Of a stretch of DNA of 64,000 nucleotides, positions 1 through 64,000 are shown in pieces. Position numbers and translations under genes: made by a program. Every line of letters starts with the position of its first letter. Within the stretch, counting starts at the first letter, position 1. Origin of the DNA: Diplonema japonicum (Eukaryota > Protista > Euglenozoa: Diplonemea); assembly GCA_964019335.1 (NCBI GenBank), contig OZ025672.1, positions 186,001 to 250,000 on the forward strand. Reading direction: 5' to 3'. The notes below the pieces were generated by a model. It was not told where the DNA came from. It worked only from the letters and a program-made list of their open reading frames with translations, and did not search any database.

Positions 1-273
1 CACATTACGCAGCCTCATGCCCTCGTCCTCGCAGCGTTCAAAGGTCAACCCCAGACCGTTACCTCCTTCTCGTTCCACTCTGAACATCATCTGCCCTTTT
101 TGCGGAGTCCTTGGGACTGTTTCCTTGCCCGGAGATGGCTGGGGATGCTGTCCCCGTAGGTCGTGCTTGCTAAACCCTAATGGACTTGTATCCATTGTGA
201 CTTGGTGGCGCATGCGGTCCTTTTTCATCTCTGCATGACTGGTGTACCTTCGGGGTGTGTGCGGGGTGTGCAT
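1..273 (-). CDS. 5' part of a probable PDZ-domain protein, running off the window edge
   Basis: My translation from ATG 273 is open to base 1: MHTPHTPRRY...QMMFRVEREGGNGLGLTFERCEDEGMRLRNV. R-x(4-5)-GLGL-x-F resembles the PDZ carboxylate-binding loop. Not in the ORF track because it has no stop in the window. Confidence 0.6.
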   Translation of the reverse strand, partial: MHTPHTPRRYTSHAEMKKDRMRHQVTMDTSPLGFSKHDLRGQHPQPSPGKETVPRTPQKGQMMFRVEREGGNGLGLTFERCEDEGMRLRNV

Positions 274-491
274 CACTTTTCGTTGCAATTATTTAGTTCC
301 CTTTTGATATCTATTTATACGGTTTGGATTGGAACATAATACCAAAAGGGATTAATCAAAGACACAGGGCATGGAAAACCACCGCAAATAACCAAGGGAA
401 GGGGTATTATCTGATCTTTTTAAAGAAATATTGAACACATAATTTCCTATCACCGAACCCTTGGGTGCCATGCTGCCCCGCTCCTGGACAA

Positions 492-527
<36 letters not shown>

Positions 528-1897
528 AACATGATCGTACCAGTGTACCCAAAAAAAGGGGCGCGGGGGGGAAAATGGAAGGGACTACTTTCAATTTGTA
601 CTTAGATGCGCTCATTCACGAAATGCGATTGGAAAGAGAAGCAGAAACACGGACTTCGTGGTGCAAAGAAAGCAGGGGTTTCTTCTTTTCCAAAGACGTG
701 TTACTTTTTTTTTTTCTAGAAGGGGCAAAGGGGGGGGGGGGAAATCTTTTGTCGGGCTGCAAAGAAAGATTCACGGGGGATGTACCCCCCGACTGCAATA
801 TACTGCTTACGAAACAAAGAAAAAAAAAAAAAAGAAAAAAAAAAAAAAAAAAAAAAAAAAAGGAGGGATACCAATAAAAAGGGAAGGACAATACCTCGAA
901 GTGATTTTCCGCTTTTTATCTATAAGAGAAACCCATCCTTTCTTCTTCTTTTTTTTTTCCCCCCCTTCTTTTTTTTTTTTTCTCTTTTTTTTTTCTTTGC
1001 CCACCGGTTATTATTTCACTTTTTTTTTTTCTTTTTCTTTTTATAAATTATTTTTTACTCGTTTTTTTCTCAATATTGGCCCTTTAAAAGGGCTCGTAAA
1101 AAGAAAGTGGGAGGGGGACAAAAAAATAAAGCGGCGAAAAAGTTTTTTTTTTTTAAAAAAGTTAACTTTTACTTCCCAAACACTCCAGTTTTACGCGGTT
1201 TATGCTTTTTTTTTTTTTTTTTTTTTTTTTGAAAAAAAAAAAAAGAATATAAAAAAATGAAGGATCCTCGGCCTGCAAGTGACACAAAACCGATTGGGTA
1301 GTTAGGCATGAGTAGTAAGCAAGACGTTCATGGAAAAAGAAAAGGAAGGAAGTGAACTCATTTCTCATTCAGCGTGGTGGTCTCTCCGACAAGCGATTAT
1401 CGTTTCTTTTCTCCCCCCTTTTTTTTTTTTCTTTTTTTTTCCTACCTATCGCGCAATGAAAGAGTTCTTGTTTCGTGGTCTTTTTATGTATTTTCTTTGA
1501 AGGGAGGGAGAAGAAAAAAAAAAAAAAGAAAAAAAAAGGAAAAAGGGGGGAAATGTAGTGATTAACCCTTATGCGCCCAGGGGGGAGAGCCTTTTCTGTA
1601 AAGTGTTTATTGTTTCCTCCTCAACCCCCTCTCATTCGTTATTCATGAGGCTGGGGGTGGGGGGGCTGACCTCCAACATGATCGTTGTGTGCTGGAACGT
1701 TGATTTTAGTATCTATGAGAGCCTAAAAAAAACTTCTAAAAAAAAAATTCCATTTGAGGCAGTTGGGCGCATAAGGGTTAAGAAAAGAGAAGAAAAAAAA
1801 AAAAAAAGAAACCGATAACTGACCAAACCTGATGAATAGAATAAGAATAAGAAAAGGATATAACACAGGAAACCAAAAAAGAAGAAAAAAAAAAAAA

Positions 1898-3526
1898 TCA
1901 TAACGCTCTTTCTCTGAAGAAGGGAAGCGAAATTCTGAATTTGCAGAATTGCATGAAATTCGCAGGGATATGAGATTGGGACGGCGGTGGAGGTGACACA
2001 CCACGCGTTCTGGCGGACCAAAGCAGCCAGGGACACCACCTGTGGGTATTTTTTTTCTCTCTTTTTTTTTTTTTAAAAACCATACGTTTTGTTGAAGGTA
2101 CTTGCCAACCAAGAGTACTCCCTGATCCCAAAGAATGATTTGGCAAGACATCTGTTTTTTTTTTTTTTTTTTTTTTTTTCTTTCCCCCACCCTCATACTT
2201 GTAAGGCTCCAACGCCGCCATCCAAACATGCCCTGACAACTCCCCACTGGGGGAAGGCCTGTCGATGGTATCCAGCCAAGCCGTGTCGGAATTGAGGTCC
2301 ATTCGCATCTCCGGCGAAACAGTAAGCGAGTTTTTCGGAAGAGCAGATTCGAGACCGGAAAGCAGCTTCGACTTTCTAAACACATAAGTAGGAATGGACG
2401 CCGCACCAGCAGGCTGCGAAGGCCCATTGAGAAGCCATCTAACCGTTTGCGACATCTTGGTAGACGCAGAAGGCGGTGCAGGGATGCTGTCAATATCCGA
2501 CTCAGGTGTTCGAATAGGTGGCGACAAACTCGGTGAAGCAACAGACGAGCTCCGACTTCGTGTAGACAACGGCGACCCGGAGTATACAGGGTAAGAGGAC
2601 AATGAAGGTGTCCTCATGGGGAGAAGAGAAATACGGTTCGGTTCGCTTAGGCTGCTGCACACAGACGCGCTTGATACAGCATCGCAGCTTCCAGTACTGC
2701 TGATGCTCGGCTGAGGGGTTGCAAGCATGAAATAGTCAATATCATCATCTTCAACGGTGAACATTGACTTAAGACTCTCAGCGTCTATCTTGGGAGGTTC
2801 TATCTCTAGCTCTGCTCTGATCGAACCAAGCTCTTCGCTGTCATCGTGTTCGATTTCACCCAGTACCTCACGCATCATGCTTAGTGCTGTTACTTGTGGC
2901 GACAGGTCGGTGTTCCATGTTTCTGTCACTGTTTCCATTGGAAGTTTTTTGCCGGAAAGTTTCTTGTTGTGTTTTTGTATCTCCTTTGCGTTGTTTAGTC
3001 GGAACGCTCTTTGGATCTTCTCCTGGCTTCCACCTGAGGTGCTTATGATTTTTTGCAGTTTTGCCCATCGGCGGGAAGCGTCCTTAGCAGTACGGCCTGG
3101 TAGGAGGTTCAGCTTTTTCGTGATTAACGTCCACTGCGCGCCGTATTTCTGGTGGCACTCGTGGAGTGTTAGATCCTCGTCGATGGACCATTGTAGTTCT
3201 TTGCTGCCTTCCATTTTTGCGGACCATCGGGCGCGGCATTCTCCTTCTGTTTTACCCTCGAAGTACGCCGATACTTTGCGCCAGTCGATGGCGGTTGTCT
3301 CGGACTCCTTCACAAGCTCCTGTAGGACCGCGTCGTCTGTTTCTGTCCACAGTTTGAAGTTCTCGCCTTTTTTGTCCTTTTGCCCTGATTGGCTCATCAT
3401 CCCTATCCCTAGTCCGAGACCTAAATTCACTGACGAGGCACCCAGACCCAGCTGTGTTTTTTGTGTTTTTTTTTTTTTTCTTTTCCTCCATACTTTTAAC
3501 CCCTGGATCACCGCCGTGCCTGCCAT
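1898..3526 (-). CDS. Two-repeat Myb/SANT DNA-binding protein (~497 aa after splicing)
   Basis: Myb repeats WTETDDAVLQELV..DWRKVSAYFEGKTEGECRARW and WSIDEDLTL..YGAQWTLI..LPGRTAKDASRRW, then an S/P-rich tail. The three poly-Lys runs in the ORF are predicted introns 3452-3493 (42 nt), 2152-2198 (47) and 2040-2085 (46), all GTATG...CAG. 47+46 restores the terminal frame. Confidence 0.85.
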   Translation of the reverse strand: MAGTAVIQGLKVWRKRKKKKTQKTQLGLGASSVNLGLGLGIGMMSQSGQKDKKGENFKLWTETDDAVLQELVKESETTAIDWRKVSAYFEGKTEGECRARWSAKMEGSKELQWSIDEDLTLHECHQKYGAQWTLITKKLNLLPGRTAKDASRRWAKLQKIISTSGGSQEKIQRAFRLNNAKEIQKHNKKLSGKKLPMETVTETWNTDLSPQVTALSMMREVLGEIEHDDSEELGSIRAELEIEPPKIDAESLKSMFTVEDDDIDYFMLATPQPSISSTGSCDAVSSASVCSSLSEPNRISLLPMRTPSLSSYPVYSGSPLSTRSRSSSVASPSLSPPIRTPESDIDSIPAPPSASTKMSQTVRWLLNGPSQPAGAASIPTYVFRKSKLLSGLESALPKNSLTVSPEMRMDLNSDTAWLDTIDRPSPSGELSGHVWMAALEPYKYEGGGKKKKKKKKKTDVLPNHSLGSGSTLGWQVPSTKRMVFKKKKREKKNTHRWCPWLLWSARTRGVSPPPPSQSHIPANFMQFCKFRISLPFFRERAL

Positions 3527-3696
3527 GATCCTTTTTCTTTGTTTGCTATATTTTTGTATGACTAGCTTACCCCCTATCCTGTGTGGTTTTCTTTTTTTTT
3601 TTTTTTTTGGAGGGAAAAAAAAAAAAAAAGGACACTTTTTTAATCAGAAAAAAAAAGGGGGGGAGGGGGAACTAGCCAGAAAAACAATAAAAAATA

Positions 3697-4150
3697 TATG
3701 AGTTAAAGGAGGCCGGTGTTGGCGGCGCCCTGCACAAGAACTGTCTACTTGATTACAGGGGGCGCACCGCGGCCGAGTTGTAGCTTCTTCTGCGTTCCGC
3801 GTCGTGTCCTTAATGCGTGCGGTGTACAGCTCAACCCCAGCCGGTGCGTCCCGGGTAACCAAGATTCTGCGCTCGTGCAGTTTGCTGCCTGTTCGTCACC
3901 CTGAGCATCTGCATTATGTTCTTCCACTCGGGCGCTACCGGTGATGACCGACGAGGAGGTCAACAGCGAACAACACATCTGATGTACTTCTTATATTTCC
4001 ATGTTATCCCCACCACCTGAAAAAAAGGAGGGACCAAAAAAAAAAAAAGTCGATGTCACATGCAAACTCCGCGCGAGAGGCCGCAGGCCCCTAGAAGAAG
4101 GGGAGGGGGTATGGTCAGTACTAGGCATCTCTCAGTTTCGGACATATCTC
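3697..4150 (+). repeat. Dispersed repeat family R1, long copy
   Basis: 3697-~4012 matches 32308-~32623 with about 6 mismatches. The distal part (GATGTCACATGCAAACTC...GGACATATCTC) matches ~17158-17253. Confidence 0.9.
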
Positions 4151-4288
4151 AAAAAAGAGTCGGCTGATTGTTGTGCAAGCCGTTTTCACCTACAGTAGGG
4201 ATGAACGGACAAGCTGCCTCTACTCTTTTTTGCAATAACAATTCTTTTCAAAAATTTGTTTACTTGTTCCAGCAAAAAGAAATAATTC

Positions 4289-4370
4289 TTTATAACTATA
4301 TGTCCTTGTTGTTCGCGAGCAAAAAAGGTTTTTAAAAAGCTGCTCGGCACAAGTTGCATATAGTTATAAA
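4289..4370. repeat. Imperfect palindrome / hairpin
   Basis: TTTATAACTATATG (4289-4302) is the exact reverse complement of 4357-4370. Inner arms CTTGT/ACAAG and CGAGCA/TGCTCG also pair. Confidence 0.7.
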
Positions 4371-4399
4371 ATCATTTTTTGAAAGATAAATATTTGTAA

Positions 4400-4446
<47 letters not shown>

Positions 4447-4867
4447 CGATCTGCAATTAAAATCTTTTGTATTCATACTTCTTTCCGCTAGATAGGGACG
4501 GGAGTAGGCTTCAACCCTTTTTTTTTCTTCTTTCTTTTCTTCTCCGTGTTGTAAGGGAGAAGTAATAGGGGGGGAAGGGGGGAGCCTTTTGCTCTCCAAA
4601 GAGCAGCGAAAGAAAAATACAAAAAAAACATTGGTCCCCTAAAACAAAAAAAACAAACAAACAAAAAAAAACGTTGGTGAAAAAGGTCCTTTTTGTTTAA
4701 GTCTCCTTCCCCCCCCCCCCTTTTTGTTTAAGTCTCCTTTCCCCCTCCCCTTTTTTTTCTCTATCCCCCCTCCCTTTTTTTTCTTTTTCCAATGGGCGTC
4801 ACATCCCAGTTAAAGAAAGAGAAAAAAAAAGGGGGGGAACCGGAAAAAAAAAAAAAAAAACCTGTTT

Positions 4868-6400
4868 CTACAGCTTAGGGTACAGCATCTTCACAGCAGA
4901 GGCGACACCAACGGTCGCAAGGAACCCCTTTAGAATTGTCTTCTGTGTCTTGGTAAGGAACCCTGTGATGGTGGCCTTTACAGCAAGGTCGTAGAGGCCC
5001 TCTTTGTACGGGGGGAGCGGGATACCAGGACCTCTTCTGAAGAAGGTGTCCTGCTGAAGGGTGGAACGGAAATGGGTGAATTCCCTGAACCCAAAGGCAC
5101 CATGGTATCCACCAAGACCGGAGGGCCCCACACCACCGAAAGGCAGGTTGTTGTTGGAAACCTGCTCTAATGTGGAGTTGATACACACGCCACCGGACTG
5201 GGTCTTGTCAAGGATATATTGAACGTTTTTCTTATCTTCTGAGAAAACGTAGAGTGCGAGGGGTTTTTTACAGATTTTGTTCATCATGCGCAGAGCGCCG
5301 TCGGTCGTCTCGTAGGTAAGGACAGGGAGGACGGGTCCGAAGATCTCCTCCTGCATGATGGCGTCGCCGAGTGAGGGGTTGACGATGATGGTAGGAGGGA
5401 TGAATCTGTCCTCGCGGGAAATACCAGACCCACCCAGCACGATCTTCCCTGTGGAGGATTGGATAAGACGTTGCACACGGTCCACATGGCGAGCATTGAT
5501 GATGTTCCCCCAGTCTTGCGACGTCGCTGGGTCGGGGTACGACTTCTTCGCCTTCGCCACGAGATCCTCCACAACCTCATCCAACATGGACGTATGAACA
5601 AGGATGTAATCGGGGGCGATGCATGTTTGCCCGCAGTTGATCCACTTCCCCATTGTTATCCTTGCTGTTGCGGTTTTCACCCTTGCTGTTTTGTCGATGA
5701 ACACAGGCGACTTCCCGCCAAGCTCCAACGTGACAGGGGTTAGGTTCTTCGCGGCGGCCTGCATGACGATCTTTGCAACCGCACCGTTTCCTGTGTAGAA
5801 AATATGGTCCCATTCTTGAGCAAGAAGCGCTGTTGTTTCCGGAACAGCGCCCTGCACGACTTTGATGCACTCGGTGTCCATGTACTTGTTGATGAGCTTT
5901 TCAAGAAGCTCGCCGCATGCTGGTGCCATTTCTGATGGTTTAATGACTGCACAGTTGCCTGCTGCGATCATGGATACTAACGGGGTCAACATAAGCTGGA
6001 TGGGGTAGTTCCATGGTGCGATGAGAAGCATTACACCCTTTGGTTCTCGGCGAATAGTGGCCTTCCCGAAGAGTGTCTTTGAGGGTACGCGTTCGGGTGA
6101 TGTCCATGTTTTGAGGTTCTTGATGGCGGTCTCGGCCTCCTCGTGGGCTTGGAATTCAGCAAGCCCGCGGAGTTTTGGCCCGCCGAGGTCCTTCCTCACG
6201 GCCTCTGTCATCGCCTCGTGGTTCTCCTCAATCAGCCTTTTGATCTGCTCCAGCTGGGACCTCCTCCACTCTACTGATTTTGTCTTACCGTTGTCGAACA
6301 CGGTTCTAAGCCCCTCCATCATCCCATTGTATGTTGCGCTGTCCACCGCCGCACCTGCTTCGCCCCTCACAGACATCAGCCCTTGGGTAGTATCGGCCAT
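4868..6400 (-). CDS. Class 3 (fatty) aldehyde dehydrogenase
   Basis: IAPWNYP, KPSE, FYTGN, catalytic ELGGKSP and GQTCIAPDY, EEIFGP and LPFGGVG motifs. C-terminal hydrophobic anchor. 510 aa, intronless. Confidence 0.95.
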   Translation of the reverse strand: MADTTQGLMSVRGEAGAAVDSATYNGMMEGLRTVFDNGKTKSVEWRRSQLEQIKRLIEENHEAMTEAVRKDLGGPKLRGLAEFQAHEEAETAIKNLKTWTSPERVPSKTLFGKATIRREPKGVMLLIAPWNYPIQLMLTPLVSMIAAGNCAVIKPSEMAPACGELLEKLINKYMDTECIKVVQGAVPETTALLAQEWDHIFYTGNGAVAKIVMQAAAKNLTPVTLELGGKSPVFIDKTARVKTATARITMGKWINCGQTCIAPDYILVHTSMLDEVVEDLVAKAKKSYPDPATSQDWGNIINARHVDRVQRLIQSSTGKIVLGGSGISREDRFIPPTIIVNPSLGDAIMQEEIFGPVLPVLTYETTDGALRMMNKICKKPLALYVFSEDKKNVQYILDKTQSGGVCINSTLEQVSNNNLPFGGVGPSGLGGYHGAFGFREFTHFRSTLQQDTFFRRGPGIPLPPYKEGLYDLAVKATITGFLTKTQKTILKGFLATVGVASAVKMLYPKL

Positions 6401-6565
6401 TTTCTTTTTTTTTTTGGGTTTTCTTTTTTGCTTTTGTTTTTGTTTGTTTTGGTGGTTGGAAAAGAATTTAAAAAAAAAGGGGGGGTGTATTTTTTATTTT
6501 CATTGATGGTAAACCTCTCCTTTTTTTTTTCTTCTTCTTTTCCCTTTCCTTTCTCTCTTTTTTCT

Positions 6566-7391
6566 TCAACAAGCTTCTTCCTTCAGCGTGTCCGCGACGA
6601 TTTTTCGTAATGCTGGGGGGTTTTTTTTTTAATTTTTCTTTTTTATTCCCCTTCTTAAGAACGATATACCTACACAAGAACTCACACATAAATTGATGGC
6701 TTTTTCAGTCTGCTCTGGAGGGGTGGTCCCGGTTTGCGAAATGGAGAGGATTGAACCCCGCTGGGGGAAACTGTAAAAAAAAAAAAAAAAAAAAAAAAAA
6801 TGGTAAAAACCACGAAAAAAAACAACATTAAAAACCATACCATGTTACGGTAATGACTGCTGACGACGACCGGATTTCAGAAGGGGTCGGGGTGACCAAG
6901 AGTTCACCTCCAGGCGAGAGGCATACGGAGGCGGCTATGGGCAGCTCGTGAAGTTCTATCCCGGCGTCAGTGAGCGCCAAGGAGGCAGCCATGACTGCCA
7001 AAGGGTATTCGCTGCCAGATAGGGTACGTTCTAAGACAAGAAAGTTTATTTCTATCAGACTTTTGGGGTATTTGTCCTTCAGCACTGCGCCGTTCAACGT
7101 CTCGGAAAGCGCGGACGAGGTATGCCTGTCTCCGGTAGAAGGGTTCCTCTCTTGCCTTTTATCCCGTCTTTCTTCCTCTGCAAATGAGGCCACGTTGTAA
7201 GACACCTTAACGCTGGCTCTCTCTTCGAAATCTCCCACTATCTGCTTCGGGCCGAACACGCTGCATACAATCTTACACCCGTTGTACTCAACATAAGCGG
7301 ATCCTTGGGCATTTCCTAGAATGCCCACTCTGCAGCATGGTGCGTATGTCTCTTCTGGTAGCCTGTTGTCTTCTCGTTTTTTCACTGACAT
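6566..7391 (-). CDS. RNA exosome RNase PH-like subunit (MTR3/RRP41 family), ~232 aa
   Basis: Start MSVKKREDNR. GSAYVE..KIVCSVFGP, YPKSLIEINFLVLE and AASLALTDAGI motifs. Predicted introns 6771-6840 (70 nt) and 6613-6669 (57 nt) add the missing C-terminus ...VTCFPQRGSILSISQTG...AINLCVSSCVALRKIVADTLKEEAC*. Confidence 0.85.
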
Positions 7392-7797
7392 TTTTTTTTT
7401 TTTTTTTTTTTGCCCTTTTTTTGTGTGGTATTTATTTGGGGGGATGGGGAACTTGAATGACCTTTTTTTCTTCTTCCCCTCCCCCCCCCCCTTTTTAGTA
7501 GTCATCGTCGATCTTTTTTCCAAACCGTCCGTTTGCACCATATTTCCCATTTTTCGTGTCGATCTCCCGCCCCTTCATACTGCTCCTTCCAATCGATATT
7601 ACGGCGTAAGCGCTTAGCACGCCAAGGAACGCACCTTTTTTTGTTTTGTTTTGTTTTTTGCTTGTATACCAAAGAGATGTTTTCTCCTCCGAACTGTCTT
7701 GTCCGGTCGCAGCTGGAAATTACTTTTTCCTGCCATTTTTTTTTTTTTTTTTTCCCTCCGCCTTCTTTTTTTAATTCCTTTTTTTTTTTTTCTTCCC

Positions 7798-7835
7798 ACA
7801 GTGAGCACCCCCATGCACACTGAAATTTTATCGAG
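7798..7835 (-). repeat. ~38-bp motif shared, inverted, with 34451-34489
   Basis: Reverse complement CTCGATAAAATTTCAGTGTGCATGGGGGTGCTCACTGT vs 34451 CTCGATAAAATTTCAGTGTGCATGGGGAGCGCTCACTGT. Confidence 0.75.
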
Positions 7836-8217
7836 TATTTTTTTTTTTTTTTGATTTTGTTGAAAATCTTTTCCCGCGTCCATAATTTTAACCGTCCCAA
7901 ATAATTTTCTTCGTACTTTTTTTCAGTACTACCTCGACGAATTCTTAACCTAAAAAAAACCACCACCATCCTCCCCACGCCAACTTGCTAAAGAAAAAAA
8001 GCCAAAAAAAAGGGGATCAAAGAATGAGGGGGGGGGGGGGGGGGGGGGGGGGAGGAGAATATATGGTGGGGGAGACACGGGAGGGGGGGGATATGACGGT
8101 GTATAACGTTAAAATATGTGTTAAAAACATGAGAAAAAAAACTTTTTTTTTTTTGCTTCATATTGCGTTGGAGGAAAAACCTGCGTTTCCCTTATGTATT
8201 CAAATCTGGATTTTTTT

Positions 8218-9000
8218 TTACCAGTTGTTGGTGCCGAAGTACCTGTCGCCAAAATCACCCAACCCCGGCAGGATGTAATGACGCTCATCAAGCACAGGAT
8301 CGACTGAAGAAGTGACGATCTGGGTCTTGGGGAACGCAGTGGTGAAATTCTTGAGACCCTCCGGGCAGCAGACAACATTTACGAACACAATGCGCTCCTC
8401 CTTCACGCCGTGCTGCTTGAGGATGTTAACTGCTTTGATGGCCGACCCCCCTGTGGCAAGCATAGGGTCAAGAAGGAACACCCACCTGTCTTTGATGTCA
8501 GCAGGAAGCTTTGCATAGGAGTACTTGCTGTCTGGCTTCCCTGTTTCTTCGTTTCTTTGAATGAGGATTTTCCCAATACGGACGTCTCTGCAGGTTGTTC
8601 TCAAGGCTGCCTCCATGGACTCACCTGCTCTCATGATGGAAACACCGCATATTTTGGCTGTGAAGCCAAGACCGTCGTATTTTTCGTTGGTGGGGGTGAC
8701 GACTTCGCTCCTTTTGAAGGGTACGAAGCTGAGTGCTTCTTCGATGAGCACTCTCATGAGCCTGTCGGAAAAGAACACGAAGTCCTGTCTGCTTGTGTTC
8801 TTGTCTCTGATGATGGTGTGGATCGCCTTCATCTGGGCTGTCATTGAGAGGACGTGAACGGTCGGGATCTTGTTCCATTCGTTGTTGTTGCCTTTCTTCT
8901 CCAGCGCGCTGGCCGTCCCAGCCCAGAACGACCCCGCCACTACACCAGCCCCCAACCCTGCCCCGCCGAGCACAGCCCTCTTCAAAACAGTTCGGAACAT
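8218..9000 (-). CDS. UPRT: Uracil phosphoribosyltransferase with an N-terminal targeting-like extension
   Basis: HTIIRD..T.R.DFVFFSDRL, SIMRAGESM, GKILIQR, PRPP-binding LLDPMLATGGS and the terminal YILPGLGDFGDRYFGT. Confidence 0.95.
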   Translation of the reverse strand: MFRTVLKRAVLGGAGLGAGVVAGSFWAGTASALEKKGNNNEWNKIPTVHVLSMTAQMKAIHTIIRDKNTSRQDFVFFSDRLMRVLIEEALSFVPFKRSEVVTPTNEKYDGLGFTAKICGVSIMRAGESMEAALRTTCRDVRIGKILIQRNEETGKPDSKYSYAKLPADIKDRWVFLLDPMLATGGSAIKAVNILKQHGVKEERIVFVNVVCCPEGLKNFTTAFPKTQIVTSSVDPVLDERHYILPGLGDFGDRYFGTNNW

Positions 9001-9045
9001 TTTTTTTTTTTTTTTTTTGCTTTTTTTTTTCTTTTTTCGGGCGGG

Positions 9046-9079
<34 letters not shown>

Positions 9080-10006
9080 CGCTGGGTTGCGTGGGGGGGG
9101 AATAAAGGACAGACTGACAGAAAAAAGGGGGGAAAGGGGGGAGGGGGGGATATCTCCTTGCTCCTTATTTTATAAGAAGGGTTATCTAAGAATCTTGAAG
9201 GAAAAAGGGAGGAGATTGGGAGGCAAAGGGGTGGCGTTGACTGGAGAGGGACGGCTTTCTTTTCTTTTCTGGTGATTTTCTTTTTCTCTTACAGTTTTTT
9301 TTTTTTCTTCCCCCTCCCTCTCGTTGAAAAAGAATAATTGATTCTTGGAAAAAAAAGGAGCGAAGGGAAGGTAGAGAAGAACATAGCATTCAGCAGGTAC
9401 TTTGGCCTTTATACAACGCCTGAACTTCTAACGACTTCGCCCCTTTTTGTCATTCTGTATTTTTTTTTTCTTTTTTTCTTCGACTTCAACTCCCATTTCC
9501 TTCTTCTTTCGATTCTTTAGCTAAAAAGAACGAATTTCTCTCTCGACTGTTTTTTTCCCCTTGTATCCCCTCTCAGTAACCACCACCCTCTTAAACCTCT
9601 TTTATTCTTCCCTGTGTCCCTCTCTTCACAACCTTTATTTCCCCCCACTTTTCTATTTCAAAGAATACAATTTCCTTTCTTTGCACTTTATAGAAACCTC
9701 CCAATGTTCCTCACTGGGTATTTTCTTTATTTCTTTACTTTTTGTTTTATTTTATATTTTTCTTTTTCCCCTAGGAGGACCGAATGTAAGAGAGAACCTA
9801 AAACAAGGACTTTTTTTCAAAAAGAATATTCAAATATAAAAATAAAAAAGTGGGGGTGGCGGTAGAACGTGACCACCATTTTTCTTCTTCTTCTTTTTTT
9901 TCATGTTCTTCAATAATAGAAATAAAAAAATAAAAAATAAAAAAACTATACAACAGCAGGAAGGAGGGGGAAGGGTTCACAAATAGCAACAAAAAAAAAA
10001 AGAAAA

Positions 10007-13000
10007 TCAAGCATTGACGAGAAGAGGTGCAGTGTGACTTCCGGAACTGGCAGCAGGCATCGTCCCACGTTGAGCTGTTGTTTCTTTCTTTCTTTTCACC
10101 CCTTCTTTCATACCTGGTATCCCTGGACGGACCGTCGGCGAGAGCAGTGGGGGATCAGACGAGAAAGCTTCATCTAATGCCGTTTTCACATTCGTACCTC
10201 TCAGTGCAGCTGTTGTTTTAATAGACCTGATCTTTTTGTAAATCTTCTCCCAGTACTTACGAGCCCTTGCGGACGCACTGGAAGGGTCTTCCACCACAAT
10301 GACATGCACCTCATCTTCACGAACCTCACCCTGCCCTGTTCCAAACCACTGTGACTTGTCCTCTTCAGTGGTTTCCTTTTGCCACGTGTGTGTCTGGAGG
10401 TAGGCCTCATGGCAGTCCACAGGCAGCAAGCATGGTGCATGCACCACCTCTAAATCAGTCATTTTCGCGTCTTTGCTCTGGTTTGTTGCGTCCCTCATCA
10501 TCCCCGACACCAGAACATGGTAGCAACCATGTGCCAGTTGTACCTTTTTGTCCTCAGGCCTGTGCAATTGAAGCTCAAAGAGCTTCCCTTTGTTCACGAA
10601 CTTCCTCACTTCCCGTGGCACCCATTTGCTGTACGGCTCCTTTCCTCTCAACAGTTTGTAAGCCAAGTCCACGCCTGCAGCCCGCCACAGCGCTTTCGAG
10701 AAGGCCTCGTTCCCCTTGTCGGCCATCAGTTTAAGAATGGAATCCGATTTGAATGTCAATGCCTGGAGGTCCGTCTCTGCGTACACATCACAGTACTTCG
10801 TGGTTCCTGTCAGGGCGGACAAAAGCCCTGCAGCGTACCCTGGGCCAACGTAGTCGAACCTCCTGTTGACGTGAACCCTTGCAGAGCCGGCTGTGATCAG
10901 GATGATGTTGCCGTGTTCGTCGCCCTTCTCGATCAACAGCTGCCCACGGTGGTAGGTCCTGAGCTTCCTCTTGCTCTTCAAGTGGTCCTTGACCTCTGTT
11001 GAGGCTTGTGTGTACCATTCCATCTGCGACAGGATGTAGTCGGGATTGCACATTTGCATCTTGGCTCCCACGTGGGTCAGCTTCTTCATCTTTCTCTCGA
11101 CAAGCGAAACGAGAACGTCAGCCTCCTTGTCTTCGATAAGCCCCTCCTTCTGCCAGTCCCAGATCTTCGTCCTCGCATGGTTCAGCACAGTGCGTGCTGC
11201 AAGCGTGGTCTTCATTGCGATCGACGTTTGCGATGCCTTCCCTGCGAAAACGACCAGCTGAGCAAGCACCTCACGTTTTACTTGCTTCGCGTGTGTCTTC
11301 AGCTTGTTGGCTTCACCTGTGTTGGCGGTGTTGTGATGCCCACAGTGTGCATACCTGGGTCAGCGATGTTGTCGATCTTCGCAAGAACCGCGTCGTGAGC
11401 AATGACAAGCGCCATCGCCACGTTGAACCCGTAGGTCCACTTCTCCTCTCTGTAGCTCACCTTCGCACCGATCTTGTACACCGTGTCCATGACCTCCTCG
11501 AACTTCCCGTACAGACCATTGTCGAAGTGCCAGAACTGCTCTAAGATGTTTGCGTTCAGCTGTAAGCGTGAGATGGCTTCCATTACATACCAGAATATCC
11601 TCATCGGGGTTTAGTCTCTCGAGAGACACTTCGCAGGCGCTCTGTGTGTTGCTTTGGTTGTGTCATGAGAGCATACCCCTGGGACGTATATCGTAGAGAT
11701 GATCTCTTGGTTCTCAAGAGTGCGGTTCGTTTCGTCGAGGATAAGCTTCTGCTGGTCGATAGGGATGTTCTCCTCGCTGTGGATCTTCGACTTCAGCTTC
11801 AGGACGTTCCCTGTGGGGTCCATCGAGATGATGACGTTCCTGCCCTTCGAGATGTAGTTCACGGTGACCTTCACTCGCTCGAATGTTTCCTTCGCGACCA
11901 TCGTGGTAGGTGAGGACACACCCATGGCCATTGGCATTGCGATGTAAGAGTCGGATGCTTGGAAAGGACCGGACTCTTGGTGGTCTTGTTCTTTTCTCTT
12001 GGCGAGCTTCTCTCTCTCGTTGATCTTCGCCAACAGGAACCGGACGGCATCGCCGTCCAAAAGACCTTCCTCGTTTTGGTCCCACACAGAAGAGTGCATG
12101 ATTTTGAAGTAGTGCATGATAGCCTCCGAGTGAGGGTCTCCTTCGCCTAAGAACTCGTCGTCGTTGTTATAAGGGTCCGCCATGTCTTCGAATACCCACT
12201 TCTTCGCCTCCAGCCAGTTGACGTCGTACAAGGCTGACTCTGTCTTGAGGTCCTCCAGCTGGTCAAGGCCTCCTTCGCGAAGACGTTTGAAGTTCTCCTT
12301 CATCATACGCTTTTTGATATCAGAGACCTGGTCGAGTTTGAACTTCTTCACCACCAATGCCGTGGACACACCGTTGACCAGCAGCGTCAGAACCACAATG
12401 CCGGCGACGAAGAACACAAGTTTTGTCTGGAGGATCGTCCTCGGGTCATCTGGGTTCCTCATCGACAGTCTGTTGTCGCCTGCAACAATGAGCGCCAGAG
12501 CTAGACCTACCGCACCGCGCAGTCCGCCCCATGCGACAAGTACCATCATCCCGGAGTTCAGCTTGTACTCGAAACGGTTGAATATAAGAGAGAGAAGCAT
12601 CACGACAAACACCCTGATGATGTTGATGGCAAGGTACGTTACAATCAGGTACGCGAAGTCTTCGAACTTAACGTGGGCGAAGGCCTTGCCAGCGATGATC
12701 ATGCCCGCCATTGTGAAGATCAGCGTGTTGCCCAGATACACCGACATCTCCCAGAACTCATGCAGTGTGTGGTGCACCTCAGGGGAGATGCACTGCTTTC
12801 TGTGAGACATGTAAATACCACACACCACGAGTGCCAGCACACCTGACACGTGGAAGTACGCCTCTGCGACGAAGAATGTAACGTAAGCAGTCACAAGCGA
12901 GGTGGTGATCTCGATGAGGGGGTCGTTGAAAACCTTCGAGAGGCAGGCCACTGAGATCATGCCCATTACGTACCCAAGGACGGCACCTCCTAGGGCCACC

Positions 13001-14787
13001 TTGAACAGCTCTTTGATAAGTTCCCCGACACTGTCCTCGATGTGGCCAGAGCAGCCTGCAACCGCTGCTTGCAGCACGGTGAAGAAGACAATGGCAGTTC
13101 CGTCGTTCAGAAGGGACTCACCTTCGATCAATGTTGATATCTGTGCCGAGGCACCAAGCTCCTTCAGTAGCGCCACCACTGCCACAGGGTCCGTCGCACT
13201 TAGTGTGACACCAAACAGCAGCGACGCCTCCCACGACCAGTCGTAGGCACCGAAGACGAACTTCGCCACCAACGCTGTCAAGAAGGATGCAATGCAGATA
13301 CCTGGCCCCGCCAAGAGGACGCAATGCGCAAGCACTGTCTTGAACACAAACCAATCGACAGCGTAGGCGGACTCGAAGATCAAGACAGGCAGGAAAATGT
13401 AGAACAGCAAGTGCGGGTCGATGTCAGCAAGCCCCACAAACTTCTTCAAAGTCGAAAAAGCCTCGATCTGCGAAATGCCGTCGAAAGCAGCACCCGCCAT
13501 GAAAAGCATGACAGTGTAGGGGATACGGCTGTCTGAGAAGTTGTGCCTGAAGAAAGCACCTAAAGCACCGATAACAAAGATGACGAGGATGTTGTACGGT
13601 GGCGGGTGCTCGCTGTGGTCCGCGCTATGAGAGGTGGTCTTGGCACCGCACTTCTTGGTGTGCGTGTCGTAGTGGCATGTTGTCTTCGCCTCGCATTCCT
13701 CTTCGTTGTACTTAGCGCATTCAGCTGACGCGCAGGTGCTCTTTGTTTCTTCCCATTTGCACGTTGCAAGGTTCTCACATGCGGTCATGCCCTGGCCTGA
13801 GCACTCGGAGATGTACTCATCGTGTTTTTCATGGCAGCCAGACTCCTTCCAGTCGCACCCAAACTGCCCGTTCAGCAAACAGTCGGAGATGAGAAGAACT
13901 GTGCAGTCCTGATCACCGGACGACTCGCATTTATCGATGTTCCACTTGCAGCCTTCGACGCAGAGGGATTCAGAGGCAATCTTGTCACAAGCGGGGTTCG
14001 TGCAGAGGCTCTTGTCCTGCCAATGGCAATCGGTGGGGAAAAGCTCGCATGACTCCTTCTCGTCGTGGTTCGTGCAGTTCAGCTTGCCCAGCGAGCACGT
14101 GCCGTAGCTCCAAGCGCATGTCGTGACGACGGTGCAGTCGGCCTCCGTGTGAATGGGAGAGCAGGAGACGGCGTCGCATTCTGCGCTTGTTGTGTTAAAT
14201 TCGCATTCGTGGAGAGCGCCGCACTCTGTCACAGTCTTCCCTTTGCAATCCGGTTTTGTCGCATGACTGTTTTCAATGCATTTCTCGTTGGTAGTCCAGT
14301 GGCACTCACCGGAAGTGGAGTGGCATGATGTTTTGTTCTGGGCGCCGCAGTCGGTGCAGACACCCTCATGCCACACGCAGCCCTTGCTGCGGATTGTAAG
14401 GCAGTTTTTTTCAGTGGTTTGCTTCTCGCATCCTGGAGGGGGTGGTTTTGTAATGCACTTTGCGTCCTCTTCTTCCCATAGACACGCTTCGAACTTCTTA
14501 CATTCGTCCTTTTCGGTTTTCTCCTTGCACCCGACGCTGGAGCACGTCTTCTTCACAATGTCCCATGAGCAGTCATGGACGCAGTTGACGGCCGAGAGGG
14601 AGGCGCAGTAATCCACTATGGTTTTCTTGGTTGGTTCCCAGGTTCCAGTTTCTTTGCAATACGCCGGCCAACCGTTTGCCGGTTCGGGAAGCAGCCCTCC
14701 GGAAGTTGCCGGGGTAGTCGAACCACCACCACCACTCCCATCAACCCCTGACAGGTAGATCACCAGCAACGGGATCAACCCCAACAT
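10007..14787 (-). CDS. SOS1/SLC9C-type Na+/H+ exchanger (CPA1) with signal peptide, Cys-rich ectodomain, ubiquitin-like domain and cyclic-nucleotide-binding domain (~1558 aa)
   Basis: Exons 14787-11677, 11641-11591, 11559-11355 and 11316-10007. Introns of 35, 31 and 38 nt (GTATG...ACAG) join ORFs 11611-14787, 11299-11604 and 10007-11269 in frame. CPA1 motifs FLPVLIFESA, SATDPVAVV, GESLLNDG and WGGLRGAVGLALAL. CNBD-like YHRGQLLIEKGD..IILITAGSARV..GPG. Confidence 0.9.
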
Positions 14788-15345
14788 TATGTTTCCCCAG
14801 ACCTGAGTTTTTCTTTTTTTTTTTTATATAAAATACGTTGTGGGGGGGAGGTATATGGTACGGGTCGGTTTTTTCTTCTTTCTTTTCTTCTTTCTTTTTT
14901 TTAATAAAAATGTTGTCACTTTTTTTTTTTTTTTTTTTTTTCTCTCTTCATTTCTTCTTTCCCTCCGCGTTATTTGGGGGGGAAAAGAAAGGAAAGAAAA
15001 AGAAGGACAAACAATAATACAAAAAAAAAAAAAAAATAAAACAAAAAAAAAAAAAAACAACAAAACTATATCAAATAAAAAAAAGAATAAAGAACAAAAA
15101 AATGTTCTTTTTCTTTTTCTTCTGACTGGAAAAAGAGAAAAAAAAGGGATTGAAATACACACGCCTCATGGGGTTACAACAAATTAATAAAACAGAAAAA
15201 AAAAAAAGAAGAGAAATTGAACTATGTTAAGAGAAGGTTAGGTGCCTCCTCCCCCCGACCACCATCACAAAAAAAAAAAATGAATGAAAACTGATTATCG
15301 ATAAAAGAAAATCTAAAATAAATAAAAAAAAATTTTTTTTCTCCT

Positions 15346-15448
15346 TCATTTATCCAGTTTAACCTCGACAGAAAGGTTCTTCCTGCAATCAGCAGAAACA
15401 TACGTTCCGAGAGTAGCGGAAAGGACGAGAAAACACGCACCGATTATG

Positions 15449-15482
<34 letters not shown>

Positions 15483-16819
15483 CTTTTTTTATAACATATA
15501 CCTGGCACCCATCTCACCAAAAACATGATGGACGGGAATGACCAAAAGTGGCTGAACAGATAGCGACAGCGAAAGCGTGACGGGGTGGATGTAAGACAAA
15601 ACATTGAACAAAATCCCCTCGGCCAGGAAGAAAGAGAACACGGCCGCAACACACCTGCCCCTCGCAAAACCACCCAAACCACTAAAAAGGTTAGAAAACG
15701 ACACTTGGCTAGCTAACAACACCGCCAACACCATCACCGTCGCTGTTGCATGGGCAATGGCAAGCAACATAATTAACGACACGTAATTACGGATTTTAGA
15801 CAAAAGGTAAAGCATCGCGGCTAAGCTCACCGCCGACCCGATGCTGGCTCCGACTTGAGTCAGAAAATCTAGACATTCCACATGGTTCCCTTCGGGCCCT
15901 ACTATAGAAAGGCATGTCATGACCACAATACCTACCAACCCTACCCCAACTGCTATGTTCTCGTCCATGTGCTGTGCTTCAGTACAAATTCTTGAAAATC
16001 CCAACACTGCAGAGGCGGTGTAACACCACACCCTGCCCACAATGACATTGTCCTGCCCATTTGAGTACGAGTGGGATTCGTGTCGAAGCAGCACGGCTGA
16101 TCCCAACGCCGCGGAGAGCAACGCTATCAAAACCCTGCCTTTCGTCATTTTCAAGAATCTTCGCTCAAGCCGGCTGTGCATCGACACGCACGGTATGAAA
16201 AAAAAGTACAAAACCGACACCCCGAAAAAAAGCCAGAAGCATGCGACCAACGGTGCCTGATCAGATGACAAGCCGCTGTTCTTCACAAGGGAATCCAGTT
16301 GAATAGTGGTCAACGCGAAAAACACATTCATTAAAACAAGTAAAAGCCACCCGAAGGAAGGGCGGCTGTACGTCACATCCATGAAAAGAATGGACGCAGC
16401 ATGCTGTGTAGTCTCATACACATAGACGGATTGAATGGGGCTGGGCTCGAAGTGTACCCTTTTTTTGGGGACAAGAGGTGTTGTTGCTGATGATGTTTCA
16501 CAGCATGCCTCTTCGTCTTGTACACAGGGGAAGTATCTGTCCCTGATGATGGTCAGTGAGTTGGTGTCGGGGAGGTATTCCACCGATACTGAGTTTCCTT
16601 GGGCTGCTTCCTCCAATGATGCTGGGGAAGAGCTCCCTATTCCTTCCACGAGGTGCTCCACGGTGATGTTTAATTTTTCAGAGACTTCTTGTAAGTTCAA
16701 CTTCCACCCACCGTCCACTTTCTCCGGGCTTAACGACAAGCCTGCTTTTCTGTCGTCCCAGCTGCTGGGCGTGGCGAACCACACACCTGCTTCGCGTACT
16801 GGTGAGCTATTTGTGTTCA

Positions 16820-16820
<1 letters not shown>
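15346..16820 (-). CDS. Polytopic membrane protein, probable EamA/DMT (SLC35-like) transporter (~474 aa)
   Basis: ATG after a poly(A) run (MNTNSSPV). Soluble N-terminus containing KKRVHF, then about 10 hydrophobic segments. Predicted intron 15452-15501 (GTATA...AAG) adds a last TM, SYIIGACFLVLSATLG...VKLDK*. Confidence 0.65.
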
Positions 16821-16850
<30 letters not shown>

Positions 16851-16954
16851 CGCATTTGTGAAAACAAAAACAAAGAAAAAAAAAACCCCTGTTTTTTTTA
16901 ATGTTTTTTTTGAAAAAAATGAGTGGGGGGGGGGGGGGAAGGAATATGTAAAGA

Positions 16955-16991
<37 letters not shown>

Positions 16992-17079
16992 GAATATGAA
17001 ATAATAATAGGGGAAAGAAAACCGGAAGGAAAAGCTGCGGGAAAAAAAAAAAAAAAAAAAAGATGTCTTTGAAGGGAAA

Positions 17080-17350
17080 ACACATCTGATGTACTTCTTA
17101 TATTTCCGTGTTATCCCCACCACCTTAAAAAACAGGGAGCAAAAAAAAGTCAAAAACGATGTCACATGCAAACTCTGCGCGAGAGCCGCAGGCCCTAGAA
17201 GAAAGGAAGGGGGTATGGTCAGTACTGAGCATCTCTCAGTTCGGACATATCTCGCAACTCCTCCAGGTGCTGTCCTCATCAGGCGAGAGGCACCCTTCAA
17301 TGGCTCCTACTAGCGTCCCAGCAGGTTGGAGAGTACTGTTCCCGACCACA
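17080..17350 (+). repeat. Repeat family R1 fragment (distal part)
   Basis: ACACATCTGATGTACTTCTTATATTTCCGTGTTATCCCCACCACC and GATGTCACATGCAAACTC...GGACATATCTC are shared with the 3697 copy. Confidence 0.85.
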
Positions 17351-17731
17351 AAAAAGAAAGGATGGTGCGGGGGAAAGGGGGGGGGGGGGGGGGGGTGCAA
17401 GTAACGCCCCGCACAAAAAAAACATCCGCGTTAAAGTACACAAAAAAAAGGGAAGAGAAACAAAAAAAAAAACACATCCACGCGTTTTTCTTTTCTTTTT
17501 TCCCTCCTAATAAATATGACCATTGCGAACAGTTTCAAAAAAAAAAAAAAAAAAAAGCCACACAAAAAAAAAAACACACGCGCACACATTTATTTCCTTC
17601 ACCCTTTTTTTTTTTTCATTTCCCCACTTCATTCCCCCCCCCCCCCCCCCCCCCCCACGGATCTTAAAAAAATTAATCAACAAAAAAAAAAAACGTTATA
17701 AAAAAATAATAATCTGTGTGAAAAAAAAAAA

Positions 17732-19234
17732 TCAGTATTTATGCCCGGAGTACCATGAAAAAATCCTTTCGTGGTCCAAGGAAGTCTCGAAGATTTCTTT
17801 AAAGGAAGCGGACGGCAGCAGCAAGGGAGCCACGGCCAGCGTGAGGTGCGCGATCAGGTGAAAGGCTAGCCCGTTAGCATGGCCGTGGGCCACAGTGACG
17901 GAAGACGTGTTCATCGCGATCAGGTTTTTCAAGAGGAAGTCCAACCCGAACCACACGGAGGACGGTCTGAAGATAAAATACAGCGGCGTAACATGGTGCA
18001 AAGTATGCACGGCAAAATCAACTAACGGGTGGCCGAAAAAAAACGGGAGGAGCAGAAGCGTAGCTGCTGCCTTTTGACCTTCATCAGTCACCTGCTCTAA
18101 CGACGCGGTGGAAGCTCCAAATGTTGCAAGCGAAGCCATTCTCTTTGCCACATTCCAGTGGCTTGTGTAGAACCAGTTTTTGAAACAGAAATCGATGGTC
18201 AACGGGACCAACCATTTTAGCTTGGATAAAACCGAATTTTTTCCGCTTTTTCTGAACACGGAGGCGATCCACACCAACTGCAACATGACCAGAATGTTTG
18301 TTAGCATTTTTCGAATTCCGAGGTAGTTGCTGTTCACTGCAACGTAAGACGCTACTCCACGGTTCGTCAGCATTCTAAAGGACGTTGTTGCCGACAGCAG
18401 GAGAGACAGAATGTTTGCTACAGAAGCTGTGGAGAGCAACGGACCGCCGGTATGAAGAGTTTTCCAATGCGTAGGACGAGATATCGACGATAGAACGAAC
18501 AGTACCGCGAGAAACGTTTTATGTTTCAAACAAATATCAAACAACGGCACAGAACCCCCTGGTCCCGAGTCCGACTTGAACGAGAAATTGCTGTACGCAG
18601 ACGATATCACCTTTCCTATCCCATAACGGAGCAATAGAGATGCGCCCCGTGTGAGAAATATCCCACCGAAAAGTAAAAACCTATTTGTCTCGATATCTCG
18701 AACAGCGATTTTGTAAAATTCATCGTGGGTGCGGGAGAACGTTTTGTTGGGTCCTTTTACCGAGCTGAAGACTGCTTTTCTACAAAGTACGAGTTGTTGA
18801 GACAGGCTGGCCGACGTGTTCCCCTTCCCGCCCTTTAATTTTATAAAATCCCTCATTACCTTTCTCGACCGCTCGACTCGTTTTTTGTACGCTTCCTTGT
18901 ATTCTCCATGCGGGATCATGTTTTGTTTTGTGTCGTTGTCCTTAATTGAAAGGTACAGGCCTTGCCATACAAAATCGTCATCAGAGCACTGTGCGATTCT
19001 TCTGGAGACGGGGGCTAGGCGTAGAACTTCTCCAGCCGTGAGGTAGCTCATGATACCCTTAATTACGTCATTGCCAACATCGATGAAGGTGACGCGGGGT
19101 TGTACGACGAGCCTCCCGCAGGGCTGCACTATGATTCTTCGCTGTCGATCCTTCTCGTTCTTTTTCCGTCGTTTGTTCGACACCACTAAGAGCATCACCC
19201 CTGTTACACATATTATCACGGCTTCTTTTCGCAT
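17732..19234 (-). CDS. Membrane protein with an F-box-like motif (500 aa)
   Basis: N-terminal hydrophobic anchor plus basic cluster. FIDVGNDVIKGIMSYLTAGEVLRLAPVSRRIAQCSDDDFVWQGLY fits the F-box consensus. Several hydrophobic segments follow. Confidence 0.7.
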   Translation of the reverse strand: MRKEAVIICVTGVMLLVVSNKRRKKNEKDRQRRIIVQPCGRLVVQPRVTFIDVGNDVIKGIMSYLTAGEVLRLAPVSRRIAQCSDDDFVWQGLYLSIKDNDTKQNMIPHGEYKEAYKKRVERSRKVMRDFIKLKGGKGNTSASLSQQLVLCRKAVFSSVKGPNKTFSRTHDEFYKIAVRDIETNRFLLFGGIFLTRGASLLLRYGIGKVISSAYSNFSFKSDSGPGGSVPLFDICLKHKTFLAVLFVLSSISRPTHWKTLHTGGPLLSTASVANILSLLLSATTSFRMLTNRGVASYVAVNSNYLGIRKMLTNILVMLQLVWIASVFRKSGKNSVLSKLKWLVPLTIDFCFKNWFYTSHWNVAKRMASLATFGASTASLEQVTDEGQKAAATLLLLPFFFGHPLVDFAVHTLHHVTPLYFIFRPSSVWFGLDFLLKNLIAMNTSSVTVAHGHANGLAFHLIAHLTLAVAPLLLPSASFKEIFETSLDHERIFSWYSGHKY

Positions 19235-19831
19235 TTTTTTTTGTTTTTTTTTATATTTATTTACCCCTTCCCCTCCACCTTTTTTTTTTTTTTTTTCTTT
19301 TCCTGATCCAAAGGGTGTTTTTTAAAAAAAAAAAAAGAAAATTTAAAAAAAAATTAGAAAAAGAGGTGTGGGAAGGGGGGGGGGGGACAAAAGTTTTTTA
19401 TGTCTATTCAAACCGTATTTTCTTATCTTTTTTTAAGGAAAAAAAAAGGGGGAATAAAAAAAAATCAAGAAAGAACAGAAATTCTTGGGGTTTTTTTTTC
19501 TTTTTTTTTTTTTTTAGAGAGAAACTAAAAAATATGGCAATAAAAAAAATATAAAAAAAAAGAAGAGAAAAATAGATTTTCCCACACCCCCCCCCTTTTT
19601 TTTGATTCTCATTTTTCTCTTTCTCGTAATCGCAAAAAGAATTCAAAAACAACTACTTTTCTTTTTCTTTTTTTTTTTCCCCCTTTCTTTCTTTCAGACA
19701 ATAGAAAGTGTTTAAAAAAAAAAAACGGGAAAAAAAAAAATTAAAAGTTTTGATTCCCCCCAAAAAATCTACGTTTTAAATAATAAAAAAAAAAAAAAAA
19801 AAAACACTTAACGCATTCCGTCTCTCAGCGC

Positions 19832-21250
19832 TCACCAAATATTCAAATCCACATGCACCTTACGGTACTCTTTCAGCTCGTTACGGACAATGTCGCGAAG
19901 TCGGGAAGTCTCAACGGCGAACGCCATCAAAAACTCAGCGTTGTTTTTCATAAGCCAATCCTCGGTTTTCGTCTCGGTGGTCAACGATTCAATCTCATTG
20001 TGAAGCGTGGTGGCCGCCACCGAAGGTATCTTGTGCAAATCCCTCCAACGCTTTGTGATGGCTTCAGCGTTAAAATGCAGCTCCGCCTTGAACCTAACAG
20101 TGTCGGTACCCAACACCTGTGTTTTTACATCGTATACTTCAACAACAACCTCATCAAGCTGCAGCTTGTCGATAACCGTTGTAACCCGTTCAACCGGCAA
20201 TGTGGCGCCTAGAAGTGATCGACCCGATACTGCCAAGAGTTTGATGGCGACACCTGACACAATACCGCCCATGAGTGTCGCACAGCCGACTTCGATAACA
20301 GGACTGCCCGTTAGAAGGGTGCATGTCACACCGCACATTCCAACTAGCACACCGTACACCCCTGCCTTCGCTTCTAAATGTGTTGCGGAAGACATGATAT
20401 CTTGCGATTTCTTCGCTTTTTGCCTTTCAGCCATTTCCTGGGCAGCTGTTCGCATCGCCAGCCATTCCATCCCAAACGACAGCATTAAAATCCCCATTGA
20501 CAATGCCGCCATGGTCGGGTCAACAGGAGGATGACTAACATGCTCGAAAAACTGCGATAATTCATATAACCCCACAGCTACCGGAACAACACCCCCGACT
20601 ATCAACAAGCCGACAAACGACCTGTCAGCACATATATGACGCAAAGGAGCGTATCCATATGGATGATCACGATCTCCTTCTCTCATGGAATGCGAGATGC
20701 TGTAGTACCTGTATAGGTAGTTTGAAACGTCAGCCAAGGAATGCATTGAGTCTGCGAAGAGTGCGAAGGAGCCTGTCACCTTCGACACGATTAGCTTTCC
20801 GCCAAATATTACCAAGTTGGAACGAAGGCCTTGTAGAATGGACTTCTTTCCTTCCGGAGTTTCCGACGAGGGGTTGTTGTACCATCTGTCGATACCGCTC
20901 ATTCCATAGATTTTCCGTTTTGCATCGTCGCTTCGGCCCTTTCGGTGGGCTTGGTAGATGTCTACTAGTTCTTCTTCGGTTTTGTTTGTTTTTGCGAGCC
21001 TCACCACGTCTTTCAGCCAGTACAGCTCGTAGTAGTTGTCGTTGGCCGCGTTGCCGTAAGGGTTTGGTATTTCTATAGGCGGGATGGTCTCGAGCTGCTG
21101 CTCCGATAACATGTATATCTGCTTCGCCTTCCGCCTGCTCACCGTGATGTGATCCGGTTTGCGCAGCTGCTCCCTGAAAACCTCGACGCATTCCCGTGAC
21201 TGCCGTGCTACACACCACCGGGTCCCTCTGGCGACCCTCACCCGCCACAT
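19832..21250 (-). CDS. Cation diffusion facilitator, ZnT9/SLC30A9-like, probably mitochondrial (472 aa)
   Basis: Arg-rich presequence MWRVRVARGTRW. N-terminal AKQIYML...IPNPY...LYWLKDV module as in SLC30A9. CDF motifs GSFALFADSMHSLAD and HPYGY. C-terminal YDVKT..LG...VRFKAELHFN. Confidence 0.85.
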   Translation of the reverse strand: MWRVRVARGTRWCVARQSRECVEVFREQLRKPDHITVSRRKAKQIYMLSEQQLETIPPIEIPNPYGNAANDNYYELYWLKDVVRLAKTNKTEEELVDIYQAHRKGRSDDAKRKIYGMSGIDRWYNNPSSETPEGKKSILQGLRSNLVIFGGKLIVSKVTGSFALFADSMHSLADVSNYLYRYYSISHSMREGDRDHPYGYAPLRHICADRSFVGLLIVGGVVPVAVGLYELSQFFEHVSHPPVDPTMAALSMGILMLSFGMEWLAMRTAAQEMAERQKAKKSQDIMSSATHLEAKAGVYGVLVGMCGVTCTLLTGSPVIEVGCATLMGGIVSGVAIKLLAVSGRSLLGATLPVERVTTVIDKLQLDEVVVEVYDVKTQVLGTDTVRFKAELHFNAEAITKRWRDLHKIPSVAATTLHNEIESLTTETKTEDWLMKNNAEFLMAFAVETSRLRDIVRNELKEYRKVHVDLNIW

Positions 21251-21591
21251 TTTCTCCCCACCTTTGGGAAAAAAAATTTCCCCCCCCCCCCGGCGATACA
21301 AAAAAATAAAAGGAGGGAAAAAAAAAAAAAAATACAAGGTGGGGAAAAATAAAAGGGGAGGGAAAAGAATTGCGTGGAAATGCAGGAGGTTTCAAGGGGT
21401 TACTGGGGGTGAACACAAAATTGGGGAGAAAATTGGAAAAGGGGGGCAAAAAAAAAAATTGGAGGGGGGGGGGAACACACTTAATATACTAAAAAAAAAA
21501 AAAAAAAAAAAACTGGATACCTCCGTTTATTTTCTCTTTCTTTTTCTTTTTTTTTCTTCTTCTTTTTTTTTGACACCAACCCATATTGTTA

Positions 21592-22097
21592 TCACCGGTG
21601 CCGTTGGGGCGATACCGATCTGGGCTGAACACCCTCGTTCTCGGGAAGCCGGAAAAGTGTGACAGTAGTAGTGGATGGATCGGCAGGAAGCGCGGCCTGA
21701 CTCTCACTGTTAGCTAGAATAGACGAATCTACAGTAAGCATAAAATCTGGTTTATCAGACGGAACTTTTTGTACTACTAGATTACTCCCATTTCGTTGTA
21801 ACCGTTTACAGAGTCCTCTTGCGGTGGGGAGGTGCAATTTGAAAAGGTCGAGAGTGCTGGCCACCTCCCGTTTGGCACGCTCTTTCTCTACCTTGAGTAA
21901 TTTGAGCTGCTTCGTCGCCTTATCCCAGGAATTTCCATAACGCCGGCTTAGGTCCTTCAGGTAAGCCATATCCTTATTAATTTCTTGTAGCTGTTTTTTT
22001 TTTTTTTTTTTTTTTTTTAACTCCCCCGTTTTCAAACCTCATTTTGCAACACCAAGAAATGAGAATCCAGCGTCGCTATCGTGCTCATGAGCTCCAT
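21592..22097 (-). CDS. Hypothetical coiled-coil protein (~152 aa)
   Basis: Poly(A)-ATG at 22097. Exon 1 MELMSTIATLDSHFLVLQNE joins LQEINKDMAYLKDL... in phase 0 through predicted intron 21991-22037 (GTTTG...CAG). Confidence 0.6.
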
Positions 22098-23151
22098 TTT
22101 TTTTTTTTTATATAAAAGTGGCCGTGTCCTCTCTCCCTCCCTCTCAATCACCCCCACCCCCCGCCACTCTTTGCACCCTCCCCTCCTTTTTTAACTTTTA
22201 TCAAAATTTAATATTTGCTCCGTATCAGGTCGATGTACACCAAGGGATGGAGGCCAAAACAAATTATTTTAAGCCTTTGCATAGAAGGCGAGACAGTTGC
22301 GCATGAAAGAAAATATATAAAAAGAAAGAAAAAAAAAGGGGGGGAAAGGGAGAAAAATAGAATAAAAAAATCGGGGGAGAAAGGGAGGGGGAAAAAAAGG
22401 GGGGAGGAAGGGGAATAATGTGTATACTGTCGCTAAAAACAAATTTAGCAAAACAAATCAAAAGTCATTTTTCCATTTTTTTCTTTTTATTTACTTTTTT
22501 TTTCCTCCTCCTTCTTCTTCTCTCTTGGTATGAACTTTTTTTTTAAAAATATATAAAATCCCCCCCCCCCCTGGCTCGTTAAGCATCAACTTCTTCTGTG
22601 CCTTTGCTAAGAAGAACAGGGCAACTACACATTAAAACTGCAGTCGGGTAACGCCATCCAGCTATCTAAAGAGAATAGAATGCAGCTTTGATTCCTTTCT
22701 TCTCCTTCTAGGGAGGAGGGGATGAAGGACGCAATGGTCTTTTTTTTTTTTTAAACCGAACCCGGAGTAGGAAGGGGTCATAAAAGAAGAACACAAGCAA
22801 CTGTATTGAATCACACACGCCTAGTACAAAGGGGGAGGGTTTAAAAAACAAGTTGTTCAGTTTTTCTCTCTTTTTTTTTCCCTTTTTTTTCCCCTCACTT
22901 TGTTGCTGCTTTTTCTTTTTTCTTTCCCTCCCCCCACGAACCCGGGTTCTTTATAATTCTTTTTTCACGTTTGAAAAACTCGCAACTTTGTCGCAAAAAG
23001 TTACAAAATAACAATATGGGGGGAGCCTTACGGTAAAAATTGCTCCCTGTTTTTTGCTCCCGTGGTCCACACCTGTCTTCAGCACCCCATGTGGCCCGCT
23101 CGAGCAAGCCAGGCAAAGAAATGGGGTAAATGAGTGGCGGGACCCAAAAAG

Positions 23152-23182
<31 letters not shown>

Positions 23183-23370
23183 CCTATAATGTGTTTTTTT
23201 TCCTTTGTACGCAAATTGTGCATAGTGTATAACTTGTAACAGTGAAGCACTCTTAACGTCAAGGAGTTTATTGTTGATACCATTTTTCTTTTTTTTTTTT
23301 CCCCCTTTTTTTTTTGGGCGTGGGTTGTGCGTCGTGGTTGAAAATACAGAGAAAATTTAAAAATATAAAA

Positions 23371-23461
23371 AAAGAGGAACTGGCCGTTGTTTGTACGTGC
23401 CGGGTAAAACCTGGAGAAGTTGGTAAAACCCGTAACACCTTGCCTATGTTCCCTTTTGTTC
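23371..23461 (+). repeat. Repeat family R1, downstream module
   Basis: AAAGAGGAACTGGCCGTTGTTTGTACGTGCCGGGTAAAACCTGGAGAAGTT is identical to the segment at ~32625, contiguous there with the R1 core. A degenerate copy sits at ~24050-24140. Confidence 0.85.
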
Positions 23462-24303
23462 AAAAAAAAAAAGAAAAAAAAGAAAAAAAAGAAAAAAAAA
23501 CACGTCGACAACGAACATTTCAAAACTCTTTTCTTTTCTTTTTTTTTTTTTCTTCTTCTTTTTTTTTCCTCCTTTTTCTTTTAAAATGGAGGGAAACAAG
23601 GGTGTAGAGGGGCATGATAGTTTGACCTATATGAAAAAAAAAAAGAAAAACTCTGATTAACAGGGGAAAAGAAGAGGGGGGAAAAAAAATCTTTTTTTTC
23701 CCGTGTTAATCAGAAAGTACCCCCACACCTTTCTTTGTTCCCGACCCCCCCCCCAAAATAAAGAGAGAAAAAAAAGAGGAGGGAAGGAGGGGGTACTTAA
23801 CAAAAAAAAAACATAAGAAAACAAAGAGGCCAGCCCTTCCTTTTCTGTTTAGATTTTTGTCGACCGTTCCCATCTTTTTCACCCCCCCCCCCAACCACCC
23901 ACGAAAAAAAAAGCTTTAAAAAAAAGGGGGGGGAGAATACTTTTTTTGACCGTGCTAAATTTAATAATGACCGTGTTACTTTTAGAACTCTTGTTCTCTG
24001 GGTAGTCTAAGCCCTATTGGCCTCAAGCGTTCTATACACGTTAAAGAGAAAAGAGGAACTGGCTGTTGTTTGCGCGTGCCCGTGAACTCATTGCCAAGCC
24101 TTCCGCTTTTTCTTTTTTTTTTTTGTTTAGACAACTCGAGAGAATAATAAAAATAAAGGAAATCCACAAAAAAAAAATGACAAGACTGCTAAACCCCTTA
24201 ATTTTTTTTCCTGTAAAAGAAAAAAAAAAAAAAAGAAGATATTATTTGGTGTTGTTGTCCTTGTGATCTCAAGCCACTGGTGTGTTTGGTACTGCGTCCC
24301 GCT

Positions 24304-24363
<60 letters not shown>

Positions 24364-24538
24364 CGAAATTTCTTCTACCCGGACAAAAATTAAGAGATGT
24401 GCAGCATTTTAAAAACAAATTATGGGGAAAATCTCAAAAAAGAATTTCCCCCCTTTCTTTTTTTAAAAAGTCAGATTTTGTGCGTGAGTTTTTTTTTTTT
24501 TTTTTTCTTTGAAAACCTGTTTGCTAAATTTTCTTGCC

Positions 24539-24570
<32 letters not shown>

Positions 24571-24899
24571 GAATGAAAAAAGAAAAAAAAGAAAAGAAGA
24601 AAGACTATTATATTATAAAACTTTCGCAAAAAAGTTAAAACAGAGCACTGTGCACGGGAATGGAGAGAAGAGGCGAGAATATATAAAAAAGAATAGAAAG
24701 GGGGGGGGGGGGCTTATCAAAAAGCCACCCAGTATTTCTTTTGTTTAAAAAGTTTTGTTTTTTTAAGTGCTAGCAAGGACCCAGCAATCGAAAGCTGTTG
24801 TAAAGACGGGTTTTGTTCATTTTTTTTTTTTTTTAAATTCCCTCACAAATTTCTAAAAACTGTTGTACTTCAGGGCCCCCCCCCCCCCCCTTTTTTTGC

Positions 24900-25120
24900 T
24901 TACCCTTCGTCATTTTCTTCCCTTCAAAAAAACTTCTCGGGATGCAGTGAAATGTGACTCAAGACGAAGGGATGCCGACATGCGGACATACTCACTGCCA
25001 AATGAGCCATAATTTAACTCGCATTGGACCGCTCTTCTTTTTTTTTCTTCTTTTTTTTTTTTCAAAATGTTTCGGAAATCTCGGAGTTAAAGTATGACTC
25101 ATGATTTGCTGGCAATGCAA
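24900..25120 (+). repeat. Degenerate, internally deleted relative of the 25551-26035 element
   Basis: Shared blocks in the same order: CTTCGTCATTTTCTTC, GCAGTGAA..GTGACTCAA..GACGAAG, GCCAAATGAG, ATGACTCAT.ATTTG.TGGCAAT. Confidence 0.6.
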
Positions 25121-25125
25121 AAAAA

Positions 25126-25157
<32 letters not shown>

Positions 25158-25550
25158 AAAAAAAAAAAAAGAAAAAAAAAGCGTTCTTCAGTCCCTGCTG
25201 AAAATCGCAAGGAGGAAGGCCGGCCTCTTAACTGTGAGAAAAAAAAGAAGAAAGAAAAAATTGTGTGAAGAAGTGAAGAGAAATGACTGTGACAAAGCAA
25301 TCACCCCTTTTTTCTTTTTTTTTTTTTTTTAAAAAAAAGGTTCTAACTGAAAACAATGCACAAAGTAAAAAATAAAAAAAAATAAAAAAAATATGAGAAA
25401 AAGGGGGGCTTTTTCTGCGTCAGCTTCTTCCCATGATTAAAAAAGAAAAAAAAAAGAAGATATTTTTCGTTAAAAAAAAAGTGCCACCTGCACCGAGAAA
25501 ATAAAAATATAGACGGGGGGAAGGGGGGTGGAGGGGGTAATTTTTTTTTT

Positions 25551-25908
25551 TTTTATTTCACTCTTCGTCATTTTCTTCACTCACTAGGGGACTCATTATT
25601 TAACGCGAAATCGCCATTATTTAACTATTTTGCAGTTAAATTATGGGACTTCAGAGTGAAAAAATGGGTCCTGTCGTGGAAAAAAATGTACCCAACCTCT
25701 TGAAAAACTTTTTTGGGTGGGGGTATTTTGACTATCTTTGGCCATCTGGGGCCATTCAGTGCCTTACTTCCCCTTTAAATGCCACGGCGAAATAGCTACC
25801 CTGTATTACCTTAGGAAAACCCCTAAAAAGCTGACCTGCGTGAAAAAAAAACAGCAGTGAAAGCAGTGAAGAGTGAGTGACTCAAAATGACGAAGAGTGA
25901 AAATAAAA
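25551..25908. mobile_element. MITE-like element bounded by 24-bp inverted repeats
   Basis: TTTTATTTCACTCTTCGTCATTTT (25551) is the reverse complement of AAAATGACGAAGAGTGAAATAAAA (ending ~25908), with inner CACTCACT/AGTGAGTG. Non-coding. No clear target-site duplication. Confidence 0.55.
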
Positions 25909-27095
25909 CGACTTACTTGCCGCCAAATGAGACATTCTTTAACACTCGTTACCGTTTTTTTGCACTCGGGCCACTGCGTGCAAAAAATTCAGGGAACTCG
26001 AGTTTAATAATGACTCATTATTTGTTGGCAATAAATATGCCCTTGATTTTCTTCCCCCGGAAAATGAAATATAAGAGAGATATGAGCCAGTGCTGCAGTT
26101 GTGCCCTGACAGAAAATATCCATATGAGGTAATAGAGTATGCAATAAGTGAAAATTGAAGAGAGAGAAGAAAAAAAAAAAAAAGAAAAAAAGAAAAAAAA
26201 AAGTAACACGTAGGTTTGCACCATCTAGAGTGGCCGGTTAACTGGCCACACGTAATCCTGAATCTGCCACAACAATGTTTTCAACGAAACCTTTTTTTTT
26301 TTTATTGTCTTTTAAAAAGCTGAACTTCAGGATCTACTAGAAAAAACATACTCTTTCTAAACACAATGGTGCGAAACAGAAATCGGGAAAGTGGAAGGGA
26401 GGGGGGGAGTCATGTGACCATAACCCATGCTGCCCTTGCAAAGGGGATACCATCAATTATAGTTGTTGTTTGTCTTTATTTTATTTTCTTTTTTGCAACA
26501 CTTTTTTTTTCTTTTTTTTTTCTTTTGCATTTCTTTCTTTCTTCATTGTCTTTAGATTGAACAGATAGAAAAAAGAGGAAGAGGGCAATAAAAAAAATAA
26601 ATTTCCTTTGGGGGGGGACCTCTCTAATTTTCTTTTATTTTTTTTTTGTTTTTAGTTTGCAAATAAATCAACAAGAATCTTAGCAAAGAAAAAAAAAAGA
26701 AGGGAGGATGAAGGGGAGGGTGGAAAATGCTACATCCTCCCCTTCTTTTCTTCTCGTTTCGCTTCCGTTCCCCAAATGCCAAATGGTTCTCCTTTTTCCG
26801 TAAAAGAAAGGAGAAGGGGAATAGAAACGAGACCTCCCTCCTTTTCTTTCTGCCATCACTCACTGCCTCAACTTTTTAAAAAAAGAGGACGAAACGGCAA
26901 TAAAAAAAAAAAAAATTCAAATTGGACTTTTCGAATTTTCCATCATACGTGGCGGAAAAGGAAAAGTAGGACGATCGGCACAAAGAAAAAAAAGAATTTT
27001 TTCGTTTGGTTTTTGTCACAAAAAACGTGTTTCAGCAGTACTTGAAGCTGAAGAAATCTATCATCAAATGCGTGTGTTGAAACATATTTTTTCAG

Positions 27096-27128
<33 letters not shown>

Positions 27129-29287
27129 CCACATGGTGGGGGAAGGGGGCGGTTGAGGGGGGGGAAAGAGATAGGTAGACTGGAAGTAGCATGAGTGTTT
27201 ATGAAGAAGAATAAAAGAAGAATATATAGAATGAAAATCCTTTCGTAATATTATTACAGCGCATTAAAAAAAAAAAAAAAAATGTTGTGCTGCTTTTTTT
27301 TTTTTTTTTTTTTTTTTAAAATTTTTTTGCACAAACATAATGCACAGCTTGATTTTTTCATTTCTGCCATTCTTTTTTTTTTTTTTTTTTCTTTAAAATT
27401 GTTGTTTCTCCTATCCCCGTACCACAGTCTACCTGCCTAACAGTATGTATATTCTTCCTACCCCACCCACACACACCCCTTGCTCAACTTTTTAGCACCC
27501 CTTACAAAATTGAAAACCACGACAAACGGGGAATAGAGATAACCATTGACATATAAAAGTCAAAAAAAAAGGGAGGGGGGGAGATGTGAGAAATAAAAAT
27601 CGAATCGTGGGCGGCCACTAACAGATGACGAAGAAACAGAAGGAAGACATAAAGAAAAAAAAAAAAAAGCCTGGTTTTTATCCCTATTGTGAAATACTGT
27701 AAAACCTCTTAATTTTTGTCACAGCTTCCTTTCCTCCCCCATGAAAATTATTTAAGAGGCTCACAGCACTTGTGTAGACTAAGAGAGTTTTCTTTTTTTT
27801 TTTTTTTCGCTAGCTCGTCCGGTGACCAATCCGCGGAGGAAAATTTTCACCCAGTGTTGTTGGGTTTACTGAAGATTCCTCATTTTTTTTTTTTTTTCCC
27901 TTCCTTCAAAATTCGGTATAGTGTGTCACCAGGCAGCAGTTTATTTTTTTTATTTTTTTTTTTCCTTCTCTTTTTCTTCTTTTTCGTTCTCTCCCTTTCT
28001 TTTAAGGGATCTTTTTCCTTCCCAGGGCTTTTTTTTTTCCTTCATTTTTTTTTCTTCTTTTTTTTTCTTTTTTTTTTCTTTCTTCCCATACGTCATCATT
28101 CTTCCCCCGGTTTTTTTTTTTTTTTTTTTCATTTCTCGTTCTTTTTTTTTTTTTTAAATTTTAAAAAGCTAGCTAAGGAAGCAGCAACATGAAAAAAGAA
28201 GAAGGGGGGGGGGGGGGGGGGAAGGGGAAAATGAAAAGAGAAATAACAGTAGTAACCTATGCTAAAACCGATACCTGATTTCCTATTGAAAAGGCACTGG
28301 AGTCATATTTTGGATATTTCTGAATGGACCCCACTCTAGAATACAAGGTTTCGGTGTTCATGTTCACTATGTTAATAACATAAAATACGAAATAAAAAAA
28401 AAGGGGGCAAAAAAATAAATGGATAGGAAGCCGCCTGTGCTTAGAGGCAACTCAACATTGTGGTATACAGATACAGGAGAGAAAAAAAAAGAAAAAAAAT
28501 AATCAAAATCATAAAAAGGGGAGGGTAAAGAGGGGTGTGAATCTTGTTAGAATGTTTCCCTTCTCATATCTAAAGCTCCTGTGAGTAAAAAACTTTTTTT
28601 TTTCTTTTTACGAACAACGATTAATAGGAGTTCAAATAAAAGAGGAAACTTTATTTGGTTTTTTTTTTTTTTTTTTCGTTCTCTTTTTTCCTTTTCTGAT
28701 CTCAGTTCAAATAAATTTCCTGGTTTGTGTTTTTTCCCCCCCTCCCTCCCACAAAAATAAAAAGTTATTTTCTTTGGGGGGGGGAGAAGGAAAAAAAAAA
28801 CCTACCAAATAAAGAGCTGAGACCATTAAACTAAGTCTTTTTTTTTTGGGTTTTTCTACTTCTTTTTTTTTTACTTTTTTAAAATTGCTCACGGTTTCCC
28901 AAATGAAAATAAGCTCGACCTTTAAAGTGGTCCCTTCGGTAAAAATCTTTGGTTAGAAAGTAGTCCCTTACTTTGTTTATGGACAATCTAGCGGCCTACA
29001 CTACAAGATATAGGTCAGATTGCATGCCTGCAAAAGAGAGGGGGGGAAAAAAAGGAGGGGAAACCCCCCCTGTAATTTCAATTTGGGAAAGCGTGCTCGG
29101 CCAGACATAAAAAAAAAAAAAAAAAAAAAAAAACCTCCTCTGTTGATATCCGTAAAAAGAATGCCTTTTTTTTTTTTCTTCTTCTTTTTTTTTTTCTTGA
29201 TTGATTGAACGGAAATAATTAAAGAGGGGGGGGGGGAGTGTGTGTTTTTTTTCTTTTTTTTTTTTCTTACAGCAATAAAATCACTTT

Positions 29288-29986
29288 TCAAATCTTCATC
29301 CTTCTGCAGTAATGCTTGAATTTACTTTTCAGCTTACCTCCTAAAGATGTTCGCTTTGATCCAGACTCGCACTCTATTTTATTATACGAGTCCGAAAGGC
29401 AGCTCGACGAACTAGCAGATGAGGTCTCAAGATGTTCTAACCAGCGATCAACAGTCGGTGATTCTGGTTTTTCGTGAGTGAGGAGCTGTGCGGCAAAGGC
29501 AATATTTCTTGAATTGTCGACTGTCAAGGGGTAAGCAGAGTCAAGTGCGTGGATACGTTCACCCAGTTCAGAAACTGTGAAGGAAAAGTCAAAGCCGACG
29601 GCTTGAGCGAGAGCCTTCACCATGGCAGAGAGGTCATATTTGTCCACCCCTCCTGGTCCTGACACATCTGCCACAGATACACCTTCACAAGAACTTTTAT
29701 GTGCTGCCACTGCAAGGCATGACAAAACTACTCTGTGTATGGTCAGCTCGTTCAGGTCCATGCCACACCTTGACAGCCTCTCCATGTAGAGCATGGTCGC
29801 AGCCCAAGTCTTAACGCCGCTCCAGTGGCCCCATAGTAGGGCTACGTACTCCCTGATGCCCACACCTGGCTTTTCTACGCTTTCGAAACAAATAAGCTCG
29901 GGTGGAACAGAACTCGCTTCGGCCCTCTCTTCCGATTTCACCTCCATGCTCCTGATGAAGAGATCCAACCAGCTTGGAAGCCTCAT
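29288..29986 (-). CDS. Divergent PHO80/P-U-type cyclin (232 aa)
   Basis: FESVEKPGVGIREYV, MLYMERL, LNELTIHRVVLSCLAVAAH and GGV...L motifs follow the Pho80-like cyclin box. Confidence 0.75.
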   Translation of the reverse strand: MRLPSWLDLFIRSMEVKSEERAEASSVPPELICFESVEKPGVGIREYVALLWGHWSGVKTWAATMLYMERLSRCGMDLNELTIHRVVLSCLAVAAHKSSCEGVSVADVSGPGGVDKYDLSAMVKALAQAVGFDFSFTVSELGERIHALDSAYPLTVDNSRNIAFAAQLLTHEKPESPTVDRWLEHLETSSASSSSCLSDSYNKIECESGSKRTSLGGKLKSKFKHYCRRMKI

Positions 29987-30077
29987 TTCTTTTTTTTTTT
30001 TTTTTCTTTTTCTTTTTATAATGCCTTTTTTTTAAATTATTTTTTGACAAAAAATTTATCGGTACAAAATATTTTAA

Positions 30078-31883
30078 CCATCTACCAACGGACCATTTTT
30101 GCCCACCAGGGGGTAAATTTTCAAAACTTCAAAAAAAGCTATTCTAGCGCAACGCCGGGGCTATATGCCCCCGAAAATGCCTCCAGATGTCCCAATTCTA
30201 GAGAGAGGGTGCCCACAGCAGGGCCCACCCCCACAACATTGTCAAAAATATCGTTCCTGAAGTGCTCGAGAGGGGGTACAAAAAACAAGTCAAAAAAAAT
30301 CGACTGTAAAATTCTATAAAAAGCTATTTAAGGCCTTCTTGTCGCGGTTCGTACGTGCCCCAGGGCTGGGGGACTTCTTTTTTGACCCCGAGAGGGGTTT
30401 CTGGGGGGTATCCCCGGCAAGGTGGCAGTCTTTGAAGCACGGAGTCACGCAAAGTTGTACCAAGCAGGCTGAACACTGAAATAGGGGTCTTTTCGACTTG
30501 AAATGCTTGCACCGCACGTTGCACTACTTTTTCGGGGAAATGGTCCCAGAAGGTACTGTCTGTCACGGCGCATTGGGGTCTCAGAGCACTCGTTCTGTGT
30601 TTCGGGGCATGGTATTGGGGCAGCCTGCTCTGTAGTTGACTTTATCTGTTGTTTAGACTGCCTCCCTAGTAGCCCTTCGATGACTGCCTCTTTGAAAGGC
30701 GTCAATACACTGTCGTTCGTACTCAGGGTGTTGGGGGGCAAGGCTTCTTTCCAAACAAGCCAAGCATTCGCCAGAGATTTACCTAACAAGTACGAAAATA
30801 CTTTTAGGGGCCACTTTTAAGTCACAAGGGTGCGTTTATGGCGTTTTGTCACAGCGTCACCCAGGTCGGTTCCGCCCATTGAAGTGTTGTAAATATGCAC
30901 TTGGTGGGGAACAAGATGTCCTTTCCGGCTTTCATTCTCTTTTGGCGGACGGTCAAATTTGACTTCACTGGAACATCCAACGTCGATAGAAAGCACACAG
31001 GCTTGATGTCATGCCACGTTGTGGTGCAAAGGATGCTCGCGTGCTGGTGGAACTGTGTCCCCACGGGATGCGCGTCCTTGGGCTTGCGGCCTCGCTTCTT
31101 TGGGGCATCCATGATCTCCGGGAGGCCTTCGCGATAGGTAGAAGTCAGCACGCTTGTTTGTTTCGCTGTGGAAACACAGATTTCCCAGAATAGTCAAAAA
31201 GCGGTCTCTTGACATGACGGTAGCGTACCCAGGTGTAGTTGAGAAACGTGGAGCCAGTGCACCAGTAATCGGAATAATCTGGCTTGATATCCAAGTCCAT
31301 CGACAAAAGGACACCTAGGAAGGTACGCAGAGAAGCAGCATCGAGATCCAGGGAGACACCTTTTTTAGCCGCATTTGCCACATTGTTCGAAGTTATGACC
31401 CGAATAAAGTTTGGACGAGCATTTGGGAGAATATATGGAATGGCGTTGAGCCTCTGATGTCAAAACAGGGTCCACAAGGATTCCGATCTTCACGAAACCG
31501 GATGCCTTCCAACTGCTCCGGCTTTGCCGTCCAATCACCCTGCTGTGACTCGGAATCGGTCGAATTCGTGTCAGAATCACTGTTTGTATCAAAATTGCAT
31601 AATAGGGATGAGCCATCAGTGCTGCCATCACTCATAACGTCCTCTTCCGGCCTCTTTCCGGGCGCCTTTTTTTGAAGTGATTTTTAAGGGTAAATTTGGG
31701 CTGGCGTTTTTTTTTATTTTTTCATTTTCTTGTTAAGTTAGGGCAGCATTTAGTTTATATTTTTCATATTTTCCGCGCAGGACCCCGCCGGCAAGAAAGG
31801 GCCGGGCCGTATTGCATTGAAAGCCCTTTGCGTAAAAGATTTTTTTTCAAATCGTCTATATATAGACGCTCGTTGATAGATGG
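30078..31883 (-). mobile_element. Non-autonomous piggyBac element with a fragmented transposase
   Basis: TTAA at 30074-30077 and 31884-31887. Terminal inverted repeats CCATCTACCAACG / CGTTGATAGATGG (12/13). Transposase remnants across frames: DYSDYW, MSRDRFLTIL..LCF, WHDIKPVCFLST, YNTSMGGTDLGD, KWPLKVFSYLL...NAW and the Cys-rich tail FQCSACLVQLCVTPCFKDCH. Confidence 0.92.
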
Positions 31884-32203
31884 TTAAAAAAAAAAAAGAA
31901 GAAGAAAATTCTCTTTAAGAAAAAAAAAGGAAAAAAAAAAGGAAAATAAAAAGAAAAGGTCTTCCCAATGTGGCCAGGAAGTTTTTTTTTGGGGGGGTGG
32001 GGAAGTGTGTTCGGGAGGTGGTAAGAAAGTAAAGAAGATCACAAAAAAAAAAAAAAAAAACCGTATCTGTGAACAAAAGGCACGGGTTTCCCAAATATAT
32101 TCAATTCTTCCCGTTGGCCGGAGTTGATTATTTGAAAATAAAAATAAAGAGTTGAGATAAAGGAGGTTTTTGTTTTGGAACGTCCCCCTTGTCTCTAATA
32201 ATA

Positions 32204-32720
32204 AATTTACTATGATAGGAACGAAGTGGTTAGCAACGGCCCGCCAAAAAGAATAAAATAAAAGAAAAAAGAGCAAGGGGATAAAGACCGCTAAAAAAAA
32301 AAAAAAATATGAGTTAAAGGAGGCCGGTGTTCGTGGCGCCCTGCACAAGAACTGTCTACTTGATTACAGGGGGCGCACCGCGGCCGAGTTGTAGCTTCTT
32401 CTGCGTTCCGCGTCGTGTCCTTAATGCGTGCGGTGTACAGCTCAACCCCAGCCGGTGCGTCCCGGGTAACCAAGATTTTGCGCTCGTGCAGTTTGCTGCC
32501 TGTTCGTCACCCTGAGCATCTGCATTATGTTCTTCCACTCGGGCGCTACCGGTGATGACCGACGAGGAGGTCAACAGCGAACAACACATCTGATGTTTTT
32601 CTTATATTTTCATGTTATCCCCACAAAGAGGAACTGGCCGTTGTTTGTACGTGCCGGGTAAAACCTGGAGAAGTTTGTCAACCCGAAACACGTTCCCCTT
32701 TTGTTTAGACAAGTCGAAGG
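32204..32720 (+). repeat. Repeat family R1, long copy
   Basis: Upstream module ACTATGATAGGAACGAAGTGGTTAGCAACGGCCCGCC, then a core near-identical to the 3697 copy, then the downstream module shared with 23371. Confidence 0.9.
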
Positions 32721-33748
32721 CTCGTTCTTGCACACCTGAAAAAAAAAAAAAAAAAAACTGCCCCCACCACCACCATGGGGAAAAACAAATTCAAGGAGTG
32801 AAACAACGCAATCTTCTCTCTCTTTTCTTTTCTTCTTTCTTTTTCTTTTTATCGGTGTGGGCGGACAATTTTCCTTCAGGGGTAAAATAAAAGAATAAAA
32901 TAAAAGAATAAAAATCGAAAAAAAAGTAAGTATTGAAAAAATATTTGGGAAACCGTGAAAAGGGGGAGAGGAAAAAAAAACTCACACAAGGGGAGCCCCT
33001 CGTTTTGGCTTTTGGGAAGGATTCGGCAGTCATCATTTGGCACACGTAAAATTCCCGCAGCTCTGTTTTCTCTCATTATTATTATTATTATTTTTTTTTT
33101 TTTTTTACTTCTTTCTTTCTTTCTTTCTTTTTTTGCCAAAATTATTTGCCAGGAATAAAAAAAAAGAGGGAAAACTTATTCTCCTTCCGGGGTTGTAATC
33201 TTTTTTTTTTTTTTCCCGTTCTTTTTTTTGTTTTTGTTTTACAAAGTGGATCAATGCCCGTATAATTAATGGGAAGAAATAAAAAAGCGGGGGGGGAAAA
33301 AAAATAAGAAAAGGAGGGGGGGGGGGGGGGAAATGCAGACTCCCTTTTTGTTTTACCCCCTTTTTTTATCAGCATTGTGGGGAGCGGCAGTAGAACTACA
33401 AAACCACTGCTTCTTATTGTGAAAAAATTTAAGTATTTGTAAGTACTTTTTTCACCCATTCCTCTTTTTCTATTTTTTTTTTTTTTTTTTCCCCTTTCCC
33501 TTTTCTTTATCATACGCAGATTGGCAGAAAAAAAAAAGAGAGAGACGAGAAGAAGAAGGGGGAAAAAAAAGGGGGGGGGGGAAGGGTAAAAAGGAGGAAT
33601 GTCATGGCTGTAGTCGCTTTGGTAACGCTATCTCTACCCCCTTTTGCCTCTGTTTATTTCTTCTTCTCGTACTCAAAAAAAAGGGGGGGGGGAAACAAAT
33701 TAATTGTTGTTCAGAATCTCAAGCCAATTTGAGGGTGTTTTTCTCGGG

Positions 33749-33784
<36 letters not shown>

Positions 33785-34239
33785 CATTCAGTACATTAGG
33801 GCTGGGGAAGGGGACCCAAAAATTAAAACTAAATTTTATTTCCCAAAAATTTCCCTTCACCCTAGATAGAGTGCTACGAAAGATGGGCACTAACACAGGG
33901 GGTGGGGGAGGTCAATCTCTTCTTCTTCTTCTTCTTCTTCTTCTTTTTTTTTTTTGATTTGTTTGATTTGTAGAAAAGAATTGTTGGAGAAGCTCATCAA
34001 AAGACGAGAGGAAAAAAAAGGGGGAAAGAGGAACACGGGGATATTCGCAAAAGTGAGTGTGTGGGAAAGGGCTGAGGGGGGGGACGCTCTCTATTCCCCT
34101 TTTCTTTCTTCGCATGTGGTGGCCTAGAAAGAAAGATAAAGGGAAAAGAAAAAGAAAAAACAAAAGAAAAAAAGGGGGGAGGAAGGAATGAAAAAAAAAA
34201 AATATTCGGGGCGTTTGATTGGTGCGCACAAGCACTTTG

Positions 34240-34270
<31 letters not shown>

Positions 34271-34567
34271 AGACAGCCAACGAATACATTTTTTTTCCCC
34301 TTTTTTTGCTATGACAAAAATATGGGAAGGGGAAGAGAGAAAAAAAAAAGAGGGTATTTGTCTGGGCTTGGAATTTTTTTATTTTCGCACAAAAGAATAT
34401 TGAAAAAAAAAAAAAAAAAAAAAGAAAGAAAGAAAAAAAAAAAAAAAAAACTCGATAAAATTTCAGTGTGCATGGGGAGCGCTCACTGTTCAGGAAGAAA
34501 TTACACTAATCGGTCACCGTTCTGCGGTTGCTGTCTGGTGCCTGCGGTGGCTGTTTGGACGGCACAG

Positions 34568-34598
<31 letters not shown>

Positions 34599-35809
34599 AT
34601 GAGGGAAAAAAAAAGAAGAATTTAGGTTCAGCTCAACCCCCCCCCCATTTTTTTCCACCACTTCTCTGTTGCGTTTGAACTGCCTTTCTTCCTTAGTTGC
34701 TTGATATTTTTTTTATTCTCAACTTGTCGCCTGTTTCGGTGAACGACTTACCGTCACAACCATGTGTAAAGTCCAAGGGACCCCTGGGGTGCCACGCTTC
34801 GATTGCTTTATTGTTCTGGCGATCCCAGCAGAGAGGCTGTGCCTCTGCTGGCTCATCCATGTGTGGTTAGAAAAAAAGAAGAAGAAAAAAAAAAGAGAGA
34901 GAGGATCTACAAAAAAGATTCATGAAAAAACTATTGTTCAATGGAATGGGTTTGTCCCCCCCCCCCCCCCCCCTCCCCCTTTGTTTCCCCAAATGGAGAA
35001 ACGTGGGGGGGAGAAACAAACCGAGGGAATGGGAGGGGGAAAGGGGGAAGGGGGAGCTATTTTTTTATTCTTTTATATACTATTGTTTTCTTCCCCCCCC
35101 CCTCCTACTATTTCTTTTTTTTTCAAAATCCTCCCATCGTTTTCTTTTTTTTGAAAAAATTATGGGGGGTACCTTAACCATTCTTCCTTTGCCTTTCTTT
35201 TTTGCCCCCCCTTTCTTCTAGAAAATTTCTTCTTCAAGTTGAAAGGAGGTGCCTTGTTTCTACTCCCCCCCCCCCCCGCCCCCTCTCCACTGTGTAACTT
35301 GCTCTACTCAATTTTAAGCTTTCATTTCGAAATTTAAACAGAATTTAAACAGAATAGTCCAAAATGGTTTATTGGCGCCCTTGTTTGGACACGACTTTAC
35401 CACACTTGTTTGTTCCACCGAAATTCGCTTGAGGGAAAAAAAAAGGCGATGTTTAAGGGCAAATCCCACTTGAGGACCACCCTAAGGTTTTTTTTTAAAA
35501 GGGGTTACAAATGAAGTAAATTTGAGAGGAGTGAAATAAAAAAAAAACGAAATAAGAGAAAAAAAAAAAACGAGTTGAAGGCCGGTCTTTGTGAGACCCC
35601 TTCATGTTCTACTCCATCGCTTGCCAAGCCCTTTTTATGTGGGCTACCGGCAGGCTGTCCGAATACCCCCCCCCCCCCCCCCCCTACCGCGAGTGAGTGG
35701 ACTCCTAGAACTCTTTGATGATTCTCATCATCATTCTTCTTTTGAATTGTTTTTTTTTTTATTTGGATGAGAAGTCATACGAAATGGGAGCGACACTTTT
35801 CAAAAAATA

Positions 35810-36232
35810 ATTTACTATGATAGGAAACGAAGTGGTTGGCAACGGCCCGCCGAAAAAGAAAGAAGAGGGGGAGGGGGGGGGGGGGGGAGAGAAAGAACGA
35901 AAAAAAGGGCTTTACGGTCTCTTCACTTCGTCCCACTTTATCACCGCCATCTTCTCCAATGGGGGGGGGGGGGGGACATGATGCCAATAAGTACCGTCTT
36001 TGTCTGAACGAGGGGGAGAAAAAAAATGCCCCGCCCTCCCGGAAAAAAAAAACCCTGTTTAAAAAAAAAAAATCGCAAGTGCTTTTAAAATAAAAGAAAT
36101 AATAATAATAACAATAATAATAATAATAACAAGTGTTGGTGGCGCCTCGCACAAGAACTGCAGCTTCTTCTGCATTCCGCGTCGTGTCCTTAAAATGCAG
36201 TTTGCTGCCTGTTCGTCACCTAAAGAGCATCC
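35810..36232 (+). repeat. Repeat family R1, internally deleted copy
   Basis: Upstream module at 35810-35851. Core pieces GTGTTGGTGGCGCCTCGCACAAGAACTG / CCGCGTCGTGTCCTTAA / GCAGTTTGCTGCCTGTTCGTCACC at 36133-36221. Confidence 0.8.
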
Positions 36233-36322
36233 TTGATCAAAAAAAAAAAAATATATAATATAATATTATATATATTAACAACGAATAGCGAAAAGGCTCT
36301 TATGTCACCCTCCCGAGGCGGC

Positions 36323-36369
<47 letters not shown>

Positions 36370-36427
36370 AGAAAGAAGAATGACTTTGGTTGCTTATAAA
36401 TCGCCTGGCGTACAAGCAACTGCAGGC

Positions 36428-36735
36428 ACAGTCTACTTGATTACAGGGGGTGCTCCTCGGTCGAGCAGTAGCTTCTTCTGCGTTCCGCGTCGTGTCCTTA
36501 ATGCGTGCGGTGTACAGCTCAACCCTAGCCGGAGCGCCCCGGGTAACCAAGATTCTGCGCTCGTGCAGTTTGCTGCCTGTTCGTCACCCTGAGCATCTGC
36601 AATACATTCTTCCACTCGGGCGCTACCGGTGATGACCTACGAGGAGGTCAACAGCGAACAACATCTGATGTACTTCTTATATTTCCATGTTATCCCCACC
36701 ACCAAAGAAGAAGAAGAACCTCATCAGGCGTGGAG
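36428..36735 (+). repeat. Repeat family R1, core copy
   Basis: GTCTACTTGATTACAGGGGG...GTTATCCCCACCACC is colinear with the 3697 copy, with scattered substitutions. A short fragment also lies at 37288-37335. Confidence 0.9.
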
Positions 36736-38312
36736 AAGGGTGTTTTAATACTATTATACCCAAGCCGCTATGGCAGGTGGCTACTTTGGGCTGGCGGAAA
36801 GTTTTTTTTTTTTTTTTTAATGTCGCCAGCACACTTTTCTTTACGCCGCCGTGGGGGGGTGGAAGAAGTGATCAAATTAGCCTTTACAAGTTAAGCAACA
36901 TATTTTGTGATCGTTGCCTTGGCTGAATTTTCTTCTTTTTTTTTTTTTTAAAAAGCTCTCCTCAATTCTTTTTTTTTCATGCACATTAGGGTTGAGGAGG
37001 GGGACGGGGGGGGGGGGGGGGATTTAGCTATTCCCGTACCTGCTTGTCCCTCTCCCCTAATTCAAACCGAGCACTACGCAAATAAACGGGGGGGGGGGGG
37101 GAGAGAGAGGTGTACTGAATGAAGTTAAATTGAGAAGAGGGGGAAAAAAGGAGGGGGGGGGGGGGGGTGTCAGGTTTTGGAACTGTGTTCTCGCTATGAA
37201 AGAATGAAAAGAAAGGCAAAAAAAAAAGAGGGGGGGAAACGGGGAGGAGGTGATTTTTTAAATTTTATTTTGGGTGGAGTGCTAACTTGACCGACGAGGA
37301 GGTCAACAGCGAACAACATCTGATGTACTTCTTTATATCTCTCTATGGTACCTCATTACTTTAAAAAAAAAAAAAAAGCTAAGGTCACTGCAGCATGTCC
37401 CCGAGCTTAAGGGTCAAAGTTAGCAATTTGTATTTTCTGTAACCCTTCATGCTGCGAACTGTCTTTTTTTTTTTTTTTCCCCCTCTCCTCCCGTAATAAT
37501 AAGAGTCAAATAACAAAGTGGAGGAGAAGAAAAAAAAAAGAAAACTGTGCACCCTACTCGCGCTTTCAGGCTCAGCATCGAAGATATTTTCCATTTCAAA
37601 AATGTAAGAGCGGTGAAGCGTGTGGTGGGAGAGAACTGTTAACACTTTATAAAATAATTTGTCAAAAAAAAAAGGGGGAAGGGAACCAGACAAAAATTCT
37701 TTTATTTTGTGCAGTGTGTGAACTTCTTCTTTTCTTTTTTTTACTGGTAACCATAAACAAGTGTTTCTGTTCATCATAAAATATAAAAAGTACTTTTTTA
37801 TGATGAAAGGGGAGGGTCCCCCCCCATCACCTTGCCAGTACATTTCACTTTACTGTAAAGTAAAATAATCATCTCTCTTTTTCTTTCTTTTTTTTCTTTT
37901 TTCTTTTTAAAAGGCACATTACGTTTCAATATTTCTTTTTTGAAAAAAAAAAATAACGTTATTACAAACTGTGTAGTAATTCTTTTTTTTTTCTTTTTTT
38001 TTCTCCCTTCTCTTCTTTCTCTTTTCCTTCCACAGTCAACGGGCCAAAAATATTCTCCCTTTTCTGAGGGTTCCCCCCCTCATATTGGGTCAAGCCAATA
38101 TCCCTAAAAGGGTATTTATTTTCTTTTTTTTTTCTCTTTTTATTTCATAGTTTTTGCTTCCTTCTACAGGTACCCGTTTTACGTTAACAAACCCCAGGCG
38201 ATTTTCATCCCCCCCCCCCCCCCCCCCCTTGTGTTTGAAAGGGTTATATTCAGTATACTGTAAACAAAACCAAAAAAAATTTAAAAAAAAAAAATATAAG
38301 AGATAAAGAAAT

Positions 38313-38529
38313 CCGGTGGTGGCGCCCTGCACAGAAATGTCTACTTGATTACAGGGGTCGCCGCACCTCGGTCGAGCTATGCTTTTTCGGCATTAGCCGG
38401 GGGGGCGGGGGGGGGGGCGAGTAACCAAGATTCTGAGCTCGTGCAGTTTGCTGCCTGTTCGTCACCCTGAGCATCTGCAATACATTCTTCCACTGGGATG
38501 CTACCGGTGATGACCGACGAGGAGGTCAA
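38313..38529 (+). repeat. Repeat family R1, degenerate copy
   Basis: GGTGGCGCCCTGCACAG, GTCTACTTGATTACAGGGG and GTAACCAAGATTCTG...GAGGAGGTCAA. The middle is replaced by a poly(G) run. Confidence 0.85.
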
Positions 38530-39512
38530 AAAAAAATGCGAACTAATGCAAAAAACAAAAGATTTTGTTTACAATATTTGGGATATTGGAACTAGGGGGG
38601 GGGGGGGGGGGGGCAAAGGGGATAAGATCGGTAAAAGGCTATAACATCCAGCTGGCGGTTGCAGCCCCCTCCCCCTCTCCCATTTATATTTCTTTTTTGT
38701 TTCACCACTTCTTTTAAGGGAGAGGAATAAGAAAGGCAAACACGCCAAAAGAGGAAGAAGAAAAAAGAGCCGTTTTTTGATTCTCTCCTCCCTTTTTTTT
38801 CCCCTTACCAGTTTTCTTTTTTTTTTTTTTTTTTTTTTTTTTTGTTGTGTGAACAAAGAATAACGCCGACTCTTGCTGACACTTCAAAGAAAGCCAAGTC
38901 AATATACCGGTTTTAAACATATAGGGGTGAAGAGGGGAAAGGGAGAAACGATTTCTTGGATAAAACCTATTTGGGGGGGCAGGGGGAGAAGAAGGAAAAC
39001 AACAACAAAGAAGAAACTAATATATGGGTTTTTTTTCCCCCTGTTTTTACTACTAAAATATCCCTTACGCTCTTCAAGGTTTTTTTACCTAGAAGAAAAT
39101 AGAAACCACGCGTTATCCCCAGTGGGCCCTTGTTTTTGAATAAAAAGGTGAATTTCTTGACATCTTTATTGGGCACTAAGTGACTTCTTTCTTTACGGAG
39201 GGGAATAAAAAAAAGGAGGAAAACAAAGGGGAGGCCTTAATGTAAGCCGTCCCTCTTCTTCGCCACAAAAAAAACTTTTTTTTTCGACCCTTTTTTTTCT
39301 TTTCCCCCCTCCTTTCCTTTTGTCTCTACAAAAAAACCACTCGGGAAAGGAGTGTCACAGAGCACAAAAAAAAAAAAAAGCCCATGTACCATCTGATAGC
39401 GTGCTGTGACAGCGTCACAAAAATTTATTCGTGAATTTTCCAAAAAAAAAAAAAAAATGACACTCAAAGAAAAAAAAAATAATAAGTTCCCATTTTCTTT
39501 CCCCCCCCCCCC

Positions 39513-41123
39513 CTATGGTTCTTGCGGTCCTTCAGGTTTTGGGTGGTTGAAGAAAATTATGGTGACAGCGATATTGTCAGAGGTACCAGCTGCAAGGGCC
39601 TCGGAGACCAAAGCTTCACCAATCACTGAATAATCCATGAAGGCACACCTCTCATCATCCTCTGCACAATCTTCGGCCTCTCCTTGGAAGCCATCTGAGA
39701 ACGAAGAATCAGTATCGTAGCAGTGGGAAAAAGCATGCCTCAAGGCCGGCGGCGTCGACGTAGGCACTGGAGGATATTTCTCCCCCTGTTCCTTTCCGGT
39801 CCCTCCAGTTTCCCCATCGCCACTGCTTTTGACTCCCTTTTTGCTGACGCACGCTGAAAGAACGGTTGCCTCCCTGATCCCTGCTTCGATCTCTTTACGA
39901 GCATCCCTGACGACCCGTCCTACTTCGTCTACGGACATGACGTCCCACAACCCATCTGTTGCCAGTACTACAAATTCGTCGGTTTCTTGTAAACTATGCC
40001 GCCAGACGTCAGGAACGGCTGTTAAAACCTTTGCAGACGGACGGAAACCGATTGTTCTGGTTACCCGTATCTGACCGTTGATCCTAGTGACTCCACCGAT
40101 GTTGATGACCTCAGCACCCAGGTCTGTTAGCCGCCGGACCTCTTCCTTGTTGTTGATGTGGTGGTTCCCTGATAGTGTGGCGGGGCACCCTTCTCGTTTG
40201 TAAAGAACCGCCATGGAATCTCCTACGTTCGCTACCGTTAGCTGGTTGCCCAGGATGACCGCTACGGTAGCTGTGGTGCCGGAGTTGTTCATCGTGGAGT
40301 TCGCGCGTGTTAAGAAGTTTTCAGATGTTTTTAAAAAGGCTTCTTTCAAAGCTTTTTCGACGTTGTGCGGGTAGGCGGGTGATCGGACAAGGTGGTGGTG
40401 CAGGTGCCCTCTTGCGTATACCGCTGCCTCCTTGCCCATGTGACCGTCAAAAACTGCTGTGAAAACCTCAGTGGTTTCGACCCATTTGTTTTTGTCCCCA
40501 GAACATAATTCAGGGTGGTCCAGACGGTCGTCCCAGACAACCTGCGGGGTGTCCGTGAACATGTTTGAAATGCTCGTGATTAATTGAGTTCGGTCTTCCA
40601 TTGTCGGCCGGACGCCTTTGTCAGAGTGCTGCGAGATTTCGACAAATCTCCGGATAGTGTTTGTTTCGTTTGTGCAAGCGGGTTGAACATATAGTTTCGG
40701 GTCTGACTTTTCACTAGAAAGCTTGACTTTTAATCTTATTGTGAATGAGGAGATGTCGTCTTCCATGAAAGAAGCCAGTTCATCGCAGCACCACAGAGAC
40801 GGCATGTAACTTGAGCAAAGGGTTTCCTTACTCCCCTCGGCTCTTACCAGAAGAGAGTCTACTATTTTCTTAAACACGACAATCTCGTTCAGAGGGATTT
40901 GTGAGACCTGTATCTTCTTCCCCAGAAGGGACCACGCCAACGACCGTGTTCTGTCCTTCATTTCATCATCTGTGCACGTATTTCCTATCAGTGCCGTGTC
41001 CTTCTTCCTCATCGACCCCAAGCGGAAGCTGCCTGGACCCCTTTCTAAGGGCCGGCTGGCTGCTGATGAATCATTTGAAGGGGTCGGGCTTACAACGCTA
41101 CGCTCGCTTTTGACATCCGTCAT
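39513..41123 (-). CDS. PP2C/PPM protein phosphatase (536 aa)
   Basis: GVRPTMED, FDGHMG, SGTTA, ANVGDS, LATDGLWD and GTSDNI: all metal-binding Asp motifs are present. Low-complexity insert before the last motif. Confidence 0.93.
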   Translation of the reverse strand: MTDVKSERSVVSPTPSNDSSAASRPLERGPGSFRLGSMRKKDTALIGNTCTDDEMKDRTRSLAWSLLGKKIQVSQIPLNEIVVFKKIVDSLLVRAEGSKETLCSSYMPSLWCCDELASFMEDDISSFTIRLKVKLSSEKSDPKLYVQPACTNETNTIRRFVEISQHSDKGVRPTMEDRTQLITSISNMFTDTPQVVWDDRLDHPELCSGDKNKWVETTEVFTAVFDGHMGKEAAVYARGHLHHHLVRSPAYPHNVEKALKEAFLKTSENFLTRANSTMNNSGTTATVAVILGNQLTVANVGDSMAVLYKREGCPATLSGNHHINNKEEVRRLTDLGAEVINIGGVTRINGQIRVTRTIGFRPSAKVLTAVPDVWRHSLQETDEFVVLATDGLWDVMSVDEVGRVVRDARKEIEAGIREATVLSACVSKKGVKSSGDGETGGTGKEQGEKYPPVPTSTPPALRHAFSHCYDTDSSFSDGFQGEAEDCAEDDERCAFMDYSVIGEALVSEALAAGTSDNIAVTIIFFNHPKPEGPQEP

Positions 41124-41360
41124 TTAAAAGAAGAGGGGGAAAAAAAAAAAAGGAAAGGGGGGAGGGGAGAATTGGGTGGAGAATAAAAAAAAAAAAAAGG
41201 ATGAATAAAAAAAAAAGTTCTTTTTTTTGGTGTTTTTTTTTTTTCTTCTTCTTTTTTTTTTTCTCTCTCTTTTTTTTTTTTTTTTTTTTTCTTCTATCCC
41301 CACCCTCTGTCCTGTGGTGATCTTGATCATGATAAAAAAAAAAGAAGAAATTTGTTTTAA

Positions 41361-42680
41361 CCCATAAAGGACCGGAGCTGAATATTCAGCTAAAAATTTT
41401 TTTTTTAATTCTGCTCAGGCATTTTTAGTGCTCTGCATGCCCACTCTTTAAAGAAGGGTCCTATTGCGCGACTTTTTTTATACTGAACGCTATATCGTAA
41501 ATTTTTGCATCCAAACTGCAAGGGGAGAAAAGAAATAGTGGCACAGACATTGTTTTTTTTACACCCCATAAGGAGTAGTGCTGAAAGTACTTCTGAAGAA
41601 GGGTCAGTGTCACCGGATGATGGGGATATCCCGGATATGGAATGGGATGACAAAATCGAGAAGGTGGGGAGGAAAATATTTCGCAAGGTGCCAGGTCCAA
41701 GTGTACCAGTAGTGGGTCTCAACGGGCTGGAGGTTTTTCCTTTGTTTTTGATAGGGCAACCCTCCAGCAGGGGGTTTGTCATGTACTTTGAGTTGTTTTT
41801 CACTCCTGCGGCTCTAAAAGGCTATCGTGGGGTGGGCAGCAAGCCATTCGAGTGGTATAGAGGCCTTTGGATACTTAAAGGGCTCATAATCAAGACAGAT
41901 ATCAAGGTCTACTGGGCACAGGATGAACTCATAGATACCCCATATTCACTATATTTCAGAACGGTAATGGAGAGAAACAGGCTCCTAAAAATAATGCGCC
42001 AAATGCGGTTTGGGTTGCCCGCTGGTGGAGGAGAAGGAGACACAATGGCTAAAGGGCGCAATCTTATAAATCTTGTGGTTCCTTCTTGGTCATCCCTGTA
42101 TGTACCCAAGCGAAACCTTGCTGTGGATGAACCATCATACGCTGTAGAAGCCGTGTCGGGTTCATTGTTTGTGAGCCGAAGAAGAGGAAGCGTTATGGGT
42201 TCAAAATGCGATTCAGACAGGTTACACTCTAAACATGATTGTTTGTACCGGCACGGGCACCCGGGGGCAGAGCTGCTCACCGAATACCAGCACCAGAATT
42301 ACTGGATTGTCTTTGACAACTGCTTTCGCTTGTCCCATTGTTGATACGGATTTACAATGCGGATTTCCACTGCATGGGGACCATCAGGAAAACCCGGAAA
42401 TTGCTCCCAGAATACCCATTCAGTGTCAGCAAGTGTGTGGCAAAGAAATCTTGTCAAACAACATCATCGCAAAAGGGTGGCACCCACATCAAGCGTTCCC
42501 CACCGGAGCCGAAGATACCTACCCCTCAGGGTGCACCTTCACGTACCAAGGGTGTACCTTCAATGTGTCCTGAAAAGATGCAAAAGGCACGGAATTGCAC
42601 TGTGTGCAACAAACTAGAGAAAAAACGCACCCAGGCCATGTTCTCATGCAGAGATTGCAGCGCAGCAATGAATAAAATAA
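41361..42680 (+). mobile_element. Degenerate piggyBac element, right end not found
   Basis: TTAA (41357-41360) followed by CCCATAAAGGACCGG. Frameshifted transposase remnants VMERNRL..IMRQMRF, YVPKRNLAVDE, WIVFDN, GTIRKTRK and the Cys-rich RNCTVC...MFSCRDC. Confidence 0.85.
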
Positions 42681-42752
42681 AATAAAATAAAATAAAGCCC
42701 TGATAAAGACTGTACTTTTTCAAAAAAAAAAAAAAAAGAATCTAACTTCACC

Positions 42753-42783
<31 letters not shown>

Positions 42784-42791
42784 TTTCTTCC

Positions 42792-44453
42792 TCACATGAT
42801 CACGCAATCGTCTTCTACATCGTGATTTTCAGGATCGACACGCCCGGATTGTCTTTTCACGGCGATTGATTTTTGCACGACACGTAAAACACACTGCATA
42901 GCATCTTGCGTGCGCATCACTAAGGTTTCCAAAGGAACGCCAGCGGTCCGTGCATGCTGTTCATCATCTGACTCCGGGTTGCAAAATAGAGGCTCGGGGG
43001 TGTTTGGTATTGAAGCAAGCCAAATAAGGTCCGAGAGCAGCCTGGTAAGACACCATCTGACATTTTCCTCTCGCTGAATAAGAGCATCTCGTTCAGTATC
43101 TGACATAGTGTGCTGTGGGAGAAGCTGCTTCAGCACAGACACCTCATCCTGCAGGCTCAGGATCGCGACGCTTTTTGTGGTTAAAATCTTTTTGTACTCC
43201 CTGTCCCTGTCCCCCTCTTCTTCCCTCACATTTGATATTTCGGTCAGCGCAGCGTCTAGTTCGTCACGCAAATTGTTGATAATCGCGTCCTTTTGTTGTG
43301 TTGTTCTGGTGAGGGTCTTCGCTTTATCAAGGAGGTCGCCTCGCAGCTTCGACACCACCAAGCTCATTTCGTCGCGTGTTTGTTTGAAATTTTCAATTTG
43401 CGTTTCAAGGGTTTTGACACATGCTGTCTGTGCATGGAGAAGCCGGTCTTTTTCGCGAAGGGTGATGTTGTGTGCTTTGGTGTCCGTCGTCCGGCCTTCC
43501 TTTTCGGAAAGGACGTTTTCCCGTAGCGTTTCGATTTCTTCGAGAAATTCCTGTCGAGATGTGGTATTTTCCTGTTCAAGTTCCTTGAACCGAGGTTCCC
43601 ACCCGGCACGTTGTCTTTCATACGCACGGCGAGATTCTGTGAGAACTTCATTCGCATGGGACAGCTGTTTTACTATGTCATCCTTTTCCGACAGTGTGTC
43701 TTGCAGTGTTGAGAGGTTTTCCGCATTTTCTTTCATCGCCTCGGCCAGTTTGGTTTTGAACTTCTCCTCCATCGTGTTCATAGTGTCGATCAACGCTTTG
43801 TTGGCGGTGGTTTTTTCGGATACTTTCTGTATCGTGCTGGAAAGCTCGTGTTTTAAAGCCTCGTTTGCTTGCGTTGCTGCGAGAAGTCTGCTGGTTTGCC
43901 CTTGGATCACAACATTTGTATCAGCGGAAGCCAACGCGTATTTCGCCTCCATTTCCAACCTCCCGTTCCGCAGCTCTGCGATTCTGTTGTGAAGGTTCTG
44001 CTTTTCACCTTCAAACTCAGCCCTCTCCTCGCACCACCATTCGCTTTTCCCTTCCAACATCTTGTTCAAATCCCCACATTCCCGCTGCCATTTCTCCGCT
44101 TCGTGTTTCCACTCTCCAAGTTCATCTTTGACCGCTTTCAGTTTCCCCTCAAGCCCGGTGATACGGGCTTCTTGTTCTATCATTGCCAAGTGCATCGATG
44201 TGATTTTCTTCCGGCAGGTTTTCACCATGGCGTCATCGGTAGGCAATGTTAGTTCGCCCTCGGTAGTGTGCAATGCAGGTGTTGGGTGCGATGCCTTCGG
44301 TGTGTTCACCAATGCGGAACCGGTGGGCCTTCGAGATGACAGTGACCTTTGATAGTCCTCCACGGGTTCGGACTTGTAAGGAATGTCAACCTCAAAAAGG
44401 TGCGAGCGGAGAAACTGCGGTGAAGAGGACGACGACTGTGGTGTGATCGACAT
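42792..44453 (-). CDS. Long coiled-coil protein of unknown function (553 aa)
   Basis: Uninterrupted E/K/L-rich heptad sequence from MSITPQSSS. The ORF extension upstream is homopolymer spacer or overlaps the next gene. Ends in CVIM, a CaaX-type prenylation motif. Confidence 0.8.
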   Translation of the reverse strand: MSITPQSSSSSPQFLRSHLFEVDIPYKSEPVEDYQRSLSSRRPTGSALVNTPKASHPTPALHTTEGELTLPTDDAMVKTCRKKITSMHLAMIEQEARITGLEGKLKAVKDELGEWKHEAEKWQRECGDLNKMLEGKSEWWCEERAEFEGEKQNLHNRIAELRNGRLEMEAKYALASADTNVVIQGQTSRLLAATQANEALKHELSSTIQKVSEKTTANKALIDTMNTMEEKFKTKLAEAMKENAENLSTLQDTLSEKDDIVKQLSHANEVLTESRRAYERQRAGWEPRFKELEQENTTSRQEFLEEIETLRENVLSEKEGRTTDTKAHNITLREKDRLLHAQTACVKTLETQIENFKQTRDEMSLVVSKLRGDLLDKAKTLTRTTQQKDAIINNLRDELDAALTEISNVREEEGDRDREYKKILTTKSVAILSLQDEVSVLKQLLPQHTMSDTERDALIQREENVRWCLTRLLSDLIWLASIPNTPEPLFCNPESDDEQHARTAGVPLETLVMRTQDAMQCVLRVVQKSIAVKRQSGRVDPENHDVEDDCVIM

Positions 44454-44569
44454 TTCCTCCCCCTCTCCTGAAAAAAAAATCTTTTTTTTTAAAAACGACC
44501 AGGGGGGGGGGGGGGAAGAAAAAAGAAAAAAAAAAAGTGTAACAACGGGATGGGGAAGAAAACAAAAGG

Positions 44570-45136
44570 TTACTGTTTCTTTCCCACTACTTCTTCTTCG
44601 AGCACTACGAGAGGCTTCTTCCGTTTTAATGACCGGTTTGCCAAGTAAGATACAATCGGGAGATATATGAGGTCTACCAGCTTGTCCACAACTATCCAGT
44701 ACTCCATGGGAATGAAGGTGAACATCAAAATGTCCTCCGGTATCCATATCAATAACGATACCAAGGTTAAAGGGCCGATCTCTTTGCTGGCGACTGCTGG
44801 TGCAGAAGCGAAGGAGCCCGTGGCCAGTGCTGTGTTGATACAGAGGACGATGAAGTAGTAGGGAATGGACTCAATGTTGTCGACGATAGCTTTCATGGTA
44901 ACCGTCTTCAGACCTGTGGAGGGGTACGCCCAGTCCAGCACGTGGTACCAAGCAGACAAGTAATGCACAGAGAAAACCCCCAACACCCCCATTCGGGCGG
45001 TACGGGCCCAGTCATACTCCTCTTCTTCGTCTTCTTTCACCTCTTTTTCAACAATTTGAGCACAACCATCCGCCATGCACATCATAGTCACGCTTGCCAC
45101 GATGTTCCCTAACAACGACAGCACGAGGTGATGCAT
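44570..45136 (-). CDS. Mpv17/PMP22 family membrane protein (188 aa)
   Basis: AD..AQ..E, YDWARTARM..G, WYHVLD..YP, K..VD and W.P....F..IP patterns of the family. Confidence 0.85.
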   Translation of the reverse strand: MHHLVLSLLGNIVASVTMMCMADGCAQIVEKEVKEDEEEEYDWARTARMGVLGVFSVHYLSAWYHVLDWAYPSTGLKTVTMKAIVDNIESIPYYFIVLCINTALATGSFASAPAVASKEIGPLTLVSLLIWIPEDILMFTFIPMEYWIVVDKLVDLIYLPIVSYLANRSLKRKKPLVVLEEEVVGKKQ

Positions 45137-45260
45137 TCTTTCCGCCCTCTTTTTTTTTTTTTTTTTTTTTTTTTTCCTTCTTTTTTGGCCGCAGAAAAAA
45201 AAAAAAAAAAAGAAGAAGAGTATAATAATTTTGTTGGCAATCCAACAATTTCTCTCCCCC

Positions 45261-47343
45261 CTAATCCTCATCGCTCGGGAAGTCGAACGGATCGATTATG
45301 CCCCTCACCAGCGGGGCGTTTTTCGGTTTGTTTTTCAAATTGTTTATCTTCGTTGCCACGGGCAATAGGTTAACATTGCTGTTCCCGTTCTTCCTGTTGT
45401 GCTTTTGTTTGGCAACCGTTCTGGTTTTCTGCCGCCTTCCAGGGTGGTCGGCTTGCAGTTCAATGAGATCCTCATACTGCACTTCATGGTCGGCCTGTGA
45501 AAGATGGAGCTGCCCTTGTATTTTCTCCTCGAAGGGCTTGAGGTGGATGGTTTCATTGTACCCCGGGTGTTTTTGCTTGACAAAGTTGTACGCCCCCTTT
45601 CCGTCCTTGCCCCAATCGGCGTAACACGGCCATCGTTTGTCCAATCTTTCTTTTCTCACCAAGCCCATCATAGCTACGGCTACTCCGTCTACCACGTCGC
45701 TGTATTTTTCTTTTTTCACGTTGTCATTCTCATTCAAAATAACCGAAGATAATTTGACGGGTTCATCTTTGCATGGTAATGGGTGATTGGCAACTGATGA
45801 TGCGGGTTCTTCCTTTGGTTCGAGAAGTTCATGGTTGGTCTCAGAAACCTTTTGTTTCTTTTTTTTTTTTGCCTTGGACGGGTCTGTAAAATGCCGCAGC
45901 AGATCCATGTCGTCATCCAACTATTTTTTTTTATATTTTTTTTACTTTCCCCTTCTTTTTTTTTAATACCTCAGCCTGGGATAAATCGAGCATCTCGTTG
46001 AAATTCACGACGGAACTAGACTTTCTTTTCAGGCCCTGTTCCTGTTCTGGCGAAGCACCTGCATCTGCATCTGGAGACAGGGATACTATAGACTGTTTTC
46101 TTCCCCCTTCATCGTTCGTATCGATCTCAAGCACGTTAGAAGCCTCCGCTGCGTCAAGGTCGACAACATCAACATCAACCCCTTTAGGCGTGGGCAGAGA
46201 CGGTGTGTTCTCCGGGATAACAATCTCAGCTTCAACCGACTGCGGGGCGAGTGACAGGGATCCAATGATGTCGCCTTTCGTCAGCGATCTATCGAGAAGA
46301 CCAAGCTGCGTTGTGGCCGATGTATTTGAACGACTGAGATTCTGGGTATCGAGGAGATTCTGAGGCGGCGGTTTCACCCTTCTAAAGCAATCGGGGGTAG
46401 CGGCTAGGAGAGAACCCAAAATGGCTGTCTGATCGAAAACTGTGAAACCCATTTTCCTGCATGTCTCGGCAGCGACAGATCTCATCGTTTTGTCATCGAT
46501 CACAATACCGTCTTGGTATCTAATGAAGAAAGCGGACCTGGATTTCTGATTTGAAAAATCGATGTTGGACCCGTCGACAGAAAGGCCCTTGCAGTATGTG
46601 ATGACCTCCTTGTTGCTGAGGTATGAAGATGAGTCGAGAAAAACAAACACAATGTCCTTGAAAAGCTGTTGTCGAAGCGGGTTGCACTCAAACGTTCTCT
46701 CTGTTACGTTCTGGTGAGACTTCACCCATATCTCGGCAGGCGGGGGTGTGAACGTCACTGCAGGAGGCGGGGGTGTTCTTGTTGTGTTACGATTCGCCAA
46801 GCTTGACACCCATTCACGGGTAACCATTGGTATTCCCAACGCCAAAGCACCTATTGTCACAGAGGAAGGTTGAATGATATCGGTGATGACATGTGAAGCA
46901 AATGTCAGGCTGGTTGTTATGTGTGCTCCTATTGTCGTGAGGTCCTTTCTCAGAATCGCTTTTGTCTCTGTGCTTGTCTTCGACAGGCACACAACGACGT
47001 CCCACCACATCAGCTTGAAGACACTGTTGAACACGCCGAAGGTCACCTCGTCGCCTTCTTCCACAAGCTCGCCTTCTTTCTTGCTGACTGCTCCTCCGTT
47101 TAGTTTCGTGCCGTATGTGCTTTTATCCATCACATACACCTCTGGTCTGCTGCTTCTGTCTTTCAAATCGTAAACATCAAGAACTTTTACATCAGCGTGT
47201 CCCCTGCTTATCGATTTATCATTGTCTACCAGTATGTCGCACTCGCCTTCCTTTCTCCCTACAAGATACTTCATCCCCGTGCACAGCCAGTACTGAAGGG
47301 GCGGGGAACCCTCTGGGGGTGTTGTCTGCACTAACATCCACAT
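45261..47343 (-). CDS. NBS1: Nibrin/NBS1 (MRN complex), ~677 aa
   Basis: N-terminal FHA MWML...YLVGRK..CDILVDNDKSISRGHA..DKSTYGT, then a BRCT-like region. Predicted intron 45921-45969 (GTATT...TAG, phase 0) fuses ORF 45261-45920, which has YNFVKQKHPG (Mre11-binding-like) and a terminal DPFDF (FxF/Y ATM-binding-like). Confidence 0.85.
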
Positions 47344-47448
47344 CCTCCCCCTTGGTTTCCCACCTTTTTTTTTTTCTTTTGTATGGGATACGGGGATTTG
47401 ATAGGGCAAAAAAAAAAAAAAAAAAAAAAGAAAACTGAGGACGAAGTA

Positions 47449-48186
47449 TCACTCCTTCAAGCATTTCGCCGTTACTTTCTTTTTTATTGTTGTGAAGCCC
47501 ATGCTCACGCTGATCCCGATGTCGAGGAGGATGGAGTGGGCTGAAGATTTTTTGAGATCTACGCTGGTGACGACGGTGCCCTTCAAGCCCTCCATGAGCT
47601 CCTTCCCGCACTGGATCGCCCCACATTGTTTCAGTGTGTACGGGATGCTCTCGATGGTGTAGGTGGAGAAGGACTTCACAGTGACCGTGAGGTGTGTGTC
47701 CGAAGTGATGTGCAACGTGACATGTATGGTGGCACCAACAGCCGATCCCGTGCCTATATACGTCCCATGGCCGAGGCTGCTTGGCAATTCTGTTTCGGCT
47801 TCTTGCGTGGATTTCTTCCTTGACTTTTTTCGGTCGATGAAGATAGAGTTTGAACTGTACGAGGGCTTCCTCTCAACGGCAGGTTTTGTACGGCCTTCAG
47901 AAGAAGGCCCTGGCGACATTTGAGTAGGTGAGGGCACGTCACTCAGAGTATCAACATCTACAACTGGAGCATGCGATGTGTTCGATTTTCCCAAGCCCAC
48001 CTGGGTGAGTAGGATCACGCCTCCACAGACACAGGTTGCGACAAGCAGCCATTCAACAATCACTACAATGCCTATAAGCGCAAGCACGACGCAGAGGCCG
48101 TCCCATTCCTCTCCTTGGTATTTATTTTTCGCCGTTTTCTGCGGCTCAGTACCGTCCACTACCGGTTCTTCTATTATTTTTCCCAT
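47449..48186 (-). CDS. Hypothetical membrane protein (245 aa)
   Basis: Long hydrophobic segment LCVVLALIGIVVIVEWLLVATCVCGGVILL, S/P/K linker and a beta-rich C-terminal domain. Homopolymer-free coding composition. Confidence 0.7.
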   Translation of the reverse strand: MGKIIEEPVVDGTEPQKTAKNKYQGEEWDGLCVVLALIGIVVIVEWLLVATCVCGGVILLTQVGLGKSNTSHAPVVDVDTLSDVPSPTQMSPGPSSEGRTKPAVERKPSYSSNSIFIDRKKSRKKSTQEAETELPSSLGHGTYIGTGSAVGATIHVTLHITSDTHLTVTVKSFSTYTIESIPYTLKQCGAIQCGKELMEGLKGTVVTSVDLKKSSAHSILLDIGISVSMGFTTIKKKVTAKCLKE

Positions 48187-48983
48187 ATGTATAACTGGTG
48201 TGTTGTGAGTCAAAGAGATTATGGCAAAAGTTGTATAAAAAAAACAAAAAAATAAGCCCCCCCCTTAAAAAATATTTTGAAGAATGGGGGGTTTTCTCCT
48301 TGTCTCGCAATATTTTCTTGTTTTTTTTTCTTTTAGTGTTGCGACACTCGTCTGAGAGAGAGAGAGAGAGGGGGGGGGGGGGGGGAAGAGAAAGGGGTAC
48401 AATTAATATTACGAAATCATTAATAGGGGGGAGGGGGGGGGATCGAAAAATTCAAGTTTTTTCTTTTTTCTATTCCCCCCCCTCCCCCTTTTTCCACGGA
48501 TACTTCAAAAATTCAATTTACTACAATTCACTACGATTGGCAACGCAGTGGTTAGCAATGGTTTAAAAAAAAGGTGGGGGGAGGGGGACAATTCACTATG
48601 ATAACGAAGTGGTGGGTTTGCGAAAGTATATACTCTTGTCTTGTTGACGGCTGTCAACAAAAAAAAATGAATAAAAAAAAAATATAACGAGCTAGAAGGG
48701 GGGAATGAGTCCGCCAAGATGGGTTCTTTTTTCTTCTTCTTTTTCTTCTTTCTCCGTTCAGTATCTGTGCCGAAAAAAATCAGTTTAAAAAAAAAAAAAA
48801 AAAAAACTGCATTCTTGGAAGAAACTCTTCATGTTAGATTGATAAGCAACTTGTCTTGCCCCGGGGGGGCGGGAAGGGGGGAGATAGAGGCCATTCTTGA
48901 CCCCCATACACATTACAGATTTTTGAAATTTTTGGGGAGGGGTAATTCTTCTTTGATCTCGGAGAAAAAAAAAATTACTATTT

Positions 48984-49103
48984 TATTTATGAAAATCAGA
49001 TTACCTGATTTCACGCGTGTGGTCTCTCTTGATTTTGCTTAACGAGCTTTACGTTCGTGAAGCAAAAATCACTAAGTGAAATACGGCTGATTTTTCATAA
49101 ATA
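48984..49103. repeat. ~120-bp imperfect palindrome (fold-back element)
   Basis: Three nested arm pairs: TATTTATGAAAATCAG / CTGATTTTTCATAAATA, ATTTCAC / GTGAAAT, and TGATTTTGCTTAACGAGC / GTTCGTGAAGCAAAAATCA around a TTTAC loop. Confidence 0.75.
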
Positions 49104-49834
49104 CATCTTTTTCTTTACTGACAAGCTGCTTTCGAAAATAAAATCTTCACACCATTGTCACATCGATTCTCTAGTGATGTACAAGGAAATCTGACCCCTA
49201 AACGAAATATGCATAATCGTTCCTGCTCTTTGGTGTACTTGATCTTCCTCTGTATGTGAAGAGAAAGCAGCTTGTAAAGTAAATAAAAAAACAAAAGAAG
49301 AAAGCTTTATGAAGGTCAAGTAGCAGGTTCTTTTTTTTTTTTTTTTTTTCCCCTCTCGTGTCCACTCTTTGTTTCTTTCTTTTCTTTTCCCCGCACGGTA
49401 TATAAAAAAAAAAAAAAAAACATAAGAGATAAAAAAGAGGCCACTAGTGGCGCCCTCGCACAAGCACTGACTTGATTACAGGGGACGCACCTCGGCCACG
49501 TTGTAGAGGATGTTTTTCTCTTTTCTTTCCCTGTGCGGTTAAAACGGAAAAAAAAAAAAAAAAAAAAGAAAATACGGCCAGTTAATCAGATATTTTACAA
49601 TCATTTTTCGCGGTTTTCAGCATAGGGCCAGCACTTTCACTTTTGCAAGTGGGTCAACAACAGAGTTGCCGTGTATATAGTGTTTGCTTCAAGACACGCC
49701 ACTAAGATTTTACAAATTCAGTATAACTGACCATAGAGGGGAGACTAAAAAAAAAATATAAAAAAAAGAAGGCGTAGGAGAGGAACCAAGGAGTATTTTT
49801 TTTGCGGGTTCTTTTTTTTCTTTCTTTCATTTTC

Positions 49835-49868
<34 letters not shown>

Positions 49869-50429
49869 TGTGCCACAACAACAGCAAGGAAAAAAAAAAA
49901 AAAAAACATCATCCGCTTTCTCTCTCCGATAATTACAATAAAAGTATCATCTAAGAGGAGAAAAAAAGAGAGTAAGAAAAAAAAAAAAAAAGGATGAACG
50001 CCTTATATCTCTAAACTCGAAACCGTTTAGCACCCCCCCCTCCTCAATCATAGAACGCTCGGGGTTTTTATTTCTGACAAATAGATCTTTTTTGTTCTTT
50101 TTTGTTGTGCATTTTTTAAGGGAAAAAGTTCCAGGGGGTGACCACAAAAAAAATATTTTCTAAAAGGTTGATTTTTTGCATAAGGGTTTAAAGATATGGC
50201 GCGGGGGAAGAAAAAAAAAGAAAGATGAAGAAAAACAATCCTCATACCGATTCGTTGACAAACCGCCTTCAAGGTCTGAAAGCACACCATGCTTCGCGCT
50301 GCAATGAAGGTGAACAGAGAGAAAGAAGAAGGGGAAGAAAAAAAAGGGGGGGGGGAAGTAAATGAGCGTAAGTTCACGCGGGTGGTCATCTGCATCCATG
50401 CCTGCGAATTAAGAAACTGAAAGAAAATT

Positions 50430-50943
50430 AAACTATGATAGGAAACGAAGTGGTTAGCACGGCCCACTGCAAAACATATAGCAGGGACGTTTGGTGTGCT
50501 TCTTTTATATATTCACCTCGTGACTAACCCATCGCATTGTTCGCACATATATGGGGAAGTCTACCGTTATTTATTGCAAGTTAAGCCAGCACAAAGAAAT
50601 ATAAGAGACAAAGGAGGTGTTGGCGGCACCCTGCACAAGCACTGTCTACTTGATTACAGGGGGCGTGCGTGCGGTGTGCAGCTCAACCACCTCACCCCCG
50701 TAAGATCTCTCTCACAGGGTGGAATGTATTAGCAATGGAGTTACCATTGTTATCCAACTGCCGAAAGGCGCTTTCCCCGCGTAGATTGTTGCCGATTTAG
50801 TGAGCCGTCTGCAGATCCACTGTTAATCCATTTACTCTGAGACTTGCATGTCACCCTGAGCATCTGCAATACGTTCTTCCACTCGGGCACTACCCAGCGA
50901 ACAACACATCTGATGTACTTCTTTCAATCTCCATGTTATCCCC
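50430..50943 (+). repeat. Repeat family R1, divergent copy with unique internal segments
   Basis: Upstream module at 50430-50466, core start at ~50612-50690 and core end at ~50850-50943. Smaller fragments lie at 49439-49506 and ~48595. Confidence 0.8.
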
Positions 50944-51076
50944 TTTAGTAGGGATAAACGACAAAAAAAAAAAAAAAAAAAAAAAAAAGAAGAAGAAAAA
51001 TAAAAATAAAAATAAAAAAAATGTTTCGCAGCACGACTGGGAAATCATCCTGCATTTCTTACGCCCCCTCACTATG

Positions 51077-52018
51077 TCACCCCCACAACAGGTGCTCTAC
51101 CGAACTTTCCATAGTGAGTTTCTTCCCTGAAAGCTGTAAAGCGACTGTGAAAACCGTCTTATTCTTAAACAATAAAACCGCTTCTCCGTCGCAAGGAACT
51201 TCATGAGAATCCCGCGGCCCCCATCCGGAACCGTAGGAAAACCCTTCCGATGCATTGCGTACGCCGTTGTAGGAAAACGTGCAGATAAGGCTTTGAGTAT
51301 AGAATTCGCTGACCTGCATACTTACGATGTTTTCATAGGGTCGTTCAGAAGGCACGGAATCTTGACCAGCCGTGAGCTCCAACGGTTGCGAAAGTTGTTC
51401 GAGTGTAACATTATTGGCGAATATTTGTACACGATGACCAAAGTTCACACATAACAAGTGAGAATCCCTATCAACAGCACCACACACTCTTCTAAAAATG
51501 AGAGCGGGATGATGGTGGAGGTAAGCTTCTTGGATCACCAGCCCACTTTCCAATCCTGTAAGCCCAGGGTAAATCGAACCTTTAGGAATGGCAAGAACAT
51601 GATGGAACGTGAGAGCAACGTGGCTGGAGACTATATCGTCTAACCAAAGCCCGACCTGCTCCCGAACAGGGGGGCACTTTGGGCAGCTTCCCTTTAGAAG
51701 CTCGTCCATGGTTGACGTGCCGACAATGTCGAATTGGTGAAACCCGTTGAAATCGGTGAAGATAGCGTCCACCCCGACAGACGCCAGCTGCAGGCATCTG
51801 CACAGTGTGCCGTCGCCGCCTGTTGATGAGCACTGTGCCACCTCGTGCATGTGTTTTAACGCTTCCTTGTGTCCACCTTTAAAGTGGTTCAGCCAAATCC
51901 ATCCCGCCTTGTTGCTGATAAGGATCCCCCCGCCGCCGTACGCCATGTTCCCGTGAAACCACTTTTTGATCAGCCATTCTGAGGAGTGGCCTATGTACCA
52001 GATATTCTTGTGAGGGCT

Positions 52019-52053
<35 letters not shown>

Positions 52054-53220
52054 CCTCCCCAAAAAATTCATACTCAGAAAAATGTCCCATGGCCCACCGC
52101 AGGTTTTCCGTGAACACCAGTGTATCGTCGTCGACCATAAAAAACCAAGACGAAGCGGCGAATCTAATTTTTTTCTTTTTTTGGAAAAAAAAAAAAAAAA
52201 AAAAAAAAATAGTGTTGTGGCATACGTCTCGAACGCCCAGTGTAGGACGGCCGTGACACGGATAGATATGGCGGTGATGCCTTGGACAGGACGCAAAGGA
52301 CCTACCGTCCAATGGACACTCGGAAGAGAGGTGTTGATGAAAGGTGAAAAAACGTCAAGCGAGATAACAGCACGCGTCCACAGCAGCCGTCCGACGTTTG
52401 AAAAGAGCCAGTTGTGAAGAAAGGGAAGCCTGCGGACAATAGTCTTGGCAGAGGAGATCACAATGGGCACCGCATCAAGATGGGTGGAAGGTCCCTTTGC
52501 GAGCGGGGGGTAAGAAAAACTTGTCGTCAACGCACTGCAGCAACCCCCGTGCTCCACAGAGCATTCACTGTTATTCCACGAAGGAGGTGGAGGGCTGAAC
52601 ACGGGGGATATTGAATGTTCAAGGAGCTGCACGGCATCGGACGACTCCACATGAAGCCGCCATGAAGCCTTCCCACGGAACTCAATACTGCTGTCTTCCG
52701 CTTGCAGCTGCAGGAACCCATTGTTCAGTACAACGTAGTGCCCTGCAAATGCCGCGGCTTCTAATGCAAAATATCCTAATAAATATTTATCACCATCAAT
52801 TGAAAAACTGCTCGACTGATGGAAGTCTTCAGATGACTGACGTTCTTTGAAATGCACGGAACAACCTGAGTGGACTACATAGATGTCTTTTGTTGTCCCG
52901 CACAGCTTCAAGGAAACATGTTCGGAGGGTGATACAAGGCTGCGGACGAATTTTATCTGGATGCCTGGGTCCGTTACTACTGGGATGTTGTCGCTTTCTT
53001 TTTGTGTGGAGCCCCACATGATGTTCGTTTGGTCCAAGCCGTGGATGAACCCGCAGGTTCCAAGAGGCACGCGGGATAATGTTGCTTCCTTTTGGGGTTG
53101 GGACAAAGCTGTAGATTCGAAGGCGTCTTTGTCATCACGACTCAGAATGGTCATTCCCTTCGTCACCACATACACTGAAAGTACTAATGACCACACGAAG
53201 ATCAAGATCGGGAGTTTCAT
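51077..53220 (-). CDS. Type II membrane Fringe-like (GT31) glycosyltransferase with an AbfB/CBM42-like domain (~674 aa)
   Basis: Predicted introns 52164-52225 and 52017-52073 give ...WAFETFAASSWFFMVDDDT...GHFSDPHKNIWYIGHSSE...MAYGGGGILIS...GGDGTL..C...GFHQFD...TFHH, the Fringe/GT31 motif series. N-terminal signal anchor. Confidence 0.85.
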
Positions 53221-54244
53221 ACATTCAACCCACGGGTTTCTTTTTTTTTTTTTTTTTTTTTGCCCCTTCTTTTCTGTTTATTTTTTTGAGGCTTTTTTTT
53301 TTGTTGGAAAAAAAACTTTTTTATTTGGAAAATAATAATAGGAAAAAAAAAAGTTTTTTTTGGGGGGGGAAAAAAAATGGGATGGTCAGTCTACTTGCGG
53401 GGGATGGGGGAAAAAAAAGAAATTTTTTCCCCAGTCGAAATACCCCCCCGGTTCCATCCCACTCCCCCAGGCCCCCCCTTTTTTTTTGTTTCTCCACCCC
53501 CTCATTGACCCTTCGCCTAAAACCTTTAAGGTTTTTCCCTTTGTTTTTTTGGGGGGAGGATGAGGGCGGGAGAAAAAAAAAAGAAAATGAGGAAGAAATG
53601 GAAATGGTGTGGTGGGATGAAGAAAAAGCGGGAATAAAAAAAAAAAAAAAAAAGAGATGTACATCCGCGTGGAACCGTTTTCAACACTTTTTCCTCTTTC
53701 TTTTTTTTTTTCTTCTTCTTTCTTTTCTTTTTTTTTTCCCCCCATCCCTCTGAAGATCACGGGTACAAAAATCAAAAAAAAAGGAAAATAAAAAAAAATA
53801 GGCAAAGAAAAAAATGGAACCAGAAAGAAAGAAACAAATAAAAAGAAAAGAGCAGGGGAAAAAAGGGAATGGGATTCTGGAGAGGAGAGGCTTTAAAAAC
53901 AAACAAAAAAAGCCAGCGTACTCATATACCAAAATATTAAGATTGCTTTCCTTTTTTTTTTTTTTCTTCTTCCCCTCCTCCCTGTTTCATTCCCATTAAT
54001 AAAAAAAAAAATGTTTTTCTTTTTTTCTGTTTTGTAAAGGAAACAGAAGTAAAAACGAAAAAAAAAAGGGAGGGCTGTATTAATACTGTTTTTTTTTTCT
54101 TTTTTTTTTTCTTTTGCGCGCACCGAAACCCCCTTTAGCCTTTATAAAGAATGCACAAAAAGACCGTGCTTTTTTTTTTTTTTTTTTTCCTCTTTCCCCC
54201 CCCCAAAAAAAAGAAACGAATATTTATATATTTGCCATAAGGAC

Positions 54245-54330
54245 TTAAAATTCCTCACCCTCAACATCCTCAACATCAGGCTCGCGTTGCTTTGCGGCTT
54301 TCCTCAGGTATTCGATGAGAGTTTCCGTTT

Positions 54331-54374
<44 letters not shown>

Positions 54375-55724
54375 CTTCAAACCTTCTTAAATGCAGCATC
54401 CTTCTCTCTTGCGCTCCGTCCCATGAGGACGCTGACGACGTCAGTAAGCTTCATTACCTCGTACCAGTCTTCACCGTAGACTCTACCGTTTTTCGAGGTT
54501 TTATTCGCTTTCTTTGTCCACTTTTTCAGCTTAGCAGTGTACTCCTCTTCCGTGATAATAGGCTCCTCACGTTTTACTGGCTGCTCGTCAGGCATTTTTG
54601 CCCCACCAGTACCGAAGGAGAAGGTGAAACCGGATTTGCTAGGGTCATGCTGCTTTCTAGCATAGTGCGGGCTGCCCTCACGTGGTTCTGCCGTCCTGCG
54701 GCCTTGCGACTCCTCATCGTCGGATTTTCCACCGCGGAGTTTGTAGATCTGTAATTTTTTTTTTTTTTTTTTTTTTTTTGTTTGCCACCCATACCCTGTT
54801 CAAAATTTCGTACGCCTGGTTAATCTCGTTCATCTTGTTAGGAGGTGCGTCCGGGTTCCTGTCGGGATGGAACTCGATGGTCATCTTCTTCCATGCTTTT
54901 TTAATCTCCTGCGGTGTCGCACCCTTCTGCAGATTGAGCGTTTCAAGCGCCTTCTTCTCCTCACCCTGCACCATCCCGTACACGGAAGAAAAGCTTTCCT
55001 GCCAACCCATCTTGTAAAGCTCATCAAAGACCTGCTTAAGAATCTTCCCAGATGAAACCGCCGATTGGGCGAGATTTGTCTGTTTCCCGTCGTATTCAAA
55101 TTCGATGTAGTGAGATGTGACAACGATAGTGGCGGCGGTGGCGATGAAGAGGAATAACCGGACTGGCGTGGATTTCCTGCCTACGGAAGGAACGGAATCG
55201 CTTCTGGTTGTTTGGCAGATTGCGAAGAACCTTCGGACAAAGCTCTGAGCGTGGTAGATGAGCTCACCTGTAGTATCTTGCATCATTAGCAATTGCGTAA
55301 TGATCAGCCACCCTACCCCCTTGTAGGTTGGTACGCCAATAGTTTTCCTTCCGAACGTGAGAGCCGCCAACGACAGAACATTGGCAATGCCGTAGGCCGG
55401 CCATTCACCCGCGAAGTCCAGCAGCCACGCGTAGTAAGTGGAGAACAGAAGGTACGCCAGAAACGCGAAAAACCCAAAACCCCTGTCGCCCTTGTAAAAA
55501 CTACCGTTTGCCTCCCTCACGTACCCCGGGATTAAAAAGAAGTCCAAAGCGGAGCCGACACCAAACCCACCCAAACTCGTCATCCACAGCATGGCTTGAC
55601 CTTCCCTTTCTAAGTACCAATGATGCAGGCCGCACCACCACCCTACCAACCAGAGTACATACGTTACTACTATTGATTTTTGATAGGGCTGAGGGGCCTC
55701 AGCCGGGACAGAAGGCTGGCGCAT
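54245..55724 (-). CDS. TM2-domain J-protein, DNAJC22/wurst-like (~460 aa)
   Basis: KSIVVTYVLWL.G...GLHHWYL and SLGGFGVG (TM2). J-domain ATPQEIKKAWKK...HPD...EINQAYEIL. Predicted introns 54749-54794 and 54332-54382 extend the frame through ORF 54377-54595 to ...DVEDVEGEEF*. Confidence 0.85.
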
Positions 55725-55855
55725 TTTTTTTTTTTTTTTTTTTTTTTTTCGTCCTATTGAACAGAGATTGATTAAAAAAAATTTCACCATTTTTGAACAA
55801 AAAAAGCCCTCTTTTAGGGAGTAAATGTGTAAAAAAAAGGGGGGGGGAAGAAAAG

Positions 55856-56005
55856 CTAAGAATTGTTGGAGTAAATAATAGAGTAGCCCTCAGAGTTCCC
55901 GGGCAGTTGAAGGTTACCGGGGTTGATCACAACCTTCTGGTTCGCAGGGAGGGTGAAGGCGTAGCCACCAGGACGGGGTGCTGCGATACCTTGGCCGACG
56001 GGCAT
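55856..56005 (-). CDS. 49-aa microprotein, copy 1 of 3
   Basis: MPVGQGIAAPRPGGYAFTLPANQKVVINPGNLQLPGNSEGYSIIYSNNS*. Same peptide as copies 2 and 3, with only synonymous differences. Confidence 0.9.
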   Translation of the reverse strand: MPVGQGIAAPRPGGYAFTLPANQKVVINPGNLQLPGNSEGYSIIYSNNS

Positions 56006-56176
56006 TTTTCTCTTTTTTTGTTTTTGTTTTTTTGTGTGTAGACCTTTTTTTTTTTTTTTTTTTTTTTTTTTTGCGTAACGAAACAAAACGAAATTATTTA
56101 ATACAAATAAGAATAATAGTAAGAATGTGTAACTGGGGGGGGGGGGGGGGGGGTAAGTCAGCGCTTTTAATTGCTT

Positions 56177-56323
56177 CTACGAGTTGTTCGAGTAAATAAT
56201 AGAATAACCCTCAGAGTTCCCAGGAAGCTGAAGGTTACCGGGGTTGATCACAACCTTCTGGTTTGCAGGAAGCGTGAAGGCGTAGCCACCAGGACGGGGT
56301 GCTGCGATACCTTGGCCGACGGG

Positions 56324-56326
<3 letters not shown>
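56177..56326 (-). CDS. 49-aa microprotein, copy 2 of 3
   Basis: Poly(A)-ATG, 150 nt. 11 nucleotide differences from copy 1, all third-position synonymous. Below the ORF-track size cutoff. Confidence 0.9.
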
Positions 56327-56362
<36 letters not shown>

Positions 56363-56549
56363 GTGTTCTTCCTGCGTTGCTAGTTATCAGCTGCATATCA
56401 TAGTTCAAAGAGTTGCTAAAGTACTAAGTACTGGGATCGAGGTGTAAATGCCCCAGTTGAGTGTACACGCCTGAGGCGCTAAGTTAATGCTGCTGTTAAC
56501 AAACATGCTTTTGACTATCATTTTTTTTCCCCCCCTCTCCTTTTTGGCC

Positions 56550-56698
56550 TTAGGAATTATTGGAGTAGATAATGGAGTAACCCTCAGAGTTCCCAGGAAG
56601 CTGAAGGTTCCCAGGGTTGATCACAACCTTCTGGTTCGCAGGAAGCGTGAAGGCGTAGCCACCGGGACGGGGTGCTGCGATACCTTGGCCGACGGGCA

Positions 56699-56699
<1 letters not shown>
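56550..56699 (-). CDS. 49-aa microprotein, copy 3 of 3
   Basis: Poly(A)-ATG, 150 nt. 11 synonymous differences from copy 2, plus a TAG-to-TAA stop change. Confidence 0.9.
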
Positions 56700-56733
<34 letters not shown>

Positions 56734-56864
56734 TAAAATATGGAAGAAAATAGAGAAAAACAACTTAACAAAAAAAGGAAAGGGGGGGGGGGGGGGGGGT
56801 CAACTCGTTCCCCCCCACCCATAATTGTTTTAAACTCCTTTAAAAAAAAAAATCATGTCGCCCG

Positions 56865-57443
56865 TCACCCCGCAGCACGCCGCATCGTGGTAATCTGCCG
56901 GATCGCCTCGCACAGCGCCTCCGGGATGTCAGTACCCCCAACGTAGAGGCAGGTGATGCAACTGTTGTCCCGCACGGCATTGAGCAAGAGCATCCCTCCT
57001 GGGAAATGGATGCCTTTGCAGTTCGCAAGGTCGACCGACGTTACGGCCTTTGAGCATGTCAGTGCATGGGATAACACTTCCACGTCAGAAAATGTGAAAG
57101 TTGTTTTGGCAAGCGACCATCGTGAGAGGGTAGGGTGGAACGCAATGAGGTGCGCGACGGCTTCCCACGTCTTTGGTGATGCGATGCCCTTGCAGCTCGC
57201 ACCTAGGTATACACGAGTGACGTGAGTGTTATCGATAAGCGATCTACAGAGCTCGAAGAAATAGTCAGGTTCGAGGTCCTGCGCTGACAAATCCACGCAT
57301 TCTGTTCCTCCCTTGCGCAGTCCCGCAAGGACTACACCAGGAGCCGGGCGTTTTGCATCCATTTCCCTCTGCTTCACAACCTCCGGGTTTTCTGCATAAT
57401 CAGGTGGCTCATCCGTCCGCCACCAGTCATCTTGACGGTTCAT
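56865..57443 (-). CDS. RNI-like leucine-rich repeat protein (~192 aa)
   Basis: Repeats VDLSAQDL, NTHVTRVYLG, HPTLSRWSLA, SKAVTSVDLANC and NSCITCLYVG at roughly 28-31 aa spacing. Start uncertain. Confidence 0.75.
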   Translation of the reverse strand: MNRQDDWWRTDEPPDYAENPEVVKQREMDAKRPAPGVVLAGLRKGGTECVDLSAQDLEPDYFFELCRSLIDNTHVTRVYLGASCKGIASPKTWEAVAHLIAFHPTLSRWSLAKTTFTFSDVEVLSHALTCSKAVTSVDLANCKGIHFPGGMLLLNAVRDNSCITCLYVGGTDIPEALCEAIRQITTMRRAAG

Positions 57444-58153
57444 ACTTTTTTTGTTGTGGCATTGAATTAAACAAAACTTAAACAAAAAAAAAAAAAAAGA
57501 AGAATGAAAGCATTGACACCATTTGGGTACGGGTATGGGTGGTTAGTCGTTTTTTTTTTTTTTTCTTCCTTTTTTTTCCCCCCCGTTTGGATCGGTATTT
57601 CGTCGGATTTCTTTTTTTTTTTTTGTTTTTTTTGTTTTGTTTTTGCCTTCAGAATAGGAATGTGTTCTGCAAACTAGAAAGCATGGAAGAGAAGATGTAA
57701 AAAAAGATAAAGAAAGAAAAGGTAATGACACCTTTCTTGAAGGATAGTTTTTTTCTTGGGGGGTAGAGGTAACGAAAGCTCGCCGATGGGGAGGTGTCGC
57801 CAATCACCTAGGGATTATGAGGGGGGGGGGGGGGAAGAGGGGGGGGGGGGGGGGGGGTTAAACTGGGACATGTCGAAATACACGAGTAGTCGATTTTACA
57901 GAACCAGTCGCATCTTCTTTTTATTCAAAATGAAATTATCAGTCCAATATCTGTTGTTTCGTGTCTAATAGCTAACTCGCATCGATGTAACCCAGAAACC
58001 AAAAAAGAGGAAAAAAAAAATCCCTGCTGCCCTGAAAGAACACAAAAAAAAAAAACATTTTCTAAATAGATCCCTCAAGTTTCTATTAAAAATTTTAATA
58101 AAAGAAGAAAAGGAAAAAAAAAAAAAAAAAAAAAAAAAAGAACACTTTCCGTC

Positions 58154-58262
58154 TCAAATATCTTTTGTCTTTTCGGTGCCTTCGGTGTAGCCATCGAGGT
58201 TTTGTATTTCATCCTCGACAGCCTTGTTGACAAAACCGGACAGGTGCATCGCAGCCATACCT

Positions 58263-58304
<42 letters not shown>

Positions 58305-60897
58305 CACTAAAGGACCATGAGGACATATGTGTCCTTAAGAAAAATTATCTTTTCTATGTGACACTTTTTTGTGCCATACAGCCCCTGGACTTTACTAAGA
58401 CCCATTGTTCCGCGATTTTTTTTTTTTTTTTTGAAATACCCTTTTGCGCGAAGAACAAACACACCCCCAAGGGGGTTGCTTGGTGTCCTTTTGTACTTGG
58501 TATTTGAGAGCAGCTCCTCAGGACCTTCTGAAGAGGTTCTTCCAACTCCAGCACCACCTCAGATGAGGGTGGTGTGCGTTGGGGGGACAAATATCAACCG
58601 TACACCGGCCAAGAAATGACATGGGTACAGGGGTCCAGCAACATGGATAGGCTACAACTTTTCAGTTGTTTATCGCAAACAGCTTGCTGAGGTCCATTAT
58701 CAGCTGTTCAAAGGTGTATGCCACATCCAAGGGCACCACGTTCGACGCAGACGTGGTACAACTGAACACCTGGATCGCCGTCTGGGTTCTGCCCGCCTTG
58801 ATGGACGAAGTCTGCAGGGCGGGCGTCAAGGACTACTGGTCTACAAAGGAAGAGATTACAACGCCTTACATAGGCCGTGTCCTGGGCCGCAACACATTTC
58901 TCCATATCTTCTTGTTGTGTCCACTTTGGCTCACAGGGCAACGGGACACTATCAAAAGTGGAGATGCTGCATTCCCGGCCTCCCCAGCTGGAAAGCTGCA
59001 TACCACCCCCGGTCAAGGGCTGAGCATTGATTCGCTCCTTCTCCCGCCTTAAGCACAGCGTTTTTCAACCAGCTAAACGCAAGCGCTATGGCTTTAAGGT
59101 GTACTCCGTCGGGGTGCGCGCTTAACATTAGAAGTTACCCTGGTGGGGACCCGAAGGACACGGTACCACGTCTTCTGCGACAGTTCGAGCATCGTGGTCA
59201 CTGGGTTGCGATGGATAATCTTTATTCTAATTACCAGTTCTTCTGCTCTCTTTTGAGTACGGGTATGCATGCTATCGGAGGTTCAGCGCAACAGAAAAAT
59301 ACAACCCCATGGGCACGGTTCAACTCCGGAAGACGACAGTGGGCAGAAAAACGAAAAAGGAGGCCAGCAAACAAATCTCACGCCATGACAGAGTCATGCG
59401 GCAGAGTTCGGACAGCATCCGGTTCCTCTTGTGGCACGGCCGTACTAAACCCGTGTTAACCTTTTCGGCTTTGCCTATAATTTTGCCTTTAATCTCTACG
59501 ACTTTGCCTATAGTATAAAATTCACCTCAAGGCTGTGCCAAAAATAAAATAAAAAAAAAAACAATTTTACACCTGCAAAACGTGCAATGTTGCCCTGTGC
59601 CCGGAGTGCTTTGAGATTTTTCATACAAAAAATGACTACCCTGACATGATAAAATACCGACAATTCTGGGGACGCTTGAAAAAAAAAATCCTCAAGGGCT
59701 TCAGCGTCCGCCAGGACCCAATGTTGGAAGAAAATCGACATCTGTAGAAGAAAAAAAAAGTGAGGGATGCTGTCCTCCACCCAAGCGCCCTCGAGTGAGT
59801 TGAGCAAAGTCGCTCGCGATGCTCGGTACTGTGTCGTATATTTCCTCTCCCGACCCCGTATGAACACTAAGTAAGCCCCCCTGCATGGAAAATATACTGT
59901 TTTTTTTTACCCCCTGGGTCACGTGCTTTTTAAAGGGTATAGTGTACTTTCCTATGGTTAAACTCTCGTATTTTTTTTTTTTCCCGGGTTCATAAATAGA
60001 CGGTCCTTGGCACTTTTTTCGCCAAAACCCCCGGTCCTTTAGTGGTTAAACATTATCTATAGCATACCCATAGCATTAGGCAAAAATGCTGCTAGCACCG
60101 CAGGTGGCGCACCCACAAAAAAATACTTTGGCGCGTACACCGCATCACGGAGCGCAAGCTTACGGGCGAAGGTTAGAAAGTGAGTACCAGGGTATCTAGG
60201 GATTTTTTTTTTTCCCCCCCTTTCCCCATGCATACTGAGTATCCCACGCTGCCGCTTTTGTAAAAGGAATTGCAATGACAGTGGACACCATTCCAGCAAG
60301 GCCACCCGCTGTGAACGCGTGGAGGGTAGTCAGAGGAAGAGAATCCTGCGGGGGCTGAGGAAGGTTCCTCTTAAAGTACAGAGTACACGAGAACATAGCC
60401 GACACAGCAGCAGTGTCTCGAATACAAGCATGCCGGACACCCTTGAAGAGCTCCGCAGGCTTCGTCACAACTATCTTACCCTTGTTAAAATTAAACGCCT
60501 TCCCAGTGTCCGCGTGCCACTGCACAATGTTGTTATGAGGCGTAGAAAGGAGTGCGTTGCAGCAACCTGCAAAGGCACCTGCAGTTGCAGTGTGGAAGTA
60601 AGCACCGCCAGGAAACTGGTGCTTTTCTATGTAGTGATACGCTCGGTCGTAAGCATCAAACATGGCCGCTCCGACAAGCATTTCCACCGCGACGTTGCTG
60701 AAGAACGGCTTGCCGTCGGGCTTCGATGTCACTTCGGTAGCCTTGGACCTGTTCTTCCACTTCTTCTTCGCAAAATATACAATTACCTTCATTTGTGCTG
60801 GTCGCGTAATGACTCGAAACACGCCGAGAACTGCTCCTCTGAGCGCACCGCCTGCTTGCGTGCCCCACCCGTTGAGGTCCAATTCTTGTAAGTTCAT
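58154..60897 (-). CDS. Divergent mitochondrial carrier (SLC25 fold), ~298 aa, three exons
   Basis: Exons 60897-60236, 60195-60068 and 58260-58154. Introns are 40 nt and 1807 nt, the latter containing a piggyBac element. AGAFAG...LSTP, LFKG...CIRD, AGGLAG...AIP and FFVGAPPAVLAAFLPNAMGMAAM patterns. The spliced length matches the usual ~300-aa carrier. Confidence 0.75.
58304..60045 (+). mobile_element. Non-autonomous piggyBac element inside an intron
   Basis: Perfect 13-bp terminal inverted repeats CCACTAAAGGACC / GGTCCTTTAGTGG, with TTAA on the right and TTAAA on the left. Remnants VKDYWST, LGRNTF, PGQGLSID, KRYGFKVY, GHWVAMDNLYS and W...KPV. Confidence 0.92.
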
Positions 60898-60968
60898 TTT
60901 TTTCTTTTTTTCCCTACGATTTCTTTTTCTTTTTTTTTCCAAAAACGGGGGGGAAGTAGGGGAGGGTA

Positions 60969-61264
60969 TTAAACACTGCTGCTTGAAGTTTCAGCACCCA
61001 AACCTTGCTGGCTTGCGTTTTCCATTAAATCGGGCGGCTTCTTACCCGACACCACGGTTTTAACCAGACCCGTACAGGCTTGTAGCCCCACAACCCAAAT
61101 GCAGAACCTGGATGCGATTGTATGGTTAAATTTTTGAATTGCATACCCAATGCAAATCCCCAGCAAACCCACCACCGATACCAGTATGTCTACCCCACTG
61201 CCTCTCCAATCCACAAAGCCCCATCCTGCGGTAATGAATACTAAAACAAACAGAATCCTTCCGA

Positions 61265-61268
<4 letters not shown>
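60969..61268 (-). CDS. Small multi-pass membrane protein (99 aa)
   Basis: Poly(A)-ATG MLGRILFVLVF, about three hydrophobic segments, homopolymer-free composition. Confidence 0.6.
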
Positions 61269-61296
<28 letters not shown>

Positions 61297-61809
61297 TGGG
61301 GAGAGAAGGCTTTTTCCCCTATGAGATACAGATCATACGTGTCGGGGGGAGGGGAAGAATGAAGCAAAAAAAAAAAAAATAATAAATAAATAAAAAACAA
61401 AACAAAACAAAAGAAGAGAAGAGAAAAAAAAAAGAAAAGGGAAACCTGCAGTACGTGGCAGGATCGGTTGAAAAGGCAATCACCTTTTATCTAGTGTGTG
61501 GGGAACCTTTTTTAAATGACGAAAAAAAAAAGAGACACAACAATGCCAAAAAAGAGAAGGGGGAAGGGAGTGGAAAGAACAGGCAAGGTATTCTTTTGAT
61601 TTTTCTTTTTATTTATTTATTTATTTATTTGTCTTTTGCTACGATAACCTTAAAAAAAAAAAAAAAAAAGAAGAGTTTTCTTTCTTTCTGTTCACCACCA
61701 TGATAAAAAAAGATAATGGGGGAAAGAAAAAAAAAGAGAACAAAAAAAAAAAAAAAAGAAAGAATGAATAGTGATATAAAAAAAAAATTGTTTTGATGCG
61801 ATTCAGCGC

Positions 61810-61837
<28 letters not shown>

Positions 61838-61840
<3 letters not shown>

Positions 61841-63994
61841 AGAGTGATAGCTCCATGCCACAGAATGATGTCTTGGGATCACAATGTCAAAGTCGGGAAG
61901 CCCAAGAACGGCTGTTGAGTCTTGAATGGGCACGACAGAAGTGGTTTCCTCAGCCTCAAAGGGCGCAAGGCGTACAAGCTGAGGACATTCATCCAGCAGT
62001 GTGCCTGCGATAGATTTTTGAAGCGCGACAAAATCCTGGGATCCAGAGACCAAGGAATCAACGTCTTCAGGAATATCAGGCGCCACCCCGAGCTTAACCT
62101 CAGCAAGGGTCCTGTATACACCACAGTCCGTTCTGCGCAGCTCATCCCACATCCCAAGGGATGCCATGCACAGCGTTCTCGCCTCGGCGATGGTGGCCTG
62201 TGTGAGGACCTTAGCATCGTTGAACAGTTTGAAGTCTATGCTCGCGTGTAACAAACTACTGTGTGCCACAACATGTCCCGCATGAAGCAAAGCATACTTC
62301 TCCACAACTTGCTTTGCCTGAACAGGTTTCTTCCCTATCATATCAACGGGATCGTCCCGAACAGCAATTGCTGCCTGAAGCGCTTCCCTGCCATGCTGGA
62401 CCACGTCAGTTGGGTTCTTTGCTGAAAGGCTCATGAAGTAAAGACACAATCCATATTCGTTTTTCATGTGGCATTTCTTCGCCAGACTCAGTGCTTTTGA
62501 CGCTTGTGTGTACATGTTATGCAGATCGCCGAGCTTGTGGTACGCCTCAGTAACCTTGATGAGAACCGAGAACTCCTCGCAAGGCTTGATGACCAGCCCG
62601 TTCTCCGTCTTTTGCAAGATATTCATCAGCAATGGTACCGCTGTTGCATACGCACGCTGGCCCATGTGCACGGAGACACGCTTCATGGCATCTAGGTAAT
62701 CCTTCTCGTACCGATCCCGTTGCTCTGCTTTGGCCAATCGGATCATGTGCAAGCCCTGTTCCTGCATCATCCTGTCCTCTTCCGCCGCCACTTTGTTCAG
62801 CCTCTCCACAAGAACCTGTTGCAGTTTTTTGTGCCTTTCCTTTTTGCAGTCCCCGCCCATCTTCTGGCTCTTCTGCACCGTGAACAGCTTCGCCAACAGC
62901 TCCTCTTCGCCTTCTTCGTCCGTCTTCTCCTTTTCCTTTTTCTTTGTCTTTTTCTTCTGCTCCACTGGCACCTCAATCGCTTCGACCTCCTGCTCGTCTT
63001 CTGAGCTTGACACACTTGACTCTGACTGGTACGCAGGTAAAGCGGTTTGTTTTTTCTTAGGCTTCTGCACAGGGGGCTGCTTGGCTGTGACTGGTTGAGC
63101 TGCGGGTTTTCCTCTAGCTTCCTTCCATCCGCCTTTTGACTGTGCAGGCTTCTGTGTTTTAGCCTCTTTTGGTACAGGGGTGCTTGGAACCTGACGTTTA
63201 ATGAGCTCCATTTCACTGGTGTTGACGGCAGACTTGAACCGCTCGTTGTTGTTGGCAGGACGCTTTGGTTTAGCAGGCTGTTGATGTTGTGGAGAGGGCA
63301 GGGCAGGGACCTGCTGCTTCTGTTTATTCGGCTGCTTACTCTGAATTTGTGTAGCGAGAGTTGCTTCGATCTGCAGATGACTAGTCTCCTTCACTGCACT
63401 CTGCACCTTAGCATTCCCAAGCCGCACAACATCAGCAAGCGTCCTCCTAACTTTCACGCAAGTGTAGCTAAGAATAGAGGTGACGGCAGCCATGATCGTG
63501 GGCATAAGGAGGGGGCTCATACGGAACTCATCCCAATCATAATTCGCAGGGAGAGGTGCGGGGTAAGATTGCTCCATCACAGGGTAGGGGTGGGTCGGTG
63601 GAGGGAGCGGCGGCGGTGCTGTATTCTGCCCATAAGGGTCATGCATCCAAGAAGAGGACTGCCTCGGGATCTCTTCCTGTTGTGTGTATCCACCATACGC
63701 GTCATATGTGGTGTAAGAGTAATATTCGTTCGAGTACTCCTGGGTGCTCCCATACATCATCTGGTAGCAGTCTTCACAGGCGCAGCCAGTGAAACCAGTG
63801 TGTTCTACTCTTTCTTCGCCCTCCATCAGCACCTCGCCCTCCATCAGCACCTCGTTCTCTATCAGTACTTCGTCCTCTTTTATGATCCCGGAGCCTGGCA
63901 CGAACTCCTTGCTCGAAGGATTCAGCCCCACCTTGTGCATCTTCTGTTTTTTGTCGGAAAACACAGGCTCTTCTCGGTGCTCATTGTTACTCAT
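61838..63994 (-). CDS. PAM2-motif protein with a C-terminal helical-repeat (TPR-like) region (718 aa or more)
   Basis: LNPSSKEFVP matches the PAM2 consensus LNxxAxEFxP. Y/P- and Q/K/E-rich linkers, then helical repeats such as AYHKLGDLHNMYTQASKALSLA. The frame is open to the window edge. Confidence 0.75.
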
Positions 63995-64000
63995 CGCACC

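What the first reader, a model, noticed from the sequence alone, without database searches (positions are those of the whole stretch)
11591..11874. Ubiquitin-like domain sits where SLC9C1 has its voltage sensor in a SOS1/SLC9C-type Na+/H+ exchanger
Seen: after the CPA1 domain comes the helix SVWDQNEEGLLDGDAVRFL. Then follows VKVTVNYISKGRNVIISMDPTGNVLKLKSKIHSEENIPIDQQKLILDETNRTLENQEIISTIYVPG|SACEVSL, which parallels ubiquitin ([25 protein letters not shown]..TLSDY) and is completed only after splicing. Next come WTYGFNVA...MKTTLAARTVLNH...EGLIEDKEA...VERKMKKL and a CNBD. Established: sperm SLC9C1 carries a voltage-sensing domain between these same cytosolic helices, and plant SOS1 has no such insert. 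Inference: the same regulatory slot holds a Ubl module with no GG tail, so a protein-interaction input may replace voltage gating. I know of no described exchanger with this architecture.
Basis: partly seen in the sequence, partly recalled or inferred. Interest (0 to 1): 0.85.

Follow-up and report, generated by a model that had tools for sequence, protein, structure and literature searches.

The report
Ubiquitin-fold insert in diplonemid Na+/H+ exchanger
A diplonemid protist gene encodes a sodium/proton exchanger whose cytosolic regulatory helix bundle carries a built-in, non-cleavable ubiquitin-like domain in the same inter-helix connection where animal sperm SLC9C1 carries its voltage sensor, so this connection has taken up different add-on modules independently.

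Summary
On the minus strand, 14787..10007, lies one trans-spliced gene.

Domain order: signal peptide, Cys-rich ectodomain, CPA1 transporter, cytosolic helices ICH1-4, flexible linker, ubiquitin-like domain (Ubl), then four more helices and a CNBD.

- **Ubl:** it passes Pfam's ubiquitin threshold. An orthologue folds as a beta-grasp that superposes on ubiquitin (33-36% identity, 1.5-1.8 A).
- **What the Ubl lacks:** the GG tail (N-P instead) and the L8/I44/H68/V70 recognition patch.
- **Slot:** two anchor motifs are conserved from bacteria-like homologues to animals. Between them lie 47-51 residues in plain forms, 42-89 in diplonemid paralogues, 159-181 in the Ubl group and 193-220 in voltage-sensor forms.
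- **Origin:** a tree puts the Ubl group inside a diplonemid-only expansion that has no voltage sensor. The Ubl is therefore an independent insertion, about 20-25 residues upstream of the voltage-sensor insertion point, not a replacement.
- **Spread:** I found it in eight named diplonemid species and nowhere else, and in no paper.

Function is untested. The CNBD lacks the canonical Glu and Arg. I call it a new variant of a known kind.

The parts
14788..14804 (-). Trans-splice acceptor (AG at 14804-14803) and a 5' UTR of about 15 nt before the ATG at 14787
   Evidence: The X2 contig carries loose letters beyond 14803 whose reverse complement is the spliced-leader 3' end. That 17-mer occurs 228 times in the genome against 0 for the control. 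Sequence read.
11677..14787 (-). Exon 1 (1037 codons): signal peptide, Cys-rich ectodomain, transporter, ICH1-4, linker, Ubl strands beta1-beta4
   Evidence: ORF; Pfam; joint at 11641>11677
13606..14736 (-). Cys-rich extracellular domain (about aa 18-394; 45 Cys) after a hydrophobic N-terminal signal
   Evidence: No Pfam hit at E<=1. Cys positions are conserved in orthologues.
12343..13563 (-). CPA1 transporter domain (PF00999). It keeps the TM5 Asp (SATDP), the ND motif (LLNDG) and the WGGLRG arginine.
   Evidence: 1e-59. Alignment to sea-urchin SLC9C1 shows D209 and N237-D238 matched. Motif coordinates.
12025..12342 (-). Cytosolic helices ICH1-ICH4 (= SOS1 HC1-HC4), ending in the anchor motif DAVRFLLAK
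   Evidence: phmmer alignment to SLC9C1 native residues up to 621 and to AtSOS1 up to 555; helix names from PMC10620092 and PMC10372031
11875..12024 (-). K/E-rich extension of helix 4 plus a poorly conserved flexible linker of about 40 residues
   Evidence: Variable, gappy columns; no secondary structure and pLDDT <50 in the orthologue model
11677..11874 (-). Ubl domain, strands beta1-beta2, helix alpha1, strands beta3-beta4 and a 3-10 turn
   Evidence: PF00240 above cut-off; orthologue model; Foldseek top hits are ubiquitin
11642..11676 (-). Intron 1 (35 nt, GTATGC..ACAG), inside the Ubl
   Evidence: Joint in X1 and X2. Gene calls in other diplonemid genomes stop at the same 'PG' site.
11591..11641 (-). 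Exon 2 (17 codons): Ubl strand beta5 (CEVSLER), then N-P in place of GG and the start of the conserved NPDEDIL element
11560..11590 (-). Intron 2 (31 nt, GTATGT..ACAG)
   Evidence: Joint in X2
11355..11559 (-). Exon 3. 11440-11559 is the rest of the ancestral HC4-HC5 connecting element. 11355-11439 is helix HC5 (WTYGFNVAMAL...), the counterpart of the soluble S4 extension of SLC9C1.
   Evidence: Alignment to SLC9C1 native 833 onward; homology of the post-Ubl segment to the 47-51-residue connection of plain forms
11317..11354 (-). Intron 3 (38 nt, GTATGC..ACAG), phase 1
   Evidence: Joint in X1 and X2 ('cut +2')
10114..11316 (-). Exon 4. Helices HC6-HC8 (= ICH5-7) at 11075-11316; CNBD-like domain at 10718-10960 with its phosphate-binding cassette at 10778-10831; beta-rich C-terminal region; conserved basic helix at 10196-10264.
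10075..10113 (-).
   Evidence: Joint in X1; sequence. Orthologues lack these 13 residues, and the D. ambulator protein is 1545 aa.
10007..10074 (-). Exon 5: C-terminal tail ending ..APLLVNA, and the stop codon (10007-10009)
   Evidence: the ..PLL.. end is conserved in orthologues

Best explanation
[quoted passage not shown] It is an electroneutral-type CPA1 Na+/H+ exchanger of the CNBD-bearing SOS1/SLC9C kind. It belongs to a single orthogroup found so far only in diplonemids.

In that orthogroup, about 120-130 residues were inserted directly after cytosolic helix 4. The insert is a K/E-rich helix extension, a flexible linker of about 40 residues, and one ubiquitin-fold domain. The insert lies ahead of the ancestral connection of about 48 residues that leads to helix 5. 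The Ubl cannot be cleaved or conjugated, because its tail reads L-E-R-L-N-P instead of L-R-L-R-G-G. It is tied flexibly on its N side. Through strand beta5 and the conserved NPDED element it is tied directly to the helix that corresponds to the soluble S4 stem of SLC9C1.

**Inferred.** In SLC9C1 and SOS1 this helix bundle clamps the transporter in an autoinhibited state. The stem helix is what passes sensor movement to the inhibitory helix (ICH7/HC8). The Ubl is therefore placed to act as a cytosolic regulatory or docking appendage on that clamp. It could work by docking within the protein or by binding a lineage-specific partner. It probably does not use classical UIM/UBA-type ubiquitin receptors.

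The CNBD is probably CNBD-like, as in SOS1, rather than a canonical cAMP sensor.
For: - **Gene structure and expression:** spliced joints and spliced-leader letters in RNA-like contigs, with DNA runs unspliced; spliced-leader 17-mer 228 times versus 0 in the control; colinear transcript-derived orthologues.
- **Domains:**
- **Fold:** AF2 model of the orthologue segment L001:1969-2256, pLDDT 80.6, order beta-beta-alpha-beta-beta-3_10-beta. Foldseek top hits are ubiquitin, 33-36% identity, rmsd 1.5-1.8 A, target TM-score 0.85-0.92.
- **Tail and surface:** G75-G76 are N-P in every member. L8, I44, H68 and V70 are replaced. K27, I36 and the IPxDQQ loop are kept.
- **Slot by pairwise alignment:** against sea-urchin SLC9C1, the D. 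papillatum orthologue aligns at 382-863 to native 65-537, at 864-915 to 568-621 (ICH3-4; weak, 0.3 bits, E about 8e2 on its own) and at 1085-1276 to 833-1025. The voltage-sensor residues N691-K815 fall in the unaligned gap.
- **Slot by anchor count:** 47-51 residues in plain forms, 42-89 in paralogues, 159-181 in the Ubl group, and 193-220 with 2-4 hydrophobic segments in voltage-sensor forms.
- **Insert position:** own-genome paralogues lack the insert. The post-Ubl segment is homologous to the ancestral connection.
- **Mechanism of the helix clamp:** PMC10620092 and PMC10372031.
Against: - No experiment and no usable whole-protein model exists. The 1131-aa AF2 model had pLDDT 45.5, so the position of the Ubl relative to the transporter or the inhibitory helix is unknown.
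- The Ubl is the fastest-evolving folded part: 33-66% identity among orthologues against 67-84% overall.
- Its invariant residues are mostly fold-determining ones, which fits a passive scaffold as well as a regulator.
- The insertion point is not the one used by the voltage sensor, so the mechanical coupling need not be analogous.
Confidence: 0.5

Rival explanations
1. Passive structural insert. The Ubl is a stable, inert spacer or an extra dimer contact in the helical bundle. It carries no signal, and regulation runs only through the C-terminal region as in SOS1.
For: - The surface residues of the Ubl drift, while the conserved ones (K27, I30, I36, P37, Q40-41, L71 equivalents) are fold-determining.
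- The Ubl evolves faster than the rest of the protein.
- The conserved basic C-terminal helix is shared with paralogues that lack the Ubl.
Against: - The insert has been kept with its fold intact across eight named species, spanning Diplonema, Rhynchopus and Sulcionema and the hemistasiid genera, with a long stem and short internal branches.
- An acidic E-E-N motif and the NPDED junction are invariant.
- The insert sits next to the stem helix of the regulatory clamp.
Confidence: 0.3
2. Built-in ubiquitin mimic for trafficking or turnover. The Ubl acts in cis like a permanent mono-ubiquitin signal. It would direct the exchanger to endosomal/ESCRT sorting or recruit proteasome or shuttle factors.
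For: - The domain is closer to ubiquitin itself (33-36% identity) than to NEDD8 or other Ubls.
- From my own knowledge, in-frame ubiquitin fusions can drive sorting of membrane proteins.
Against: - The L8/I44/H68/V70 patch used by most ubiquitin receptors is not conserved. Position 44 is I, S, L, R, F, Q or T, and position 8 is S, A, G or D.
- The domain is internal, not terminal.
- A constitutive degradation signal on a conserved transporter seems costly.
Confidence: 0.1
3. Artefact: separate neighbouring genes, a pseudogene, or a chance ubiquitin-like ORF read together by mistake.
For: Only that the Pfam ubiquitin match is partial (positions 5-44 of 72) and close to threshold on the genomic exon.
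Against: - Spliced contigs join the exons.
- Full-length transcript-derived orthologues exist in eight named species.
- The partial match is explained by the intron before strand beta5.
- The fold search is unambiguous.
Confidence: 0.02

Closest known systems
SLC9C1 / sNHE (sperm-specific, voltage- and cAMP-gated Na+/H+ exchanger; e.g. PDB 8OTQ, 8PCZ, 8U6Z)
   Same: It is the best solved-structure match (E about 1e-119). It shares the 13-TM CPA1 unit with the ND motif, helices ICH1-4, the stem helix plus ICH5-7, the CNBD and the region after it. In both proteins a foreign module occupies the connection between ICH4 and the stem helix.
   Different: - The module here is a soluble ubiquitin fold, not a membrane S1-S4 voltage sensor. 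There are no hydrophobic segments and no RxxR ladder.
- The insertion point is about 20-25 residues upstream.
- The origin is independent, in a diplonemid clade.
- The CNBD lacks the Glu and Arg of the phosphate-binding cassette.
- This protein also has a large Cys-rich ectodomain.
SOS1 / NHX7 of plants (PDB 7Y3E, 8IWO) and the VSD-less CNBD-bearing exchangers of protists and bacteria
   Same: Transporter, eight-helix alpha-CTD, CNBD-like domain and beta-rich domain. The cyclic-nucleotide site is non-canonical. The own-genome paralogues L008 and L009 have exactly this plain architecture.
   Different: In plain forms HC4-HC5 is a short connection: 47-51 residues in the bacteria-like and protist forms counted, and described as short loops in SOS1. 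Here it holds a linker plus a Ubl, 159-181 residues in all. No SOS2-type C-terminal tail was examined.
Integral (type-2) ubiquitin-like domain proteins, and ubiquitin itself
   Same: Beta-grasp fold with 33-36% identity to ubiquitin. K27, I36 and the IPxDQQ loop are conserved. There is no processing site, as in integral Ubl domains.
   Different: The domain is embedded in the middle of a transporter's regulatory helix bundle, and the canonical hydrophobic recognition patch is lost. I know of no other CPA exchanger with a Ubl, and paper searches found none.

Membership tests
CPA1 Na+/H+ exchangers (Pfam PF00999) | Match to the transporter profile above the curated threshold | tested here: met
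   202.8 bits against a cut-off of 26.2, covering profile 9-375/375
CPA1 Na+/H+ exchangers (Pfam PF00999) | Ion-site residues of electroneutral NHEs: TM5 Asp, the ND motif in TM6, and a conserved Arg | tested here: met
   SATDP, LLNDG and WGGLRG are present. In the orthologue, D209 and N237-D238 of sea-urchin SLC9C1 are aligned. Transport itself was not tested.
SOS1/SLC9C-type (CNBD-bearing) exchangers | Helical alpha-CTD (HC1-HC8 / ICH1-7) followed by a CNBD fold | tested here: met
   Sequence alignment to SLC9C1 and SOS1 through the helices and the CNBD; PF00027 at 34.3 bits against 27.5
SLC9C1 (sNHE) proper | S1-S4 voltage-sensing domain with an S4 charge ladder between ICH4 and the stem helix | tested here: not met
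   The slot has 0 hydrophobic 19-mers and no PF00520, whereas voltage-sensor forms have 2-4 hydrophobic segments and RxxRxxR motifs. The protein lies outside the holozoan voltage-sensor clade.
SLC9C1 (sNHE) proper | Canonical cyclic-nucleotide contacts (Glu and Arg of the phosphate-binding cassette) | tested here: not met
   Glu is replaced by Leu and Arg by Lys, both against SLC9C1 and against PKA RI-alpha. The substitutions are conserved in orthologues. Binding itself was not tested.
Ubiquitin family (PF00240), beta-grasp fold | Profile match and the beta-beta-alpha-beta-beta-beta fold | tested here: met
   28.0 and 32.6 bits against 25.4. The orthologue model superposes on ubiquitin at 1.5-1.8 A. 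The fold was predicted on the orthologue P0010, not on the window's own joined exons.
Conjugatable ubiquitin-like modifiers | C-terminal Gly-Gly exposed by processing | tested here: not met
   The positions of G75-G76 are N-P in all members and the chain continues for more than 500 residues
Ubiquitin-receptor-binding Ubl domains | Conserved L8-I44-H68-V70 hydrophobic patch | tested here: not met
   All four positions are replaced or variable across the family

The most novel reading that the evidence does not exclude
The roughly 48-residue connection between helix 4 and helix 5 of CNBD-type Na+/H+ exchangers is a general socket for sensor modules. Holozoa plugged in a voltage sensor. Diplonemids plugged in a ubiquitin fold that binds a specific cytosolic partner, or is switched by modification. 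That would gate exchange through the same helical clamp and give a protein-gated secondary transporter.
Probability: 0.22. Interest if true: 0.8.

Novelty: new variant of a known kind. Interest (0 to 1): 0.6.

Why it matters
SLC9C1 is described as the only transporter controlled by a voltage-sensing domain. How its helix bundle passes a sensor's movement to the transport unit is still being worked out.

A second, unrelated module in the same connection of the same scaffold shows that this connection tolerates large inserts and has taken them up independently. It also gives a natural comparison set on one scaffold: plain forms, the Ubl form and the voltage-sensor form. That set can be used to test how the clamp is driven.

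The finding also adds a Ubl context (a domain inside a solute carrier) that I could not find described. It concerns diplonemids, which are reported to be abundant in the marine plankton. From my own knowledge, one of them, D. papillatum, can be transformed.

Tried and rejected
- The exons were searched separately by reference. Folding used an intron-free orthologue (L001, the contig that encodes P0010).
- **Whole-protein AF2 model:** 1131 aa of the orthologue with 12 alignment rows gave pLDDT 45.5. It is unusable for domain packing. Only its secondary structure and its Ubl part agree with the small model.
- **ESM Atlas:** a look-up of the slot region gave no usable hit.
- **Exhaustive phmmer search:** the slot piece (ICH3-4, linker and the exon-1 part of the Ubl) found only two 50%-identity clusters of exchangers. 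The other hits in the top 150 matched only the Ubl part, mostly in several stretches. Seven long ones were checked and are polyubiquitins without PF00999. Weaker Ubl-bearing exchangers below rank 150 cannot be excluded.
- **P0164:** this protein (a SAM domain plus an exchanger) looked like another module in the family. The SAM domain is N-terminal in an older D. papillatum gene model, and the protein has no Ubl.
- **C-terminal basic helix:** I tested whether it is specific to the Ubl group. It is not; paralogues share it.
Full report
**1. What is in the sequence**

The finding lies in a minus-strand gene. The 1058-codon ORF 14787..11611 ends just after a GTATGC donor.

I read the sequence and placed the boundaries as follows:
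- exon 1: 14787..11677
- intron 1: 11676..11642 (35 nt)
- exon 2: 11641..11591 (17 codons)
- intron 2: 11590..11560 (31 nt)
- exon 3: 11559..11355 (ends in phase 1)
- intron 3: 11354..11317 (38 nt)
- exon 4: from 11316

The 66 codons from VKVTVNY to IYVPG are 11874..11677.

Every search used the exons separately by reference. Folding used an intron-free orthologue.

**2. Is the gene model real?**

Yes.
- *Homology.* The separately translated exons align colinearly, across all three junctions, with full-length transcript-derived proteins of diplonemids. Examples of the joined readings are ..HVPG-R-PCEVSLNRLNPDEDILLNASILE.. and ..ADPGEANKLK..
- *Conserved intron position.* Gene calls on other diplonemid genome contigs (P0003, P0004) break off at the same 'PG' site, so intron 1 is conserved in position.
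- *Spliced contigs.* Logan contigs of two runs from closely related organisms (X1 and X2; about 1-3% different; guessed to be RNA) carry exactly the joints 11641>11677, 11559>11591 and 11314>11353 (the last with 'cut +2', which equals 11317-11354). Two DNA runs identical to the window (X3, X7) are unspliced.
- *Spliced leader.* X2 also carries loose letters beyond 14803 whose reverse complement is GTTTCTGTACTTTATT. With the next G, that 17-mer occurs 228 times in this genome, against 0 for the reversed control. From my own knowledge it resembles the diplonemid/kinetoplastid spliced-leader 3' end. The mRNA is therefore trans-spliced at the AG at 14804-14803, about 15 nt before the ATG.
It removes 13 residues that orthologues lack. 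The product is then 1545 aa, the length of the D. ambulator orthologue. This intron rests on one contig.

**3. Organism**

The closest proteins are from Diplonema ambulator and D. papillatum. The window's exon pieces are 84-88% identical to the D. ambulator protein.

A paralogue elsewhere in this genome (L008) has zero distance to a Diplonema japonicum transcript over the kept columns. The window is therefore D. japonicum or something very near it.

**4. Domains**

Pfam gives:
- Na_H_Exchanger, 1e-59, aa 409-815.
- ubiquitin, 28.0 bits on the whole exon and 32.6 bits on a 98-aa piece, against a cut-off of 25.4. Only profile positions 5-44 are matched, because strand beta5 lies in exon 2.
- cNMP_binding, 34.3 bits, in exon 4.

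Ahead of the transporter lie a hydrophobic signal and about 380 residues with 45 cysteines and no Pfam match.

The ion-site residues of electroneutral NHEs are kept: SATDP, LLNDG and WGGLRG.

**5. Is the Ubl a beta-grasp?**

I folded residues 640-735 of orthologue P0010 (L001:1969-2256), using an alignment of eight family members.
- Mean pLDDT is 80.6. The element order is beta1, beta2, alpha1, beta3, beta4, a 3-10 turn and beta5.
- The best Foldseek hits in the PDB are ubiquitin chains: 33-36% identity, rmsd 1.5-1.8 A over 72-78 residues, TM-score by target 0.85-0.92.
- phmmer of the D. papillatum protein also hits ubiquitin directly.

In the window, beta5 is the CEVSLER stretch of exon 2.

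Compared with ubiquitin across ten family members:
- K27, I36, the G10 turn, the IPxDQQ loop and L71 are kept.
- L8 (S/A/G/D), I44 (I/S/L/R/F/Q/T), H68 (E/D) and V70 (S/H/Q/T) are not kept.
- G75-G76 are N-P in every member.

The domain is integral and cannot be conjugated. It lacks the patch used by most ubiquitin receptors.

**6. Is it the voltage-sensor slot?**

*Pairwise evidence.* The D. papillatum orthologue matches sea-urchin SLC9C1 best (about 1e-119). Rice SOS1 scores about 1e-86 and Arabidopsis SOS1 about 5e-81. Three stretches align:
- 382-863 to native 65-537;
- 864-915 to native 568-621, which is ICH3-4. This stretch is weak, at 0.3 bits and an E-value of about 8e2 on its own;
- 1085-1276 to native 833-1025.

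I checked the numbering offset on D209 and N237-D238.

The published voltage-sensor residues run from N691 on S1 to K815 on S4. S4 then continues as a long soluble helix embedded between ICH3-4 and ICH5-6 (PMC10620092; PMC10620091). They fall in the unaligned gap. The family's WTYGFNVAMAL helix aligns with the soluble S4 stem. SOS1 has eight helices joined by short loops (PMC10372031).

*Family-wide evidence.* I aligned 50 relatives and counted the residues between two anchors conserved from bacteria-like homologues to animals. The anchors are [DE]AVR.L at the end of helix 4 and [WL]..[GA][FY][DN] at the start of helix 5.

| Group | Residues between anchors | Hydrophobic 19-mers |
|---|---|---|
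| Bacteria-like | 49-51 | 0 |
| VSD-less protists | 47 | 0 |
| Diplonemid paralogues | 42-89 | 0 |
| Ubl group | 159-181 | 0 |
| Voltage-sensor clade | 193-220 | 2-4, with RxxRxxR ladders |

The slot of P0224 (547-743) contains its Pfam Ion_trans hit at 611-727.

Two paralogues in the window's own genome (L008, L009) are PF00999 plus PF00027 without a Ubl. Aligned against them, the Ubl group carries about 120-130 extra residues at this point.

**7. A refinement**

The post-Ubl segment runs from NPDEDIL through ..FW.F..G.YG.. to the anchor W, about 47 residues. It is homologous to the ancestral connection of plain forms. The Ubl with its linker was therefore inserted directly after helix 4, upstream of that element.

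In voltage-sensor forms the ancestral element is split. Its first half precedes S1 and its second half follows S4.

The two modules share the connection, not the exact insertion point.

**8. History**

A quick maximum-likelihood tree (LG+G4, 1039 columns, SH-aLRT support) shows:
- all 30 diplonemid sequences form one clade (support 100);
- the nine Ubl-bearing sequences form one clade within it (support 100), beside four Ubl-less and VSD-less diplonemid subfamilies;
- the holozoan voltage-sensor clade is separate (support 96-98).

The Ubl was therefore gained once, in a VSD-less ancestor. It did not replace a voltage sensor.

Named members are Diplonema ambulator, D. papillatum, Rhynchopus euleeides, R. 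humris, Sulcionema, Namystynia, Artemidia and Hemistasia. There are also marine metagenome and metatranscriptome contigs.

Searches for the architecture elsewhere:
- An exhaustive phmmer search of 1.84 billion representatives with helices 3-4, the linker and the exon-1 part of the Ubl found only two exchanger clusters.
- The other top hits matched only the Ubl part, mostly in several stretches. Seven long ones that I checked are polyubiquitins.
- The Ubl segment has no match in 108 Ubl-less relatives.
- No paper in the held library links a Ubl with SLC9C, SOS1 or NHE exchangers.

**9. How it most likely works**

*Shown.*
- The architecture and the topology: the N side of the Ubl is tethered by a variable linker of about 40 residues.
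- The C side runs directly through beta5 and the invariant NPDED element into the connection to helix 5.

*From the literature.* That helix bundle autoinhibits the transporter in SOS1. In SLC9C1 it passes S4 movement to the inhibitory helix ICH7.

*Inferred.* The Ubl is a cytosolic regulatory or docking appendage acting on this clamp, either within the protein or through a lineage-specific partner. I give this about 0.5.

*Against a specific signalling role.*
- The Ubl evolves about twice as fast as the rest of the protein.
- Its invariant residues are largely fold-determining, so a passive structural insert remains a serious rival (about 0.3).
- A built-in ubiquitin mimic for sorting or turnover is less likely (about 0.1), because the recognition patch is lost.

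*The CNBD.* Against both SLC9C1 and PKA RI-alpha, the Glu of the phosphate-binding cassette is Leu and the Arg is Lys. This is conserved in orthologues.

**10. Limits**

- The whole-protein model was unusable (pLDDT 45.5), and both folding jobs are spent.
- The Ubl fold was predicted on an orthologue about 50% identical in that region, not on the window's own protein.
- The RNA evidence comes from contigs of close relatives, whose RNA nature is inferred from splicing and the spliced-leader letters.
- The tree is a quick search, and the diplonemid subfamilies are an unresolved polytomy.

**11. Verdict**

The feature is real and conserved, and I could not find it described. It is a new variant of the SOS1/SLC9C-type exchanger. 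The slot claim holds with the refinements above. The functional claim is open.

Noticed in passing
window 10075-10113 (minus strand): A fourth, in-frame 39-nt intron (GTATGA..ACAG) in the C-terminal tail. It is supported by one spliced contig and by the gap in orthologues. All four introns are 31-39 nt and start with GTATG.
   Followed up: partly
window 14788-14830; genome-wide: A spliced-leader trans-splice acceptor lies about 15 nt upstream of the ATG. The spliced-leader 3' 17-mer occurs 228 times in the 62.5-Mb genome, partly in close tandem pairs.
   Followed up: partly
P0224 (Chromosphaera perkinsii); P0221 and P0223 (JGI environmental): A full exchanger + voltage sensor (PF00520 at 611-727) + CNBD protein exists in an ichthyosporean, which is a non-animal holozoan. 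PMC6660944 reported voltage-sensor forms only in Metazoa, so the sensor was probably acquired before animals arose.
   Followed up: partly
window 10778-10831: The CNBD phosphate-binding cassette has Leu for the canonical Glu and Lys for the canonical Arg. This is conserved in all orthologues, so the domain is probably CNBD-like, as in SOS1.
   Followed up: partly
G000 contigs C79, C42, C48, C58 (L008-L011); Diplonemids hold a large expansion of SOS1/SLC9C-type exchangers: at least five subfamilies and dozens of transcripts of 1100-1800 aa. In L011 the ORF just downstream of the exchanger ORF has a SHOCT domain, and the related transcript P0166 carries it at its C-terminus.
   Followed up: partly
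window 13606-14736: Extracellular domain of about 380 residues with 45 cysteines in repeated C..W-type modules and no Pfam match. The Cys positions are conserved across the orthogroup.
   Followed up: no
window 10196-10264: A strongly conserved basic amphipathic helix (..KYWEKIYKKIRSIK..) near the C-terminus. It is shared with Ubl-less diplonemid paralogues and could be an autoinhibitory or calmodulin-type binding helix.
   Followed up: partly
window 8218-9000 and 6828-7550 (minus strand): Neighbouring ORFs look like a uracil phosphoribosyltransferase-type protein and an RNase PH/exosome-type protein. The intergenic DNA is rich in A/G and T/C runs. This is judged by eye from the translations only.
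   Followed up: no
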